Source: Armatimonadota bacterium (lineage in GTDB: Bacteria; Armatimonadota; SYMT01). Taken from it: a stretch of DNA of 64,000 nt. A program made the translations under genes and the position numbers. Where the stretch lies: positions 1-64,000 of the forward strand of contig JBKBRF010000016.1 of the NCBI GenBank assembly GCA_046292385.1. Reading direction: 5' to 3'. Shown here piece by piece: positions 1 to 64,000 of the stretch. Each line of letters begins with the position of its first letter. The stretch's first letter is position 1. The notes under the pieces are model-generated. The model worked only from the letters and a program-made list of their open reading frames with translations. It was not told the origin of the DNA and did not search any database.

Positions 1-273
1 GGCCTCCTTCGCGCAAGCGAGCGATGCGGCAAAACCTTCCTGCGCCACCAGCGGCGTAACTTTACAGCGTGTGACACAAGCCACCGCACTCCACAGACTG
101 CACCGAGGCAGTCTCCCTTTCAGCGAGAGGGAGGGCCTTCCGAGCCGGCATAAGGAGACCCTCATCCGCAGGTTTCCCGGGCGCTTGGTAACCACCTTTA
201 CAAGTTGCCGGCCGCTTTCCGGACCATCTCACAGCCCAGCCTCTGGTGTCAGGAGGCGCGGCCGTAGGCTGGG

Positions 274-503
274 CCGGAGGACACCCTTGTGACCGCCCCT
301 GGGCGCAGGGGCGGTAGCTCGACGCCGGCCGATTCAGCCCGTGAGCTCCGCTGTTGTGGCGGTGGAGCAAGGTGGCGCGGGAAGAGGCTCCCGGAGCGCT
401 CTCCCGGAGTGGCCCGCTAACGGAGCGAAGCGGAGTGTGAAAGGGCCGACGGAGGGCACCCGTCGCGGGAGGGCTGAAGCGGCCGGCTAGGGCTCGGGGT
501 CGG
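274..503 (+). repeat. ~230-nt structured dispersed repeat, copy A
   Basis: Shares GGAGG..TTGTGA, a hairpin, GTGAAA.GG and GGGGTCGG blocks with 36831-37056(-), 37179-37406 and 63259-63484. Confidence 0.85.
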
Positions 504-607
504 ACTTGCGGTCTCAGCGTTGTCCACCGATTAAGAAGCGACGGACCCGCGCAGGAAGCAAGCGATGCACCCCAGAACCTCCTCCTGCTGCCCGCTCACG
601 AATCCCC

Positions 608-1527
<920 letters not shown>

Positions 1528-1531
<4 letters not shown>

Positions 1532-1995
1532 TGGTTGAGTGCTCGATGCATCGCGGTATCGAGGCGGACGGGACGTGCAGCAACTGCTCCCGGCCGTTCT
1601 GCCGCACCTGCCTGGCGGCGCTGGGCGACCGCCGCTACTGTCCGGAGTGTACGCATCTGCTGCTGTCGCAGGCTGCTGCGCGCGGCTCTGCGCCGGGTTA
1701 CGCTCCCCAGCCGGCGCGGCCGCCCTCCGCCGTCGACCACGTGATCCCGACGCGGAACCCCAAGGCGCTGGCAGCCTACTACTTTGGCATCTTCAGCCTG
1801 ATCCCGTGCGTCGGGCTCCTACTGGGCCCGGCGGCGGTGACGCTCGGCTTCCTCGGCCTCAAGGCGCGCCGCGAGAACCCGGAGCTGCCCGGGAAAGCGC
1901 ACGCGATGGTCGGGATCATCGTGGGACTGGTGACGAGCCTGTTCAACTGGGGCTCCGCGCTCATGACGGTCGTCGCACTCGTCTGGCGATGGTAG
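1528..1995 (+). CDS. Membrane protein with B-box-like Zn finger and DUF4190-like TM hairpin
   Basis: N-terminal CxxH..CxxC..CxxC..CxxC, then two hydrophobic helices with GKAHAMVG; ATGA overlap with the upstream stop. Confidence 0.75.
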
Positions 1996-1999
1996 GGCG

Positions 2000-3031
2000 T
2001 CACGTGCCGACGTATCGCGCGTAGAGGCTGCGGGCCTCCGCCTCCTCCGCGGTGCCCTCGATTACCGCGCGGCCGTCCGGAAAGACGGTGATCTCGAACG
2101 GCTCCACCTCCAGCTTCAGCAGGTGCGGCGTCACCGTGGTCGGTCCGACCGGCCGCAGCCGCGCGCCCAGCGCCTCGAGGTCGAGCTTCACGCGGCGCGC
2201 GGGGGTGATCTGGACCGCGCCTCGCCCGCAGAGCGCGGTGGCATGGCTGACGGCGTCCACCTGCAGGAACGGAAACTCCCCGCGGGCGCAGCAGGGGCAG
2301 TCGTCCTTCCGCTGAACCTCGAAGAGGCGCCAGGAGAGGTCCCACACGTCGACGTGGAGCAGCCCCTCGGCCAGGGCGTCGTGCGCACCGACCAGCCACT
2401 TCAGCGCCTCCGTGGCGGCGTGGGAGGCGACGACGCTCACCGCCGGGCCCAGCACGCCCGCGGTGTCGCAGGTCGCGGCGCTCCCGGCGGGCGGCGGCTC
2501 CGGGAAGAGGCAGCGCAGGCAGGGAGAATCGCCGGGGCGGACCAGCAGCGTCATGCCGTAAGTGCTCACCGCGCCGCAGTAGACCCACGGCTTCCCCAGC
2601 TCCACGCAGGCGTCGTTCACCACGTAGCGCGTCTCGAAGTTGTCGGTGCCGTCCATCACCAGGTCGCAGTTGTCGATCAACTCCTCCACGGTAGACGCAT
2701 TGACGTCCTGCACGACGCCCTCTACCTGGATGGATGAGTTCACCCTTCGCAGGTGCGCCTCCGCGGCGGCCGCTTTCGGGCGCGCGGCGCGGACGTCGTC
2801 CTCGTCGTAGAGGAGCTGCCGCTGGAGGTTGTTCAGCTCCACCCAATCACGGTCGACGATCCGCAGATACCCCACCCCCGCCCGCGCCAGGTGGTTGGCG
2901 ATGACGGTCCCCGTAGCGCCGCAGCCGATCACCGCCACCCGCGCGGCGAGGAGCCGCTCCTGCCCCTCCCGCCCGATGGCGGGGAGCACCGTCTGCCGGG
3001 CGTAGCGCTCCAGGTGAGAGGGGGTCGTCAT
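2000..3031 (-). CDS. ThiF/MoeB-family adenylyltransferase
   Basis: RYARQ, GCGATG, NNLQRQ, DGTDNFETR and Zn-binding CLRC / CPCC motifs. Confidence 0.9.
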   Translation of the reverse strand: MTTPSHLERYARQTVLPAIGREGQERLLAARVAVIGCGATGTVIANHLARAGVGYLRIVDRDWVELNNLQRQLLYDEDDVRAARPKAAAAEAHLRRVNSSIQVEGVVQDVNASTVEELIDNCDLVMDGTDNFETRYVVNDACVELGKPWVYCGAVSTYGMTLLVRPGDSPCLRCLFPEPPPAGSAATCDTAGVLGPAVSVVASHAATEALKWLVGAHDALAEGLLHVDVWDLSWRLFEVQRKDDCPCCARGEFPFLQVDAVSHATALCGRGAVQITPARRVKLDLEALGARLRPVGPTTVTPHLLKLEVEPFEITVFPDGRAVIEGTAEEAEARSLYARYVGT

Positions 3032-3092
3032 GAGGGCCGCCCGGAGCCGAACGAGCTCCCCCTGCAGACCGGGTGGGCGTGCCTACGACGCG

Positions 3093-3195
3093 GCCTCACC
3101 CCCGACCCCTCTCCTGAGAGGAGAGGGGAGCTATCGATGTGATGCTGTTCCGACTCCCCCTTCCACTTCAGGGAAGGGGGCTGGGGGGTTAGGCC
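3093..3195. repeat. REP-like paired-palindrome element (CCCCTCTCCTGAGAGGAGAGGGG / CCCCCTTCCACTTCAGGGAAGGGGG)
   Basis: Near-identical copies at 22094-22188 and, inverted, at 55776-55871. Confidence 0.85.
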
Positions 3196-3221
3196 CCGTC
3201 GAAGCGCAAAACCCGGCAAGA

Positions 3222-3800
3222 CTACGGCCCTCCGGAAAGCAGTACGTACAGGATCGGGATCGCCGCCCCCAGCGCGGTCAGGATGCCCCCGCGCCCCAGC
3301 AGCCCTTTGCGGCCCGGGAGCATGAAGAGCCCGCTGGTGGCGAGCAGGAGCAGTCCCACGGCGTAGAGGTCCGCCACCACCGTCCACGCCTTCTTGCCCC
3401 GGTTCAGGTGCAGCCAGTTGGCGGCGCGGAGAAAGAAGCGCGGGCGCTGGCCCTCGTCGACCACCTGGCCGGTCGCGCGGTCGACGTGCAGCGTGCGCTG
3501 GTCCAGCACCAAGTCGAACTGCTCCGGAGAGCGGCGCAGCACCTCCCGGACCGGCCCCCGCAGGCCGAGCTCCCGGAGCACGGCGCCCGCCGCTTCGCCG
3601 GCGTCCTCCGGGAGCGGGGCGCGGAGCTGCCGGGTCTCGCGGAAGTTGGTGAAGTTGGGATCCCAGTCGGAGATGTGGTTCACCGCCAGCCCGGAGAGGG
3701 CGTAGACGAAGGTGAGCCCGACGGCGAGATAGCCGAGGTCACGGTGCAGCGCACGGACCAGGGGGCGCCAGAGGAAGCGTCTCCGCTCCCGCTCAGCCAT
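3222..3800 (-). CDS. PepSY-associated TM helix domain protein
   Basis: RALHRDLGY..YALSGLAVNH and NWLHLN motifs; three TM segments. Confidence 0.85.
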   Translation of the reverse strand: MAERERRRFLWRPLVRALHRDLGYLAVGLTFVYALSGLAVNHISDWDPNFTNFRETRQLRAPLPEDAGEAAGAVLRELGLRGPVREVLRRSPEQFDLVLDQRTLHVDRATGQVVDEGQRPRFFLRAANWLHLNRGKKAWTVVADLYAVGLLLLATSGLFMLPGRKGLLGRGGILTALGAAIPILYVLLSGGP

Positions 3801-4518
3801 ACCGCTCCTCTTTCCACGGGTCGCCGTGGTTGTGGTAGCCTCGCACCTCCCAGTAGCCCGGCTCGTCCTCCGCGCTGAAGCGGATGCCGTTCAGCCACTT
3901 GGCGCTCTTCCAGAAGTAGAGGTGCGGCACCAGGGAGCGGACCGGCGGCCCGTTCGGCCGGGGCAGCGGCTCGCCCCACAGCTCGTGCGCCACCAGCACC
4001 GTGGGGAGCAGCGCCTCTTCCAGCGGCACGTTGGCGGTGTAGCCGTTCGGGCACTCGAAGATCACGTGCCGGGCGGTGTCCTTCACGCCCGCCAGCTCCG
4101 CCAGGTGGGAGAGGCGCACGCCCTTCCAGCGGCTGTCGAAGACCGACCAGCCGGTGACGCAGTGGACGTCGCAGACCTGCTCCGCCTGCGAAAGCGCCAG
4201 CAGCTCTTCGAGGGAGAGCTCCAGCGGCTTCTCCACCTCGCCGTGGACTCGCAGCGTGAACGGTCCGCTCACCGCCGGCTCGCCCTCCGCGCGGCCCATC
4301 GGCTTCAACTGCTCCAGCAGGCGCTCCTGGCCCGGGGGAAAGCGCGGGCGGCCGTCCGGGAGGAGCTGCGTCCGCGCATCCTGCGTCGCTTCGTCTCTCG
4401 CGCAGCCGTACAGCGAGCCGCCCAGCGCGGTGATCACCGTTCCTACCGCGGCGTCCCGCAGCAAGCGGCGACGGTTCAGTACCTTCTCGCGGGCAGCTCT
4501 TCCCTGGTGGAAGTCCAT
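3793..4518 (-). CDS. Molybdopterin-dependent oxidoreductase (sulfite oxidase/MsrP-like), Tat-exported
   Basis: NRRRLL twin-arginine-like signal, DVHCVTGWS (Mo-ligating Cys), YFWKSAKW, GYWEVRGY. Confidence 0.9.
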   Translation of the reverse strand: MDFHQGRAAREKVLNRRRLLRDAAVGTVITALGGSLYGCARDEATQDARTQLLPDGRPRFPPGQERLLEQLKPMGRAEGEPAVSGPFTLRVHGEVEKPLELSLEELLALSQAEQVCDVHCVTGWSVFDSRWKGVRLSHLAELAGVKDTARHVIFECPNGYTANVPLEEALLPTVLVAHELWGEPLPRPNGPPVRSLVPHLYFWKSAKWLNGIRFSAEDEPGYWEVRGYHNHGDPWKEERYG

Positions 4519-4634
4519 TCGTCTCGCAGCTCCGGCGCATCCCGGCCCCGAAACCGCGGGGGCCGCGCGCTAAGGTAGTATTAGCACAGCGCACCGCCCT
4601 CGTCGGCCGATCCGCCTCGACTCGACCGCACCCC

Positions 4635-6566
4635 ATGCCTCCTCAACCGCCAGAAGCCTCCTCGCACAGCCAGCACTTCATCATCGGCACGGCGGGTCAC
4701 GTCGACCACGGTAAGACCTCGCTGATCCGGGCGCTCACCGGCTCCGAGACCGACCGTCTCCGTGAAGAGCAGGAGCGCGGGATGTCGATCGACCTCGGCT
4801 TCACCGACTTCACCCTCCCGAGCGGCCGCCGCGCCGGCGTGATCGACGTTCCCGGGCACGAGCGATTCCTGAAGAACATGCTCGCCGGGGCCGGCGGGAT
4901 CGACCTGGTGGTGCTGGTGATCGCGGCGGACGAAGGCGTGATGCCGCAGACGCGGGAGCACCTGGAGATCCTGAGCATCCTCCAGACGCGGAAGGGGGTC
5001 GTCGCCATCACCAAGGCCGACATGGTCGACCCGGAGTGGCTGGAGCTGGTCCAGGACGACATCCGCGAGGCGCTGAAGGGCACGTTCCTGGCCCACGCGC
5101 CGATGCTGCCGGTCTCCTCCATCACCGGCGACGGAATCCCGGAGCTGAAGGCGCTGCTCGACCGCCTGGCCGACGAGGTCCCCACGCGGACGATCGTCGG
5201 CCCCTGGCGCCTCCCGATCGACCGCGCCTTCACCATCGGCGGCTTCGGCACGGTGGTCACCGGCACGCTCATCTCCGGGATCGCCCGCGTGGGAGATCGC
5301 GTCGAGATCCTGCCGGAGCGGCTGGAGACCCGCGTGCGCGGCCTGCAGGTCCACGGCGCCTCCGTGGAGTTCGCCGAGGCCGGGACCCGCGTGGCGATGA
5401 ACCTGGCCGGGCTCCAGCTGGAGGAGGTCCACCGGGGGCAGGTCGCCGCTCCGCCCGGGGTCTACGGTCCCACGCTTGCGCTCGACGCCCGCCTCGACGT
5501 GCTGGAGAGCTGCCCCCGCGAGGTGAAGAACCGCACCCGGGTACGCGTCTACCTCGGCACGGCGGAGGTGCTCGCGCGGCTGAACCTGCTCGACGCCGAG
5601 ACGCTGGAGCCGGGCGGTAGCGGCCTGGTGCAGCTGCGTCTGGAAGAGCCGGCGATGGCCTCCAAGGGCGACCGCTACGTGCTCCGGTTCTACTCTCCCA
5701 TGGAGACGATCGGCGGCGGCGCCATCATCGACCCGTCCCCCGCGCGCCACCGCCGCTTCGACGAAGCGGTGCTCTCCAACCTCACCGTGAAGGAGATGGG
5801 GACGCCGGACGAGCTGGTGGCAGAGGCGGTGCAGCGCGCCGGCATCACGCCTGTGGCGCCGCCCGCGCTGGCGGTCTCGCTCGGGATGCCGGTCGAAGAG
5901 GTGCGCCGCATGGTCGCGTCCCTGCTGGAGCGCGGCGAGCTGGAGCAGATGGGTGGGGAGACGGTCCTCCACCGCCACCGCCTGGACGCCGCCCAGCACC
6001 AGATGCTGAGCGTGCTCTCGGAGTTCCACCAGTCCCAGCCGCTCCTGAGCGGCATGAGCCGCGAAGAGCTGCGGAGCCGCATGTCCCGGCAGATGGACGC
6101 CAAGGGCTTCAACCTGATCCTCGGCCGGCTGGAGGCGAGCGGAGAGGTGGTTTCCGAGGGCGGGCGCGTCCGGATCGCCTCGCACGAGCCGCAGTTCACG
6201 CCGGAGCAGCGCCGCGTCGCCGAGGCGCTCGAGGCCGGCCTGCTCCGCGACCCGTTCAACGCCCCCTCGTTCGAAGAGCTGCGCACGAGCGCGTCGCTGC
6301 CGGCACGCGAAGCGCAGGTCGTCTGGGACGCCCTGGTCTCCAACGGCGTCGTCGTGCGGATCGCAGCCGACGTTTTCCTCCACCGCACCGCCGTGGAGCA
6401 GGCGATCGAAAAGGTGCGCACCCACCTCGCCGAGCAGAAGCAGATGACCGCCTCTCAGTTCCGCGACCTCCTCGGCACCACCCGCAAGTACGCCGTCCCC
6501 CTCCTCGAGTACCTCGACGCCCAGCGCGTCACCCGCCGCCTCGGCGACGTGCGAGAGCTGTTCTAA
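4635..6566 (+). CDS. selB: Selenocysteine-specific translation elongation factor SelB
   Basis: [28 protein letters not shown] and C-terminal winged-helix [13 protein letters not shown]. Confidence 0.97.
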
Positions 6567-6597
6567 TCCCGAACCTTTTCAGGGGATGAGGGGATGG
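6541..6597 (+). repeat. Direct repeat copy 1 (selB 3' end plus downstream sequence)
   Basis: About 57 bp recur with few mismatches at 7404-7461. Confidence 0.9.
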
Positions 6598-6640
6598 GGG
6601 AGGAAAACGTCCGGACAGCGTGCGGCCGGCTCTGCTCCGG

Positions 6641-7045
6641 TCAGTGTTCCGTGTCCGGCGACAACGTGAGGTCCGGGAACCGGCGGTCGAAGGTGAGAAT
6701 CCCGGATGCATGGTCTTCCATCGCGGCAGCCCAGATCAGCGCGTCCGGAACACTCACTCGACCGGAAGGCCGGCACCGCCGCAGGGCGAGAATGACGATC
6801 TCGCGGGAAAGACCACGAATCGCGATGTTCTTCCGGTTCACGAGTTGGATGAGTGCATCGACGAGCGGCTCGCGGGCTACGCCGTAGACCGAGCGCAGCA
6901 CGTGAGCGGACTCCGCCAGCGCCACCGGGTTGATCACGAGCTCATCGGCGCTCTCGACGAGCGATTTCGCCTGGGCCGCGAGAGCCGGGTCGTCGCCCAC
7001 CAGATACCGGACGATCACGCTCGTGTCGAGATGCGCCGGTGTCAT
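6641..7045 (-). CDS. vapC: PIN-domain (VapC-like) toxin
   Basis: LDTSVIVR, LAE, DAL and TFD PIN acidic motifs; overlaps the antitoxin stop. Confidence 0.88.
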   Translation of the reverse strand: MTPAHLDTSVIVRYLVGDDPALAAQAKSLVESADELVINPVALAESAHVLRSVYGVAREPLVDALIQLVNRKNIAIRGLSREIVILALRRCRPSGRVSVPDALIWAAAMEDHASGILTFDRRFPDLTLSPDTEH

Positions 7046-7350
7046 CCGCGCACGATCCGCGGAACTTCGACCGTGCTCATCTCACCCGAGCCCATCTTCG
7101 GTTCGGCCCAATCAGCCGCAGCGGCGCTGTCGGCAGCGGACTCCCAGTTCTCGCCTAGCGACGGTTTGCGAGTGGCATGGGGCGCGAGGATACCGCACAG
7201 CGACTCCTCGTGGGGCGGGGGGATGAACTCGATCAGCACCCGGTCGCCGACGAGCTGCTGAATGGCCCGCCACCCCGCCTCGATCCCGAGTTGGCGGCGA
7301 ATCGCGCCGTCGATCACCACCTGCCCTTTGGTTCCCACCAGTGACGCCAT
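7042..7350 (-). CDS. AbrB/MazE/SpoVT-family antitoxin
   Basis: VGTKGQVVI..IRRQLGIEAG motif; GGAGGT RBS and TATACT -10-like box upstream. Confidence 0.88.
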   Translation of the reverse strand: MASLVGTKGQVVIDGAIRRQLGIEAGWRAIQQLVGDRVLIEFIPPPHEESLCGILAPHATRKPSLGENWESAADSAAAADWAEPKMGSGEMSTVEVPRIVRG

Positions 7351-7403
7351 GTCGCACCTCCGGTACTTAGTATAACGACAGGCGCGCGGTCGCACCGCCA
7401 GCG

Positions 7404-7461
7404 TCGGCGAGTTGCGAGAGCTGTTCTAACTCCGAACCCTTTTCAGGGGATGAGGGGATGG
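7404..7461 (+). repeat. Direct repeat copy 2 of selB 3' end
   Basis: TCGGCGA..TGCGAGAGCTGTTCTAA..GAACC(C)TTTTCAGGGGATGAGGGGATGG matches 6541-6597. Confidence 0.9.
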
Positions 7462-7526
7462 TGGGGATGGGTGCCTGCTGTAAGGCTCCCCCCTTTTCAC
7501 GCCTCCGACTTCACTGCGAGAGAAGC

Positions 7527-7607
7527 GCCGCGCGAGCGCGTTACTCCGCAAACAGTCGTGAGGCGGCTCACTTCGACGGTGCTGCCGGAGTGACGCGCTC
7601 GCGCGGC
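7527..7607. repeat. Long intergenic inverted repeat (22-bp arms)
   Basis: GCCGCGCGAGCGCGTTACTCCG / CGGAGTGACGCGCTCGCGCGGC. Confidence 0.75.
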
Positions 7608-7661
7608 CTCCCGGTCGGGGCGCTCTTGCTCGCGTGGAGAGGGAGCGACCCCGCTGCGTCC

Positions 7662-8774
7662 TCAGCCGGAGTTACTCGGAGCTTCGGGAGCTGTCGTCGG
7701 AGCGGGAACCAGCACCTTCCGCCGGAGCGAGGGCCAGGCGCGGACGGCGGCGGTGAGGATCACCAGCGCCTGGAGGATGCTCACCAGGTGCCGGCTGAGC
7801 TGGGTGTCCGCCTCCATCTCCACCGCGCCGTTCGCCAGGCCGCCCCAGAAGACCGCCGCGGCGGCCACTCCCGCGGGGTGGCTCGCGCCCAGGATCGCGA
7901 CCGCGATGCCGTCGTACCCGTAGCCCGGGGAGAAGCCGACCTGAAAGTACGAGTGGACGGCCAGCACCTCGACGGCGCCGGCCAGGCCGGCGAGGGCGCC
8001 GCTCTGGAGCAGGGCGGCGGTCCAGACGCGGTCGACCCGTATCCCGGCGGAGCGGCACGCCTCCGGGTTCTGGCCGATCATTCGCAGCTGGAACCCGAAC
8101 CGGTGCCGCGCCAGCACCAGGGCCAGCACCACGGCGAGGGCGAGGCCGACCAGCAGCCCGGCGTGGAGGTGAGAGGAGCCGAGCGCGGGAAGGACGGCGG
8201 TGGCCTTCACGGCGGCGGTGCGGGGCGCCTGCTGGGCCGGATCGTGGAGCGGACCGGAGGCGAGCCAGGCTGTCAGGTGCAGCGCCACCCAGTTCAGGAG
8301 CAGGGTCGTGACCACCTCGGAAACGCCGCGGCGCGTCTTCAGCAGCGCGGCGGGCCAGGCCCAGAGCGCCCCCGCCAGCCCGCCCGCCAGGAGCGCTGCC
8401 GGCAGGTGCAGCGCCGCCGGCAGCGCCAGCTTATGTCCCACCCACGCCGCCGCCATGGCCCCCCAGAGGAGCTGGCCCTCCGCGCCGATGTTGAAGAGCC
8501 CCCCGCGGAACGCCCAGGCAACCGCCAGCCCCGTCAGCAGGATCGGGGTGGCGTTGCGGAGCGTCCCCGACCAGGCGTACGCGAGCGAGGGAGAGCCGTC
8601 GAACGGATCGCCGAAGGCGCCGGTCAGGAGCGAGCGCACCGCCAGGGCCGGAGAGACCCGCGCGAGCGCCGCCAGGGCGGCCGTGACGCCGACCACCACG
8701 GCTGCCACGAGGAGCACGCGGAGCGCAATCCCCGCGGCGGAGAAGAGGAGATGCCTGGCGGGAGGCCGTTTCAA
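7662..8774 (-). CDS. ABC transporter permease (nucleoside/sugar CUT2-type)
   Basis: FRGGLFNIGAEGQ, SEVVTTLLLN and GYGYDGIAVAILG motifs. Confidence 0.9.
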   Translation of the reverse strand: MKRPPARHLLFSAAGIALRVLLVAAVVVGVTAALAALARVSPALAVRSLLTGAFGDPFDGSPSLAYAWSGTLRNATPILLTGLAVAWAFRGGLFNIGAEGQLLWGAMAAAWVGHKLALPAALHLPAALLAGGLAGALWAWPAALLKTRRGVSEVVTTLLLNWVALHLTAWLASGPLHDPAQQAPRTAAVKATAVLPALGSSHLHAGLLVGLALAVVLALVLARHRFGFQLRMIGQNPEACRSAGIRVDRVWTAALLQSGALAGLAGAVEVLAVHSYFQVGFSPGYGYDGIAVAILGASHPAGVAAAAVFWGGLANGAVEMEADTQLSRHLVSILQALVILTAAVRAWPSLRRKVLVPAPTTAPEAPSNSG

Positions 8775-8924
8775 GACCAGCCTCGGGAATGCCGCGAAGA
8801 CCGCGACGGAGGGGTAGGTCAGAAGGGGAGGTTGGCAGGTCCAGGTTAAGCGGTTATTCCACCCGCCCGAGGGGAGGGAACCTGAAACCTGAAACCTGCC
8901 AACCTGTTGACAACGCGTCGCCGG

Positions 8925-9455
8925 TTAGGCGGCGGGGGCTTCTTCGGCCGGAGTGGCCGCCGCTTCTTCGGCGGGAGCCTCGGCCTGCGGCACCTCTTCC
9001 ACCGGCTCGGTCTCGGCGACGAGCACCTGGACCGGAACCGTGAGACCGCGCATCAGCTTCACGCTCACGTTGTACTCGCCGAGCGCGCGGATGCCCTGCT
9101 TCAGGTCCACGTCGCGCCGGTCGATGGTGGTGCCGGCCAGCGCGCTGACCGCCTCCGCCACTTCCGCCGGGGTGACGGAGCCGTGGAGCCGGGTGCTCCC
9201 TTCCGCCGGCTTGCGGATCATCACCACCCGCTTGCCGCGGATCTTGTCCGCCAGCTCGTTGGCGGAGGCGCGCTCCCGCTCTTCCCGCTCCTTGGCGGAG
9301 GCGATGCGCTTCTGGTAGTCGCGCAGGTTGCCGTCGGTCGCCGGCACCGCCAGGGCGCGCGGCAGCAGGTAGTTGCGCGCGTAGCCGGGCTTCACCTCAA
9401 CCAGCTCGCCGGCGCGGCCCAGGTCACGCACGTCGCTCCTAAGAATGATCTTCAC
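8925..9455 (-). CDS. rplI: 50S ribosomal protein L9
   Basis: KIILRSDVRDLGRAGELVEVKPGYARNYLLP; GTG start at 9455. Confidence 0.97.
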   Translation of the reverse strand: MKIILRSDVRDLGRAGELVEVKPGYARNYLLPRALAVPATDGNLRDYQKRIASAKEREERERASANELADKIRGKRVVMIRKPAEGSTRLHGSVTPAEVAEAVSALAGTTIDRRDVDLKQGIRALGEYNVSVKLMRGLTVPVQVLVAETEPVEEVPQAEAPAEEAAATPAEEAPAA

Positions 9456-9547
9456 GTCTCTCCATCCTTCCCCGCGGGCCGGTCTCCGGTCCCCGCTCTG
9501 CAAACTAATCCCGGCCGAACCGCGTGGTGCGCGGTCCTTCCGGCAGA

Positions 9548-11176
9548 TCAGCGGCGGTAGCGCACTCCGAAGATCGGATCGGCGCGCCGCGTGATGTTGT
9601 CGAAGCCCGCGATGATATCCAGGTTCCGGCCGAGCGGCAGGTTGCCATAGAGATCCACTTGCGGGTTATCCACACCGAACGCATCCAGCGAGACCAGCGG
9701 TCTGGTGCGGCTGCCGAAGTCCAGACCGAAGCCAAGCTTGGATGCGTAAATCCCATACCGCGCCCAGAGGTTGGAGCGAAGCCGCTGCCCCATCTGGACG
9801 TTGAACCGGTTGGTCTCTCCGAAGTCGTAGAAGCCCAGCCGGTAAAACGTGTCATCGTTCCACGGGATCGTCGCGTTCAGGTCCAGGCGAGTCTGGTCCG
9901 ACCGCACCGCTCGTCGCAGCGCCACGTCCAGCTCCGCCTCCGAAACGCGCTCCCCGATCGACTTCGCGGTCTTGCCGCCGGCCCCCAGGACGGTGCGCAC
10001 CCGGTCGAAGATTCCGGCCGCTTCCTCGGTGACCTCACGGAGTCCCGCGATTGACGCACGCAAATCCTCCTGCACTTTGGGGTCTCCCGTCAAGCCCCGA
10101 ACATCTTCCGTGATCAGCTTGAGGTTTTCCGAGGCCTCTCGGATACTCCGCGCGGTGGCCTGGAAGTCCTGCCGCAGCTCCGGATCGGCGAAGAACGTGC
10201 GGGTCTCGGCGAGCGTGGCGTCGAGGTTCTTGAGCGAGGAGTTGAGGCTGTTGACGATCTGCTGGAGCTGCGGGCGGTTGAGGTTGATGAAGGCGCGGGT
10301 CTCTCCCACCAGCCCGTTCGCGTTCTTCAGCAGCTCGCTGGTGTTCTCCATCACCCCTTCGCTGCTCTTCACTACCCCGCGCGTGTCCGCCACCAGCTCG
10401 CGCGCGTCCCGCAGCAGCGCCCCGGTCTCGTCGGAAGCGCCGCGGAAGCTCGCCAGGAGCTGATCGGCCTTCCGCAGCGTGCGGCTCAGGTCGTTCGCCG
10501 TGCCCTGGAACTGGTTGAAGAGCCGGTTGGCGGAGGCGGTCGCCTGCTGCATGTTCCCGGCGATCAGCACCCCCCGCTCCGAAAGGACGGCGAAGTTCTC
10601 AGCGGTACGCAGCAGGTTCCGTTTGAGCTTCGGGTCGCCGGCGAGCTGGTTGAAGTTGCGGGTCAGCGTCTTCATCTCGCCGGATAACAGGGTCACGTCG
10701 TCGACCAGCTTCTCGGCCTTCTCGATCAGGCGGTCCGTGTTGGTGCCTTCCTGGCCCACCACCACCGTCCCGGGCGGCACCGGCTCTCCGGTCAGCCCCG
10801 GTGGCAGCGTCTTCGCCTCGGGCTGCAGCTTGCCATTGGGGGTGATCTCGACGTAAGGCGGGGTGAATCCGCCGATACTGGTAACGATCCGGATCGAGTC
10901 GGTGTCTTTGAGGGGGTATCTTTCAGCGATCCGCATCTCGACGAGCGCACGGCTGTCCGCGCCCAGCCCAACACTCGCCACCTCACCCAGAGTTACGCCG
11001 CGCACCCGGACGTACGCGCCCTCCTGAAGCCCCTGTGCATCGGCAAAGGAAGCGCGCGCGATGTAGGTGTCGCCGGTCGCCACCCGCGACCGGAGCCAGA
11101 AGGTAGCCCAGATCAGGATGGCGAGCCCCACCACCACCGTCAGTCCCACGCGAGCCGCGTCGTTGAATCGCATCAC
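9548..11176 (-). CDS. mlaD: MlaD/MCE family protein
   Basis: N-terminal TM, FADAQGLQEGAYVRVRGV MCE motif, long helical region, beta-rich C-terminus ending in YRR. Confidence 0.85.
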   Translation of the reverse strand: MMRFNDAARVGLTVVVGLAILIWATFWLRSRVATGDTYIARASFADAQGLQEGAYVRVRGVTLGEVASVGLGADSRALVEMRIAERYPLKDTDSIRIVTSIGGFTPPYVEITPNGKLQPEAKTLPPGLTGEPVPPGTVVVGQEGTNTDRLIEKAEKLVDDVTLLSGEMKTLTRNFNQLAGDPKLKRNLLRTAENFAVLSERGVLIAGNMQQATASANRLFNQFQGTANDLSRTLRKADQLLASFRGASDETGALLRDARELVADTRGVVKSSEGVMENTSELLKNANGLVGETRAFINLNRPQLQQIVNSLNSSLKNLDATLAETRTFFADPELRQDFQATARSIREASENLKLITEDVRGLTGDPKVQEDLRASIAGLREVTEEAAGIFDRVRTVLGAGGKTAKSIGERVSEAELDVALRRAVRSDQTRLDLNATIPWNDDTFYRLGFYDFGETNRFNVQMGQRLRSNLWARYGIYASKLGFGLDFGSRTRPLVSLDAFGVDNPQVDLYGNLPLGRNLDIIAGFDNITRRADPIFGVRYRR

Positions 11177-11193
11177 TACTTCTCCTCGCGTGG

Positions 11194-11952
11194 TCAGGAC
11201 AGGATCTGAATCGGCCCTTCAGAACGACCCTCGATGAACTGGCGTACCACCGGGTTGCTAGAGACGCGGATCTTTGCGGGAGCGCCACACTCAACGATCC
11301 TCCCCTCGTGGAGCAGCGCCACCTTGTCGGAAATCCGCATCACGTTTTCGACATCGTGCGAGACGATCACTGAAGTCACTCCCAGGCGGTCTCGCACCGA
11401 GGCGATCAGGTCGTCGATAATCCGCGCCACCACCGGGTCGAGCCCGCTCGTCGGCTCATCGTAGAAGACCACCTCGGGGTCGGTGGCGAGCGCCCTCGCC
11501 AGACCCACCCGCTTCCGCATACCACCGCTCAACTGGGCGGGATAGAGATCCTCCGTCCCTTCGAGCCCTACGGCGGCGAGACGCTCTCTTGCCAGGTCTC
11601 GCAGCTTCTGCTCCGGGTGCCGGCCGTGATACTTGAGCCCGAAGATCACGTTCTCGTAGACAGTTAGCGAATCGAAGAGGGCTGCATATTGGAAGACCAT
11701 CCCCATGCGGCGCCGCTGCTCGTTCAGCGCGCTCTCCGACATCCGCGTTAGCTCTGCGTCACCCACGCGGATCGAGCCACCGGTCGGCCGTGCCAGCCCG
11801 GAGAGGCACTTCAGCAGGCTCGTCTTTCCTCCTCCGGAGATACCCATCACCGCGACGATCTCTCCCGGCAGAGCTTCCAGGTCGACTCCGCGGAGGATCA
11901 AGCGGTCGCCTACCGCGTAGGTCAGCCCGCTCACGAGCAGCCCGGCACTCAT
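11194..11952 (-). CDS. mlaF: MlaF-type ABC ATP-binding protein
   Basis: GISGGGKT, FQYAALFDS, LSGGMRKRVGLARA, YDEPTSGLDP. Confidence 0.92.
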   Translation of the reverse strand: MSAGLLVSGLTYAVGDRLILRGVDLEALPGEIVAVMGISGGGKTSLLKCLSGLARPTGGSIRVGDAELTRMSESALNEQRRRMGMVFQYAALFDSLTVYENVIFGLKYHGRHPEQKLRDLARERLAAVGLEGTEDLYPAQLSGGMRKRVGLARALATDPEVVFYDEPTSGLDPVVARIIDDLIASVRDRLGVTSVIVSHDVENVMRISDKVALLHEGRIVECGAPAKIRVSSNPVVRQFIEGRSEGPIQILS

Positions 11953-11956
11953 CGGA

Positions 11957-12790
11957 TTACCAGCCTCCGAGCGGGGCGTCACTGAACATCCACTCCGCCA
12001 GGAAGTAATCCGCCACGTAAACCAGCACGATGCTGGTCACCACCGCGGCGGTGGTGCTCTTCCCCACGCCAGCCGCGCCGCCGATCGTCCGCAGCCCCTG
12101 GTTGCATCCAACAATTGCGATGATCGCGCCGAAGACGAAGGTCTTGAGCAGGCCGAGGATGAGATCGTCCGGCTGCATCATCTCCCGCGCCGAGTTGAGG
12201 AAGAGCGAGCTGCCGATCCCCGCCCCGAGGACCGCCACGACGTAGCTGCCGAAGACGCCCGCCAGGTTGGCGAAGGCGGTGAGAATCGGGAGCATCAGCA
12301 CGGAGGCGATGAAGCGGGGAACTACCAGGTAGTGCACCGGGTTCACACCCAGGGAGCGGAGTGCATCGACCTGCTCCGTGACCGACATCGTGCCCAGCTC
12401 CGCCGCGATTGCGGAGCCGACGCGCGCCGCCACCACCACGGCGGTCAGCACCGGCGCCGCCTCTCGCGCCATGGAGACCGCCGCGATGCCGCCCACCAGG
12501 TTCTCCGCGCCGAGCCGCTTGAGCTGGTTCGCCGTATGCAGCGCCAGCACCATTCCGGAGAAGGCGATCGTCAGCAGCGTGATCGGCAGGGAGCTGACGC
12601 CGATGGCGGACATCTGCCGCACTGTCTCTCCGAGCTGGACGCGCCCCCGTAAGAGTGCGCCAACGGTCTGCAGGAACAGGATCGCCAGCTCGCCGGCCCA
12701 TTCCAGGCTGCCCCGAAAGGAGCTGAGCCCCGTTCCACGCCGAGATTCCGCCGTGCCTGGAGCTGGACTTTCGTGTTGAGCGGTACTCAT
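11957..12790 (-). CDS. mlaE: MlaE-type ABC permease
   Basis: REAAPVLTA, RVGSAIAAELGTM..EQVDAL, GVGKSTT. Confidence 0.93.
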   Translation of the reverse strand: MSTAQHESPAPGTAESRRGTGLSSFRGSLEWAGELAILFLQTVGALLRGRVQLGETVRQMSAIGVSSLPITLLTIAFSGMVLALHTANQLKRLGAENLVGGIAAVSMAREAAPVLTAVVVAARVGSAIAAELGTMSVTEQVDALRSLGVNPVHYLVVPRFIASVLMLPILTAFANLAGVFGSYVVAVLGAGIGSSLFLNSAREMMQPDDLILGLLKTFVFGAIIAIVGCNQGLRTIGGAAGVGKSTTAAVVTSIVLVYVADYFLAEWMFSDAPLGGW

Positions 12791-12837
12791 GGAACGCGAC
12801 TGCCGATAGCGCTGGGGCCACCTGAAAAACGCCTGCT

Positions 12838-12867
12838 AGTATAGCAAGGAATCTGAAATCGTGTCAA
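12838..12867 (-). promoter_or_regulatory. Sigma70-type promoter of the mlaEFD operon
   Basis: Minus strand TTGACA-18 nt-TATACT, about 50 nt upstream of the mlaE start, in an AT-richer patch. Confidence 0.65.
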
Positions 12868-13033
12868 TGCTATCGCTATGCGTAACGATCAGGCGGTTGG
12901 TATACTCTCACCTGGTGAACCGGCTCAGATGCGGACGGACGGCGTGGAGCGCAGGCCCTCTCTCCCTACGCCGATCCGGAGGCAGTGACTGAGGCCGGTA
13001 CAAGAGTATAGGCCCATAGGCAGGCGCCCACGC

Positions 13034-14323
13034 ATGAACATTCTTCCTTCAGTTCGCCTTCTGGCGGTGCTCGGCATCCTGCTAACCGCCATTTCGGGAG
13101 TCCGAGCGGAGCCGAAGGAGCCCGAGCCGGTCCCGGTGCCGGTCCCGAAGGGGCAGCCGACCACCGCACAGAACGTCCACCTCCCCTCCGAGGGTGAGAT
13201 CCGACTCGGTCGAGAGACGGCCGTCGAGATCGAAAAGCACTTCAAGGTGATTCCGGACGGGCCGCTCGCCGAGCGCCTGAAGCGCGTCTCCGACCAGGTG
13301 GTGGCGGCGATCCGGCGGCCGGAGATCGCCCAGGAGTACGTGAAGGTCTACGAGCTGCCGAGGAAGGGCGATAAGGCGCGGCGCCTGCCGTTCGAGTACT
13401 CGTTCAAGGTGATCGACGCCGGAAAGATGGTGAACGCCTTCTCGCTGGCCGGCGGTCCGATCTACGTGACGAAGGCGCTGCTGGAGTTCACCCCCAGCGA
13501 CGACGAGCTGGCGGGCGTACTGGCGCACGAGTGCGCGCACGTCGCCTTCCACCACGTGGAGCAGATGGCGCGTCTCCAGAAGAAGCAGGCAAAGAACCAG
13601 ATCTGGGCGCTCCTCGCCACCATCATCGCCGGCGTGGCGGGCGGCGGCGGGGCGCTGCAGGGCGCGTTCCCCGCGCTGGCGGGCGCGCAGCTCATCACCA
13701 CCGCCATGATGACCGGATACAGCCGGGAGCTGGAGCATGAAGCGGACCGGGTCGGCGTGATGGCGCTCACCAACACCCGCTTCCAGCCGACCGGCATGCT
13801 CACCTTCATGCAGAAGCTGGCGCGAGAGGACAAGCTGCGCGGCAACCCGGACTTCGGCATCTACCAGAGCCACCCCTATCCGAACCAGCGGGTCGACGCC
13901 CTGACCGAGCAGATCGCCTCCCTCGGCTATCCGGTCGACCGCGGCGCCCTCCGCCGGGTGAACGGCAGCTTCGTCGTGGAAGCGGTACCGGTGACGAAGG
14001 GGGGCCGCGAGCTCGCGGAGGTGCGCCTGAACCGGGAGCGCCTCTTCCTGGTGGTGAACCCGGACGACCACGCGACGCCGCTGGCCCGCGCGCAGCGGAT
14101 CGCCCGGGACCTGGAGGACCTCTTCGCCGACAACCTGTCCGACAACCAGGTCCGGCTGAATCCGGAGCGCGGCCTGCTGCTCCTGAAGGGGATTCCGGTC
14201 ATCCGCGTCTTCCCGGAAGACGGGGCCGAGGTGGGCGGACAGGAGGAAGCGCTCGACGCCGCCTACAAGGGCGTAATGCGCGCCCTCCTCAAAGAACGGC
14301 TCGACGCCCCCGCGGCGTTGTAG
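13034..14323 (+). CDS. M48 family Zn metallopeptidase, secreted
   Basis: Signal peptide, NAFSLAGG, HECAH (HExxH), YSRELEHEAD, SHP. Confidence 0.9.
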   Translation: MNILPSVRLLAVLGILLTAISGVRAEPKEPEPVPVPVPKGQPTTAQNVHLPSEGEIRLGRETAVEIEKHFKVIPDGPLAERLKRVSDQVVAAIRRPEIAQEYVKVYELPRKGDKARRLPFEYSFKVIDAGKMVNAFSLAGGPIYVTKALLEFTPSDDELAGVLAHECAHVAFHHVEQMARLQKKQAKNQIWALLATIIAGVAGGGGALQGAFPALAGAQLITTAMMTGYSRELEHEADRVGVMALTNTRFQPTGMLTFMQKLAREDKLRGNPDFGIYQSHPYPNQRVDALTEQIASLGYPVDRGALRRVNGSFVVEAVPVTKGGRELAEVRLNRERLFLVVNPDDHATPLARAQRIARDLEDLFADNLSDNQVRLNPERGLLLLKGIPVIRVFPEDGAEVGGQEEALDAAYKGVMRALLKERLDAPAAL

Positions 14324-14442
14324 CACTGCCACCGGACTGAGCGGGAGAGTGTGGTCCGAACCCTCTGGCTGCGGGATCTCGTATTCCTAACCGCCCTACG
14401 CGCCGCGTCCGGGAAGCGGACACTTTCTTCCGGGGAAGTCTT

Positions 14443-14574
14443 TGGAGTGCGGTAGCTTGCTACCGCTTTCGCCGCAGTCTTCGCGTCCAGACTGCTGCAA
14501 CCTGCAGAGGTCGCCCGACGCCAGGCTACGGGAACGATAGGCTCCGCAAAGCGGAAGCAAGCTTCCGCACTCCA
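14443..14574. repeat. REP-like doublet (TGGAGTGCGGTAGCTTGCTACCGCTTT .. AAAGCGGAAGCAAGCTTCCGCACTCCA)
   Basis: Two inverted palindromic units between convergent genes; a half unit ending CCGCACTCCA also sits near 65-95. Confidence 0.8.
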
Positions 14575-14661
14575 CATGCCAGCCCGTAGTGCTGGTCCCG
14601 TCGGGGGCGGGGCGCCCCTCCGGAGCTCTCACCCACTCATCCTTGCGCCCACTCAGTCCAG

Positions 14662-15666
14662 CTACCCGCGCGTGACTTTCATCCCCTCGCTGATGCGGTA
14701 CGGCATGATCGTGGCGCCGTGCTCCTTCAGCGCGGCGCGGACCGCCTCCTGCGCTCCCTCGCGTACGAAGGTCACCATGCAGCCGCCGCCGCCCGCGCCG
14801 CAGACCTTCGCGGCAATGGCGCCGGCCTCGCTGGCCGCGGCGATCATCGCGTCGATCTCCGGCGTGCTCACGCCCTCTGCCAGGCTGCGGCGGTGCTCCC
14901 ACTCCTGGTTCAGCACCCGGGCGAAGCCGTCGAAGTCGGCGTTCTGGAGCACCTCCGCCATCGCGTGGGCGGTCTCGTTGATCGTCCGCATGGCGCCGCG
15001 GGTGGTGCCGGTGTTCTCGATGTAGTTCCGGAGCATGTCCCAGTTGGTGGCGCCGGAGAAGTGGGAGATGCCGGTGAAGCAGAGGATCAGCCGGTCCTCC
15101 AGCGTCCGGATGCACTCCTCGCTCACCACCAGCTTCCGGACCTCGTTCCGGCGGATGCCCCAGTGGATCGCGTTCACCCCCCCGTAATAGGCGGCGTAGT
15201 AGTCCTGCTTGCCGGTGGGGATGCGGATGTTCTGGGCTTCCAGGTCGGCGCCGTAGCGGATGATCGTCTCCCCGTCCAAATCGGTGCCGAGCAGCTCGTT
15301 CAGCGCGCCGCTCATCGCGATCAGGAGCGACGACGAGGCGCCGAGCCCGCTGCCCTTCGGCGCGCGGTTCTCCGTCTCCACGTCGAGACCGGTGGTGGGG
15401 GCGTAGAACTTCAGCAGGCGCGCCACCAGGTCGAGCGGGCCGCCCAGCTCCAGCGACGCCAGCTCCGGCGCCGTCTGCTCCAGGCCGGTATCGACCGACC
15501 GGATCCGGATCTTCCGGTCCTCGCGGGGGGTCAACCGCACGCGGCTGCTGACGTCGATCCCCATGTTGACGGTGATGCCGCCCTCTTCGAAGAGGTAGAG
15601 GGGATAGATATCGAGGGTGGCGCCGGCGAGGTCGATCCGGCCGGGGGCGATCGCTTCTACGTACAT
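14662..15666 (-). CDS. GHMP kinase (HddA-like sugar-phosphate kinase)
   Basis: APGRIDLAG, PKGSGLGASS, GKQDYYAA, KVCGAGGGG. Confidence 0.88.
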   Translation of the reverse strand: MYVEAIAPGRIDLAGATLDIYPLYLFEEGGITVNMGIDVSSRVRLTPREDRKIRIRSVDTGLEQTAPELASLELGGPLDLVARLLKFYAPTTGLDVETENRAPKGSGLGASSSLLIAMSGALNELLGTDLDGETIIRYGADLEAQNIRIPTGKQDYYAAYYGGVNAIHWGIRRNEVRKLVVSEECIRTLEDRLILCFTGISHFSGATNWDMLRNYIENTGTTRGAMRTINETAHAMAEVLQNADFDGFARVLNQEWEHRRSLAEGVSTPEIDAMIAAASEAGAIAAKVCGAGGGGCMVTFVREGAQEAVRAALKEHGATIMPYRISEGMKVTRG

Positions 15667-15706
15667 CGGGGTCTCCAGCGGGTGGGGTGAGGGCGAGGCG
15701 ATTGTA

Positions 15707-16993
15707 TCACGGGGAGCGCGGCTCGGGGGCCGTCCCACCGTGGCGCTCCAGCAGATAGGCGAGCGCCTCGTCGCGCGTCCGCAGCATTCCGTCCGCCCTG
15801 GCCTCCTCGATCTCCTCCAGCAGACGGCCAATCTGCGGTCCCGGACGCAGCTTTAACGCCTGCATGACCTCCTGCCCGGTGAGGAGCGGCTCCGGCGGAC
15901 GCTGGTGCCGCCAGAGCGCCTCCTCCAGCAGCTCCGCGTAGGCGGCGGACCAGCCTCCGTCCGCCGCGGCGGCGAGGAGCACCGCCTCCGGCAGCGCACG
16001 TCCGCCGCCGCGGAACGCGCGGTAGCGCTCTCGACCGGAGACGGGCCAGCGGGCAGCCAGCTCTCTGAGCCGCGGCGCGGCGGCGAGGCCTTTCTCGATC
16101 AGGTGGCGCTCGTCGTTGCTCAGCGCCAGGTAGCGCCCGGCGGCGGCGGGGTCGAGCGCCGGCAGGTGCGGCTGCAGTGCCGCCGCCCAGGCCAGCGACT
16201 CCCGTCGACGGCGCGGCGGCGTCACCGGCTGGTCCAGCAGGTCACTGACCGCCGGGGGCGCTGCGTCCAGCAGCTCCAGCAGCGTGCCGACGCGGTCGGC
16301 GGAGCGCTCCGGCTCCGGCACCTCCGCCCCGAAGAGCCAGCGGGAGAGACCGAGCTCCAAGCACTCCCGCAGCGCCCGGTCGGCGGATCGGAGCGCCAGC
16401 ACCTGGAACAACTCGTCCCGCACCCGCTCGACGGAGACCCGCGCCAGCAGGGGGCCGCACTCCCGGGCCAGCGCCGCGGTCTCCGGCGTGAGCTGAAAGT
16501 CGAGCAGCCAGCGGAAGCGGAGCGCGCGGAGCACGCGGAGCGGGTCCTCCCGCGGCGCCGTCTCCTGCACGAACCGCACCAGCCCCGCCGCCAGGTCCCG
16601 CTGCCCGCCGGTCGGGTCGAGGATCGGGACGCCGGGGTGCAGGCCGTCCGCAGCGGCGACCGCCATCGCGTTGATGGTGAGGTCGCGCGCCTGGAGGTCC
16701 TGCTCCAGCGTTCCGCGCAGCGGGGAAAGGTCGACGTGCAGCCCGTCGTGCTCCGGCAGGATCACTCGCACCACGCGCTCTTCCTGGTGCAGCCAGAAGA
16801 CGTGGCCCCGGAGCGCGTTGGCGAGCCGCTTGCCGGCGGCGTGAGTGTCCCCTTCGAGCGCCAGGTCGAGGTCTTTGATCGGCACGCCGCGGAGCAGGTC
16901 GCGCACGCACCCGCCGACGAAGTAGGCTTCTCCGCCCGTCTCCGCCACGCACCGCCCGATCCGATCGAATAGCGCTTCCACTCGCCCCTTCAT
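15707..16993 (-). CDS. tRNA nucleotidyltransferase (CCA-adding/poly(A) polymerase family)
   Basis: VGGCVRDLL..DLD, RDLTINAMA, EDPLRVLRALRF, SVERVRDEL, PGPQIG. Confidence 0.9.
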   Translation of the reverse strand: MKGRVEALFDRIGRCVAETGGEAYFVGGCVRDLLRGVPIKDLDLALEGDTHAAGKRLANALRGHVFWLHQEERVVRVILPEHDGLHVDLSPLRGTLEQDLQARDLTINAMAVAAADGLHPGVPILDPTGGQRDLAAGLVRFVQETAPREDPLRVLRALRFRWLLDFQLTPETAALARECGPLLARVSVERVRDELFQVLALRSADRALRECLELGLSRWLFGAEVPEPERSADRVGTLLELLDAAPPAVSDLLDQPVTPPRRRRESLAWAAALQPHLPALDPAAAGRYLALSNDERHLIEKGLAAAPRLRELAARWPVSGRERYRAFRGGGRALPEAVLLAAAADGGWSAAYAELLEEALWRHQRPPEPLLTGQEVMQALKLRPGPQIGRLLEEIEEARADGMLRTRDEALAYLLERHGGTAPEPRSP

Positions 16994-17943
16994 TCCGTAC
17001 TTCCGGCGAGCAGCGCGGAGGCCGCCTCGCCCTCGCCGAGCAGGTCCGCCGCCAGGAGCACCGCCCCCTCCAGCGGGCTCGTCCGCGGCGTCTCCAGGTG
17101 GACCGTGCTCCCCAGCCGGAGGAGATGCGCCGCCACGGTCTCCCGGTAGAGCGCGCTGGAGCCGGCGATGCCGCCCTGGAGCGCCAGCGGCAGTCCTGCG
17201 TAGCCAAGTCGAAGCTCCACGGTGCGGACCTGCGAGGCCAGGTCGACGGCCGCCGTCCGGATGATCGCCTCGCTCCGGCCATCGCCGCCTTCCGCGGCCG
17301 CGATCACCTCCGAGGCGAGCGCGGCGATCTGGTCCCGCCCCCAGCCGTGGCGGTAGACGCCCCGCAGCCATTCCCGCGGCTCCCGACCCAACTCCGGCCA
17401 GCGCGCGGGGAGCCGCCCGAGCAGCGCGGTCTCGTCGCTTCCGAGGTCGACGCACTGCGCCATCGCCCGCAGCGCCGCCACTCCGATAGCGTAGCCGCTG
17501 CCCTCGTCGCCGAAGAGCGGACCCCAGCCGCCCGCGCGGGCGCTGGTACCGTCGGCTAGCCGTCCGTAGCAGATGCTGCCGGTCCCCGCGATCGCGACGA
17601 TCCCCGGCCCGCCCGCGTGCGCGCCCGCCCACGCGGCCACGACGTCGGGCTCCACCAGCACGGGCAGGCCGGGCCACGCGCGACCGGTGAACGCCTGCAC
17701 CTGCGCCGCGTGATCGGGCGGGTAGTAGCCGGCGATGCAGAGACAGATCGCCGCCGGAGTCGCCCTCCCGCCGAGCGCAGATGCGACCACGCTGGAGAGG
17801 CGCTCGGCGCAGGTCTCTGGGCCGTGGACCGTCCAGTTCGCCCCCGGCCCTTCCGCGGAGCGCCGCTCGCCGCTGGACAGGTCGAGCGCCAGGGCGCGGG
17901 TCCGCGTCCCGCCGGCATCCACCCCCACGATCCACCGCTCCAT
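16990..17943 (-). CDS. BadF/BadG/BcrA/BcrD-type N-acetylglucosamine kinase-like protein
   Basis: GVDAGGTRT, IAGTGSI, RAGGWGPLFGDEGSG. Confidence 0.9.
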   Translation of the reverse strand: MERWIVGVDAGGTRTRALALDLSSGERRSAEGPGANWTVHGPETCAERLSSVVASALGGRATPAAICLCIAGYYPPDHAAQVQAFTGRAWPGLPVLVEPDVVAAWAGAHAGGPGIVAIAGTGSICYGRLADGTSARAGGWGPLFGDEGSGYAIGVAALRAMAQCVDLGSDETALLGRLPARWPELGREPREWLRGVYRHGWGRDQIAALASEVIAAAEGGDGRSEAIIRTAAVDLASQVRTVELRLGYAGLPLALQGGIAGSSALYRETVAAHLLRLGSTVHLETPRTSPLEGAVLLAADLLGEGEAASALLAGSTE

Positions 17944-18007
17944 GCGCCCTCCGATCCGGTCCGTGGCCTGAGCCAAGCTTCTCGTACCGGAGCGCGGATC
18001 GCCAGGA

Positions 18008-19954
18008 TCAGCGCCGGAGAACGTCGACCTGCACGGTGCGGGCCGGCTCCTTCTCCCCGGACAGGTGGTAGGAGAACTGGTAGCTGGTGGCGCTGCACGG
18101 CGCGCCGACCGTCGACCACTGGAGCTCCTCCGGCAGGTTGCCGACGTTCGGCGGCCGGTAACTCGGGTAAATGGCCAGGATGCGGACGGTCCGCTCCTCC
18201 GAGGTCCCGATGAAGACCTGGCGCTTCCAGGCCTCCTGCTTCAGACTGAAGGCGCCGGTCCGGAGCGCGGCCGGATCGATCCGGCCGTCCGACGCCAGCT
18301 TCGCCGCCGGGCCCCAGAGGGAGCGCGGCGGGTCGAGCAGCGCCGCGGCGAACGCCTGCTGCTGCGGACCGTCCATCTCGGCGACCGGCAGCAGCTCCCC
18401 ATTCAGCACCTGCTGGCGCTGCGCCGGGCGGAGTGCGTGCCAGAACCGGAGGTGCCGGCGCAGGGCGTGCAGCAGCGTCGACCCTCCGGGCGGCGGGTTG
18501 ACCGCCGGATCGTCCAGCCGCCAGCCCCAGTAGAGCCCCAACCCCAGCGCCTGGCGATCGGTCAGCGCGCTCGCCAGCTCCGCCAGTTGATCGAGCGAGG
18601 CGGCTCCGGACCGTGCGGCACGCGCCTGCCACGGCCCGAGCACCGACGCAGGCGGCTCAAGCTCGCGGTCCCAGGCGTGGGTCGCGCTTCGGAGCCGCAC
18701 CACGCCGTCCCGGTACGCCCACCGGCAGCGCAGCTCGCGCGCCAGGCGGTCGAGCAGCTCGGACAGGGGCCGTTCGTCGGCGATCCACGCCGGATCGACC
18801 CGGCTGCGCGCGAAGCTGTCCGCGATGAGATCGACGCCGGACGAGGCATGGAGCGCCCGCGCCACTTCACCGAGTGGGATCCAGTGGGGGAACGAGCGAC
18901 GGTCCCAGGTGAGCGCCTCGTCCTGCAGTGAGACGCGGGGGGCGGAGGTCCACCGGGCGGGGAGCTGCAGACGCACCGGCTTGCGCAGGCTCTCCTCGTC
19001 CGGTGCGGCGGCAGCCGGCTCCGGCTCCCGGTCCGGCAGGCGGGGTCTCCACTCCACCGAGCGCCACTGCTCCCGCTCTCCGGCTCCCCGGCGCTGGATC
19101 AGCTCGACGCGCAGCACGGATCGCCGCGCGTACGGCGAGGGCGGCGGCTCGCCGTCTCCATATTCGCTGAGCTGCAGCAGAGCATCGCCGTAGACGGGGA
19201 TCACCTGCGCGCCGGTAAACGGGCTGGAGGTGCCGTCATCGAGCTTCTCCGGCAGCGCGTCGAGCGCCGAGAGCGTCTCCGGCGGCAGGTCGGTCCGGCG
19301 CAGCAGCAGCGGCTCATCGGAGCGAAGGTGCTGCATCTGGAGCGCGGTGAGCCGAGGCAGGAGGGCGACGGCGGCCGCGGCACCCGGCCGTCGAGCGTCT
19401 TCCAGCACCGCGGCTTCCGCGGCGGCGGCGGCTCGCTCCTCCGGGGCGGCGCCCGTCTTCCGCCGCTCCTCCGCCGCCGCGAGCCGGGCGCCGCGCTCCG
19501 CTGCCGGGAGCCGCAGCACCTGGTTCAGCTGGTCCACGTGTCCGCGCAGCTCCCGCCACTCGGCATCCGCTTCCCTCTGCCGCTCCCGCGCTTCTGCCCG
19601 CGCCGACAGCGGGTCCTGCTCCAGGGTGTAGCCCCCGGCCCGCGCGGCCCAGCGGAAACCGAAGTGCTCCGTGATCAGCGCCAGCACCTCGCGGGCCGGC
19701 CGGCTGCGGATCTGGAGGGAGACGCGATCGTCCCCCGTCGACCTCGACGCGGTGAGCGGCACCGCCAGCCGCGCGGACAGCTCCCGGAGCGCCCCTGTGA
19801 GCGGCTCGTCGGCGAAGTCGACTGCGAGCGACCGGGCCAGGCGGGAGTCGGCGGCCAGATCCGCCGGCTCAGCCGCCGGGGCGGCCGCCCCGAGCACCGG
19901 GAGCAGGAGCGCCAGCAGGACGACGGGGAGCGAACCGAAGCGCAGCGTCGACAT
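18008..19954 (-). CDS. Large secreted hypothetical protein (two STN-like repeats suspected)
   Basis: Signal peptide; 648-aa ORF with genome-typical codon usage; function unknown. Confidence 0.7.
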   Translation of the reverse strand: MSTLRFGSLPVVLLALLLPVLGAAAPAAEPADLAADSRLARSLAVDFADEPLTGALRELSARLAVPLTASRSTGDDRVSLQIRSRPAREVLALITEHFGFRWAARAGGYTLEQDPLSARAEARERQREADAEWRELRGHVDQLNQVLRLPAAERGARLAAAEERRKTGAAPEERAAAAAEAAVLEDARRPGAAAAVALLPRLTALQMQHLRSDEPLLLRRTDLPPETLSALDALPEKLDDGTSSPFTGAQVIPVYGDALLQLSEYGDGEPPPSPYARRSVLRVELIQRRGAGEREQWRSVEWRPRLPDREPEPAAAAPDEESLRKPVRLQLPARWTSAPRVSLQDEALTWDRRSFPHWIPLGEVARALHASSGVDLIADSFARSRVDPAWIADERPLSELLDRLARELRCRWAYRDGVVRLRSATHAWDRELEPPASVLGPWQARAARSGAASLDQLAELASALTDRQALGLGLYWGWRLDDPAVNPPPGGSTLLHALRRHLRFWHALRPAQRQQVLNGELLPVAEMDGPQQQAFAAALLDPPRSLWGPAAKLASDGRIDPAALRTGAFSLKQEAWKRQVFIGTSEERTVRILAIYPSYRPPNVGNLPEELQWSTVGAPCSATSYQFSYHLSGEKEPARTVQVDVLRR

Positions 19955-20207
19955 GGATGCACTTCCTCGCGGGTGAACGAGCGGCCGTTATCTGGACTGA
20001 GTGGGCGAGTGGGAGCAAGGGGGAGTGGGAGAGACTGCTGCGGGGGCGGCGATCTCCTGGCAGAGACAGCTACTATCCACGAGAGCTTTCGAGTAGGAGT
20101 AAGTGAACGAGTAGGTGTTGGGGTGCACGTACCGGGAGGTTCGGATCTCCCACTCCCCCACTCTCCCTTGCTCCCACTCCAATTCGTGAAGAGTAGCGCT
20201 CACAACG

Positions 20208-21995
20208 TTAAAGAGGCTCTTCCCCCTCCGGCGGCGTGACCGGCTCCTCCGGCTCGGGCTCCGCGGCGTTCCGCAGCAGGTTGAGGAGCGACCTCGCCTG
20301 CCGCGCTTCCGGCGCCAGCTTGAGGGTTTGCTCCAGCAGCGGGATGCCCAGCTCCTTGTCCCGGCGCTGCGCGTAGTACTGCCCCCGCGGGTAGTAGAGC
20401 GCCCACCAGTCCGGCTTCCGCTCCGCCGCGCCGCGGAGCAGCTCTTGCGCGGCTTGCGTGGCGCCTCCCGCCGCGTAGACCCGCGCCAGGGCATACGCCG
20501 CCGGCCAGGCCTGCGGCTCGCGGCGGACCACTTCCTGCAGGATCGCGCGCCAGCCGGTGGCCGCGGCGGAGAAGCGCCCGCGCACCTCGAGCTCGCCCGC
20601 CTCGTCCTCCAGCTCGCGCCGCCAGAGGAATCCGGCCCAGCGCTCGTCCCCGCGGGAATACGCCAGGCTCCGGGCCGCGGCCGTATCGCCCAGGTAGGCG
20701 CGGAAGGCGGCGACCTCCATCCCCGCGGAGGTGCGGGTCTCCCCGCCCAGCGCGGCGGCGGCGTCCAGCTCCTTCCGGGCGGCGTCCTTCTCGCCGGCGG
20801 CGAGGCGCGCGACTGCCGCCCGGTAGCGGGCAATCAGGACGTCGTTCTGCCGGCTCGGGCGCCGGTTCTCCGGATCGGCTGCCTCGCGGTCCGCCGCCTG
20901 CGAGAGCGCCGCCGCCGCCGCGGGCCAGTCGCCCTTGAGCGCCAGCAGCGAGCCCCAGTTGGTCACGACCAGGGCCGAAGCGTCCGGCGCCTTCGCCATC
21001 TCCGCGTAGAGCTTCTCCGCGTCGGGGTAGCGGCGCGTCCGGATCAGGTGGTTCGCCAGCGCCAGGTTGGCCTGGGCCCGGAGCGTGGGGCTCTTCTCCG
21101 ACTCTGCCCGTGCGAGAAGCCGCCGCAGCACCTGCTCCGCCTGCTCCGTGCCGCCCAGGCTGCCGTGGAGACGCGCGAGCTGAAGGTAGAGCGCCTCCGC
21201 GTTCGGGTGCTTCTTGATCCCCTCTTCATACTCCGCGATGGCGTCCGCGTACTTCTGGAGCGCGGCGTACTTCTCCCCGCGGAGGCGGAAAGCGTCGACC
21301 GTCGCCGGCGCCAGCTTCAGGTACTCCACGGCGGCGGCGTCTTCCTGGGGACCGCGGTTCAGCTGCCGGTTCATCTCCACCAGCAGCAGCCAGGCCTCCG
21401 CGCGGTCCGGCTGCGCCATCACGACCGCTTCCATCGCTTCGAGGCCGCGCGGCCCCTGGCCCAGCACCCGCGCGTAGAGGTAGCCGAGCGCGTAGCTCCA
21501 GTCCGGCGAGCGCGGCGCGGCTCCCAGCCCCTTCGCCGCCACCGCCACCGCTTCCGCGGCGCGGTCCGCCGGAACCAGCCGGCCGATGAGCCGCTCCACC
21601 TCCGCCCGGTTACCCAGCGCGAACTGGCTGATGAGCAGTCCGCCGGGCGGCGCCACCCCCTCCGGCAGCAGCTTCCGCTCCGCCTCGAACGCCTGCAGCG
21701 CCGGCTCCGCCTCGCCGGCGTCGAGGTAGAGCCACCCGGCCTGGTCCCACAGCTCCGGATCGTTCTCCACCAGCTCCGCCGCCTGGCGCACCAGCGGCGC
21801 CGCCTCGCCCGGCTTTCGCAGCCGGATCAGCTCGTCTGCCTGGTTGGTGAGCTGCACCGCCCGCGCCTCCCGCCGCCGCGCCTCCGGGTCGCGCCCCTCC
21901 CCCTGCGCCAGGGACGCGCCCGCGGGGAGCAGCGCCGAGATCGCCAGCGCGGCCGCGAGGAGCCGCCGGGAATGAGAGGTGGAAGTGGGTGCCAT
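20208..21995 (-). CDS. Tetratricopeptide repeat protein, secreted
   Basis: Signal peptide and many TPR-like helix pairs (e.g. YADAIAEYEEGIKKHPNAEALYLQLA). Confidence 0.82.
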   Translation of the reverse strand: MAPTSTSHSRRLLAAALAISALLPAGASLAQGEGRDPEARRREARAVQLTNQADELIRLRKPGEAAPLVRQAAELVENDPELWDQAGWLYLDAGEAEPALQAFEAERKLLPEGVAPPGGLLISQFALGNRAEVERLIGRLVPADRAAEAVAVAAKGLGAAPRSPDWSYALGYLYARVLGQGPRGLEAMEAVVMAQPDRAEAWLLLVEMNRQLNRGPQEDAAAVEYLKLAPATVDAFRLRGEKYAALQKYADAIAEYEEGIKKHPNAEALYLQLARLHGSLGGTEQAEQVLRRLLARAESEKSPTLRAQANLALANHLIRTRRYPDAEKLYAEMAKAPDASALVVTNWGSLLALKGDWPAAAAALSQAADREAADPENRRPSRQNDVLIARYRAAVARLAAGEKDAARKELDAAAALGGETRTSAGMEVAAFRAYLGDTAAARSLAYSRGDERWAGFLWRRELEDEAGELEVRGRFSAAATGWRAILQEVVRREPQAWPAAYALARVYAAGGATQAAQELLRGAAERKPDWWALYYPRGQYYAQRRDKELGIPLLEQTLKLAPEARQARSLLNLLRNAAEPEPEEPVTPPEGEEPL

Positions 21996-22093
21996 GCTCA
22001 GGTTAGACGTGTCGTCTAGGGTCCAGGGTTTAGGGATTAGGGTCTGCGCTGGCGATTGGTTTTCCAAATCCGAATGCTCCATGCGCCTACGGG

Positions 22094-22188
22094 GCCTCAC
22101 CCTCGGTCCCTCTCCTGAGAGGAGAGGGACGGGTGTGAAGCTGTGGCTCCCCCTTCCACTTCAGGGAAGGGGGCTGGGGGGATAGGCC
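22094..22188. repeat. REP-like element, same family as 3093-3195
   Basis: CCCCCTTCCACTTCAGGGAAGGGGGCTGGGGGG identical to the 3093 copy. Confidence 0.85.
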
Positions 22189-22254
22189 GCGCCAGAACGC
22201 TGGTCCACCGGTCCTTCGACTGACCCCTGACACCCGGCCGCTGTAACCTGATCC

Positions 22255-23133
22255 CTAACTCTCTCCAAACAGCGCGTTGGCGAACTCGCGGGGGCGGAAG
22301 ACGTCGAAGTCGGTCGCTTTCTCGCCGGTGCCGACGAACTTGATCGGGATGCCGAGCTCGTCCTTGACCGTCAGGATCACGCCGCCGCGGGCGGTGCCGT
22401 CCAGCTTCGTGAGGACGATGCCGGTGAGCGGGATCGCCTCGGAGAAGCTCTTCGCCTGGAGGACCGCGTTCTGGCCGAGGGTGGCGTCGAGGACCAGGAG
22501 CACCTCGTCCGCCGGGCGGCCGAGCGCCCGCTCCGAGATGCGGGCGACCTTCCGCAGCTCTTCCATCAGGTGGTCTTTCGTGTGGAGACGGCCCGCCGTG
22601 TCCGCGAGCACCAGGTCGGCCCCGCGCGCCTTCGCCGCCTGCACCGCGTCGAAGACCACCGCGGCGGGGTCGCCGCCTTCCTTGCCGCGGACGAGGTCGC
22701 ACCCGGTCCGCTGCGCCCAGATCTCGAGCTGGTCGATCGCCGCCGCGCGGAACGTGTCCGCCGCCGCCAGCAGCACCCGCCGCCCCTGGCGCTTGTAGTG
22801 CTCCGCCATCTTGGCTACGGAGGTGGTCTTCCCGGTGCCGTTCACGCCGACCACCAGCACGAGGGTCGGCGGTGCCGGCGCCCAGTTCAGCTCCCGGTCG
22901 CCCTCCGCCAGCAGCCGCTCGATCTCCCCCTTCAGCCACTCCTGCACCTCTTCCGCGGTGGTGAGGCGCTGCTTGCGGGTGGCGGTGCGGAGGTCCTGCA
23001 CCAGCCGCGTAGCGGTATCGACGCCGACGTCCGAGAGGATCAGCGTCTCCTCCAGCTCGTCGAACAGCTCCTCGTCGATTGCGGTCCGGCCGGTGAAGAG
23101 CTGGGTGACCTTATTGAACAGTCCGCGGAACAT
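22255..23133 (-). CDS. ftsY: Signal recognition particle receptor FtsY
   Basis: GVNGTGKTT, DTFRAAA, DTAGRL, TKLDGTARGG. Confidence 0.97.
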   Translation of the reverse strand: MFRGLFNKVTQLFTGRTAIDEELFDELEETLILSDVGVDTATRLVQDLRTATRKQRLTTAEEVQEWLKGEIERLLAEGDRELNWAPAPPTLVLVVGVNGTGKTTSVAKMAEHYKRQGRRVLLAAADTFRAAAIDQLEIWAQRTGCDLVRGKEGGDPAAVVFDAVQAAKARGADLVLADTAGRLHTKDHLMEELRKVARISERALGRPADEVLLVLDATLGQNAVLQAKSFSEAIPLTGIVLTKLDGTARGGVILTVKDELGIPIKFVGTGEKATDFDVFRPREFANALFGES

Positions 23134-23271
23134 CAAAAGACCCTTTCGAGAGCGGCGCGCGGGCGGAAGCGGCCCTGGCTGTTATACCCCACGCCTTCCC
23201 CGGTGTTTGCGGGAACCGATCTTCAGGCGGCAGGGGAGGCGCCGGCAGGGGCGATCTCGAACGAGAGGCCC

Positions 23272-24120
23272 GTGGAAGACCAAGCCCCTGCCCCGCCCTC
23301 GCCCGCCCGCCGGGCGCCGGCGCGCCGTGCGAACGACCTCTCCGGCGCGGAGTGGACCCGCCACTCGATCTCCGTCTGGAGCGACCTCAAGAAGACCCCC
23401 GCCGAGACCGCGCTGAAGCACCCGGCGATGTTCCCGACCTCCCTCGTGGAGCGGGTGATCCGCAGCTTCACGCGGGAGGGCGACGGCCCGATCCTCGACC
23501 CGTTCTGCGGCTCCGGCTCCACGCTGGTCGCCGCCGCGGGGCTGGGGCGGACGGGGGTCGGCTTCGAGGTGAGCGAGGAATACGCGGAGCTGACCGAGCG
23601 CCGCCTGCGGGAGATCGACCCGCCGGCAAGCTGGACCCTCCACCGCGAGAGCGCGCTCCACGTGCCGGATCGGCTGGCGCCGGGGAGCGCCGCGCTCTGC
23701 TTCACCTCCCCACCCTACTGGGACGTGCTCGCCCGCAAGCGCACCGCCGACTACCGCGACGTCCGGGACTACGCCGGCGCGGAAGGCGACCTCTCCCGGG
23801 TGGCCGACTACGACGAGTTCGTCGAGGCGCTGGGCCGCATCTTCGACGGCGTCTACACCGTCCTGCGCCCGGGCGCCTACTGCGTGGTTAACGTGATGGA
23901 CCTGCGCAAGAAGGACCGCTTCTACCCGCTCCACAGCGACCTCGCCGCCCGGCTCTCTAACCCAGATCGCGGCGGCCGCTTCATCTACGACGACCTGATC
24001 GTCTGGGACCGCCGCGCCGACTACAACAGCTTCCGCCCGCTCGGCTACCCCGCCGTCTTCCGCATCAACAAAGCCCACGAGTTCCTGCTCATCTTTCGCA
24101 GGCCTCCAGGACAAGTGTAA
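23272..24120 (+). CDS. Orphan N4-C/N6-A DNA methyltransferase
   Basis: HPAMFP, DPFCGSGST (motif I) and TSPPYW (motif IV); start uncertain. Confidence 0.85.
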   Translation: MEDQAPAPPSPARRAPARRANDLSGAEWTRHSISVWSDLKKTPAETALKHPAMFPTSLVERVIRSFTREGDGPILDPFCGSGSTLVAAAGLGRTGVGFEVSEEYAELTERRLREIDPPASWTLHRESALHVPDRLAPGSAALCFTSPPYWDVLARKRTADYRDVRDYAGAEGDLSRVADYDEFVEALGRIFDGVYTVLRPGAYCVVNVMDLRKKDRFYPLHSDLAARLSNPDRGGRFIYDDLIVWDRRADYNSFRPLGYPAVFRINKAHEFLLIFRRPPGQV

Positions 24121-24419
24121 GAAAAGGGGATGTGGGGATAGGAACGGGGATGAGGGGGATGGGAACCTTCCGAACTCAGACTCCTACTCTTACTCGTTCT
24201 CCTACTCCTACTCAAGAGGCTGACCGAGTCGGAGCGGCCAGGCGACAAGCGATGAGCTGCCTCGAGACATGGTCCGGACTTTAGCCTTTTGACTCTAGCC
24301 TTTTCTTACACGTCCCTAAAGCGCAGGGAAAGCGCGGTAGCTGGCCTAACCGAAAGGCGTATCCTTGCCCGGTCTCGGGCGTTACAGACGCGGGAGTGTC
24401 GTTCTTTCGGAGTGACCTT

Positions 24420-25034
24420 ATGGCCGATGCCACCAGCCTGAACTGCCCGTCGTGCGGGGCGCCGCTGCCGATCGAGCACCGCTTCGTGAAGATGGTCGCC
24501 TGCCAGTACTGCGGCGCCGTCTCCGAGGTGACCGATGCCGGGCTGGACCCGACCGGCAAGACGGCGAAGCTGGCGCCGCTGCCGACCCGCTTCCGCGTGG
24601 GTCAGCGGGGCAGGCTGCAGGGGCGGCCGTTCCAGGTGCTGGGGCGGGTGCGGTACGCCAACGAGGACGGTCCGTGGGACGAGTGGTACCTAGCCTTCGA
24701 GGACGGGGACGCCGCCTGGCTGGAAGAGGAAGAGGGCGAGTACACGGTCTCCCGGCGCGAGCGCCTGCGCACCCCCGCGCCGCTCTTTGACGAGGCGCGG
24801 GTCGGGAGCCGGTGGACGGTCAACGACTACCCGTTCTTCGTCACCGAGCGGTGCCGCGCGCGGGTGGCCGGGGCCGAGGGACAGCTCTTTTTCCGCGCGG
24901 TGCCGGGCACGCCGGTGCAGTTCCTGGACGGGAACATCGGCGGGCGGATGGCCTACCTGGAGTACGGCGAGGACGAGATCGAGTTCGGAATCGGCGAGCC
25001 GGTGCCGCGCAGCGCGGTGGAGCTGGAGGGGTAG
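24420..25034 (+). CDS. Zn-ribbon + DUF4178 domain protein
   Basis: CPSCG..CQYCG, then VLGRVRY..WDEWYL..AWLEE. Confidence 0.85.
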   Translation: MADATSLNCPSCGAPLPIEHRFVKMVACQYCGAVSEVTDAGLDPTGKTAKLAPLPTRFRVGQRGRLQGRPFQVLGRVRYANEDGPWDEWYLAFEDGDAAWLEEEEGEYTVSRRERLRTPAPLFDEARVGSRWTVNDYPFFVTERCRARVAGAEGQLFFRAVPGTPVQFLDGNIGGRMAYLEYGEDEIEFGIGEPVPRSAVELEG

Positions 25035-25035
25035 C

Positions 25036-26292
25036 GTGCGGGTCCGGCCGCTCAAGTGCCCGAGCTGCGGCGGGATCGCGACGATCCCGCATGGCGAGAC
25101 GGAGGCGCAGTGCATCCACTGCGGCCAGGCGGTGCGTGCCTCCCAGGCCGTCCTGCAGGAGCAGGCTCGCGCCCGCGCCTTTCCGCCGCGCACGCCCCTG
25201 CGGCCGGGGATGAAGGCGCGCTTCCGCGGGCAGGAGTACGAGGCAACCGGCCGCGTGGTGCTCCGGCAGAAGGACGACGAAGGCTGGAGCCAGTGGGAGG
25301 AGTGGTACCTCGTCTCGGCGGACGGCGACCTCCTCTACCTGGAGTACGACGAGGGCAAGTGGAAGGTCAGCGAGCCGTTCATCCCACGGGAGCAGGTCGA
25401 CCCGCGGGAGCTGATGGTACGGGCCACTGGCGGCGTGATGCGGCTGGACGGCGCGCTCCACTCGATCCAGGACAGCGGCGAGTGCGAGATCGCCCACGTG
25501 GAGGGCGAGTTCCCCTGGGCGCTGGTGCCCGGCCGGCGGATGCGCTACCTCGACCTGGGCGCCGGCGGGAAGTTCTACAGCATCGAGTGGACCCAGGACG
25601 AGCTGGAGTTCTACCGCGGCGAGTACCTGGACGAGCGCGCCGTGATGATGATGTTCGGGCTGCACCACGTGGTGGCGGAGATGGACCGCCGCGCCCGGGT
25701 GCTCGGCAGCCGCCGCGGCTTCGGAGGGGTGCTCATCGCCGCCGCGCTCGTGGCCCTCTTCTTCTGGATGGTCTCCATGGGCAGCGGCCGGCGGATCAGC
25801 GGCGCCTCCGGCGGGGCGCAGATCGCCCAGCTCGGCCCGGAGGGCCAGCGGTTCGGCCCGTTCCCGCTCCGGGCGGAAGGTCGGGTACACCGCCTGGAGA
25901 TCCACGGCGCCTTGCATGAGCAGTCGGCCTGGATCGGCGCGGTGCTGGAAGACGAGCAGGAGCGGGAGCTGATCACCGTCGACCGCGACATGTGGGACGA
26001 GAGCGGCTACGACTCGGACGGCTACTGGCACGAGTCGGATGTCCACGCCTCGACCGACTTCGTGGTGAAGCAGCCGGGGAGCTACTACCTCCGCCTCTAC
26101 GGGGAGGCGGAGACCGCGGCTTCCAACACGGCGCATGCCCGGTTCATCATCAAGGAAAAGGTGCTCTATCCGATCTACCTAGCGGTGTTCGGCTTCGGGA
26201 TGCTGGTGCTGGGCGTCGGGTTCCTGCTCGCCGGCTCCCCCAGCGGGGTGCAGCGGGCCTGGGAAGGGCTGAAGGCGGCGTCGGATGATTGA
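25036..26292 (+). CDS. Zn-ribbon + DUF4178 membrane protein
   Basis: CPSCG..CIHCG, WEEWYL, EGEFPW; two TM helices flanking a domain with DESGYDSDGYWHE. Confidence 0.85.
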   Translation: MRVRPLKCPSCGGIATIPHGETEAQCIHCGQAVRASQAVLQEQARARAFPPRTPLRPGMKARFRGQEYEATGRVVLRQKDDEGWSQWEEWYLVSADGDLLYLEYDEGKWKVSEPFIPREQVDPRELMVRATGGVMRLDGALHSIQDSGECEIAHVEGEFPWALVPGRRMRYLDLGAGGKFYSIEWTQDELEFYRGEYLDERAVMMMFGLHHVVAEMDRRARVLGSRRGFGGVLIAAALVALFFWMVSMGSGRRISGASGGAQIAQLGPEGQRFGPFPLRAEGRVHRLEIHGALHEQSAWIGAVLEDEQERELITVDRDMWDESGYDSDGYWHESDVHASTDFVVKQPGSYYLRLYGEAETAASNTAHARFIIKEKVLYPIYLAVFGFGMLVLGVGFLLAGSPSGVQRAWEGLKAASDD

Positions 26293-26328
26293 TCGCGGGA
26301 GCCCATACGGAGCCGGGAGGTAGACGAG

Positions 26329-26508
26329 GTGCTGCCGGGATATCGCATCGCGTCGGTGGTCGTGCTGGCGCTGCTGGGGGTGACGCTGGCCGCCTCGTTC
26401 TTCGGCTGGGGCCTGCCGTCCGACGCCTCCATCCGCGCCCGCAGCGCGCGCCAGGGCGGCGTCGGCGGCCGCGTCTTCGTGGGCGGCGGCCCGGGATCCG
26501 GCAAGTAG
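26329..26508 (+). CDS. Small membrane protein (59 aa) with Gly-rich tail ending GGGPGSGK
   Basis: Absent from the ORF track. GGGAGG RBS, GTG start, MLPGYRIASVVVLALLGVTLAASFFGWGLPSDASIRARSARQGGVGGRVFVGGGPGSGK, TAG stop. Confidence 0.85.
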   Translation: MLPGYRIASVVVLALLGVTLAASFFGWGLPSDASIRARSARQGGVGGRVFVGGGPGSGK

Positions 26509-26672
26509 AACTGAGCTGGGGGCTCTTTGTTTGCAGGTTGCAAGTTGGCAGGTTAGAGGTTGCCCCCCGAACAGACGGGGTTCGGAACCGGTTAACCTGC
26601 AACCTGCCAACCTGTAACCGACGATGAAGTAAGTTGACCGGCGGGCTCGGAAAGTGCCCGAAGGAGGACCGA

Positions 26673-26996
26673 GTGAAGCGTCACCTGACGTTGGTATGGG
26701 CCGTGGGCGCTGCCCTGCTGGTGGCCGCGGCGGCCCACGCGCAAACGAACGGCGCGGCCGCCGCCACGAATACGGGCTACCAGCCGCGGAGCATGGTCGA
26801 GGCGATCGTCTCCACCCTCGTCTTCAGCCTGATCGGCATCGTGCTCGCCGTCGTCGGCTTCAAGCTGTTCGACATGGTGATCCCGTTCGACGTGGAGCGG
26901 GAGATCTGCGAGAAGAACAACATCGCCGCGGCGATCCTGGCCGGCGCCATGGTGCTCGGCATCTGCCTCATCGTCGGCTTCGTCGTAATCAGCTAA
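26673..26996 (+). CDS. DUF350 domain membrane protein
   Basis: AAGGAGG RBS; FKLFDMVIPFDVEREICEKNNIAAAILAG. Confidence 0.88.
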   Translation: MKRHLTLVWAVGAALLVAAAAHAQTNGAAAATNTGYQPRSMVEAIVSTLVFSLIGIVLAVVGFKLFDMVIPFDVEREICEKNNIAAAILAGAMVLGICLIVGFVVIS

Positions 26997-27121
26997 AGCA
27001 AGCTCGAAGAAGAGAGAAGAACGATGAAAGAGTCTCGGCCTCTAGGGGCTCTCTGCCTCTCCGTCCCTCTGTCTCTCTGTCGCGAGCGTGAAGTGGTAGT
27101 CCCCCTGGCGAGGAGCAGCCG

Positions 27122-28708
27122 GTGTCCGTAGACGCAGTATCCGAAGCGGTTCCGGAGCGATCCGAGAGTGCGGCCGGCGAGACCGGCGCGGCCGGTGGGG
27201 ACCGGGAGCGCCGGGAGGTGCTGGCGCTGCTCGCCTCCATCTTCCTGGTGGCGGCGTGCGGGCTGGTGTACGAGCTCTTGATCGCCACCGTCTCCTCCTA
27301 CCAGCTCGGCAACAGCGTCACGCAGTTTTCCCTCTCCGTGGGGCTGTTCGTCGGCTCCATGGGGCTCGGCTCCTGGATCTCCCAGCGGATCAACCGGCAC
27401 CTCCTCCCGATCTTCATCTTCCTGGAGCTGGTGCTCGGCGCCGTCGGCGGCCTCTCCGCCACGCTGCTCTTCGCCGCGTACGCCGCCGGCTGGTTCTACC
27501 ACCCGCTCCTCTACGGGCTGCTGGTGCTGATCGGGACGCTCGTCGGCGTGGAGCTGCCGCTGCTGGTGCGGATGCTGAACCCGTACGGACAGCTCCGGAC
27601 GATCGTGGCGCAGGCGCTCTCGTTCGACTACCTCGGCTGCCTGGTCGGCTCGCTCGCCTTTCCGCTCCTGCTGCTGCCGCAGCTGGGGCTGGAGCGCACC
27701 GCCTACGTGGTGGGGCTGGTCAACGTGGCGGTTGCCGCCTATGCGCTGCGGGAGTTCCGCGACCGCTTTCCCGTCCGCCCGCTCCTCGCCGGCTGCGGCG
27801 CCGTCGCCCTGGTGCTGGCGGGGGGTCTCGCCTGGGCGTCCCAGATCCACGGGCTGCTGGAGCGCTCGCTCTACCAGGACGAGGTGATCTACGCGCGCCG
27901 CTCCCGCTACCAGGCCGTCGTCTTCACCCGCTGGCGCGACGACCTGCGGCTGTTCCTCGACGGCAACCTGCAGTTCTCCTCGGTCGACGAGCACCGCTAC
28001 CACGAGGCGCTGGTCCATCCGGTGATGAGCCTCGCCGCCAGCCGCCGCAGCGTGCTGCTGCTCGGCGCGGGTGACGGGCTGGCGGTCCGCGAGATCCTGC
28101 GGCACGAGGGGGTGGAGCGGATCACGCTGGTCGACCTCGACCCGGAGATGACGCGTCTCGGCCGCGACCTCCCCGCGCTGCGGGAGCTGAACCGGAGCTC
28201 GCTGCACGATCCCCGCGTCCGGGTGGTGAATACGGACGCGCACCGGTTCCTGGAGAGCTCGGCGGAGCTGTACGACCTGATCATCGCCGACCTGCCCGAC
28301 CCGAACGGCGACGCCCTGGCGAAGCTCTACTCCGTGGAGTTCTACCGGCTGGCCCACCGGCGCCTCGCGCGCGGCGGCGCCTTCGTGACCCAGTCGACCT
28401 CCCCCTTCTTCTCCCGGGAGGCGTTCTGGTCGATCGCCCGGAGCATGGAAGCGGCGGGCTTCCGGGCGCTCCCCTACCACGCTTACGTGCCTAGCTTCGG
28501 CCAGTGGGGCTTCATCCTGGGGGCCGACCGGCCGCTCGACCTCTCCCGGGTGAAGCTGCCGCCCGGCCTCCGCTACCTGACGCCGGAGCTGCTGCCGACG
28601 CTCACCGTGTTCGACCCGGAGACGGCGGAGGTGCGCGTGGAGCCCTCCACGATCGACCACCCCCGCATCCTGCGCTACTACCTCGACAACTCCCGGGAGT
28701 GGGAATGA
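27122..28708 (+). CDS. speE: Membrane-fused polyamine aminopropyltransferase (spermidine synthase-like)
   Basis: N-terminal multi-TM region (ACGLVYEL), LFLDGNLQFSSVDEHRYHEALVHP, LGAGDG, DLPDP, VPSFGQWGF. Confidence 0.9.
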   Translation: MSVDAVSEAVPERSESAAGETGAAGGDRERREVLALLASIFLVAACGLVYELLIATVSSYQLGNSVTQFSLSVGLFVGSMGLGSWISQRINRHLLPIFIFLELVLGAVGGLSATLLFAAYAAGWFYHPLLYGLLVLIGTLVGVELPLLVRMLNPYGQLRTIVAQALSFDYLGCLVGSLAFPLLLLPQLGLERTAYVVGLVNVAVAAYALREFRDRFPVRPLLAGCGAVALVLAGGLAWASQIHGLLERSLYQDEVIYARRSRYQAVVFTRWRDDLRLFLDGNLQFSSVDEHRYHEALVHPVMSLAASRRSVLLLGAGDGLAVREILRHEGVERITLVDLDPEMTRLGRDLPALRELNRSSLHDPRVRVVNTDAHRFLESSAELYDLIIADLPDPNGDALAKLYSVEFYRLAHRRLARGGAFVTQSTSPFFSREAFWSIARSMEAAGFRALPYHAYVPSFGQWGFILGADRPLDLSRVKLPPGLRYLTPELLPTLTVFDPETAEVRVEPSTIDHPRILRYYLDNSREWE

Positions 28709-29796
28709 GCGCGGAAGCCGCCAGCCCCGGATTGGCCGCACCCGCCGCGCCGGCGCACCCGCCGCTGCGCTGGATCGTGAGCCCGCGGTACGATCTCTGC
28801 TTCTTCATCGGGAGCTGCGTCTTCACGTTCCTCTTCTTCGGGCTCTACCGCTGGGCGCACCACCTCGGCTGGCTCCTGCGCGGCGACCAGATCCTGATCA
28901 CCTACTTCGTCTTCACCGCCTTCTTCGACCACCCCCACATCTTCCAGACGCTGGCGCGCACCCACGGCGACCCGGTGGAGCTGCAGCGGCGGAAGACGCT
29001 TCACACCTGGGGGCTCGCCGGCTTCGTCGCCGTCGGAGGGCTCGTCGTCGTCGCCGGGCTGGAGGCGGAGCTGATCGTCTTCGCCGCCATCTTCGGGACC
29101 TGGCACATCATCCGTCAGCACTCCGGCTTCCTGAAGGTCTACAAGGGGCTCAACGGCGACAAGGCGCCGCTCGACAACTGGCTCGACTTCGGCGTCTTCT
29201 ACACCGGCGCCTTCGCCTGCCTGCTGCACGACTACTCCGACGTGAAGGAGCCGATCCTGATCTACGGGGACCTGCGCGTGGCGTTTCCGGACCTGCCGCC
29301 CGGCCCCGGGGAGTGGCTCTGGACCGCCTTCCTGGTCTTGCTGGTGGCGTTCGGCTTCCGCCAGGTGTGGCTGGTCGGCTCCGGGCAGCGGGTTAACCTG
29401 CCGAAGATCCTGCTCCTGGCGGCGGCGCTGGGCACGCACTACTTCGTCTTCTTCGCCACCGCCACGCCGTTTCTGGTGGCGGAGGCGCTGGAGACCGCCT
29501 ACCACGACGTGCAGTACCAGGGCTGGATCGTCCACTACCAGCGGCGGCGGTTCAACGCGAGGCACGTGGTGCTGAAGTGGGGGCTCGCCGCGCTGGCGTA
29601 CGGCCTGCTGGCAGGGGCGATCGAGACGCTGGGGCTGATGCGGCCGGGCTGGACCTGGCTCTTCGTGCCGTTCACCATGCTGGTGATCTGGCACTATTAC
29701 GTGGACGGCAAGATCTGGAAGGTCAGCGAGGACCCGGAGCTGCGGGACCTGCTGAAGCCGGTTAGGCCGGCCGATCCGGAGGGAGCGAGAGCATGA
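28705..29796 (+). CDS. His-motif integral membrane protein (possible non-heme metal enzyme)
   Basis: DHPHIFQT, WHIIRQHSG, YHDVQY and WHYYVDGKIW in a multi-TM protein; ATGA coupling to speE. Confidence 0.75.
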   Translation: MSAEAASPGLAAPAAPAHPPLRWIVSPRYDLCFFIGSCVFTFLFFGLYRWAHHLGWLLRGDQILITYFVFTAFFDHPHIFQTLARTHGDPVELQRRKTLHTWGLAGFVAVGGLVVVAGLEAELIVFAAIFGTWHIIRQHSGFLKVYKGLNGDKAPLDNWLDFGVFYTGAFACLLHDYSDVKEPILIYGDLRVAFPDLPPGPGEWLWTAFLVLLVAFGFRQVWLVGSGQRVNLPKILLLAAALGTHYFVFFATATPFLVAEALETAYHDVQYQGWIVHYQRRRFNARHVVLKWGLAALAYGLLAGAIETLGLMRPGWTWLFVPFTMLVIWHYYVDGKIWKVSEDPELRDLLKPVRPADPEGARA

Positions 29797-29984
29797 ACGA
29801 AGCGTTGGCAGACCTGGTCGGTCAGAAGGTCCGCGTCTACTCCACCGGCGCCTCCCAGGGCTGGACCGACGACGGCGTGCTGGAGGCGTGGGACCACCCC
29901 TGGCTGCGGATCCGCAAGAACAACGGCGAGACGCTCTGCCTGGCCGTCTACTCCATCCGCCTGATCAAGGCCCTCGGCGAGTAA
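29793..29984 (+). CDS. Small hypothetical protein, possible Sm-like fold
   Basis: 63 aa, coupled by ATGA; LVGQKVRVY..GVLEAWD..LRI pattern. Confidence 0.65.
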   Translation: MNEALADLVGQKVRVYSTGASQGWTDDGVLEAWDHPWLRIRKNNGETLCLAVYSIRLIKALGE

Positions 29985-29997
29985 CACCCCTACGATC

Positions 29998-31043
29998 ATG
30001 CGCCGCCGCCGTCTCCTCGGATTGTCCGCTGCCCTGGTGGTGGTGATCGGTGCCGCCTGGGTGATGCGGATCGTTCTGAGCCCGCCGCGTCGCCTGCAGG
30101 TGCTCTCCTCGCGAGGCGGGCCCGGCGTCTTTCACTCGGGTCTTGCGGAGGCGCTCTTCTCCCCCGATAGCCGGTATCTGCTCACGAGGGTCTTGGAGAC
30201 CAACCGCAGCGGGGTTTTTCAGGATCTTTGACCGTCTGGGGCACGCGCGACTGGCAGCCGCTCCAGCGGCTCCCGAAGGTGTTCGCCGTCGGCGGCTTCA
30301 CGCAGGACGGAAAGCAGCTCCTCACCTCCGATGCGCGCGGCGGGACCCAGCTCTGGGACGGTCTCAGCTTCCGGTCATCGCGGACCGTGACCCCGGCGTC
30401 GGAGCCGGAAGACGAGTCCGCATTCTCTACTCCATCGAACTCCATCTCGCCCGATGGCCAGCGAATCGCGACTGGCTGCTCATCATTCAGCGCCTACCCA
30501 GACCTGACCCTCTGGAGCACTGCCACAGGGAAGCCGGTCGTCCGACGGCCGTTCATCGATCGCGTGCTCCGCTTTTCCCCGAACTCCGCGCTCCTGGCGT
30601 GCGAGATGCAAGACATCGGCATCGTGATCCTCGACGCCGCGACCGCCCGGCAAGTCCACGTCATCCACAGTAACTGGCTCGTCTTCACTCCGGATGGCAA
30701 GGCAGCGATCAGCGAGGACCGTGACGGCATCGCCTATTGGAACACCCGCACCTGGAAGATCGAGCGGCGGCTCACCCCACGCGGCGGCGGGGCTTTCGAA
30801 GCAGCGATCTCCGGGGACGGACAGATCCTGGCGATCGCGACCGACTCCGGAGTTCGGCTTCTCGACGCCGGCAGCGGACTGGAGTTGATGGTCATCACCG
30901 GCTCCGACAGCCGCGAGCAGCTCACCTTTTCACCAGACGGCACGATGCTTGCCATAACCCGGGATCGCCAGGTCGAGATCTGGCAGGTCCCACCCCGCTG
31001 GCAGCTGCTGCTGCGCGCCATCCTGAGGGGGCCGGATCGATAG
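29998..31043 (+). pseudogene. WD40-repeat protein split by a frameshift near 30210-30230
   Basis: ORF 29998-30231 (TM + ALFSPDSRYL) continues in the -1 frame as 30228-31043 (ISPDG, FSPNS, FTPDG, FSPDG repeats). Confidence 0.65.
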
Positions 31044-31067
31044 CGAACACGCGGATTTGCTACAGCC

Positions 31068-31673
31068 CTAAGGTCGTTCGGTCGAGCCGGTGCGATGGAC
31101 GCTGCAGGTCATTCGGGGGGAATGCTGCGCGCCGGCGCGCAGCAGGAGCCTGGCGTTTCGTCCGGTGACGTCCAGACGGCACGCGGCGTCGAGCGGGGTG
31201 ACGCCTTCCGGGTCGGCGAGGTTCACATCGGCTCCGGCGTCGATCAGGATCCGGATCACCTCCCGTGACTTCTGTCCGGCTGCCCAGAAGAGCGGCGTCT
31301 GCCCGTACGTGTCGATCACGTTAACGTCCGCACCCAGCTCGAGAAGCGCGCGGAGGGTCAGAGGGAGCTGGCGCTCCACGGCCGCGTGCAGGGCCGTCGT
31401 TCTGGTAGGGTCCTCATGGGGATCACGAGAATCGATCACTACATGAAGTGAGAACGGGCTTGTAGTGAGCCCATCCGGCACGGCTCCGCGCCGCACGAGA
31501 TCCGCCGCCCGTCTGGCGAGTTCCCGATCGGGGCCTCGTTCCCAATAGAGCATGTCAACGAGTTCCGCGGTGGCATCATCGCTAAAGAAGTCGTTGCAAG
31601 CCCGCGTACACGAGCCGACACCCGACAGCACGAGCAGAAGACCTCCGATCAGCCCAAGGGCGCGGCGGGTCAC
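31068..31673 (-). CDS. Ankyrin repeat protein, exported
   Basis: TALHAA..GADVN..GQTPLFWAA..GADVN..GVTPLD; N-terminal signal with possible lipobox. Confidence 0.85.
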   Translation of the reverse strand: MTRRALGLIGGLLLVLSGVGSCTRACNDFFSDDATAELVDMLYWERGPDRELARRAADLVRRGAVPDGLTTSPFSLHVVIDSRDPHEDPTRTTALHAAVERQLPLTLRALLELGADVNVIDTYGQTPLFWAAGQKSREVIRILIDAGADVNLADPEGVTPLDAACRLDVTGRNARLLLRAGAQHSPRMTCSVHRTGSTERP

Positions 31674-31837
31674 AGGTCAGAATCCTCTCCGTAGCCGTCC
31701 GGCGGGGTCCACTCGTCAGCTGTTGCGCGCTACCGTCCGAAGCTCCTCTTTGATGTGGGTCGTTCGTTTTCTCCGGCGGGTGCCCGGGTAAGTGCTAGCG
31801 GCGCTCCATCCTCTGGGGCGCCGGAGGGGAAGCGCCG

Positions 31838-32116
31838 ATGAATCCGTGGGTCCAGGGTGGCATTCTCTCGCTGGCGCTGGCGGTCGGGGTGGGCGCCGGC
31901 TGGCTTGCCGGGCGGACGCTGCGCCGGCGCTCCCCGAACGCCTGGGTTTCCACGCTAATCCTGCTGGCCGGCTCTCTCGGCGGACCGCTCGTCACCTACC
32001 GCCTGCTCGGGCCGGGGATCGTCTCCTACATCGCGGCGCTGCTCATCGCGGGTCTGGCCACCGGCTTCGTCTTCTGGCCGATGGGCGAGAAGCAGGGCGA
32101 GCGGGAGTGGCTGTAG
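31838..32116 (+). CDS. Small membrane protein (3 TM)
   Basis: 92-aa hydrophobic ORF with a purine-rich RBS. Confidence 0.6.
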   Translation: MNPWVQGGILSLALAVGVGAGWLAGRTLRRRSPNAWVSTLILLAGSLGGPLVTYRLLGPGIVSYIAALLIAGLATGFVFWPMGEKQGEREWL

Positions 32117-32119
32117 CTT

Positions 32120-32236
32120 TCGGAGACGGAGAGACAGAGGGACGGAGAGAGCTGCAAACGAGAGGCCGGCCCCGCTTAGCGCGCTTCAGCGTGCTTCAGG
32201 AGGTAGCAGCCGGGTCTTTCAGGGCCCGGTGTCGGG
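32120..32236. repeat. REP-like composite; inverted copy at ~41030-41153
   Basis: TTAGCGC.CTTCAG.GTGCTT..CAGCCGGGTC.TTCAGGGCCCGG.GTC shared, plus flanking GAGACGGA-type 8-mers. Confidence 0.75.
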
Positions 32237-32379
32237 AGCGGCCGCAGCCCTCGCGATCCGGCGAGGCCGTGCCGGAGCAGGAAGGTCGCCAGCGAGCAGG
32301 AGCAAGAGTAGGCGCAGGACCACCCGCTAACGGACGGTTCGGACTTTAGCCTTTAGCCTTCTGCCTTTAGCCTTCAGAG

Positions 32380-32982
32380 TCACCGTCCCCGCAGCGCGTC
32401 CCAAACGCTCACGCCCGCGTCCATCCGCCCGCGCATCCACATCCAGCTTGCCACGAGCTCGTCCCACGCGTACGGCACCATTGCCAGCGATATGGCGACG
32501 GAGACGAGGCAGAGCGTACACCAGGTGTCGTAGAGGGTCGGCTGCAGGATGAAGAGGGTGACGCTGGTGAGGCCGAACGGGATCACTGCGATGGCGAAGA
32601 CGATCACCACCCATGGCAGCCGCTTCCAGCGCGCGGTGCCGCCCATCAGGCCGAAGACGGCGTCGGCGAGATACCCCGCGGCGCCAAGGACCGCGTCCGG
32701 CACCGGCAGCACGTGGGAGACGCGGCCGGTCAGGATCCGGTGGCTTCCCTCGCCGAAGAACGGCTCCCAGATCGACGGGATCAGCTCGAGCTGAAAGAGG
32801 GAGAGCCAGGAAGCGACCAGGAAACCGACGAACGCGAGCACCACGATCGGCACGCGCTGGGCCCACGATGACGGGTTGTAGACCCACCCCGGAGGAGCGT
32901 CCTCTACCGGGTCTCGCCGGATCGGGACCTCTCGCTCTCTCGCCCTGCGGCGCACGCTGTCCATCTGGGTCCTGGCCTCCAC
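32380..32982 (-). CDS. Vitamin K epoxide reductase (VKOR) family membrane protein
   Basis: YNPSSWAQR, PVPDAVLG and WCTLCL (CxxC) in TM helices. Confidence 0.82.
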   Translation of the reverse strand: MEARTQMDSVRRRAREREVPIRRDPVEDAPPGWVYNPSSWAQRVPIVVLAFVGFLVASWLSLFQLELIPSIWEPFFGEGSHRILTGRVSHVLPVPDAVLGAAGYLADAVFGLMGGTARWKRLPWVVIVFAIAVIPFGLTSVTLFILQPTLYDTWCTLCLVSVAISLAMVPYAWDELVASWMWMRGRMDAGVSVWDALRGR

Positions 32983-33246
32983 TGCGCTCTTACCCGCGCC
33001 ATTCCCACCTCAAGCCGGCGTCTCCCCTGGCTGCGAGGCACCTACCGGCTCACCCTGTTGCGGTCTCCGTCCCTAGTCGGCTCCCAAGATCCTTCAGTTC
33101 ATCCCGGGTGGCAACTCCGCAGCGCCTCGCGGTCCGTCTCGCCTGCAGCCTTCCGTTTCCAGGCCGTGCGCGTGGGGAAGAGTGCGATAGAAGCCAGGTC
33201 GGTCGACCGCCAGGCTCGGCCGGAGAGAGCAGGAGCTGCGCAAAGC

Positions 33247-33699
33247 ATGAATTCAATTGTCGCTGGAGCCGTCGCCGGATTTCTCGCCACTGCGCCGATG
33301 ACCGCCGCGATGCTGGCGCTGCACCGGCTGGTGCCTCCGCCCGAGCGGGAGCCGCTGCCGCCGGAGGAGATCACCCAGGAGCTGGCCGCGCGAAGCGGCG
33401 CCGGGGAGCTGCCGGAGCCGGCGCTTAACGCCGCCACGGTTGCGGCCCACTTCGCCTACGGCGCCGCGGCGGGCGGAGTCTACGGCGCGCTCTCGCCGGA
33501 GGCGCGCCGCCGCCCCGTTGCCACCGGTATCGGCTTCGGGCTCGCGGTCTGGACGGTGAGCTACCTCGGGTGGCTGCCCGCTGGCGGCATCCTGGAGCCG
33601 GCGACCCGCCAGCCGGCGAGCGAGAACGCGCTGATGATCGCCTCGCACGTCGTCTGGGGCGCCATCACGGGAGCCCTGACCGACCGCCTGGCAGATTGA
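33247..33699 (+). CDS. DUF1440-like membrane protein
   Basis: GAVAGFLATAPMT, HFAYG, YLGWLP, SHVVWG. Confidence 0.7.
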   Translation: MNSIVAGAVAGFLATAPMTAAMLALHRLVPPPEREPLPPEEITQELAARSGAGELPEPALNAATVAAHFAYGAAAGGVYGALSPEARRRPVATGIGFGLAVWTVSYLGWLPAGGILEPATRQPASENALMIASHVVWGAITGALTDRLAD

Positions 33700-33861
33700 G
33701 CGGTCCCTTCCCCGGCCCGCGGGCTCCGTTTCCTCGCCCCGCGGCGGTGGGTATGACCTCTTCAGAAGAAGCTCGGTTGAGGTGAGGCCGAGCGAACGAG
33801 GCAGCCGGCTGCGGCAGACCAGGCCTGTTCGGTAAGGCTCGGAAGCAGCCGAGGGATTACT

Positions 33862-35829
33862 TTGGCAGCGTTGCCCACCGTCAACTGGCTGGTCGCTCCC
33901 GCCGACCGGGAGATCATCGCGCGCTGGACTCGCGGCGGCGCGGGGGCGCGACACGAGCTGGCGCTGCCGCCCCCGGCCGACCGCGAGCGGTTCTCGTTCC
34001 TGGTGCTGGGGGACACCGGCGACTCGGAGATCGCCGGCTCCGCGTACTCGCCGCAGGAGGCAGTGGCGCGGGAGCTGGTGCGCGACTGCCGCCTGCCGGA
34101 GACGGGCGGCGCGGCGGAGTACGTGCTGCATACCGGCGACGTGGTCTACATGGCGGGCGAGAAGCGGCTCTACGAGCGCAGCTTCCGGGTGCCGTACGCG
34201 CCGCTCCTCACGCCGGAGAGCACGGTCGAAAACCTCGTCTTTCGCCTCCCTTTTCTGCCGGTGCCCGGGAACCACGATTACTACGACTTCGCCGGCTGGG
34301 GCCGCCTGCTGGCGCGGGCGCCGGTGCTGGGGGCCGGCGTGCGGGCGCTGGCGCGGGAGCTATTCGCCTACAGCGTGCCTCGCGGCGGCTCCGGCATGGG
34401 GCGGAGCTACATGGAGGCGTTCCTCGACCCGGAGCCGAAGGCCGATCCCCTCCCCTATCGGCCGGGCGTGCGGACGCGGCTGCCGAACCGCTACTACCGC
34501 TTCACACTGGGGATCGCCGACTTCTTCGCGCTCGACTCCAACACGTTGAACTCCCCCGCGCCGCGGGACGCGGCGCGCACCCGCGAGGAGGCGAAGGCCG
34601 AGCAGCGGCGCCTGGAGCGCCGGGCGCGCGCCCTCCAGCGCGAGCTGGGGCGAGACGAGCGCGCCCTGGAGCGGTGGAAGGAAGGCTACCGGCAGCACGT
34701 GGCGGCGACACCGGCGGTGCGGAGCCGCGCCGCCGCGGCCACCCGTGCCGTGCACGAGGCACTTTCCCGCGCGGAGCTGGTGGCCGGAACCGCCGCGGGG
34801 TCCGAGCCAGGGTGCGGCACCGCCGCGGCGGCGATCCGGACGGCGCGGGAATGCTGGGGTGAGGGGGCGGAGCGGCTGGAGACCTCCCGCCGTACCACCG
34901 CGGCTTACGAGGCGCTGGAACAGCTCGCCCGGTCTGCGGCGGCGGTGACGGAGGCGCTGCGGGAGCTGGAGCGGTGCCAGAGCCGCCTTTCCGAGGGGGT
35001 GCTGCGCGCGGACGTGTCGCAATCGTGGGCCGCGGTGGATCAGGCGCTCTGCTGCTGGCGGGAGGAAGTGGACGGGCGCCCGCCGGAGGAGCTCTGCGCG
35101 CGGCTGCAGCGGCTCTCGCAGACGGCGCTCGACGTGCAGCGGGACCTCGCCCGCGAGCGGCGCCTGGCGAGCTACCGGGCGGAGGACTTTGACGCGGCCC
35201 AGCTCGCGTGGCTCGACGCGGCGCTGGAGGAGTCGGAGCGGGAGCGGCCGGGACACTGGCGGATCGTCTACCTGCACCACCCGCTCTACACCTCCATCGG
35301 CAACCACTGCGAGCACAGCGACGTGCAGGGCGTCCGCGAGAACCTGCTGCCGCTGCTCCGGGGGCGCGTGCACCTGCTGCTGAGCGGGCACTCGCACGCC
35401 TTCGAGTGGGTCCGGGCGGCGGCGCTGTCGGAGACGGGGCTGTTCATCACGGGGGGCGGTGGCCAGGTGACGCTCCGGCGCTCCGTCCTCGATCCGCGTC
35501 GACTGGCGCGGTACGGCGAGCGCTATCAGGCACTGCGGGCGGCTGGGGCTCTGGAGACCGCGGTAGCGGGAAGGGGTCCCGCGGCCGAGGACGGCGAGAG
35601 CGGCATGCTCTACCACTACCTGCGGGTAGAGGTGGAGCCGGAGCGGCTGCGAGTGGTGCCGATCGGCGTCCGCCGGCGGGCGGAGGGCTACCGGCGCGAA
35701 GAGCCGCTGCCGGTCTACCACGCGCCCTTCCTTCCGCCCGGGGCGCCGCCGCGGGAGCGGAGGTACTTGCAAGCGGTGGAGATCCGGCGGGGTGCGCCGC
35801 CCGCCGCGCTCTGGAGCCGGGGCGGATGA
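33862..35829 (+). CDS. Calcineurin-like metallophosphoesterase with long helical insertion
   Basis: LGDTG, HTGDVVY, PGNHDYY, LHHP and SGHSH motifs. Confidence 0.85.
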   Translation: MAALPTVNWLVAPADREIIARWTRGGAGARHELALPPPADRERFSFLVLGDTGDSEIAGSAYSPQEAVARELVRDCRLPETGGAAEYVLHTGDVVYMAGEKRLYERSFRVPYAPLLTPESTVENLVFRLPFLPVPGNHDYYDFAGWGRLLARAPVLGAGVRALARELFAYSVPRGGSGMGRSYMEAFLDPEPKADPLPYRPGVRTRLPNRYYRFTLGIADFFALDSNTLNSPAPRDAARTREEAKAEQRRLERRARALQRELGRDERALERWKEGYRQHVAATPAVRSRAAAATRAVHEALSRAELVAGTAAGSEPGCGTAAAAIRTARECWGEGAERLETSRRTTAAYEALEQLARSAAAVTEALRELERCQSRLSEGVLRADVSQSWAAVDQALCCWREEVDGRPPEELCARLQRLSQTALDVQRDLARERRLASYRAEDFDAAQLAWLDAALEESERERPGHWRIVYLHHPLYTSIGNHCEHSDVQGVRENLLPLLRGRVHLLLSGHSHAFEWVRAAALSETGLFITGGGGQVTLRRSVLDPRRLARYGERYQALRAAGALETAVAGRGPAAEDGESGMLYHYLRVEVEPERLRVVPIGVRRRAEGYRREEPLPVYHAPFLPPGAPPRERRYLQAVEIRRGAPPAALWSRGG

Positions 35830-36704
35830 ACGAGCTGCTGATCTTCGCGAACCGCCACGCCGGGGCGCTCTCACGCCTCGGCGGCCCGGCGCCGTTCGAG
35901 CGCTACGCGCGCGCCGCGGGGTTCGAGCCGCGGATCGTGTATACGCGCAACTCCGCCCATCTCCGGCGACTGCTGCGAGAGGAGGTGATTGGAAAGCACT
36001 CGCGGGTGGCGGTGGCCGGGGGCGACGGAACGATGCACTCGGTCGCCCAGGCGCTGGCCGGCACCGAGACCGCGCTCGGGGTGCTGCCCCAGGGCACTGC
36101 CAACAACTTCGCCACGGCGCTGCGGCTGCCGATGGACCTCCCCTCGGCCTTTCGCGTGATCGCGGAGAACCAGGTCCAGCCGGTCGATCTCGGCCAGATC
36201 GGCGACGAGTACTTCATCGAGGCGGCCGGCGTCGGCATCTTCGCGGACATGCTCGCGATCACCGGGGCGAGCCACCGCCTGCGAAACATCGTCCGCGCGA
36301 GCTGGGCCTTTCTCAAGATGATGCTCACCCGCCACAGCCGGCGGGTGCACCTGCTGATCGACGGGGAGCCGTTCGTGGAAGAGGCGTTAAGTGTTACCGT
36401 AGCCAACTCGTTCTGCGTCGGCTACAACCTGCCGATCGCTCCCCACGCGCGCCTCACCGACGGCAAGCTCGACCTGGTGGTGATCGAGGCGCTCGATCGT
36501 CACGAGTGGCTGCCGTACTACCGGGCGATCCGCGCGCAGGTCCACCCGGAGCTGCCGAAGATCCACTACACCCGCGCCCGTGAGGTGCGGATCAACGCCC
36601 GGAGACCGGTACTGGTCCACGTAGACGACCGCGCCTGGCGCCGCACCCCGGTCACGATCCGCGTCGTCCCCAAGGCGCTGAACGTACTCGTGGATCGCCT
36701 TTGA
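35826..36704 (+). CDS. Diacylglycerol kinase family lipid kinase (YegS/BmrU-like)
   Basis: AGGDGT, LPQGTANNFA, DGKLD; ATGA overlap. Confidence 0.9.
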   Translation: MNELLIFANRHAGALSRLGGPAPFERYARAAGFEPRIVYTRNSAHLRRLLREEVIGKHSRVAVAGGDGTMHSVAQALAGTETALGVLPQGTANNFATALRLPMDLPSAFRVIAENQVQPVDLGQIGDEYFIEAAGVGIFADMLAITGASHRLRNIVRASWAFLKMMLTRHSRRVHLLIDGEPFVEEALSVTVANSFCVGYNLPIAPHARLTDGKLDLVVIEALDRHEWLPYYRAIRAQVHPELPKIHYTRAREVRINARRPVLVHVDDRAWRRTPVTIRVVPKALNVLVDRL

Positions 36705-36707
36705 GGG

Positions 36708-36753
36708 TTTTTCGACACAGAGGGACGCAGATTGCACAGAAGAACCCACACAG
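36708..36753. repeat. Left arm of ~46-bp imperfect inverted repeat
   Basis: TTTTCGACACAGAGGGACGCAG..CACAGAAGAACCCACACAG is the reverse complement of 37632-37679. Confidence 0.8.
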
Positions 36754-36830
36754 CGCCGCTGATGCCGCAACCAAACTCACGGCGGCGGGAGAATGCTCGC
36801 TTAGTCGAGACCGTCATCGCTTCGGGAGTC

Positions 36831-37056
36831 CACCCCGCGCCCTCCCCACCCGGAGCGGCCCTGCCGCGTGGGTGGCCCTTCGCGGCCCTTTCACCCTCCG
36901 GCTGCGCCTCCGCTAGCGGGCGCTGCGGGCGTGCCCATCGGTTGGCTCCGCTCCGCGTTCGTGGCCTGCGGCAGTGGCGATGCGGCGACTCACGGGCCGC
37001 TCCGGGCGGCTCAAGCGACCACCCCTACCAGGGGTGGTCACAAGTGAACCCCTCCA
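36831..37056 (-). repeat. ~230-nt structured dispersed repeat, copy B (inverted)
   Basis: Reverse complement begins GGAGG..CTTGTGACCACCCCTGGTAGGGGTGGT and keeps the long-range stem. Confidence 0.8.
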
Positions 37057-37178
37057 GCCCTGCCTCCGGCAGCGCCTCCGGGCTTCGCAGATCCCTACGC
37101 CCGGGGCATCAAGCCGGTCGTGCTTGCACCGGCTTAAGACAACCCGACGGCGGCCAACCGTGCCCAAACCAGAGGCGC

Positions 37179-37406
37179 CCGGAGGGCGCCAGTTGTGACC
37201 ACCCCTGGCAGGGGTGGTAGCTCGAAGGGTCGGGAGGCAGCCCGTGAGCTCCCCTGTCGGCACGGGTAACGCTTCCTGGCGCGGGAAGAGCTTCTCGACG
37301 TGAGCTCCCGCAGCGGCCTGCTAACGGAGCGCAGCGGAGTGTGAAAAGGCCGCGGAGGGCCTTCGTCGCGGGAGGGCTGCCTCCCGGCACAAGGGCTCGG
37401 GGTCGG
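37179..37406 (+). repeat. ~230-nt structured dispersed repeat, copy C
   Basis: Aligns by eye to 274-503 and 63259-63484. Confidence 0.88.
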
Positions 37407-37631
37407 GTTTCGGGATCGAAGCTGCATCTCGCAGAGAAGCAAAACGCCTCGAGACTGGCCCCTCCCGCTTCGCACGGCCCACGCGCGATGACCGCCGGCG
37501 GATCTGCGCATCGCGGCAAGATCCTCGCGGTGAGTAGTACAAAAGAACCGGCACAGACGAGCCCTCGAGAAGGCCGCTCTCCCGGAACCGGTCCACGGTT
37601 CCGCAGGGCCGGCCCAGTCGTGGGTTCTAAT

Positions 37632-37679
37632 CTGTGTCGGTTCTTCTGTGTCCGAGCTGTGTCCCTCTGTGTCGGAAAA
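37632..37679. repeat. Right arm of ~46-bp imperfect inverted repeat
   Basis: Pairs with 36708-36753. Confidence 0.8.
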
Positions 37680-37688
37680 GCAGCGCGC

Positions 37689-38120
37689 CTAGCTTCCGGC
37701 GCTCGCTACGCTGCCCTCGAACTCGGTGTGCTCCGTAATCGCCGCTGCCAGCGCTTCGGGGTTCGTCTTCGCGGGATCGTACACCACCTCTACCGTCTGG
37801 GTGGTGACGTCTGCCTTCATCTTCTGGAATCCATCGACCCTGACCAGGGCCTTCTCCACCTTAGGCGGTCAGCCGGCCGGTCAGGTCATGCCCTTCGCGT
37901 TCAGGACTGCGGACTCCATTCCTTCCGGCACTTCCAGGGTGGTGGTGCTGGCGGTCTGCGTCGTGTTCGGCGTCTCCGAGGTCTCCGGCGTGTTCCCCGC
38001 GGGGGAGTTCGCCGCTGACGACTCGGAGGTCTGCGGCTGCTCGGTGGGAGCGCATCCCACCAGGCCGCCGAAGAGGATCGCCGCCGCGCCGAGTGCCAGC
38101 AGGGTCGAGCTCAATCGCAT
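37689..38120 (-). CDS. Predicted di-selenocysteine HMA (heavy-metal-associated) domain lipoprotein, 143 aa, motif GMT-U-PAG-U
   Basis: Lipobox LVGC; in-frame TGA at 37883-37881 and 37871-37869 at the two Cys positions of the HMA motif; frame continues PPKVEKALVRVDG..VEVVYDPAKTNPEAL..to TAG at 37691-37689; SECIS-like hairpin; selB in the window. Confidence 0.88.
37836..37851 (-). promoter_or_regulatory. Putative bacterial SECIS hairpin
   Basis: mRNA GGCCCU-GGUC-AGGGUC; first loop G at +24 from the second UGA and +36 from the first. Confidence 0.7.
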
Positions 38121-38222
38121 CGTTGCTCCTCTCTGCTTCGCGTCTCGTGTCAAACGAGCTTCCAAGAAGAGTTTACGAGCATTGGCAATTCTTATGACCC
38201 GGGCTGCGGGAGATCGGGAAGC

Positions 38223-38678
38223 TCACTGGTCGGAACGGGCGCCGGCCGGCTTCTCCTGCTCCACGTGCGCGGAGTCTCCGATGTGCTGACCGCCGCTCGG
38301 GTCGAGCTCTCCGGGGCTGCGGGAGATCGAGGCCTTCCGGCTCATCCTGGCGTTCAACGTCTGCAGGAGCAGCTCCGGATTGGTGCGCGCCGGGTCGTAC
38401 ACCACCCGGGCGGTCTCCCGCTCCAGGTCCGCCTTCAGCCCCTTGTAGCCGTCTACCCGCTCCAGGAGCAGCTCCACCCGCTCCGACTCCGCCTTCAGTC
38501 CCGGCACCTTCAACTCCACCACGGAGAGGCCGGGCAGCGTGTTGAGTGCTACGGGACCGGCCGCAGGCTCGGCGGCATTCACGCCCGGTGAGCCCTGAGA
38601 GACGCATCCGCCAAGAGCGGCGGCAGAGAGAACAGCGGCAGAGAGCACGGCAACGGCAAGGGGCTTCCGGAACGACAT
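38223..38678 (-). CDS. HMA-fold lipoprotein lacking the Cys motif (paralog of the selenoprotein)
   Basis: Lipobox LGGC; LKVPGL..RVDGYKGLKADL..VVYDPARTNPELL aligns with the downstream gene. Confidence 0.82.
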   Translation of the reverse strand: MSFRKPLAVAVLSAAVLSAAALGGCVSQGSPGVNAAEPAAGPVALNTLPGLSVVELKVPGLKAESERVELLLERVDGYKGLKADLERETARVVYDPARTNPELLLQTLNARMSRKASISRSPGELDPSGGQHIGDSAHVEQEKPAGARSDQ

Positions 38679-38774
38679 CCACTACTCCTTCGACGGGGGA
38701 ACTGCGCCCGCACGACCACGACCACCCATATAGAGGACGAGGCTGCCCTCCAGATACGTGGAGAAGTTGTGCCG

Positions 38775-40271
38775 CTACCGGGTGACGGCAGGCTCGGGCT
38801 GGAGCTGCTCCTCGTCTGCCGCAGCCTCGGGAGCCGCCGGGAGGCGCACGCGGAAGGTGCTGCCGCGGCCCGCCTCGCTGTCGACCGAGATCTCCCCGTC
38901 GTGCGCTTCCACCGCCCACCGGGTAATGCTGAGCCCCAGGCCCGCGCCGCCCGCGGTGCGCGCGCGGCCCTCGTCCACCCGGTAGAAACGGTCGAAGATG
39001 TGCGGAAGATGCGCTTCGGGGATGCCGATCCCGGTGTCGCGCACTTCCAGGAGCGCGGTTCCGTCCTCTCGGCGCAGGCTTACGGTCACCGTGCCGCCCG
39101 CGGGCGTGTACTTGATGCCGTTGCTCACCAGGTTCACCAGCACCTGGCGGAGCCAGAGCGGGTCGCCGGAGATGGTGACGTCGTCCACCTCCTCGAACTC
39201 CACCATCACCCCCTGCCGGCGCGCCAGCGGCTCCACGTCTTCCACGGTCGCCACCGTGAGTGAGGAGAGCTCCACCGGCTCCCGGCGGATCAGCGCCTGG
39301 CCGGAGTCGGCGCGAGCGAGGAGCAGCAGGCTCTCCACCACCTCCGACATCCGCTCCGCGGAGTCGAGGATCGTCCGCAGGGAGCGCTGGTACTCCTCCG
39401 GCGAGGCAGGACGGCGCAGCGCCACTTCCGCCTCGCCGCGGATCACCGTGAGCGGGGTCTTCAGCTCGTGGGAGGCGTCGGCACTGAACTGACGCACCTG
39501 TTGAAAGCTGCGGTCGAGCCGCGCGATCATCTGGTCGAATGCGCGGGCGAGCCTGCCGATCTCGTCATCCGCGCCCGGGTGCTCGATACGGCGCCGGAGA
39601 TTGCTCCCCTGGATGTCGAGCGCGGTGCGGGTGAGGTCGTCGACCCGCCGGAGCGTGCGCCCGATCACCAGCCAGTTGCCTGCCAGCGCCAGCAGGAAGA
39701 CGAGCGGTGTCAGCAGGATCAGCACCCAGCCGGCCCGCTGGAGCGCCGCCTCCACCCCCTCCAGAGAGGTCCCCGCCTGGACCAGGAACGGGATCCGCTC
39801 GCCCATGCGCACCGGCACGGTCACGATCCGGACCGGGTGCTCGGCCAGGCCCGGGATCGTCTCGATGGTGGTCAGCCCCTGGAGCCCGCGGCGCAGGGCG
39901 TCCGGCGTCACCGGGAGCGGGTGGCTGTTGAGCCCGTCGGAGCGCTCGTAGACGTTTCCCTGCGGATCGACCACCTGCACGTACCGGCCCCACGACCGGA
40001 GCTCGTTGGTGAGGAAGAACGGCTGCCCGGCCTCGGCGGCGCGCGGGGTAAAGGGCCGGCCGGTCATGGCGGCCTGGGTCTCCAGGCGGTAGAGCCGGGT
40101 GGCGATCTGCCGCGCGCTGGCGTCTGCGTGCTCCCGGAGCGCGGCATCGGCGCGGGAGTGGAGCACGCCGATGAGGAGGACGTACGTCAAGCCGGCCAGC
40201 GCCACCAGCGTGAGCGCCATCAGGCCGGCGTGCCACGCGCAGAGCTGCGCGCGGAGCCCTCGCAGCCTCAC
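38775..40271 (-). CDS. Sensor histidine kinase, CusS/CzcS-like
   Basis: Two TM helices, HAMP (DDEIGRLA), FSADASHELKTPL, NLVSNGIKYT, DTGIG, FDRFYR, GAGLGL. Confidence 0.9.
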   Translation of the reverse strand: MRLRGLRAQLCAWHAGLMALTLVALAGLTYVLLIGVLHSRADAALREHADASARQIATRLYRLETQAAMTGRPFTPRAAEAGQPFFLTNELRSWGRYVQVVDPQGNVYERSDGLNSHPLPVTPDALRRGLQGLTTIETIPGLAEHPVRIVTVPVRMGERIPFLVQAGTSLEGVEAALQRAGWVLILLTPLVFLLALAGNWLVIGRTLRRVDDLTRTALDIQGSNLRRRIEHPGADDEIGRLARAFDQMIARLDRSFQQVRQFSADASHELKTPLTVIRGEAEVALRRPASPEEYQRSLRTILDSAERMSEVVESLLLLARADSGQALIRREPVELSSLTVATVEDVEPLARRQGVMVEFEEVDDVTISGDPLWLRQVLVNLVSNGIKYTPAGGTVTVSLRREDGTALLEVRDTGIGIPEAHLPHIFDRFYRVDEGRARTAGGAGLGLSITRWAVEAHDGEISVDSEAGRGSTFRVRLPAAPEAAADEEQLQPEPAVTR

Positions 40272-40957
40272 GCCGGCCCCTCCTTCAGCATGTAGCCGAC
40301 GCCGCGGACCGTCTGCAGCAGCTTGCGGTCCGACTTCGCGTCGACTTTCTTCCGCAGGAAGTTCATGTAAACCTCGAGCACGTTCGACGGGGTCTCGAAG
40401 TCGTACCCCCACACCTGCTCCAGCAGCTCCGCGCGCGTGAGAACCCGCTCGGGGTTGCGCATCAGGTACTCCAGCAGGGTGTACTCCTTGTTCGTCAGCT
40501 CGATCCGCTTTCCGGCGCGGGTGGCGGCGCGCGTGGCCGGGTCGACGGTCAGGTCGGCGTAGGCGAGCGCCGCCATCCGCGCCGCGGTGCTGCGCCGGAG
40601 CAGCGCCCGCAGCCGCGCCTGGAGCTCCTCGAAGGCGAACGGCTTCGGCAGGTAGTCGTCGCAGCCGGCGTCGAGCCCCTCGATCCGGTCGTCCAGCCCG
40701 CCGCGGGCGGTGAGGGCCAGCACCGGCGTGTCCTGCTTGCGCCGCCGCAGCTCCCGCACCACTTCCAGGCCGTTGATGCCCGGAAGCATGATGTCGAGCA
40801 CCACCGCGTCGTAATGACTCGCCGTCAGGTGCTCCAGCGCGTCCTCGCCGGTGTGGACGACGTCGACCTCCAGCGAGTCGGCCTGGAGCCCCCGCTGGAT
40901 CAACGACGCCACGCTCACCTCATCTTCAACTACGAGAATTCGCATCTCTTTTCTCAC
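40268..40957 (-). CDS. OmpR-family response regulator, CusR/CzcR-like
   Basis: ILVVED, LDIMLPG, DDYLPKPFAF, LTNKEY, TVRGVGY. Confidence 0.93.
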   Translation of the reverse strand: MRKEMRILVVEDEVSVASLIQRGLQADSLEVDVVHTGEDALEHLTASHYDAVVLDIMLPGINGLEVVRELRRRKQDTPVLALTARGGLDDRIEGLDAGCDDYLPKPFAFEELQARLRALLRRSTAARMAALAYADLTVDPATRAATRAGKRIELTNKEYTLLEYLMRNPERVLTRAELLEQVWGYDFETPSNVLEVYMNFLRKKVDAKSDRKLLQTVRGVGYMLKEGPA

Positions 40958-41151
40958 TCGACGCGATACTGCTCCGATGCGCCACCCTGGCGCGGCCAGG
41001 CACCCTCACCCGCGTGTGCTCCTCGCGGCGCCCGGACGCCGGGCCCTGAAGGACCCGGCTGTCTCTCTGGAAAGCACCCTGAAGGGCGCTAATCGAACCA
41101 CAGCCCCCGCACAACGTTCTCCCCGTCTCCCAGTCCCTCTGTCTCTCCGTC

Positions 41152-42831
41152 TCAGGCACCCTTGCCCTCGCGCAGCTCCAGCACCTGGTCTGCTTCCGCG
41201 GCGCCGAAGCTCTCTACCGTGCCGTTCGGCCAGCGGACCTCGATGTCATCCACCCGGACTGCACCGCCGAGGCCAAACGTGGGCCAGAGGCTGTTCTGCG
41301 AGAGGTAGCTGGAGCCGCTGCGCACCATACGGCTCTGCGTCTGCCCGCCGGCGCGGATCCGCACGGAAGCCCCAATCGCACTCCGGTTTCCCCTGCGGCC
41401 GCGCAGACGGAGCTGGAGCCAGTGCGCGGAGGGTCGCCCCGACTGCCGCAGCAGCGCCGCCCTGCCGCCGCTCGTGGTGACCAGGATGTCCAGGTCGCCG
41501 TCCCCGTCGATGTCTCCGTAGGCCGCGCCGCGGGCCACGCGCGGCACGTTCAGCGCGCCCGCGGCGGAGGTGACGTCCGCGTACCGCCCGTCGCCCTGGT
41601 TCCGGAACAGGAGCGCGGCCTGGGCATAGCTCACGCCGCTGCTGCGCACCCCGGCATCGTCCTGGATGTGACCGTTCGCGACGAAGATGTCCTGGAGTCC
41701 GTCCAGGTCGGCGTCGAAGAAGAAGGTGCCGAAGCCGAGGTACCGCTGGCTCGGCGTGCCGATGCCGGCCCGCGCTGCCACGTCCATGAAGAGCCCCCGC
41801 TCGTCCCGGCGATAGAGGCTGAGCTGCTCTCCGGCGAAGTTGGTGATCAGGATGCCGTCCTGCCCGGTGTTGGCGTAGTCCGCCACGTCGATTCCCATCC
41901 CCGCCTTGGGGGCGCCGCCTTCCGCCACCGCCATGCCGGCCTGGACCCCCACCTCTTTGAACTTGCCGTTCCCCTGGTTGTGGAAGAGGAAGTTCGGGAC
42001 CATGTCGTTGCTTACCGCCAGATCGACCCACCCGTCCCGGTCGAAGTCGCAGAGCGCCACCCCGAGCGCCTTGGTGGCCGGCGCGTTGGCGACGCCGCTC
42101 TCCACCGAGACGTCCGTGAACCGGCCGCCCTCGTTCCGGAAGAGCTGGCACGCCTCCCCCTCGAAGCGGTCCGGCCGCGCGTACGAGCGGTTCACCCCGT
42201 CCAGCGAGAAGAACGGCTCGTTCTCCCGCGACCACCGCACGTAATGACAGACGAAGAGATCCAGCTTTCCGTCGCGGTTGTAATCGAGCCAGGCGGCGCT
42301 CGTCGGAAAGCCGGGCGTCCGGAGGCCCGTACGACCCGTCACGTCCTCGAAGCGACGGCCCCCCACGTTGCGGAGCAGCCGCGACCCGCCGAGGGCGGTG
42401 ATCAGCACGTCTTCGTAGCCGTCGTCGTCGTAGTCGCCCGCCGCCACGCCCATCCCGTAGAGGCCGCCGGGCACCCCGAATGCCTGAGTCGCATCCCGGA
42501 AGCGGCCATCCCCCTCGTTCAGGTAGAGCCGCGACTGCCCCCTTGCACCCCCGTCTCCCGGCCAGGAGGTGGAATCGACCAGGAACAGGTCGAGACGGCC
42601 GTCGCGGTTCACGTCGACCAGCGCGCAGCCGGAGCCCATCGTCTCCGGCAGGTGCTTCCGGCCGGCGGCGCCGTTCGTGTGGCGGAAGCGGATGCCGGCC
42701 TGCTCCGTCACGTCGTCGAAGTGGATCACCGCGGCCGCCGGCGTGGGAGCCGGCCGCAGCGGCGCCGGGTCCTGGGCGCAGCCCGCCAGCGCGAGGACGA
42801 GCCCGAGTCCGGGGAGCGCTCGCGAGATCAT
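41152..42831 (-). CDS. CRTAC1/FG-GAP repeat + ASPIC/UnbV lipoprotein
   Basis: Lipobox LAGC, ETMGSG, repeated DxNxDGxxD calcium blades, GSSYLSQ, FGLG. Confidence 0.9.
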   Translation of the reverse strand: MISRALPGLGLVLALAGCAQDPAPLRPAPTPAAAVIHFDDVTEQAGIRFRHTNGAAGRKHLPETMGSGCALVDVNRDGRLDLFLVDSTSWPGDGGARGQSRLYLNEGDGRFRDATQAFGVPGGLYGMGVAAGDYDDDGYEDVLITALGGSRLLRNVGGRRFEDVTGRTGLRTPGFPTSAAWLDYNRDGKLDLFVCHYVRWSRENEPFFSLDGVNRSYARPDRFEGEACQLFRNEGGRFTDVSVESGVANAPATKALGVALCDFDRDGWVDLAVSNDMVPNFLFHNQGNGKFKEVGVQAGMAVAEGGAPKAGMGIDVADYANTGQDGILITNFAGEQLSLYRRDERGLFMDVAARAGIGTPSQRYLGFGTFFFDADLDGLQDIFVANGHIQDDAGVRSSGVSYAQAALLFRNQGDGRYADVTSAAGALNVPRVARGAAYGDIDGDGDLDILVTTSGGRAALLRQSGRPSAHWLQLRLRGRRGNRSAIGASVRIRAGGQTQSRMVRSGSSYLSQNSLWPTFGLGGAVRVDDIEVRWPNGTVESFGAAEADQVLELREGKGA

Positions 42832-45104
42832 CGGACCGCCTCCAGCTCCCGCACCACCAGCGCCCGGCCATGCGGCGAGGCGGTGGCGCCGCGCAGCGCG
42901 GCCGGCGCGCTGTCGTCGCGCGCCAGCAGGCGGTAGAGCGTCTCCTCCCGCCGCGCCTCCGTGAGCCGGTTCAGGCGCTGGAAGCTCAGCATCAGGTTGT
43001 AGTGCGCGGCCACATCGACCGGATCGACGTCGAGCATCGCCTCGAACTCCCGGGCCGCCTCTCCGTGGCGCAGCTCCGCCATGTGCGCCAGGCCCAGCTC
43101 GTAGCGCAGGCGCCGGTCCCGCGGGAAGCGCTGGGTGAGCGGCCGGAGCATCGCCACCGCCGCGGCAGGCTGCCCCATGCGCCGGAGGACCGCCCCCAGC
43201 CAGGCCGCCGGCCGGTGATCGCCCGGCGCCAGGTGCCGCGCCCGCTCGAACTGCCCCTGGGCGGCCAGCAGGTCCCCTTCGTCCAGGTAGACCCGCCCCA
43301 ACGCCAGCAGCGCCTCCGCATCGGAAGGCGCCTCCGCCAGCGCGTGGCTCAGCGCCTGGATCGCGTGTGGATAGGCCTGCACCGCCCCGAGGGCGGTCCC
43401 GTAAGCAGCCCATCGGAGGGGGTTGGACGGAGCCCCCGCGTGGTCGCTGACTACCCCCGCGACGGCGTGGAGCTCCCGCTCCGGCCTCTCTCCCAGCCAG
43501 CGCGCCATCTCCGGACGGCGCCTCCGCAGGAGCCGCACCTCCACCCGGCCGATCCCGCCCGCCGGCATGCGCAGCTCGTAGCGGGCGAGGTCGGTCTCCC
43601 CGGCCGGAATACGCCGCCACTCCCGCACCGCCACCATCCGGTCGAGATCCCCGTGCCGGATCGCCTTCCCGTCGCGGTCGAGCGCCACCAGCCGGTAGGC
43701 GTGGACCTCCGCCGGCAGCGGCTCGTCCGGCCGGACCACCCCGGAGCGATAGACCTCTCGCCCCTGCCGGTCCCGCACCCGCACCTCCAGCCACGCCTCG
43801 TAGAGGTCCGGCATGCCGTAGGGGAAGTCGTGCCCCACCCCGTCGTTCCGCACCACCACGTCGAGCAGGAGCGGCTCCCCGGGCCTGGCATTCACCTCGG
43901 CGCCCGCGGGGGTGGGCAGCTCTCCCGGCATGGACGGGCGCCGGAAGAAGAGATCGAGCCCAAGCGGCCGCGGACGGTCGACATGCGGCGCGGTGTCTCG
44001 GGTGGTGTGACAGCCGGTGCAGCCGACCCGCCCCTCCGGCGTTCCGGCCGCGTAGAGCGCGGCGCCGCTGAACCGGCTCTCCTGCCAGTCTCCGTACTCG
44101 TCCGGCCCCGGCATCCACCGGTAGCGGTTCTGCGGCAGGTTCCACGCCTTGCGGTGACAGCCGGCGCACAGCTCCGGCGCGGTAAGGCGAGCCCGGTTCA
44201 GGTTCCGCTCCGTGTGCGCGTGGGGCCGCAGCCGCGCCGCCAGCAAGCTGCCGCCGGCCGGGGGCCCAGGCGGAATCGTGAGCGCCGCGCTGCCGTAGAG
44301 GCCGTGGACCTCCGCCGTGTGGCAGGAGGCACAGGAGAGCCCGCCCGCCTCGCTCGGCAGCGTCGCCCGCAGCGCCTCCGGCTCGTGGCAGCCCCGGCAC
44401 CACCGGGCCGCCTCCGTCCCCTGGCGCCGGGTGAAGTCGGCCAGCGTGGCCGGGTATGCCGCCCCGGAATCCTGGGCGGAGTGGAAGACGCCCGCACAGC
44501 CCTCCGGAGCGCGGTCATGGCAGGAGCGGCAGTCCGCGGGCGGGCGCCCCGTGCGGAGCGCGGAGGGGAACGTCTCGCTCTCCGCCTGCGCGGCGGTGGT
44601 CGCCGTCAGAAACCGGTAGGTGCTCTCGCCGTCATACTCCGGCGGCGAGAAGCTGGACCGCCGCGCCTCCGCAAAGGCGTAACCCGCGGAGAGCAGCACG
44701 AAACCGGCCGCGCCGGCCGCGATCCCATGCCGGGCGCTGAAGCCGCGCGCCTGCAGGAACGCCGCGGCCGCCAGCCCCAGCAGCAGCACGCCCGCGCCGA
44801 CGTGGGTCCAGACCAGCCCCGCCCGGAGGGAGCGCTCGAGCCCCGGCATCAGCGCCAGCAGTCCCCCGGCCGCGCAGAGCGCCAGCAGCACCGCCGAGAG
44901 CGGTCCCCGTCCCGCCGACCCGCGCGCCAGCACCAGGCCCAGCGGCAGAAGAATCGCGTGCAGAGGGATGGCGAGCACGTCGCCCAGCGATTGGAGATCC
45001 CAGCGCACCTCCGGCCCCCAGGCGAGCCACGCCGCGGCGGCGCCCCCCAGGAGGAGGCTGCCGCCGGCCAGAAGAGGAAGCGAGCGCGAGTGACGGAGAG
45101 ACAT
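42828..45104 (-). CDS. Membrane-anchored multiheme cytochrome c-like protein with C-terminal TPRs
   Basis: N-terminal TMs; five CxxCH motifs (CRSCH, CRGCH, CASCH, CAGCH, CTGCH); GHDFP; TPRs. Confidence 0.8.
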   Translation of the reverse strand: MSLRHSRSLPLLAGGSLLLGGAAAAWLAWGPEVRWDLQSLGDVLAIPLHAILLPLGLVLARGSAGRGPLSAVLLALCAAGGLLALMPGLERSLRAGLVWTHVGAGVLLLGLAAAAFLQARGFSARHGIAAGAAGFVLLSAGYAFAEARRSSFSPPEYDGESTYRFLTATTAAQAESETFPSALRTGRPPADCRSCHDRAPEGCAGVFHSAQDSGAAYPATLADFTRRQGTEAARWCRGCHEPEALRATLPSEAGGLSCASCHTAEVHGLYGSAALTIPPGPPAGGSLLAARLRPHAHTERNLNRARLTAPELCAGCHRKAWNLPQNRYRWMPGPDEYGDWQESRFSGAALYAAGTPEGRVGCTGCHTTRDTAPHVDRPRPLGLDLFFRRPSMPGELPTPAGAEVNARPGEPLLLDVVVRNDGVGHDFPYGMPDLYEAWLEVRVRDRQGREVYRSGVVRPDEPLPAEVHAYRLVALDRDGKAIRHGDLDRMVAVREWRRIPAGETDLARYELRMPAGGIGRVEVRLLRRRRPEMARWLGERPERELHAVAGVVSDHAGAPSNPLRWAAYGTALGAVQAYPHAIQALSHALAEAPSDAEALLALGRVYLDEGDLLAAQGQFERARHLAPGDHRPAAWLGAVLRRMGQPAAAVAMLRPLTQRFPRDRRLRYELGLAHMAELRHGEAAREFEAMLDVDPVDVAAHYNLMLSFQRLNRLTEARREETLYRLLARDDSAPAALRGATASPHGRALVVRELEAVR

Positions 45105-45297
45105 GGTCCGATACGGTTTACGCAGGACTGGCCCCCGGCGTCCGCGAGCTTAACGAAGGCTAAGACTGCAAGCCCCGGAACGAACCGGCGGCGGTGGGCA
45201 GGACTCCCCGCGGCGGCTGCCGTATTGAGAGACCGGCGGGCGCGAGACCGCCGCGCCGGCACGACCTCGGGCCGCTGAACTCTGGAGGAACGCTGCA

Positions 45298-46746
45298 ATG
45301 TCCAGGCTCAACCGCAGACAGCTTTTTGAAGACGCGCTCTTCGCCGCCGCCGTCGCCGCCACCGCCGGCGGGGCCCGCAGCGCCGCGGCCCAGGCGCCGG
45401 TAGCCACCCGCAAGGTGGGCCCGAACGACCAGATTCGCGTGGCGGTCATTGGCGTGCGCGGGCGGGGCAAGGACCACCTGAGCGGCTTCCTGGCGATGAA
45501 CGACGTCCAGATCGCCGCCATCTGCGACTGCGACCTGAACGTGGTCGCGCCCGCGGTGAAGATGGTGACCGACAAGGGCCGCCCGGAGCCGAAGGTGGTG
45601 CAGGACCTCCGCCGGATCATGGACGACCCGACGATCGACGTCGTCTCGATCGCCACCTCCAACCACTGGCACTCCCTGGCCGGCATCTGGGCGATGCAGG
45701 CCGGCAAGGACGTCTACGTGGAGAAGCCGGTCAGCCACAACGTCCGCGAGGGGCGCGTGCTGGTCGATACGGCGCGCCGGTACCGCAAGATCTGCCAGGC
45801 CGGCACCCAGATCCGCTCGATGCAGGGCAGCCGGGACGCGATCCAGTTCCTGCACGACGGCAAGCTCGGCAAGATCCAGGTGGCCCGCGGCCTCTGCTAC
45901 AAGCCGCGCCCCAGCATCGGTAGGCTGGAGGCGGGCACGCCCCCGCCGGGGCTCGACTACGACCTGTGGGTCGGCCCCGCGCCGATGCGCCCGTTCCACC
46001 AGAACAAGTTCCACTACAACTGGCACTGGCAGTGGGACATGGGCAACGGCGATCTCGGCAACCAGGGCATCCACCAGGTCGACGTGGCCCGCTGGGGCCT
46101 CGGGAAGGACACGATGCCGGCCAGCGTGATCGGCTTCGGCGGACGCCTGGGCTACGAGGACGACGGCGAGACGCCGAACACCCACGTGGCGATCATGGAC
46201 TACGGCGACTCCCAGCTCATCTTCGAGACCCGCGGCCTCAAGACGAACGACTACCGCGGCGCGAAGGTCGGCAACGTCTTCCACTGCGATGACGGCTACG
46301 TGGTGCTCACCAGCTACACCGGCGGCGCCGCGTTCGACAGGAACGGCCAGATGGTCGCCAAGTTCCAGGGCGGCGGCGACCACTACCGCAACTTCATCGA
46401 CGCGGTCCGCAGCCGCAAGCACGAGACGCTGAACGGTGAGATCTACGAGGGCCATCTCTCCAGCGCCCTCTGCCACCTCGGCAACGTCTCCTACCTGGTC
46501 GGCGAGAAGGCGTCGTTCGATACCACCCCGCCCGGCATCAGCGGCAACGAGGAAGCGCTGGAGACGTTCGAGCGCTACAAGCAGCACCTGGGCGAGAACG
46601 GGGTCGACCTCTCCAAAGAGACCTACACCCTCGGCCGCAAGCTGACGATCGACCCGAAGAAGGAAAACTTCGGCAAAGACCGCGAGGCGAACGCGCTGCT
46701 CACGCGGGAGTACCGCAAGCCGTTCGTCGTGCCGAAGAAGGCGTAA
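45298..46746 (+). CDS. Gfo/Idh/MocA oxidoreductase, Tat-exported
   Basis: NRRQLF, IGVRGRG, ATSNHWH, GKDVYVEKP, NQGIHQVD. Confidence 0.92.
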   Translation: MSRLNRRQLFEDALFAAAVAATAGGARSAAAQAPVATRKVGPNDQIRVAVIGVRGRGKDHLSGFLAMNDVQIAAICDCDLNVVAPAVKMVTDKGRPEPKVVQDLRRIMDDPTIDVVSIATSNHWHSLAGIWAMQAGKDVYVEKPVSHNVREGRVLVDTARRYRKICQAGTQIRSMQGSRDAIQFLHDGKLGKIQVARGLCYKPRPSIGRLEAGTPPPGLDYDLWVGPAPMRPFHQNKFHYNWHWQWDMGNGDLGNQGIHQVDVARWGLGKDTMPASVIGFGGRLGYEDDGETPNTHVAIMDYGDSQLIFETRGLKTNDYRGAKVGNVFHCDDGYVVLTSYTGGAAFDRNGQMVAKFQGGGDHYRNFIDAVRSRKHETLNGEIYEGHLSSALCHLGNVSYLVGEKASFDTTPPGISGNEEALETFERYKQHLGENGVDLSKETYTLGRKLTIDPKKENFGKDREANALLTREYRKPFVVPKKA

Positions 46747-46773
46747 CGGCGGCGGTTTCCGAGGCTTAGCTGA

Positions 46774-46811
46774 CAAGAGGGGCGCCTTCCGCGATGGAGG
46801 CGCCCCTCTTG
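46774..46811. terminator. Hairpin between convergent genes (probable bidirectional terminator)
   Basis: CAAGAGGGGCGCC..GGCGCCCCTCTTG. Confidence 0.7.
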
Positions 46812-46833
46812 CGGTACGGCACGTTGAAACACG

Positions 46834-47853
46834 CTATGCCGGCTTGAACCAGCGGCGGGTCCGGTTGGCGAAGGCGACCAGCGTGAGCATCACCGGGACC
46901 TCCACCAGTACGCCGACCACCGTCGCGAGCGCGGCGCCGGAGTGGAGGCCGAAGAGGGAGATCGCTACCGCCACCGCCAGCTCGAAGAAGTTGGAGGTGC
47001 CGATCATGCAGGCGGGAGCCGCGATGCGGTGCGGCAGCCGGAGGAGCCGCGCCAGCGCATACGACAGCGCGAAGATCCCGTACGACTGGATCAGCAGCGG
47101 CACGGCGATGAGCCCGATTACGAACGGCTGGGAGACGATCGTCTCCGCCTGAAAACCGAAGAGTAGTACCACCGTCGCCAGCAGCCCGGCGATCGACAGC
47201 GGCTTGAGCCGCGAGATGAAGGTGTTGAGGGCCTCGGCGCCGCGGAGCTCCAGGTGGCGCCGCGTCAGGACGCCAGCCCCGAGCGGCAGCACCACGTAGA
47301 GCACGACGGAGAGGAGCAGCGTCTCCCATGGAACGGTGACGTTCGTCACGCCGAGCAGCATCGCGGCGATCGGCGCGAACGCGAAGACCATTATCAGGTC
47401 GTTCACGGCCACCTGGACCAGCGTATAGTTGGGATCCCCCTCCGTGAGCTGGCTCCATACGAAGACCATCGCCGTGCATGGAGCCACTCCCAGCAGGATC
47501 ATGCCGGCCACGTACTCCCGAGCCGGCCCGGGCTCCACCAATCCTGCGAAGAGGTGGTGGAAGAACAGGACGCCGAGCGCCGCCATCGTAAATGGCTTGA
47601 TCAGCCAGTTGACCACCAGCGTCAGGAACAGTCCCTTCGGCCGCCTTCCGACACCCCGTACGGCGGCGAAGTCGATCTGCAGCATCATCGGGTAGATCAT
47701 CACCCAGATGAACAGCGCGACCACTAGGTTGACATGCGCGACCTCCAGCCCCGCCACCGCCTGAAACAGGCCGGGCGCCTGCAGCCCGAGGAGCACGCCC
47801 GCGAGGATAGCGAGAGCCACCCAGAGGGTCAGGTGCCGCTCAAACAGTCCCAA
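46834..47853 (-). CDS. acr3: Acr3-family arsenite efflux transporter
   Basis: [49 protein letters not shown] start. Confidence 0.95.
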
Positions 47854-47867
47854 GATAAAAAGCTCCG

Positions 47868-48290
47868 CTATCCCTGGACGTCGATCTGAGCGAGCTCCTG
47901 AACCAGAACCTCCACCCGCTGCCGCACCGCGTCCCGCACCGCGCGCACACCTTCCAGGGCCTGGCCATGCGGGTCCGGAAGTCCCCAGTCCTCGCTGATG
48001 TAGGTGCCCGCCGGACACACGGAGGCTTCCACACCGCACCCCATCGTGATGATGCGGCCCGCTCCCGACGCCATCTCCGGCGTCAGGAGCTTGGGAGCAT
48101 GTCCGGCCAGGCTAACGCCCACCTCTTCCAGCGCTGCGGCGGCGACGGGATTCACCCCGTCGCCTGGCGCCGTGCCGGCGGAGAGCGCCCGGACCCGCAG
48201 GCCGCGCTCGCTCGCCAGGTGGTTGAAGAATGCCTCCGCCATCTGGCTTCGGCCGGCGTTGTGCACGCAGACGAACAGCACCGGCTTCAT
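47868..48290 (-). CDS. arsC: Arsenate reductase, thioredoxin-dependent LMW-PTP type
   Basis: [25 protein letters not shown]. Confidence 0.93.
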
Positions 48291-48833
48291 CTATCCCTCG
48301 CAGCAGACCCGCGGCCGATCCGCGACCTGACTCTGCAGCCGCGCCGGAACGGAGTGGACCTGTGACCCGGCGGCAGCGTTCTCGTCGTGCTCCGCGAGCA
48401 TGTCGTCGGTCAGCACGTAGACCTCCCACGCGTTCCCGTCCGGATCGTGCACCCACACCTTGTCCTGCCGCGCGAAGCAGCATACCGTGTCGCCCTCGTC
48501 GTAGACCGGGAGACCGGCGGCGGCGAACCGCTCGCGGGCCGCCTGGACTTCTTCCGGGGAATCGACCTGCAGCCCCAGGTGGTTGAGCGGCGTGCGGCCC
48601 TCACCGCTGGGCGGCAGCTCGTTCAGCGCCAGCTTCAGCGCCAGGTGGTCCGGCGCGAAGTTGGCGTAGCCGGGCCGGCGCTTGTGGGGGGCCACGCCCA
48701 GGAACGCCTGGTAGAACGCGACCGAGGCCTCGAGGTCCCGGACATTCAGCGAGAGATGGATGCGGGGCGACCCGCGGCGCGGCTCCTCCGCTAACAGCAC
48801 GCGCTCGCTCCCGGGGCAGCAACTTCCTGACAT
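48291..48833 (-). CDS. ArsI/CadI-family VOC metalloenzyme
   Basis: HLSLNVRDL, KRRPGYANF, NHLGLQV, CCFARQDKVWVHDPDGNAWE. Confidence 0.9.
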   Translation of the reverse strand: MSGSCCPGSERVLLAEEPRRGSPRIHLSLNVRDLEASVAFYQAFLGVAPHKRRPGYANFAPDHLALKLALNELPPSGEGRTPLNHLGLQVDSPEEVQAARERFAAAGLPVYDEGDTVCCFARQDKVWVHDPDGNAWEVYVLTDDMLAEHDENAAAGSQVHSVPARLQSQVADRPRVCCEG

Positions 48834-49174
48834 GGTGCCGTCTCCTCATCTTCAGCGAAACTCCGGACCTGCTCCAGCACCTCCGGATTGACCGAACAGT
48901 AGATCCAGCGGCCCCGCTTCTCCATCCGGATCAGCCCGGCGAGTCGCAGCTCTTTCAGGTGATGCGAGATGGTCGACATGCTCCCGCCCACCCGGCAGCA
49001 GACTTCTCCTACCGATAGAGAGCCGGCCGGCCGAAGCTGACCCTCCTCGTCCATCTCCACGCCGCTGTCGGCTCCCGCGCAGCAGCGTAGCATCTGGAAG
49101 ATGGCGAGCCGCGTCGGATCACCCAGCGCTTTGAAGATCGAAGCGAGAGCTTCCACCGATGCTTCTACGTTCAT
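48791..49174 (-). CDS. arsR: ArsR/SmtB transcriptional regulator
   Basis: FKALGDPTRL, STISHHLKELRLAGLI, KRGRWIY; first gene of the ars operon. Confidence 0.92.
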   Translation of the reverse strand: MNVEASVEALASIFKALGDPTRLAIFQMLRCCAGADSGVEMDEEGQLRPAGSLSVGEVCCRVGGSMSTISHHLKELRLAGLIRMEKRGRWIYCSVNPEVLEQVRSFAEDEETAPCQEVAAPGASACC

Positions 49175-49453
49175 AGAAATATCGTATCTACAACTCGGCC
49201 CAACGTAAAGGAGCGTCCACGATTCTACTTCGCGGCGGCCCGATCGCACCGAGAGCGAACGACGGAGCGCCAGACGCGACACTTCTGGTGCTTGGCGAAA
49301 AACACGCCGGTAGCCGATGTATCAAAGTGGCGCTGGCGGTGTTTAGCTGAGCGGCTGCCGGGCAACCTATCAGGTTGGACCTGTCTCACAGTGGCCATTC
49401 ACTCTCTTCGCCCGCCCCCAAGCCGCGTCACCGGTGCGGCTGAAAGGTCCCGC

Positions 49454-52012
49454 ATGTCACCCGAGAAGCGTTTCTCTCCTGGCCGCGCGCTGCTGCTCGC
49501 GTCGGCAGGTATTGGCGCGGCATGTGCCGCCTGTGCTCTCGCGGCGCTGCCCGCAGCGTCTCCTGCGTCTGCGGAACCTGACTCGCGCGCGGTGAGCGGC
49601 GCCCTCGCTTCGCTGCCGCTCACCTTCGAGCCGAACGTCGGCCAGGCGGACGCCGGCGTACGCTTCGTCTCCTACGGCGCCGGCTCCACGCTGCACCTGA
49701 AGCCGTCCGAGGCGGTGCTGGCACTCGCGAACGACGTAGCGGCGGCGCGGGAGCTGGCGGAGGCGGAGCAGCCGTCGGTGGTCCGGATGCAGCTCGTGGG
49801 GGGGAACCCGTCCGCCGCCGGCGCACCCGAGGGAGAGCGACAGGGCGAGACGCACTACCTGACCGGCCGCAGCCGGGAGAGCTGGCGGAGTCACGTGCCG
49901 GGCTACGGGAAGGTGCGCTTCTCCTCCGTCTACCCCGGGGTCGACCTGCTCTATTACGGCAAGCAGAGCCAGCTGGAGTACGACTTCGTGGTGCAGCCCG
50001 GCGCGTCGCCGGACCGGATCCAGCTCGCTTTCGCTGACGGTCACGGGGGCCCGCTCTCGCTGAAGCTGGAAGCGGGCGGAGGGCTCCGGCTCGACACCCC
50101 GGCCGGCCCGGTGCGCCACTCCGCGCCGGTGGTCTACCAGGAGGCGCGCGGCCGGCGCGTGCCGGTAGAGAGCCGCTACACGCTGCTCGCCGCCAACCGG
50201 ATCGGGTTCGAGATCGGCGGGTACGACCGCTCCCGCCCGCTGGTGATCGATCCGGCGGTAAACTACTTCTCCGACCCGGGCGCCATGTGCAGCGACGTGG
50301 CGCTCGACCCGGACGGCGGCATCTACATCAACGGCTCCGCCTACAAGCTGGTGGAAGGCGAGCCGGGGAACGGCCTCTACGCCCTCGACAGCTTCGTGCG
50401 GAAGTACAGCGCGGACGGCACTCGCGTGCTCTTCACCGCCAACCTCGGCGGCACGGGCACCGACTACGCGGCCGGCGTGGCGGTCGATACGGAAAAGAAC
50501 ATCTACGTGACCGGAATGACCGACTCGTTCGACTTCCCGGTGGTGAACGCGTTCCAGCCCGAGTTGGTGATGGACGAGTGGGCGTTCTACGCCTTCGACA
50601 CGTTCGTGACCAAGATCAGCCGGGACGGGTCGGACATTCTCTACTCCACCTACCTCGGCGGCTCCGACTCCGAGAACCTGTTGGTCGAGGGCGGCATCGC
50701 GGTCGACGCGTCCGGCAGCGCGTACGTCACCGGCGCCACCGCCTCGCACGACTTCCCGACCCTCAACCCGATCCAGGGTCCCACCCCCGGTCTGGAGGAG
50801 GCGGACGGCTATCTCACCGATGCGTTCGTGGCGAAGCTGAGCCCGCAGGGGAACGCACTGGTCTACTCCACGTACCTCGGCGGCACCGATATCGACGGCG
50901 CCAACGCGATTGAGCTCGGCGCGGACGGCAGCGCCTACGTGGCGGGCTTCACCGCCTCGATGGACTTCCCGGTCGTCAGCGCGGCGCAGGTCGAGCGCGG
51001 CGATGGGGGCTGGGCGGCAGATGCTTTCGTCACCCGGGTAGCGCCGGACGGCGCCTCGCTGCTTTACTCCACGCTGCTGGGCGGCGACGAGTTCGAGGAG
51101 GCGTGGGATCTGGCGGTTGCCGAGAACGGCGAGTTGTTCGTGGCGGGCCAGACTACCTCGCTCGACTTCCCGACCGTCAACCCGATCCAGCCGGAGCTGG
51201 ACGGCGGCGTGCAGCCCAGCTTCGGTGAAGGCGACGCCTTCGTCACGAAAGTCAGTGAGGACGGCGCCTCGTTCCTCTACTCCACCTATCTCGGCGGCTC
51301 GGAGGTCGACGTGGCGCTCGGGATCGACGTCGATCCGCAGGGTCACGCGGTGGTGGTCGGCGTCACCGGCTCCTGGGACTTCCCGGTGCTCGACTCGCCG
51401 CAGCGCAGCGACAAACGACTCGACTTCGACGGCTTCTTCGCCAAGCTCTCACCGGACGGCACCGCCTTGCGCAACTCCTCCTACCTGGGAGACGAGGAGC
51501 ACGACGACATCGCCCTCGCCATCGTGGTGAACGACGCGGACCAGCAGTTCGTCGCCGGTTTTGGCGACCCGCTGCCGTTCGCCGGCGGACCGGACGGCTT
51601 CTCCGCGCAGGGAGAGATCTCCACCCGCGCATTCGAGCGGCCGGAAGCGAGCCGGAAGGGCCGGGCCTTCGTGGCTCGCCTGAAGGACAAGAAGCACAAG
51701 GGCAGGGGCCGGCTGCGCCTCTCCGCGAAGAAGATGAAGATCCGCACGGCGGCCAACTTCCCTCGTCGTGAAGTGCTGCGACTGGTCAACGTCGGCGGCG
51801 GCGCGGTCCAGGGCACCGTGGGAGAGGTGCCGGCACCCTTCCGGCTGGTGAGCGGCGGCGGGAGCTTTTCCCTGGGAAAGGGACAGATCCGGCACCTGGT
51901 GGTGGAATACGCCCCGGAAGCGTCCGGCAGCTACAGGGGGACGCTGACGATCCAGACCCAGAGGCCGCGCAAGTCCCGCATCCGCGTGCCGCTGGAGGGG
52001 CTCACGCGGTAG
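49454..52012 (+). CDS. Secreted SBBP (beta-propeller) repeat protein with C-terminal Ig-like domain
   Basis: FEPNVGQ, VYPGVDL..LEYDFVV, repeated YSTYLGG / VTG.T.S.DFP units. Confidence 0.88.
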   Translation: MSPEKRFSPGRALLLASAGIGAACAACALAALPAASPASAEPDSRAVSGALASLPLTFEPNVGQADAGVRFVSYGAGSTLHLKPSEAVLALANDVAAARELAEAEQPSVVRMQLVGGNPSAAGAPEGERQGETHYLTGRSRESWRSHVPGYGKVRFSSVYPGVDLLYYGKQSQLEYDFVVQPGASPDRIQLAFADGHGGPLSLKLEAGGGLRLDTPAGPVRHSAPVVYQEARGRRVPVESRYTLLAANRIGFEIGGYDRSRPLVIDPAVNYFSDPGAMCSDVALDPDGGIYINGSAYKLVEGEPGNGLYALDSFVRKYSADGTRVLFTANLGGTGTDYAAGVAVDTEKNIYVTGMTDSFDFPVVNAFQPELVMDEWAFYAFDTFVTKISRDGSDILYSTYLGGSDSENLLVEGGIAVDASGSAYVTGATASHDFPTLNPIQGPTPGLEEADGYLTDAFVAKLSPQGNALVYSTYLGGTDIDGANAIELGADGSAYVAGFTASMDFPVVSAAQVERGDGGWAADAFVTRVAPDGASLLYSTLLGGDEFEEAWDLAVAENGELFVAGQTTSLDFPTVNPIQPELDGGVQPSFGEGDAFVTKVSEDGASFLYSTYLGGSEVDVALGIDVDPQGHAVVVGVTGSWDFPVLDSPQRSDKRLDFDGFFAKLSPDGTALRNSSYLGDEEHDDIALAIVVNDADQQFVAGFGDPLPFAGGPDGFSAQGEISTRAFERPEASRKGRAFVARLKDKKHKGRGRLRLSAKKMKIRTAANFPRREVLRLVNVGGGAVQGTVGEVPAPFRLVSGGGSFSLGKGQIRHLVVEYAPEASGSYRGTLTIQTQRPRKSRIRVPLEGLTR

Positions 52013-52039
52013 CTCTCACCGGCAAACGGAAGCAAACGC

Positions 52040-52074
52040 GGGGCAGCCTCATCCGGGGCTGCCCCTTCGTTCTT
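52040..52074 (+). terminator. Intrinsic terminator-like hairpin
   Basis: GGGGCAGCC..GGCTGCCCC followed by TTCGTTCTT. Confidence 0.6.
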
Positions 52075-52082
52075 GCCGGGCC

Positions 52083-52313
52083 TCACCAGCGCCGCGCCGG
52101 GCGCCCCACGGCGAGATAGACGATCGCCCCGACACATCCGCCGAGCAGGATCACCAGCACCCAGATCAGCTTGTTGCCCGCGCGGTAGTCGCTATCACTC
52201 GGCACCCGGATCGCGTCGACCAACGCAAAGAGCACCAGCCCCAGGTTAAGCAATCCCAGGACGGCCGGGATGAGCATGATCAAGAGCTCGGTGAGCTCCA
52301 GGTTGAACGGCAT
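52083..52313 (-). CDS. PLDc N-terminal-like small membrane protein, copy 1
   Basis: ALVDAIR..NKLIWVLVILL..GAIVYLAVGR. Confidence 0.8.
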   Translation of the reverse strand: MPFNLELTELLIMLIPAVLGLLNLGLVLFALVDAIRVPSDSDYRAGNKLIWVLVILLGGCVGAIVYLAVGRPARRW

Positions 52314-52541
52314 CTCTTCGCTCCCGATCCCGAAAACAGCGCGCTGCTCTCACCAACGGCCGAGCAGACGTTGGGTTACGCCTCATCGCTACCAGGCGCA
52401 GCGTGCGCAGCTTCCCGCGGCGAAAGTTGAACACGCGGGGTCGCCCCTGCAACTCCGGCGGCGGCTAGCGCATCAGCCGCACAGACCCCGTCGCCCCAGA
52501 GTACCTGGCGAAACCACCCCCGGCTATCACCTCACACCCGG

Positions 52542-52775
52542 TCAGCCGCGTGCCGGACTCGGACGTCCTACCGCGAGATAGATCAGGGCTCCGAGACACC
52601 CAAGGAAGAGGATGACGAGCACCCAGGTAACCTTGGTGCCGGCGCGGTAGTCGCTATCGCTCGGCACCCGGATCGCGTCGATCAGGGCGAAGAGGTAGAG
52701 GCCCACGCTGACGACCATCACCAGACCGTAAACCAGCAGCACCACGAAGTCGAGATCGAACACCCGTCTCTCCAT
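52542..52775 (-). CDS. PLDc N-terminal-like small membrane protein, copy 2
   Basis: DAIRVPSDSDYRAG identical to copy 1. Confidence 0.8.
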   Translation of the reverse strand: MERRVFDLDFVVLLVYGLVMVVSVGLYLFALIDAIRVPSDSDYRAGTKVTWVLVILFLGCLGALIYLAVGRPSPARG

Positions 52776-53036
52776 CTCGCGGGAACGTAAGAGCAACCTG
52801 CCGCGTCACCAGTTGAGAGCGATCCAGCGGACGCTTGGTTGCATCATCCTCGTCAAGGCTGAGGGTGGTCTCCTGCGGAGTCCACCTTTCTGCTCCAAAC
52901 TTGAACACGAGTGGCTGCCCGCGCATTTGAGACGTCGCGGAGCCATCCGGCGGGCAGGAACGCGCCCGGTGAACGACTGAACTTCTCCCGCGGTCGTCCG
53001 CTGTCGTGACGTGCCGGATGCAGGGAGATCGACGGA

Positions 53037-55061
53037 GTGAACAGGCAAGGGGTACTCTTTAGCGGAGCCGTGCTGGCTCTCGGCGCGGTCGCCGCGGCGG
53101 TGGCGGACGGTCCCGCGGACAACATCCCGGAGAAGGTGCGGCCGGTGCCGCCCCCCGGGATTTCCGTTCCGGATGCCGACCGGACCGCCCTGACGGCGGG
53201 GCTCACGGCGCTGCAGTCGGAGATTGACGCGCTGCGCGGCAACGCCCGCGCGGCGGCCTGGCTCCCGGACGTCCAGATCTACACCAACGCCGTCCGGTAT
53301 GCCCTGGAGAACGGGGAGTTCTTCGCGCCGGCGGACCTGGCACGGGCAAAGGCGCTGCTGGCGATCGGCACGCAGCGGGCGCAGGCACTTCGCGAAGGAC
53401 GCACGCCGTGGCTGGAGCAGCCGGGCCCCACCGCCCTCGGGTACGTGTCGGAGATCGACGGCTCGGTGCAGCCGTACGGGCTCTACATCCCGGCCTCGTA
53501 TCAGAAGGACGGGCGGAAACACCGGCTCGATACCTGGTTCCACGGCCGCGGCGAGACGCTGAGCGAGGTCAACTTCCTCGACGGCGTCCACAAGAACGGC
53601 GGCCCGTTCGTCCGGCCGGACACCTTCACGCTCCAGCCGTACGGCCGCTACTGCAACGCGAACAAGCTCGCCGGGGAAGTCGATCTCTTCGAAGCGCTCG
53701 CCGACGCGCAGCGCCGCTTCCGGATCGATGAGGAGCGGATCGTGGTCCGCGGCTTTTCCATGGGCGGCGCCGCCTGCTGGCAGTTCGCGGCGCACTTCCC
53801 GTCCGAGTGGGCCGCCGCGGCGCCCGGCGCCGGCTTCTCCGAGACGCCGGACTTCCTCAAGGTGTTCCAGAAGGAGACGCTGCAGCCGACCTGGTGGGAG
53901 AAGAAGCTATGGCAGATGTACGACTGCCCCGAGTACGCGGCGAACTTCGGCAACCTGCCGGTGGTCGCCTACAGCGGCGAAAAGGACTCGCAGAAGCAGG
54001 CCGCCGACATCATGGCCGCGGCGCTGAAGAAGGAAGGGATCGAGCTGGTCCACGTGATCGGACCGGACACCGGGCACAGCTACCATCCGGCCTCCTCGGT
54101 GGAGATCAACCGGCGGATCGACGCCATCGCGGAGCGAGGCCGGGTGCGGGTGCCGCGGACCCTGAAGCTCCAGACCCCCACCCTGAAGTACCACCGCCAG
54201 GCCTGGGTGACGGTCGACGGCCTGAAGGAGCACTGGGAGCCGGCGCGCGTCGAGGCGGAGATCGTCGACGACCGGAACGTCCGCCTCACCACCCGGAACC
54301 TCACCGGCGTGACCCTTTCCATGGGGCCGGGCGACTGCCCGCTCGATCCCACGCGCGCGCCGGTGGTGACGCTCGACGGCCAGAAGCTCAAGGCGGCGCC
54401 GGTGCTCTCGGACCGCTCCTGGACCGCCAGTTTCCGCCGCGACGGCAGCCGCTGGGTCGCCGGCGCTCTCGCGGAGCAGCCGGGGCTGCGTAAGCGGCAC
54501 GACCTGCAGGGCCCGATCGACGACGCCTTCATGCAGAGCTTCATGATGGTCCGCCCCACCGGCACCCCGGCCGCGCCGGGCGTGGCGAAGTGGGTGGAGA
54601 GCGAGATGGCGCACGCGGAGAAGGAGTGGCGGCGGCAGTTCCGCGGCGAGGCGCGCGTGAAGAACGACTCCGAGATCACCGACGCCGATATCGCCGCGCA
54701 CAACCTGGTGCTCTGGGGCGACCCGGGCAGCAACCGGATCCTAGCGCGCATCGCGGACCGCCTCCCGATCCGCTGGGGCCGCAGCGAGATCGAGGTCGGC
54801 AGTCAGCGCTTCCCCACCTCCACCCACGCGCCGGTGCTGATCTACCCGAACCCGCTCAACCCGAAGAAGTACGTGGTGCTGAACAGCGGCTTCACCTTCC
54901 GCGAGTACGACTACCTGAACAACGCGCGGCAGGTGCCGAAGCTGCCGGACTGGGCGATCGTCGATACCACCACGCCGCCGAACAGCCGCTACCCGGGCCG
55001 CATCGTCACCGCGGACTTCTTCGGCGAGCAGTGGGAGTTGCGCCCGCCGCGGAAGTCGTAA
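53037..55061 (+). CDS. Secreted alpha/beta-hydrolase (S9 peptidase/esterase-like)
   Basis: Signal peptide, DGSVQPY, FHGRG, GFSMGG nucleophile motif, GHSY. Confidence 0.85.
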   Translation: MNRQGVLFSGAVLALGAVAAAVADGPADNIPEKVRPVPPPGISVPDADRTALTAGLTALQSEIDALRGNARAAAWLPDVQIYTNAVRYALENGEFFAPADLARAKALLAIGTQRAQALREGRTPWLEQPGPTALGYVSEIDGSVQPYGLYIPASYQKDGRKHRLDTWFHGRGETLSEVNFLDGVHKNGGPFVRPDTFTLQPYGRYCNANKLAGEVDLFEALADAQRRFRIDEERIVVRGFSMGGAACWQFAAHFPSEWAAAAPGAGFSETPDFLKVFQKETLQPTWWEKKLWQMYDCPEYAANFGNLPVVAYSGEKDSQKQAADIMAAALKKEGIELVHVIGPDTGHSYHPASSVEINRRIDAIAERGRVRVPRTLKLQTPTLKYHRQAWVTVDGLKEHWEPARVEAEIVDDRNVRLTTRNLTGVTLSMGPGDCPLDPTRAPVVTLDGQKLKAAPVLSDRSWTASFRRDGSRWVAGALAEQPGLRKRHDLQGPIDDAFMQSFMMVRPTGTPAAPGVAKWVESEMAHAEKEWRRQFRGEARVKNDSEITDADIAAHNLVLWGDPGSNRILARIADRLPIRWGRSEIEVGSQRFPTSTHAPVLIYPNPLNPKKYVVLNSGFTFREYDYLNNARQVPKLPDWAIVDTTTPPNSRYPGRIVTADFFGEQWELRPPRKS

Positions 55062-55334
55062 CCGGCTCTGATCGGCTACTCTCGGAGTCGGGCTAGAGAG
55101 GAAGTGCTGCCGGAGTCGCGTCCCGGATCGCCTCGGACTGAAGTCGAGGCTACAGAGAGCAAAGCCCCGAAAGCTTTCGGGGCTCAGACCTGCCGGTCCG
55201 AGAGGCTGGCGATACTCACTTCCTGCGCTTAGCGGGGACGATCTCACGGCGAACCGCCGGAGGCGTCCCCGTTTTGCTTTTACGCGCGCGAGTAGCTGCC
55301 GACAACACCCACAGGCAAACTCCCCCTGCGCAAG

Positions 55335-55379
55335 TTGACGCCGCAGAGCACCTGTTCTATAATTATAGAAATTAAGTTC
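55335..55379 (+). promoter_or_regulatory. Sigma70 promoter overlapped by two LexA(SOS)-like boxes
   Basis: TTGACG-17 nt-TATAAT (55335-55363); GAGC-N4-GTTC (55346-55357) and GAAA-N4-GTTC (55368-55379). Confidence 0.7.
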
Positions 55380-55408
55380 GCATCCCTCTGGCAGAGGCCC
55401 CCGACACA

Positions 55409-55741
55409 TTGGAGATGGAGACGATGGAAGCTGGAATGGTGATCCGGGTGGAGAGTGACACGATGCCCGCGCTGGAGCAGAGCGCGCAGCGGCAAGACGC
55501 GCACGCGCGGTACGAGCGGCTGGTGGCGCTGGCGCTGCGGATGGGAAGCTGGCTGAACGGCCCGCACGGCCGCGCGCTGCCGGAAGAGGAGTGGGAGCGG
55601 CAGTTCCTGCGGTACCAGGAGCACCTGGAGCAGGTGCGCCGCCTGGGCGACGAGCTGCGCCCGGTCACCCTGCGAGACCGGCGGGAGATGCTGGCGGGCG
55701 ACGCGCTGGTGGACGAGGTGCTGGAGTTGTTCGCGGCGTAA
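55409..55741 (+). CDS. Small helical hypothetical protein (start may be 55415 or 55424)
   Basis: GC3-rich ORF directly behind a consensus promoter. Confidence 0.7.
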   Translation: MEMETMEAGMVIRVESDTMPALEQSAQRQDAHARYERLVALALRMGSWLNGPHGRALPEEEWERQFLRYQEHLEQVRRLGDELRPVTLRDRREMLAGDALVDEVLELFAA

Positions 55742-55775
55742 GCGGGCGGATGGCGATAGGCTGGCACTCCGGCGC

Positions 55776-55871
55776 GGCCTAACCCCCCGGCCCCCTTCCC
55801 TGAAGTGGAAGGGGGAGCAGGCCAACTCCGCACCCATAGCTCCTCTCAGGAGAGGGGAGCTATGGGTGCGG
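55776..55871. repeat. REP-like element, inverted copy of the 3093-3195 family
   Basis: GGCCTAACCCCCC.GCCCCCTTCCCTGAAGTGGAAGGGGG. Confidence 0.82.
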
Positions 55872-56053
55872 CCGCGTGAGAAGCAGCTGTAGCCACATTC
55901 TTATCCATGCCGGATGCCTGGAGCGGCATCGGCAACTCTGTGTGGGCCACGCCGCTACGACCGGCACCCACCCCAAAAGAGGGATTAGCCTTCCCTCCCC
56001 CGCAAGCTATCCCGGAAGTGGGCTCAACCGCGCTGCGAGCCCCGGGGATCTGC

Positions 56054-57319
56054 ATGCGTCTCATCTTTCTCGGTGCGGGCGGCTCGATGGCCACGCCCTT
56101 CCGTCACACCACCGGTCTTTATCTGCCGGATCACGGCATCCTGCTCGACGCGGGCACCAACGTCTACCCGCTGCGGGAGCTGCACGGCGACGGCCCACTC
56201 CGCGTGCTGATGTCGCACTTCCACGCGGACCACAGCATCGGCCTGTTCTTCCTCTCCGCGGGCCTCTTCGCGGGCCGCAGCCAGCCGGAGATCGAGGTGT
56301 TCGGGCCGGAGCGGTGGGACCGTTTCCGCGACCTCGGCGGCGACGAGAGCGCGCTCTGGCCGATCCCACTGCCTTTCCCCGTCCGCCCCGCGGAAGAGGA
56401 CTTCACCCTCGGCGGGGTGCGCGTCCGCACGCATCCGGTGAAGCACAGCGCGCCGGTGCTCGCCTACCGCCTCGACTTCCCCTCCGGCGAGTCGCTCGGC
56501 TACGTGACCGACACCACCGCTCCGGGAGACTACGTGGAGCTGATCCGCGGGGTCGACGTGCTGGTCCACGAGTGCACCTTCGCGCAGCAGCACGCGGAGT
56601 GGGCGGTGCCGACCGGCCATTCCGAGAGCGCCACGGTTGGGCGGGTGGCGCGCGAGGCGGGGGTCGGCACCCTGTATCTCACGCACATCGGACCGCTCTC
56701 GGACGGGCAGCAGATCCTCGCCGAGGTGCAGCAGGAGTTCCCCAACACGGTGCTGCCGGTCGACTGTCTGGAGTATCCTCGAGCCGTCTCCGTCGATCCG
56801 AAGCGGGCGCTCTTCGCCGGCAGCTTCGACCCGATCACGATGAGCCATCTCGACATCGTCGACGCGTGCACGCGGATGCTCCGCGAGGTGCACGTCGTGG
56901 TGGCGCGCAATCCGGTCAAGGACGGCCGCGCCCTCTTCACCCCGGAGGAGCGGGCGGAGCTGATCCGGCGCTGCGTGCCGAGGGGGGTGCAGGTCGGCAT
57001 CTCCAGCGGCCTCACGGTGGAGTATGCGCGCAGCGTTCAGGCCGGCACGATCGTCCGCGGTCTCGGCCGGGCGGAAGACTACTTCGGCGAGGTGCGGCTC
57101 TTCAAGACGAACGCGCTGCTCGAGTCGGAGATCCAGACGCTCTGGGTGCCGCCGCGCGCGGAGCACCTCGATATCTCCTCCTCGATGATCAAAGAAGCGG
57201 GCATCTTCGGCGGCTGGGAGAGCGTTGCCCACCTGGTCCCGGAGCCGATCCGCGAAGACGTCGGCCGCCGCCTGCAAGAGCGCCGCGCCACCCTCTCCAT
57301 CCCCGCCGACGGAGACTGA
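56054..57319 (+). CDS. Fusion: RNase Z-like MBL hydrolase + phosphopantetheine adenylyltransferase-like domain
   Basis: FLGAGGS, LLDAG, SHFHADH, YVTDT, HECT, THI; then AGSFDPITMSHLDI, IVRGL, ISSSMIKE. Confidence 0.85.
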   Translation: MRLIFLGAGGSMATPFRHTTGLYLPDHGILLDAGTNVYPLRELHGDGPLRVLMSHFHADHSIGLFFLSAGLFAGRSQPEIEVFGPERWDRFRDLGGDESALWPIPLPFPVRPAEEDFTLGGVRVRTHPVKHSAPVLAYRLDFPSGESLGYVTDTTAPGDYVELIRGVDVLVHECTFAQQHAEWAVPTGHSESATVGRVAREAGVGTLYLTHIGPLSDGQQILAEVQQEFPNTVLPVDCLEYPRAVSVDPKRALFAGSFDPITMSHLDIVDACTRMLREVHVVVARNPVKDGRALFTPEERAELIRRCVPRGVQVGISSGLTVEYARSVQAGTIVRGLGRAEDYFGEVRLFKTNALLESEIQTLWVPPRAEHLDISSSMIKEAGIFGGWESVAHLVPEPIREDVGRRLQERRATLSIPADGD

Positions 57320-57321
57320 CG

Positions 57322-58050
57322 ATGCCGCACTCTGAGGGGCTGCGCTTCGAGGTCTCCGTCAACGGCGAGCGACGCTGCATCGCCGGCGTCCCGGCTTCCG
57401 GCGTGGTGACCGTCATTGTCCACTGCCCTCCCGATGATCCCTCCCACATCATCGTTGGCGGTCTGGCCGGTGAGGGACCGCACTGGGACTGGATCCCTCT
57501 CGAGGAGATCCCCGTCGGGACCGTAGCTCGAATTCGCGTGCTGCCTCCGGGAGAGTTCGACGATCCGGTTCGGATCAAAGATTACTCCGATCCGCAGCAG
57601 CCACCGCGACGCTCTGGCCGACTGCGGCCCCACGCTCGCTCGGATCCTGTTCCCCAAGACTTCAGAAAACAGAGCCTTCGCCTGGAGGTGAGTATCGACG
57701 GGCAGGAGCGCTGGCTGGCGGGGCACGATGGCCCCGGCAGCGTCTCAGCGCTCCTGGTCTGGACAGCGAACCGCCCACACGAGCTGCGGGAAAGGGGCTG
57801 GGAGACCACCGGAATGTTCCAGACTCCGCATCTCGTAGGAGACACCTTCTTGAACATCACTGGCACCGACTTCACTACCGAGGAGAGTCTCACCTGGGTG
57901 ATGGGTCGCCATGTGAACGCAGGATCGGAAGTACTGATTCGTGATCTCCCGCCCGGAGAACACGATCCCGCTGCCGAGCGACGTCCCAAATACGTGCGCC
58001 CCGTTACACGCAAATGGGGCCGGCTGCGACAGAAGCCGGTCTCTTCCTGA
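57322..58050 (+). CDS. Hypothetical protein made of two internal repeats
   Basis: LRFEVSVNGERR..IR.LPPGEFD versus LRLEVSIDGQER..IR.LPPGEHD. Confidence 0.7.
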   Translation: MPHSEGLRFEVSVNGERRCIAGVPASGVVTVIVHCPPDDPSHIIVGGLAGEGPHWDWIPLEEIPVGTVARIRVLPPGEFDDPVRIKDYSDPQQPPRRSGRLRPHARSDPVPQDFRKQSLRLEVSIDGQERWLAGHDGPGSVSALLVWTANRPHELRERGWETTGMFQTPHLVGDTFLNITGTDFTTEESLTWVMGRHVNAGSEVLIRDLPPGEHDPAAERRPKYVRPVTRKWGRLRQKPVSS

Positions 58051-58052
58051 AG

Positions 58053-59702
58053 CTAACGGGGTGGCGGCAGAGCGAAGACCAACTCGGGGGCCGAGCCGCC
58101 GAAGCCGGAGGCGAGGGTGGGGGTCTGGCCGCCGCGGGTGCGCTGGGGCACGTCGGCGGCCAGCCAGGCGCGGAGCTCTTCCAGGGTGACGAGGCGGTCG
58201 CCGTCCCGGTCGGCGCGGCCTCGCAGCCCTGACTCGAGCGAGCTGGCGAAGGCGCTGCCTTCCGGAAACCGGTAGGTCTTTTGCTCCGCCGTGGTGCCAG
58301 CCAGGAGCGCGAAGCGGCGGCCCGGGTCGACCCCTCCTACCGTGCCGAGGGCGGCGGCGTAGTCGGTGTCTGCGATCAGCACGATCTCCTGCGCGCGGAG
58401 CGCCCCCAGCCACGCCAGCAGGTCGGAGCCGTAGACGAGCGTCTCGACCGGGCGGTCCGGGTCGGCGTCGTGCGGCGCGAAGGCGTAGACCCGGGTCCCC
58501 CCGTCCGAGGGCAGCGACGCGGGAACGGCCGCGCCCGCCAGGTAGACGTAGACGGTGTCCTTTCCGGAGACGGCCCGGGACTGCAGCGCGCGGACCGCCT
58601 GCCGGATGCCGTCTCCGGTCGCCTCGGCGTCGGTCAGCACCAGCACGTGGTCGGCCGGGATGCCGGCCGCCGCGGCGAGAGCACCGACCGCTTCCCGTGC
58701 GTCGTCCGCCGCCCCGGGCGCGTTGAAAGCCAGGCTCTGGTACGCTCCCACGCCGATGGCGAGCAGCCACTTCCGCTCCGGCGGTGCCGGGATGAACCGG
58801 GCCGGGACGCTGCTCTCGGCTTCCGGCGAGCGCCAGAGGGCAGTGGCCGGTCCGGGCTCCACGGCTGGCGACGGCGCGCCGCTTCCCGGCTCCTCCCGCG
58901 GCGAGCTGCCGTACGGTCGATCGGGGGCGAGCTCTCCGGGGCTGTCCTGCGCTGTGCCGGGGAGGCTGCGCGGAGGCGGGCGGTTGCCCGGCGGGGACGC
59001 GGGAGTGAGATGGATCGGGGGCTCCCGCGCGACCTCCGGCGCCGGCTCGCTCCCGGCGCCCAGGCGGGAGATCGCGAGAGCGGCCAGGAGCACCAGGAGC
59101 GTCCCGGCCGCGGCGGCAGCGAGCCGGCCGCTGCCGGTGCGAAAACCGCGCAGGAAACGGGTGTCGATCCGGTAGCTCCGGGTCGGCCGCGGCGGATAGG
59201 CGTAGGCCGGGGTGTCGCCGAGTGCCTCCGGAACGCGGCCGAACCCTTCCACGTGCGAGCCGAGCCGCGCGTAGGCCAGGGCCGTCAGCAGCACCTCGTT
59301 CGGCCGCGCGGCCTGTCGCAGGTAGATCGCCGCGTCGCGAGTCACCGGCGCCGGAAACCCTCCGGAGGTCTCCCGCGGCACCGCCGGCGAGTCGATCCCG
59401 ATCCGGACCTGCAGCGCCTGGGAGACCACGTTCAGCTCCCGGTTGAAGTCACCGATCTCGTCGACGAGCGTCCGCGCTGCGGCGACCGCCTGCCGCGCCG
59501 TGGGGAACCAGGCAACCGCCGCATCGGCGGTCCAGTCGATCTCCTCGCCGCCGTGGCGGACCAGCCGCTCCTCCACCCAGCTTCGGTAGGCGTCGAAGGT
59601 GAGCTGCACGTCGAAGCTGCTGGCGCCGGTACAGGCGGCGCGAGATTGCACCGGCTCTACCGCCAGGACGGTGGTCCCCGTGCAAGTAGACTGCGACTCC
59701 AC
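58053..59702 (-). CDS. Degenerate class III nucleotide cyclase-like domain + TM + caspase-like (C14) domain
   Basis: TADAAVAWF..AVAAA..VRIGI; LAIGVGAY..DDA..LTDAEAT..VYVYLAG..IAD..GLRGRADRDGD. Confidence 0.75.
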   Translation of the reverse strand: MESQSTCTGTTVLAVEPVQSRAACTGASSFDVQLTFDAYRSWVEERLVRHGGEEIDWTADAAVAWFPTARQAVAAARTLVDEIGDFNRELNVVSQALQVRIGIDSPAVPRETSGGFPAPVTRDAAIYLRQAARPNEVLLTALAYARLGSHVEGFGRVPEALGDTPAYAYPPRPTRSYRIDTRFLRGFRTGSGRLAAAAAGTLLVLLAALAISRLGAGSEPAPEVAREPPIHLTPASPPGNRPPPRSLPGTAQDSPGELAPDRPYGSSPREEPGSGAPSPAVEPGPATALWRSPEAESSVPARFIPAPPERKWLLAIGVGAYQSLAFNAPGAADDAREAVGALAAAAGIPADHVLVLTDAEATGDGIRQAVRALQSRAVSGKDTVYVYLAGAAVPASLPSDGGTRVYAFAPHDADPDRPVETLVYGSDLLAWLGALRAQEIVLIADTDYAAALGTVGGVDPGRRFALLAGTTAEQKTYRFPEGSAFASSLESGLRGRADRDGDRLVTLEELRAWLAADVPQRTRGGQTPTLASGFGGSAPELVFALPPPR

Positions 59703-59704
59703 CG

Positions 59705-60943
59705 TCAGCTCTCCGCCGTCCGCGCCGGGATGGGGAATACGAGCGGCGCCCCCAGCAGCGGCACGAGACAGAGCCCCTGGAGGGTGAGGCCGACCCCGCT
59801 CTGCTCCGCGATCCAGCCGAGCGGCCAGGCGGCGATGTGCGCGAGGCCCCACGCCAGCCCGGTGATCATGCTGGCAGCGATCCCGGCGCTGCGCGGCATC
59901 AGCTCCTGGGCCAGCACCACGTTGCCCGGGTGCGGCAGCATCAGGATAAAGGCGCCTACCGCCAGCAGCGCAATCAGCGCGCCGCCCGGCACCTGGAACG
60001 CCAGCAGCATCGGCCACGGCGCGGCGAGGAACGACCACAGCATGAGCCGCTTGCGCCCGAAGCGGTCTGCCAGCAGCCCGCCCAGCGGTCCCGCCGCCGC
60101 GCTGGCCAGCAGGAATGCGGAGACACTCAAACTCTTGGCGGTGGTCCAGTCTTCTTGCGGGTAGAGGCTCTCCACCAGGAACGGCAGGAAGGTGATGATG
60201 CCGATCTGGACCGCGCTCCGGATCACGACGGTGCCGGTGAGCGCCGCCAGCGCCCGCGGGTTGCCGGGACCGGCGGCCGGGGAGACGGCGCGGGCGACCG
60301 GCCGCCCGTCCCCGTAGCCGCGCGTGTAGAACGAGTAGGCCATCGCCGCGGCGAAGAGGAGCGCCGGCAGCGACGCCAGGTAGAGGCGCTCCGGACCGAA
60401 GGTGGCGACGAAGAACTGTCCCATGATCGGCGCCAGCCCGAAGCCGACGTTGCCGCCGACGGTGAAGGCGCTCATCGCCAGGCTGCTGCCGCGCCCGGCG
60501 GCCCGCGCCAGGGTGGCGCCCTGGGGATGGAACGCGCCGATTCCGATGCCTGCCATGAACATCAGCGCGGCGAGCTCCCAGTAGCTGCGCGCGTGCCCTA
60601 CGAAGCCGATGAAGAGCGCGGCGACCACCGGCCCGAGTGCAACCATGCAAACGCGCGGCAGGCGGTCCGAAACCCAACCGAAGAGCGGCTGCGCCAGCGA
60701 GGCGGTAAGCCCCATCATCAGCGGCAGCGCGCCGATGTCGGCCTTGGTGAGCGAGAGCCGCCGCTCGATGTCCGGGAGCATCGGCGAGAGCAGGCTCTGG
60801 CCGTACATGTCGGTGACGGCGTGTCCCACCGCCAGCAGGCTCAGCCGGCCGCGGTCGACCGTGGCGGCGGTCTTGCCGTCCTGAAGCTGGGGCAGCGTCG
60901 GGGATTGGGAAACCGGCGCCTGTTCCGTGCTGAGCTGCTGCAT
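59705..60943 (-). CDS. MFS transporter (Fsr/fosmidomycin-resistance-like)
   Basis: HAVTDMY, QPLFGWVSDR, GAFHPQG, GGNVGF, GGLLADRFGRK. Confidence 0.88.
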   Translation of the reverse strand: MQQLSTEQAPVSQSPTLPQLQDGKTAATVDRGRLSLLAVGHAVTDMYGQSLLSPMLPDIERRLSLTKADIGALPLMMGLTASLAQPLFGWVSDRLPRVCMVALGPVVAALFIGFVGHARSYWELAALMFMAGIGIGAFHPQGATLARAAGRGSSLAMSAFTVGGNVGFGLAPIMGQFFVATFGPERLYLASLPALLFAAAMAYSFYTRGYGDGRPVARAVSPAAGPGNPRALAALTGTVVIRSAVQIGIITFLPFLVESLYPQEDWTTAKSLSVSAFLLASAAAGPLGGLLADRFGRKRLMLWSFLAAPWPMLLAFQVPGGALIALLAVGAFILMLPHPGNVVLAQELMPRSAGIAASMITGLAWGLAHIAAWPLGWIAEQSGVGLTLQGLCLVPLLGAPLVFPIPARTAES

Positions 60944-60965
60944 GTCGAGGAGGGGTTCGCCCCAG

Positions 60966-60999
60966 AAATGAAAGACGACGGACGGGACCCCGTCCGTCG
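60966..60999 (-). terminator. Intrinsic terminator-like hairpin
   Basis: CGACGGACGG..CCGTCCGTCG followed on the minus strand by TCTTTCATTT. Confidence 0.55.
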
Positions 61000-61092
61000 C
61001 CTCTGTCTAGTCTACCGTCTGCCCGTGCTGCTCGCCGCTCTGTCGCTGACCCGACCGGCGGGTTCCGCTTCCGAGCGGCGCCGGTACGCCAC

Positions 61093-63108
61093 TCAATTCT
61101 TCGGGGCCAGCCACTCCTCCAGCGCCCCGGCCTCCGCCGGGCCGTTCGAGAGCTCCAGCGCGCGGCTGCCTTCCAGCGCGTAGACCTCTCGCACCCAGGC
61201 GGTGGAGGGCGTCTCTCCCGCGTTGAAGAGGTAGAGCGGCTGCGGCGCGCTGAGCGCGAGGTAGGAGCGCATTCCGCCGTACCGCAGCGCCGCGGGCAGC
61301 GCCATCGGGTGGTTGACCGGCATGTCGGTGGTCCACTCGAACCCGGCGGTGTCGGCGGCGGTACGGCGGATCTTGCCGGCGAACGGCCGCGCCAGGAGCA
61401 CCAGCGGGCCCGCCTCGCCTACGCCGAGCAGGTTGACGCGGTCAATGCCACCGGCCAGCTCTTTCGCCTGCGCCTGCGCGTAGGCGACGCCGTTCAGCAC
61501 GTCCTGCACCCGCTGGGCCAGCACCGGCTTGTTGTAGGTGGTGTAGTACTGCGAAGACTGTCGCTGCCGCGCGGCCTCGGGCTGGCCGCCCAGGAAGGTA
61601 TCGAGCAGCAGGACGGCCTGTCCCCGCCCGATCAGCCCGGAGATCAGCGGCTTCAAGGTCGCGTCCTCCCGCGCCGCCTTCCAGCCGCCCGGGTGGACCA
61701 CCACCGTCACCGCCTTCAGCTTCTGCTCCACCGGCGCCAGCCAGAGCGCTTCCCGCACGCCGGACTCCCCCTCCCGTCCCAGGGTCATCACCACCCCGGA
61801 AGCGCCGCTGGGCGGCGACTGCGCCGGTCCCAGGTGGCTTGCCTTCACCGCGCCGGGCGCCGGCAGCTCGCACTGGAGAGCGGTGCGGAGGCCGGTCTCC
61901 AGCACTTCGCGGGAGCCGCGCCACTGCTCGCGCGAGCGCGGCGCCAGCGCCTGGACCTGCTCGTCGACCACGCCCCGCAAGAACCCCTTCAGCCGCGCCG
62001 GGTTCAGGGCGCGGTCCGGACGCGGGTGCTCCGCGCTCCAGGTGGAGATCGCCGTCTCCAGCTCCGGCACGAAGGTCGCCTCCTTCACCGGCTCCGGCTG
62101 CTTCTCGCCCCACAGGTGCTTGCGGAAGAAGGTGTAGACCGATTCGCGGCTCGCCTGGTTGTAGTTGTGGTCGGCCTTGTGCACTACCGCGTCGAGCCGG
62201 TCCTCCGCGCCGAAGAGCCGGTAGACCGCGCGGATCTCCGGCTCGCCCTTTTCCATGATCTGGCTGGTCCAGTCGCCCGTCGCGCCGATCAGGATCTGCG
62301 GCCGGGGCGCCACCATGGCGGCGAACTCCACGTTGTCGGTCCCGATCCGCAGCAGCGGCGCGTTCTCGCAGGAGCAGCCGCCCTGGAAGTGGTGCGAGAC
62401 CATGCAGACCGGTGCCGCCACGCGCACCCGTTCGTCCACCGCGGAGAGCAGAAAGGTCTGCGTGCCGCCGCCGCTCTCGCCGGTGCAGGCGACGCGGGCC
62501 GGATCGACCTCCGGCAGTGAGAGGAGCCAGTCGAGCGCGCGAATGCTGTTCCAGAGCTGCAGCCCCGGCAGGTTCATTCCGATGGCCGCCAGCTCCGGGT
62601 CCATGAAGGCGTGTCCGAACGCCGCCGAGTCGCCGTAGCCGACCATGTCGTACTGGAAGGCGATCGCGCCCATTCGCGCCTGTCCCGCGCAGCGGGCCTG
62701 CACGTCGGCATTGAAGCGGCCCTCGCCCCAGTGGCCGTGCGGGTTGAGGATGCCGGGCACCTTTCCGGTCACCGCGGCGGGCCGGTAGAGATTACCGGAT
62801 AGGAAGAAGCCGGGCAGCGTCTCCAGCACGACTTTCTCGACCGTGTAGCCTTCCCGCTCGATCTTGCCGTAAACGCGGGCGTTCAGCGGCGTCTTTGGCG
62901 GCAGCGGGTAGAGACCGCAGGAGACCAGGATCTGCTCCCGCAGCTCCTGACGCCGGGCGAGCCACTCTTTGCGGGTGGCAGGCGGCTTGAAGTCGCTCCC
63001 CTGCTGGTTCGTCCGCACCGGGCTCCCCGTGGATGGTGTTTGGAACGCCGCCGCACCCAAGGGGACCCCCGCGGCCAGAACTACAGAAAGAATTGCCAGC
63101 AAACGCAT
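61093..63108 (-). CDS. Secreted acetylxylan-esterase-like alpha/beta hydrolase
   Basis: Signal peptide, NPHGHW, DMVGYG, TGESGGGTQT, GGCSCEN, HNY. Confidence 0.85.
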   Translation of the reverse strand: MRLLAILSVVLAAGVPLGAAAFQTPSTGSPVRTNQQGSDFKPPATRKEWLARRQELREQILVSCGLYPLPPKTPLNARVYGKIEREGYTVEKVVLETLPGFFLSGNLYRPAAVTGKVPGILNPHGHWGEGRFNADVQARCAGQARMGAIAFQYDMVGYGDSAAFGHAFMDPELAAIGMNLPGLQLWNSIRALDWLLSLPEVDPARVACTGESGGGTQTFLLSAVDERVRVAAPVCMVSHHFQGGCSCENAPLLRIGTDNVEFAAMVAPRPQILIGATGDWTSQIMEKGEPEIRAVYRLFGAEDRLDAVVHKADHNYNQASRESVYTFFRKHLWGEKQPEPVKEATFVPELETAISTWSAEHPRPDRALNPARLKGFLRGVVDEQVQALAPRSREQWRGSREVLETGLRTALQCELPAPGAVKASHLGPAQSPPSGASGVVMTLGREGESGVREALWLAPVEQKLKAVTVVVHPGGWKAAREDATLKPLISGLIGRGQAVLLLDTFLGGQPEAARQRQSSQYYTTYNKPVLAQRVQDVLNGVAYAQAQAKELAGGIDRVNLLGVGEAGPLVLLARPFAGKIRRTAADTAGFEWTTDMPVNHPMALPAALRYGGMRSYLALSAPQPLYLFNAGETPSTAWVREVYALEGSRALELSNGPAEAGALEEWLAPKN

Positions 63109-63258
63109 GCCGTACCTCGCTACACTGTCTCTTGCACGCTCCAGCAGTTGGGTAGTGCAGCCGCGCGATTCCTCTCTTCCGAGGCCGCTTTAGCCGCGGT
63201 CATGGGAATGGTAGCAGTATCTTGGGAAGATCCTGAACCAGGCCGTTCGGAGGCGGAG

Positions 63259-63484
63259 CCGGAGGACGGCACTTGTGAACCCTCCTGGGCGCAGGGGGGT
63301 TCGCTCGAAGGGCCGGGAGGCAGCCCGTGAACCCCGCCTGTGTCGTGGTAGGTCGGACTGGCGCGGGCAGAGCCGAACGGCGTGCGCTCCCGGAGCGGCC
63401 TGCTAGCGCCGGAGGCGCGTGAAAAGGCTGCGGAGGGCCTCCGTCGCGGGAGGGCTGCCTCCCGGCACAAGGGCGCGGGGTCGG
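63259..63484 (+). repeat. ~230-nt structured dispersed repeat, copy D
   Basis: Closest to copy C: CGTCGCGGGAGGGCTGCCTCCCGGCACAAGGGC shared. Confidence 0.88.
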
Positions 63485-63531
63485 ACCCACGGGACGATGC
63501 TCCCGTGCCGAGAGCGGAGTAAACGGAACAG

Positions 63532-64000
63532 ATGGAGATTCGTGGAAGAACCGCCCTGGTCACCGGCGGCGCCGTGCGGGTAGGGAAGGCGATTGCGCTG
63601 GAGCTGGCGCGCCGTGGGATGCACGTGGGGATCACCTACCGCAGCTCCGCGGCGGAAGCGGAGAGCACCGTCGAAGAGCTGCGCGCGCTGGGCGTTCAGG
63701 CGCATGCGGAGCGGTGCGAGCTCCGCAGCCCGGAAGAGATCGAGCGCGCGGTCCGCGGGATCGAGGCCGCGCTGGGACCGGTCGACGTGCTGGTGAACAG
63801 CGCCTCCATGTTCGAGCGGACTCCCCTCGCGGAGGCGTCGCTCGACGATTGGGACGCGCACCTGGAGACGAACCTCCGCGCCCCGTGGCTGCTCGCCAGG
63901 GCGGTCGGCCCCGGCATGGCGGCCCGCGGGGAGGGGGTGATCGTGAATATTCTCGACGTGGCGGCGGAGCGGCCGTTCAAAGACTACACCCCCTACTCCG
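63532..64000 (+). CDS. SDR oxidoreductase, pteridine reductase/FolM-like (runs off the window end)
   Basis: MEIRGRTALVTGGAVRVG..VLVNSAS..NLRAP; no stop before 64000. Confidence 0.88.
   Translation, partial: MEIRGRTALVTGGAVRVGKAIALELARRGMHVGITYRSSAAEAESTVEELRALGVQAHAERCELRSPEEIERAVRGIEAALGPVDVLVNSASMFERTPLAEASLDDWDAHLETNLRAPWLLARAVGPGMAARGEGVIVNILDVAAERPFKDYTPYS

Follow-up and report, generated by a model that had tools for sequence, protein, structure and literature searches.

In this study, we asked whether a short frame on the minus strand, crossed by two TGA codons, is a single gene in which both codons are read as selenocysteine (Sec) or a gene that ends at the first of them. The frame lies in a 64,000-nucleotide stretch of DNA from an Armatimonadota bacterium, referred to here as the window. 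From the sequence of the window, an earlier note had proposed an HMA-domain lipoprotein with Sec at both metal-ligand positions, apparently served by one SECIS-like hairpin.

The frame across the two TGA codons

The frame that had been described, through both TGA codons to TAG, was found letter for letter on the minus strand. It runs from ATG 38120 as ...NAKGMT-TGA-CCG-GCC-GGC-TGA-PPKVEKALVRVDGF...SAGS-TAG, with the stop codon at 37691-37689. When TGA was read as Sec, the coding sequence (37689..38120, minus strand) gave a protein of 143 aa with Sec at residues 80 (UGA1; 37881..37883, minus strand) and 84 (UGA2; 37869..37871, minus strand). GAGGAG is present upstream of ATG 38120, and a product of 79 aa is obtained from this start if translation ends at the first TGA. 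In the ORF list, the 94-aa entry begins further upstream, at TTG 38165. A terminator-like hairpin with a T-rich tail (37685..37702, minus strand) overlapped the TAG stop. In 3.9 kb, a single site of this kind was detected, where 1.2 were expected; since this count is close to expectation, it is the position alone, at the TAG and not at the first TGA, that is suggestive.

We then compared the frame with other genomes and assemblies. Both TGA codons were found at the same positions in six other genomes (G002, G003, G004, G005, G293, and G385), where L101 (G385:C58), an apparent second copy of the G385 gene, was counted once with G385. Together with G000, the double TGA was present in 7 of 401 phylum genomes, and it was also found in at least 22 metagenome loci of the 80 listed. 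The UGA1 site was TGA in all 13 group-A genes and in all 14 group-B genes. At the UGA2 site, 11 of the 13 group-A genes had TGA and two had TGC. A U-PxG-C form was present in G007, G010, G038, G244, G272, and G236, a U-PGS-C loop in G338, and a C-QGS-C loop in G001, a syntenic member of the same family. CPxGC forms were found at 19 loci in other phyla, and the spacing is conserved as U-PxG-U/C among relatives. Among the homologous genes examined, both sites held TGA or Cys codons, and neither TAA nor TAG was found at either. An in-frame UGA that is conserved in orthologs and aligned with Cys in homologs, the pattern expected of a SelB-dependent bacterial selenoprotein, was observed here. The double TGA is more than a product of chance, since both codons and the frame behind them are conserved in other genomes. 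Another match with two TGA codons, in an 817-aa frame of G299, showed no Sec motif on inspection and was dropped.

Soil assemblies from two other studies were identical across both TGA codons, so that TGA, and not TGC or TGT, was read in other data as well. Contig X17 from an RNA library covered 37652-38102 and kept both TGA codons, and contig X12 from an RNA run covered 37888-38135 only. Both are assembled contigs, from which neither transcript ends nor expression level can be read, and they leave transcription unproven.

The gene might instead be decayed or split, with a 79-aa lipoprotein stub that stops at the first TGA and perhaps a separate 56-aa product from GTG 37859. Gene callers do give the stub, a search of the protein collection returned the 79-aa form alone and no homologs, and a 56-aa ORF does exist downstream of both TGA codons. 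However, the region behind the TGA codons was kept as protein, with 65, 59, 41, and 45% identity in four genomes of the same family, and GTG 37859 was not conserved, with Ala or Leu codons in its place in the relatives. In the structural model described below, a stop at UGA1 would leave no more than the first strand of the HMA fold, and the downstream hairpin H2 covaries. With the frame also retained across seven genomes and at least 22 metagenome loci, decay is extremely improbable. These results suggest that the locus is, with high probability, a single intact gene for a two-Sec HMA lipoprotein with real read-through, in which Sec would be inserted at residues 80 and 84.

The predicted HMA lipoprotein and its relatives

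The N-terminus was read by eye from the translation as a signal peptide with the lipobox L-V-G-C (38052..38120, minus strand). A lipobox, [LVI][ASTVI][GAS]C, ends the signal peptide of lipoproteins, and MRLSSTLLALGAAAILFGGLVGC matched this pattern by eye alone, with Cys23 as the putative lipidated residue. A loose lipobox pattern was present upstream in 18 of the at least 22 metagenome relatives. Residues 69-138 (37707..37916, minus strand) form an HMA domain of the order beta-alpha-beta-beta-alpha-beta, and when U was taken as C it scored 42.2 bits in Pfam PF00403, where the cut-off is 24.8. The AlphaFold2 model had a pLDDT of 85-96 over residues 61-140, with strands at 69-76, 98-104, 109-114, and 135-138 and helices at 84-92 and 121-131. 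In this model, the fold is ferredoxin-like and the ligand loop is placed between strand 1 and helix 1. Foldseek returned 42 PDB matches at E<=0.001, and the best 50 rows were all copper-, mercury-, or zinc-binding HMA-type domains. The top solved structure was MerP (1osd_A; TM 0.88, rmsd 1.3 A, 33% identity).

In the alignment with solved HMA domains, residue 80 fell on the first Cys of the GMTCxxC motif and residue 84 on the second metal-ligand Cys site, with one extra residue between the ligands. The loop GMT-U-PAG-U has Sec at both sites and three residues between them. It thus departs from the canonical GMxCxxC spacing, and the solved domains could be aligned only with a gap of one residue. 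All 18 solved HMA sequences that were found had CxxC, and UxxxU was absent from them; bidentate metal binding by the loop is therefore an assumption. The TGA and Cys codons in the homologs favored the proposal that both Cys ligands are replaced by Sec (U80 and U84). Judged from its sequence, the protein is very probably an exported, lipid-anchored HMA metal binder with two Sec ligands, and the metal is likely Cu(I), Ag(I), or Hg(II).

The suggestion that Sec-containing HMA proteins might already have been predicted elsewhere proved correct, and it extends to double-Sec proteins with UxxU, which are catalogued as NCBIfam NF041115 ('UxxU_metal_bind'). This family, the best NCBIfam match of the window protein, likewise has a small HMA-type domain in which both ligand Cys are Sec. 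However, the window protein scored 42.1 bits against a cut-off of 95, has U-PxG-U with three residues between the ligands in place of UxxU, and adds a signal peptide, a lipobox, and a long tether to what is covered by the 74 positions of the model. The best E-value for NF041115 among eight aligned relatives was 2e-15. None of the 401 phylum genomes had a match over the cut-off, and the sub-threshold matches were ordinary HMA domains. The gene thus appears to encode a UxxxU variant of the known double-Sec HMA proteins, with a loop longer by one residue.

Other HMA families were also compared. MerP (TIGR02052; PDB 1osd and 1afi) is likewise an exported HMA domain with its metal loop in the same place, but it is soluble and has CxxC, whereas the window protein is predicted to be lipid-anchored, has UxxxU, and, by the neighbors examined, is located beside a two-component system and not in a mer operon; its score was 41.7 bits against a cut-off of 92.55. 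A selenoprotein named 'Mercuric transport protein MerP' is listed in the GOS survey (PMC2398784). The copper chaperones of CopZ/Atx1 type and the HMA domains at the N-terminus of Cu(I) P-type ATPases (PDB 7xuk, 1p6t, and 2rml, among others) share the fold and the pattern GM[TH]-ligand...ligand-xxx-[VI]-E-x-A-L with the window protein. These are cytoplasmic and have CxxC, whereas the window protein would be exported, with Sec and a one-residue insertion. In contrast to the 'MerT/CopZ fusion-like heavy metal transport selenoprotein' (NF045683; 37.2 bits against a cut-off of 375) and the MerTP fusions (NF033556), the window protein has no MerT domain. In G007, a relative from the same order has its U-PVG-C HMA domain joined to a MerT-like membrane domain.

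The neighborhood of the gene was also examined. A paralog located upstream (38223..38678, minus strand) encodes a 151-aa lipoprotein with an HMA-like domain whose loop has neither Cys nor Sec; it matched the family profile at 4.1e-14 and the Pfam HMA model weakly, at 14.3 bits. Further upstream lie a sensor histidine kinase (38775..40412, minus strand), whose true start is probably downstream of 40412, and an OmpR-type response regulator (40268..40957, minus strand). The best matches of these two were the heavy-metal sensor kinase TIGR01386 (266.7 bits, cut-off 292.55) and the heavy-metal response regulator TIGR01387 (235.7 bits, cut-off 279.2). As both scores are under the cut-offs, the link to metals is by best match only. 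A lipid kinase was also among the window neighbors examined, and mer genes were absent from these.

Since the spacing of the loop is unlike that of all solved HMA metal sites found, we considered whether U-x3-U is mainly a periplasmic redox center, a diselenide/selenol couple that borrows the HMA fold, and not a metal site. The ortholog in G004 is flanked by a DsbD_N-domain protein and by a TlpA/redoxin-like gene with an in-frame TGA, as this explanation would expect. However, such reductant-pathway neighbors could equally keep a metal site reduced. The partner of the gene in the window is a kinase of heavy-metal type, and in G005 and G001, too, a kinase of this type stands immediately upstream of the ortholog. 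MerT-HMA, ArsR, and zf_CopZ genes are neighbors in G293 and G007, and the nearest families and folds are those of MerP and CopZ. A redox center as the main function is thus rather improbable, and a metal site is the reading that we retain.

Selenocysteine machinery and the hairpins behind the UGA codons

Sec insertion requires its own machinery, and the earlier note had placed selB in the window. It was found at 4680..6554 on the plus strand, where TIGR00475 scored 367.5 bits (cut-off 242.25). The genome as a whole contained selA, selB, selD, and the tRNA-Sec gene selC, all above their cut-offs; selC scored 66.6 bits, selB was present in one copy above the cut-off, and selD itself contained one TGA.

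One or both UGA codons might nevertheless be read as Cys by a SECIS-dependent system of the tRNA(ReC) type, which would give a partly or wholly Cys protein. According to a 2026 paper (PMC13582414), such tRNAs are commoner in genomes with UxxU motifs, and this is flagged there as a limitation. ARAGORN gave two odd predictions in the present genome: a 97-nt one at C11:92717-92813, some 5 kb away from selC, with the anticodon GCA, and an 83-nt one on C77 with the anticodon UCA. However, neither matched tRNA or tRNA-Sec in Rfam at E up to 10, whereas the true selC did so at the score given above, and the drawn arms of both pair poorly. That one selB alone is above the cut-off also argues against this explanation, and reading as Cys is very unlikely.

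The hairpin H2, GGCCCU-GGUC-AGGGUC (37836..37851, minus strand), has a stem of 6 bp and a GGUC loop. The coordinates bore out the spacing that had been given for its first loop G, +36 nt from the A of UGA1 and +24 from the A of UGA2; 35 and 23 nt, respectively, lie between these codons and the loop. All 78 cells compared over the 13 genes were paired. Three of the six pairs changed on both sides, via synonymous or R/K changes, and the covariation score was reached by none of 500 shuffles. RNAalifold predicted the identical helix. The folding energy was unremarkable (MFE z -0.56; 57 of 200 shuffles folded as well), so stability alone lends H2 no support. Rfam gave no match in the whole window at gathering thresholds and no match of SECIS type in 36500-38300 at E up to 10. 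None of 20 Cys-form genes had this hairpin in the H2 register. The AGG codon inside H2 (37841-37839) is uncommon in this genome, as had been noticed earlier: in 767 long open frames, AGG makes up 1.9% and AGA 0.85% of Arg codons, and the corresponding codon was AGG, AGA, or AAG in every gene.

The stem-loops of SelB-dependent selenoproteins open their apical loop with a G, usually as GU, and the bSECISearch consensus places this loop 16-37 nt from the UGA. The loop began 21 to 37 nt from the UGA in the remaining candidate selenoprotein genes of the genome, and on the same scale the H2 loop was 27 nt from UGA2 and 39 nt from UGA1. The latter is 2 nt past the largest distance among these other candidates, which were themselves chosen by motif alone. 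PMC13582414 describes a guanine in the first or second place within the apical loop of bacterial SECIS elements. The GGUC hairpin is a stem-loop downstream of the UGA codons, with G at the start of its apical loop and at a suitable distance. From this sequence evidence, H2 is likely a SECIS that binds SelB.

A second hairpin, H1 (CCGCC-UAA-GGUGG; 37856..37868, minus strand), is weak and lies immediately 3' of UGA2. In 12 of 13 group-A genes, nt 13 to 31 contained a hairpin of 4-5 bp, in shifting registers. It is conceivable, although doubtful, that there are two recoding signals, with H1 acting for UGA1 and H2 for UGA2, each at the usual distance. The recurrence of the small hairpin is consistent with this, as is the distance of the H1 loop from UGA1, about 21 nt, like that in the TlpA-like candidates of this genome. 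In the sister subgroup B, too, two hairpins covary strongly, with 3 of 8 pairs compensatory in B1 and 5 of 7 in B2. However, no G-U is conserved in the H1 loops (UAA, GAA, AAG, GAAA, and others), their register shifts, and H1 may simply reflect CCN-CCN...GUG-G codons, as a by-product of Pro and Val. In addition, G007 and G338, which have UGA1 only, retain H2, one of them with a compensatory variant. That H2 is intact in these relatives argues that it acts for UGA1 too. A long-range pairing of UGACCGG with CUGGUCA, which would place UGA1 in a stem, was 96.8% paired and nearly invariant; it had no covariation, which speaks neither for nor against it.

We thus favor one hairpin serving both UGA codons, a conclusion that is less certain than the two-Sec reading itself, as is the identity of the metal. 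A comparable case is known from the UxxU Group 4 [NiFeSe] hydrogenases, where PMC13582414 describes a close in-frame UGA pair in a metal-ligand motif with one conserved downstream SECIS-like stem-loop, and where the authors raised the idea that a single SECIS serves to decode both. These proteins are unrelated to the window protein, and their UGAs are 9 nt apart, against 12 in the window gene.

Proposed mechanism and its meaning

In the mechanism that we propose, SelB with Sec-tRNA(Sec) would be recruited by the conserved GGUC-loop hairpin (37851-37836), and UGA1 would be decoded first and UGA2 four codons later. The way in which one hairpin could serve UGAs 12 nt apart may involve an intervening 'accordion' hairpin, an idea that we put forward as speculative and on balance unlikely. 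The small hairpin after UGA2 spans 13 nt in group A and 21 nt in sister subgroup B. With the ribosome at UGA1, this hairpin would be folded and would reduce the distance to the GGUC or GUG hairpin; as the ribosome moves to UGA2, it would be melted, and the same SECIS would again be at a workable distance. The protein would then be exported and lipidated at Cys23, and a Thr/Pro/Ser-rich tether of about 45 residues would keep the HMA domain within the periplasm, where a soft metal ion, likely Cu(I), Ag(I), or Hg(II), would be bound by the selenolates of Sec80 and Sec84 (GM-T-U-P-A-G-U-P). The partners of the protein are probably the two-component system of heavy-metal type next to the gene and the HMA-like lipoprotein that lacks Cys.

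Standard annotation truncates such genes at the first TGA, and the family, with at least 22 contigs in the metagenome scan, is invisible in protein databases. A two-selenolate metal site outside the cytoplasmic membrane is unusual, and a diselenolate site could bind Hg, Cu, or Ag tighter or faster than the thiol form, which has a bearing on how metals are resisted and sensed in soils and hot springs. UGA codons 12 nt apart, together with covarying hairpins, offer a natural test of the reach and reuse of a single bacterial SECIS, a practical question of long standing. If the intervening hairpin does act as proposed, it would represent a new general design for adjacent selenocysteines, in a diselenolate family of metal-binding lipoproteins that is widespread and unannotated.

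The reading frame and conservation of both TGA codons

The earlier note had proposed that a 94-aa ORF continues through TGA-CCG-GCC-GGC-TGA to a TAG codon, and translation of the minus strand bore this out. The gene begins at ATG 38120, with GAGGAG upstream, and its N-terminal frame (MRLSSTLLALGAAAILFGGLVGC...NAKGMT) leads to the first TGA (UGA1, 37883-37881). CCG GCC GGC and the second TGA (UGA2, 37871-37869) follow, after which the frame stays open (PPKVEKALVRVDGFQKMKADV...SAGS) and closes at TAG 37691-37689, where a terminator-like hairpin overlaps the stop codon. Read through in this way, the gene (38120..37689) would encode a 143-aa protein with Sec at U80 and U84. The ORF list has a 94-aa ORF with an upstream TTG start and a separate 56-aa ORF (GTG 37859) at this place, and a large protein collection represents the gene by a 79-aa stub only.

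The genomes of relatives were searched with read-through counted. Among 61 relatives, homologs in four genomes of the same family (G002-G005) had two TGAs at identical positions. The protein 3' of the second TGA was also conserved, with whole-protein identities of 65% (G005), 59% (G003), 41% (G004), and 45% (G002). In a profile search of 401 genomes of the phylum, G385 and G293 joined this set, bringing GM-x-U-PxG-U to 7 of 401. The form U-PxG-C was found in G010, G038, G244, G272, and G236 and in a MerT-like fusion of G007, from the same order; G338 has U-PGS-C, and U-xx-C occurs in G016, G369, and one paralog of G385. The same-family genome G001 has C-QGS-C, and a pattern scan of species genomes found GM[HT]-C-PxG-C at 19 loci in Flavobacteriia, Planctomycetota, and others. 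Both TGA sites therefore have Cys counterparts in homologs, as the proposal of two Sec residues implied, and neither TAA nor TAG occurred at either site among the genes examined. One G236 locus (L104, G236:C482) has two tandem HMA domains; GMH-U-PVG-C lies in the second, and the portion of the first that was covered has no Cys motif.

In metagenomes, a pattern of 17 specified bases spanning both TGAs matched at least 121 stretches. Among the 80 loci listed, the family profile matched 23 (E<=1e-5), of which 22 were real HMA genes. The remaining one, L162, was rejected as a short spurious profile match; the other 57 were chance pattern matches in other frames, many of them from one repeated gut element. 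Contigs in two soil-metagenome assemblies, from two studies besides the probable source, match the window without a difference over 37746-38045 and 37812-38008; both therefore include the two TGAs, with neither TGC nor TGT in their place. A 456-nt contig from an RNA library spans 37652-38102; it has 23 differences, all outside the TGAs and the hairpin. As these matches are contigs, they prove the presence of the sequence, not its transcription.

Downstream hairpins and the decoding of UGA

The hairpin GGCCCU-GGUC-AGGGUC (H2, 37851-37836, 6 bp) has its first loop G at +36 nt from the A of UGA1 and +24 from the A of UGA2, and its 3' arm contains an AGG codon. Both the spacing and the rarity of AGG agree with the earlier note: in 767 long open frames of the window's genome (G000; G+C 68.9%), AGG makes up 1.9% and AGA 0.85% of Arg codons. 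Across 13 genes of the window's subgroup (11 with TGA at both sites, 2 with TGA and then a Cys codon), all 78 of 78 cells were paired. Three of the six pairs changed on both sides: one from G-C to C-G, and two from C-G to U-A, via GCC/AGG to GCU/AGA and via CUG/AGG to UUG/AAG. The covariation score was reached by none of 500 shuffles, the signal was lost when the partner was shifted by 1-3 columns, and RNAalifold recovered the helix. The GGUC loop did not vary. H2 was absent in the same register from all 20 Cys-form genes, many of which come from low-G+C genomes. The minimum free energy of the region was unremarkable (z -0.56), and no Rfam family matched it. UGACC and GGUCA could also pair over a longer range; this pairing is invariant and hence uninformative.

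A weaker hairpin, H1 (CCGCC-UAA-GGUGG), lies directly 3' of UGA2; a 4-5-bp hairpin occupies this place in 12 of the 13 genes, with shifting registers and no conserved loop. Unlike the window's subgroup, a sister subgroup (group B, metagenome loci L120-L188, motif GM-x-U-PxG-U-P-x-RVR-x-AL-x-x-LPWV) has two strongly covarying hairpins instead. B1 (nt 21-41 from UGA1) shows double-sided changes in 3/8 pairs, and B2 (nt 44-60, GUG loop) in 5/7; 91.9% of their 210 cells are paired. We read H2 as the putative SelB-binding element for both UGAs, which stand 12 nt apart; H1 or B1 may act as a separate signal, serve as a spacer that opens and closes, or simply follow from the codons used.

The distances were compared with those in candidate selenoprotein genes of G000 picked by motif only: selD, two AhpD-like, three Prx/TlpA-like, and one ArsC-like gene. 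In these, counting from the U of UGA to the start of the loop of the best hairpin gives 21 to 37 nt, and one AhpD-like candidate has the same GGUC loop, at 29. The corresponding distances in the window's gene are 27 from UGA2 and 39 from UGA1. Since H2 is retained in G007 and G338, which have UGA1 only, the longer distance seems workable. The candidates other than selD, all outside the window, came from a rough screen for frames in which coding signal flanks an in-frame TGA. Contigs C2, C5, C6, C14, and C39 carry these likely selenoprotein genes. Two are AhpD/CMD-like, with CxxU; UxxC is the motif of the three Prx/TlpA-like genes, two of which form a tandem on C14, and of the ArsC-like gene. 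All have a downstream hairpin at 21-29 nt.

The genome (completeness 98.45%) has the whole Sec machinery. The selB gene, which the earlier note had placed in the window, scored 367.5 bits against a cut-off of 242.25, and a cluster on contig C11 holds selA (577.9 bits), selD (362.3 bits, with one in-frame TGA), and selC, the tRNA-Sec gene (66.6 bits, cut-off 47). TGA terminates 307 of the 767 long open frames and is therefore an ordinary stop in G000. PMC13582414 raises the caveat that a tRNA(ReC) system can insert Cys at such codons, and ARAGORN gave two odd predictions in G000: a 97-nt 'tRNA-Cys(GCA)' about 5 kb from selC (G000:C11:92717-92813) and an 83-nt 'tRNA-SeC(UCA)' (G000:C77:16947-17029). 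Both pair poorly, and Rfam recognises neither as a tRNA even at E values up to 10, whereas it does recognise selC; for these reasons they are probably false, and decoding of the UGAs as Cys is very unlikely. ARAGORN also places two tRNA-like predictions side by side at G000:C5:199142-199303, where the four-base anticodons are ctct and cgaa.

Domain, fold, and neighbourhood of the predicted lipoprotein

When Cys was substituted for U, the 143-aa product passed the Pfam HMA profile (42.2 bits, cut-off 24.8). AlphaFold2 (8 homologs) gave a beta-alpha-beta-beta-alpha-beta domain with pLDDT 85-96 over residues 61-140, residues 1-60 being disordered; U84 opens helix 1, and U80 is in the loop that follows strand 1. 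The closest solved structure was oxidised periplasmic MerP of Ralstonia metallidurans (1osd_A; TM 0.88 on target, rmsd 1.3 A), followed by HMA domains of copper ATPases. In the alignment to GMTCxxC, which needs a one-residue gap, U80 falls on the first Cys and U84 on the second; CxxC was present in all 18 solved HMA sequences matched. The putative signal peptide ends in L-V-G-C, a lipobox as judged by eye, with a Thr/Pro/Ser/Glu-rich tether of about 45 residues behind it. A loose lipobox pattern lies upstream in 18 of the 22 real HMA genes among the listed metagenome loci. A pseudogene or split gene is contradicted by the conservation, covariation, and fold, and is extremely improbable. These results, with the Sec machinery, uphold the essentials of the earlier note, and the read-through gene for a two-Sec HMA lipoprotein is very probably a real feature.

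The read-through gene is preceded on its own strand by a response regulator (40957-40268; TIGR01387 matches best, with 235.7 bits, below its cut-off of 279.2), then a histidine kinase (about 40412-38775; TIGR01386 matches best, with 266.7 bits, below 292.55), and then, between this kinase and the Sec gene, a 151-aa lipoprotein with an HMA-like domain (38678-38223). The last is a paralog without Cys or Sec in the loop (...VPGLKAESERVELLL...) and is possibly a partner or decoy. A kinase is also directly upstream in G005 and in the Cys-form G001. The G293 gene neighbours an ECF sigma/anti-sigma pair, a MerT-HMA fusion, a CMD protein, and ArsR; that of G007 neighbours ArsR and zf_CopZ. In G004 (L026, G004:C778, about 1766-2068 and upstream), the gene lies between a DsbD_N-domain protein and a redoxin/TlpA-like gene; the latter has its own in-frame TGA, in the motif U-P-S-C.

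Just downstream, about 970 bp (36708-37679) contain no convincing gene. Inverted repeats of about 45 nt form the two ends of this stretch (36708-36753 and 37632-37679), and many further inverted repeats lie inside it. Several soil contigs end or diverge from the window at 37541-37545. The stretch resembles a repeated element or a non-autonomous mobile one.

Relation to known families and predicted role

Sec-containing HMA-like proteins are already predicted elsewhere, as the earlier note had supposed. Comparable NCBIfam models are NF041115 ('UxxU_metal_bind, metal-binding (seleno)protein') and NF045683 ('MerT/CopZ fusion-like heavy metal transport selenoprotein'). In their tables, two reviews (PMC13188914, PMC9312934) give 2 Sec for the UxxU protein, under the name 'putative mercuric reductase', and the GOS survey (PMC2398784) names MerP, MerT, and a cation ATPase among marine selenoproteins. 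No mention of the UxxxU or U-PxG-U form was found in the main-text passages searched of the selenoprotein literature. The window's protein falls below NF041115 (42.1 vs 95 bits) and differs from it in the spacing of the two Sec; none of the 401 phylum genomes exceeded the cut-off of this model.

A redox role for the UxxxU loop is unlikely. The neighbourhoods suggest that soft metals are handled in the envelope, possibly with reductant supply alongside. The product belongs to the HMA superfamily. Its score and spacing argue that it is a distinct, unannotated subfamily rather than a member of NF041115 or MerP, and we suggest that the predicted protein works like a Sec version of MerP/CopZ.
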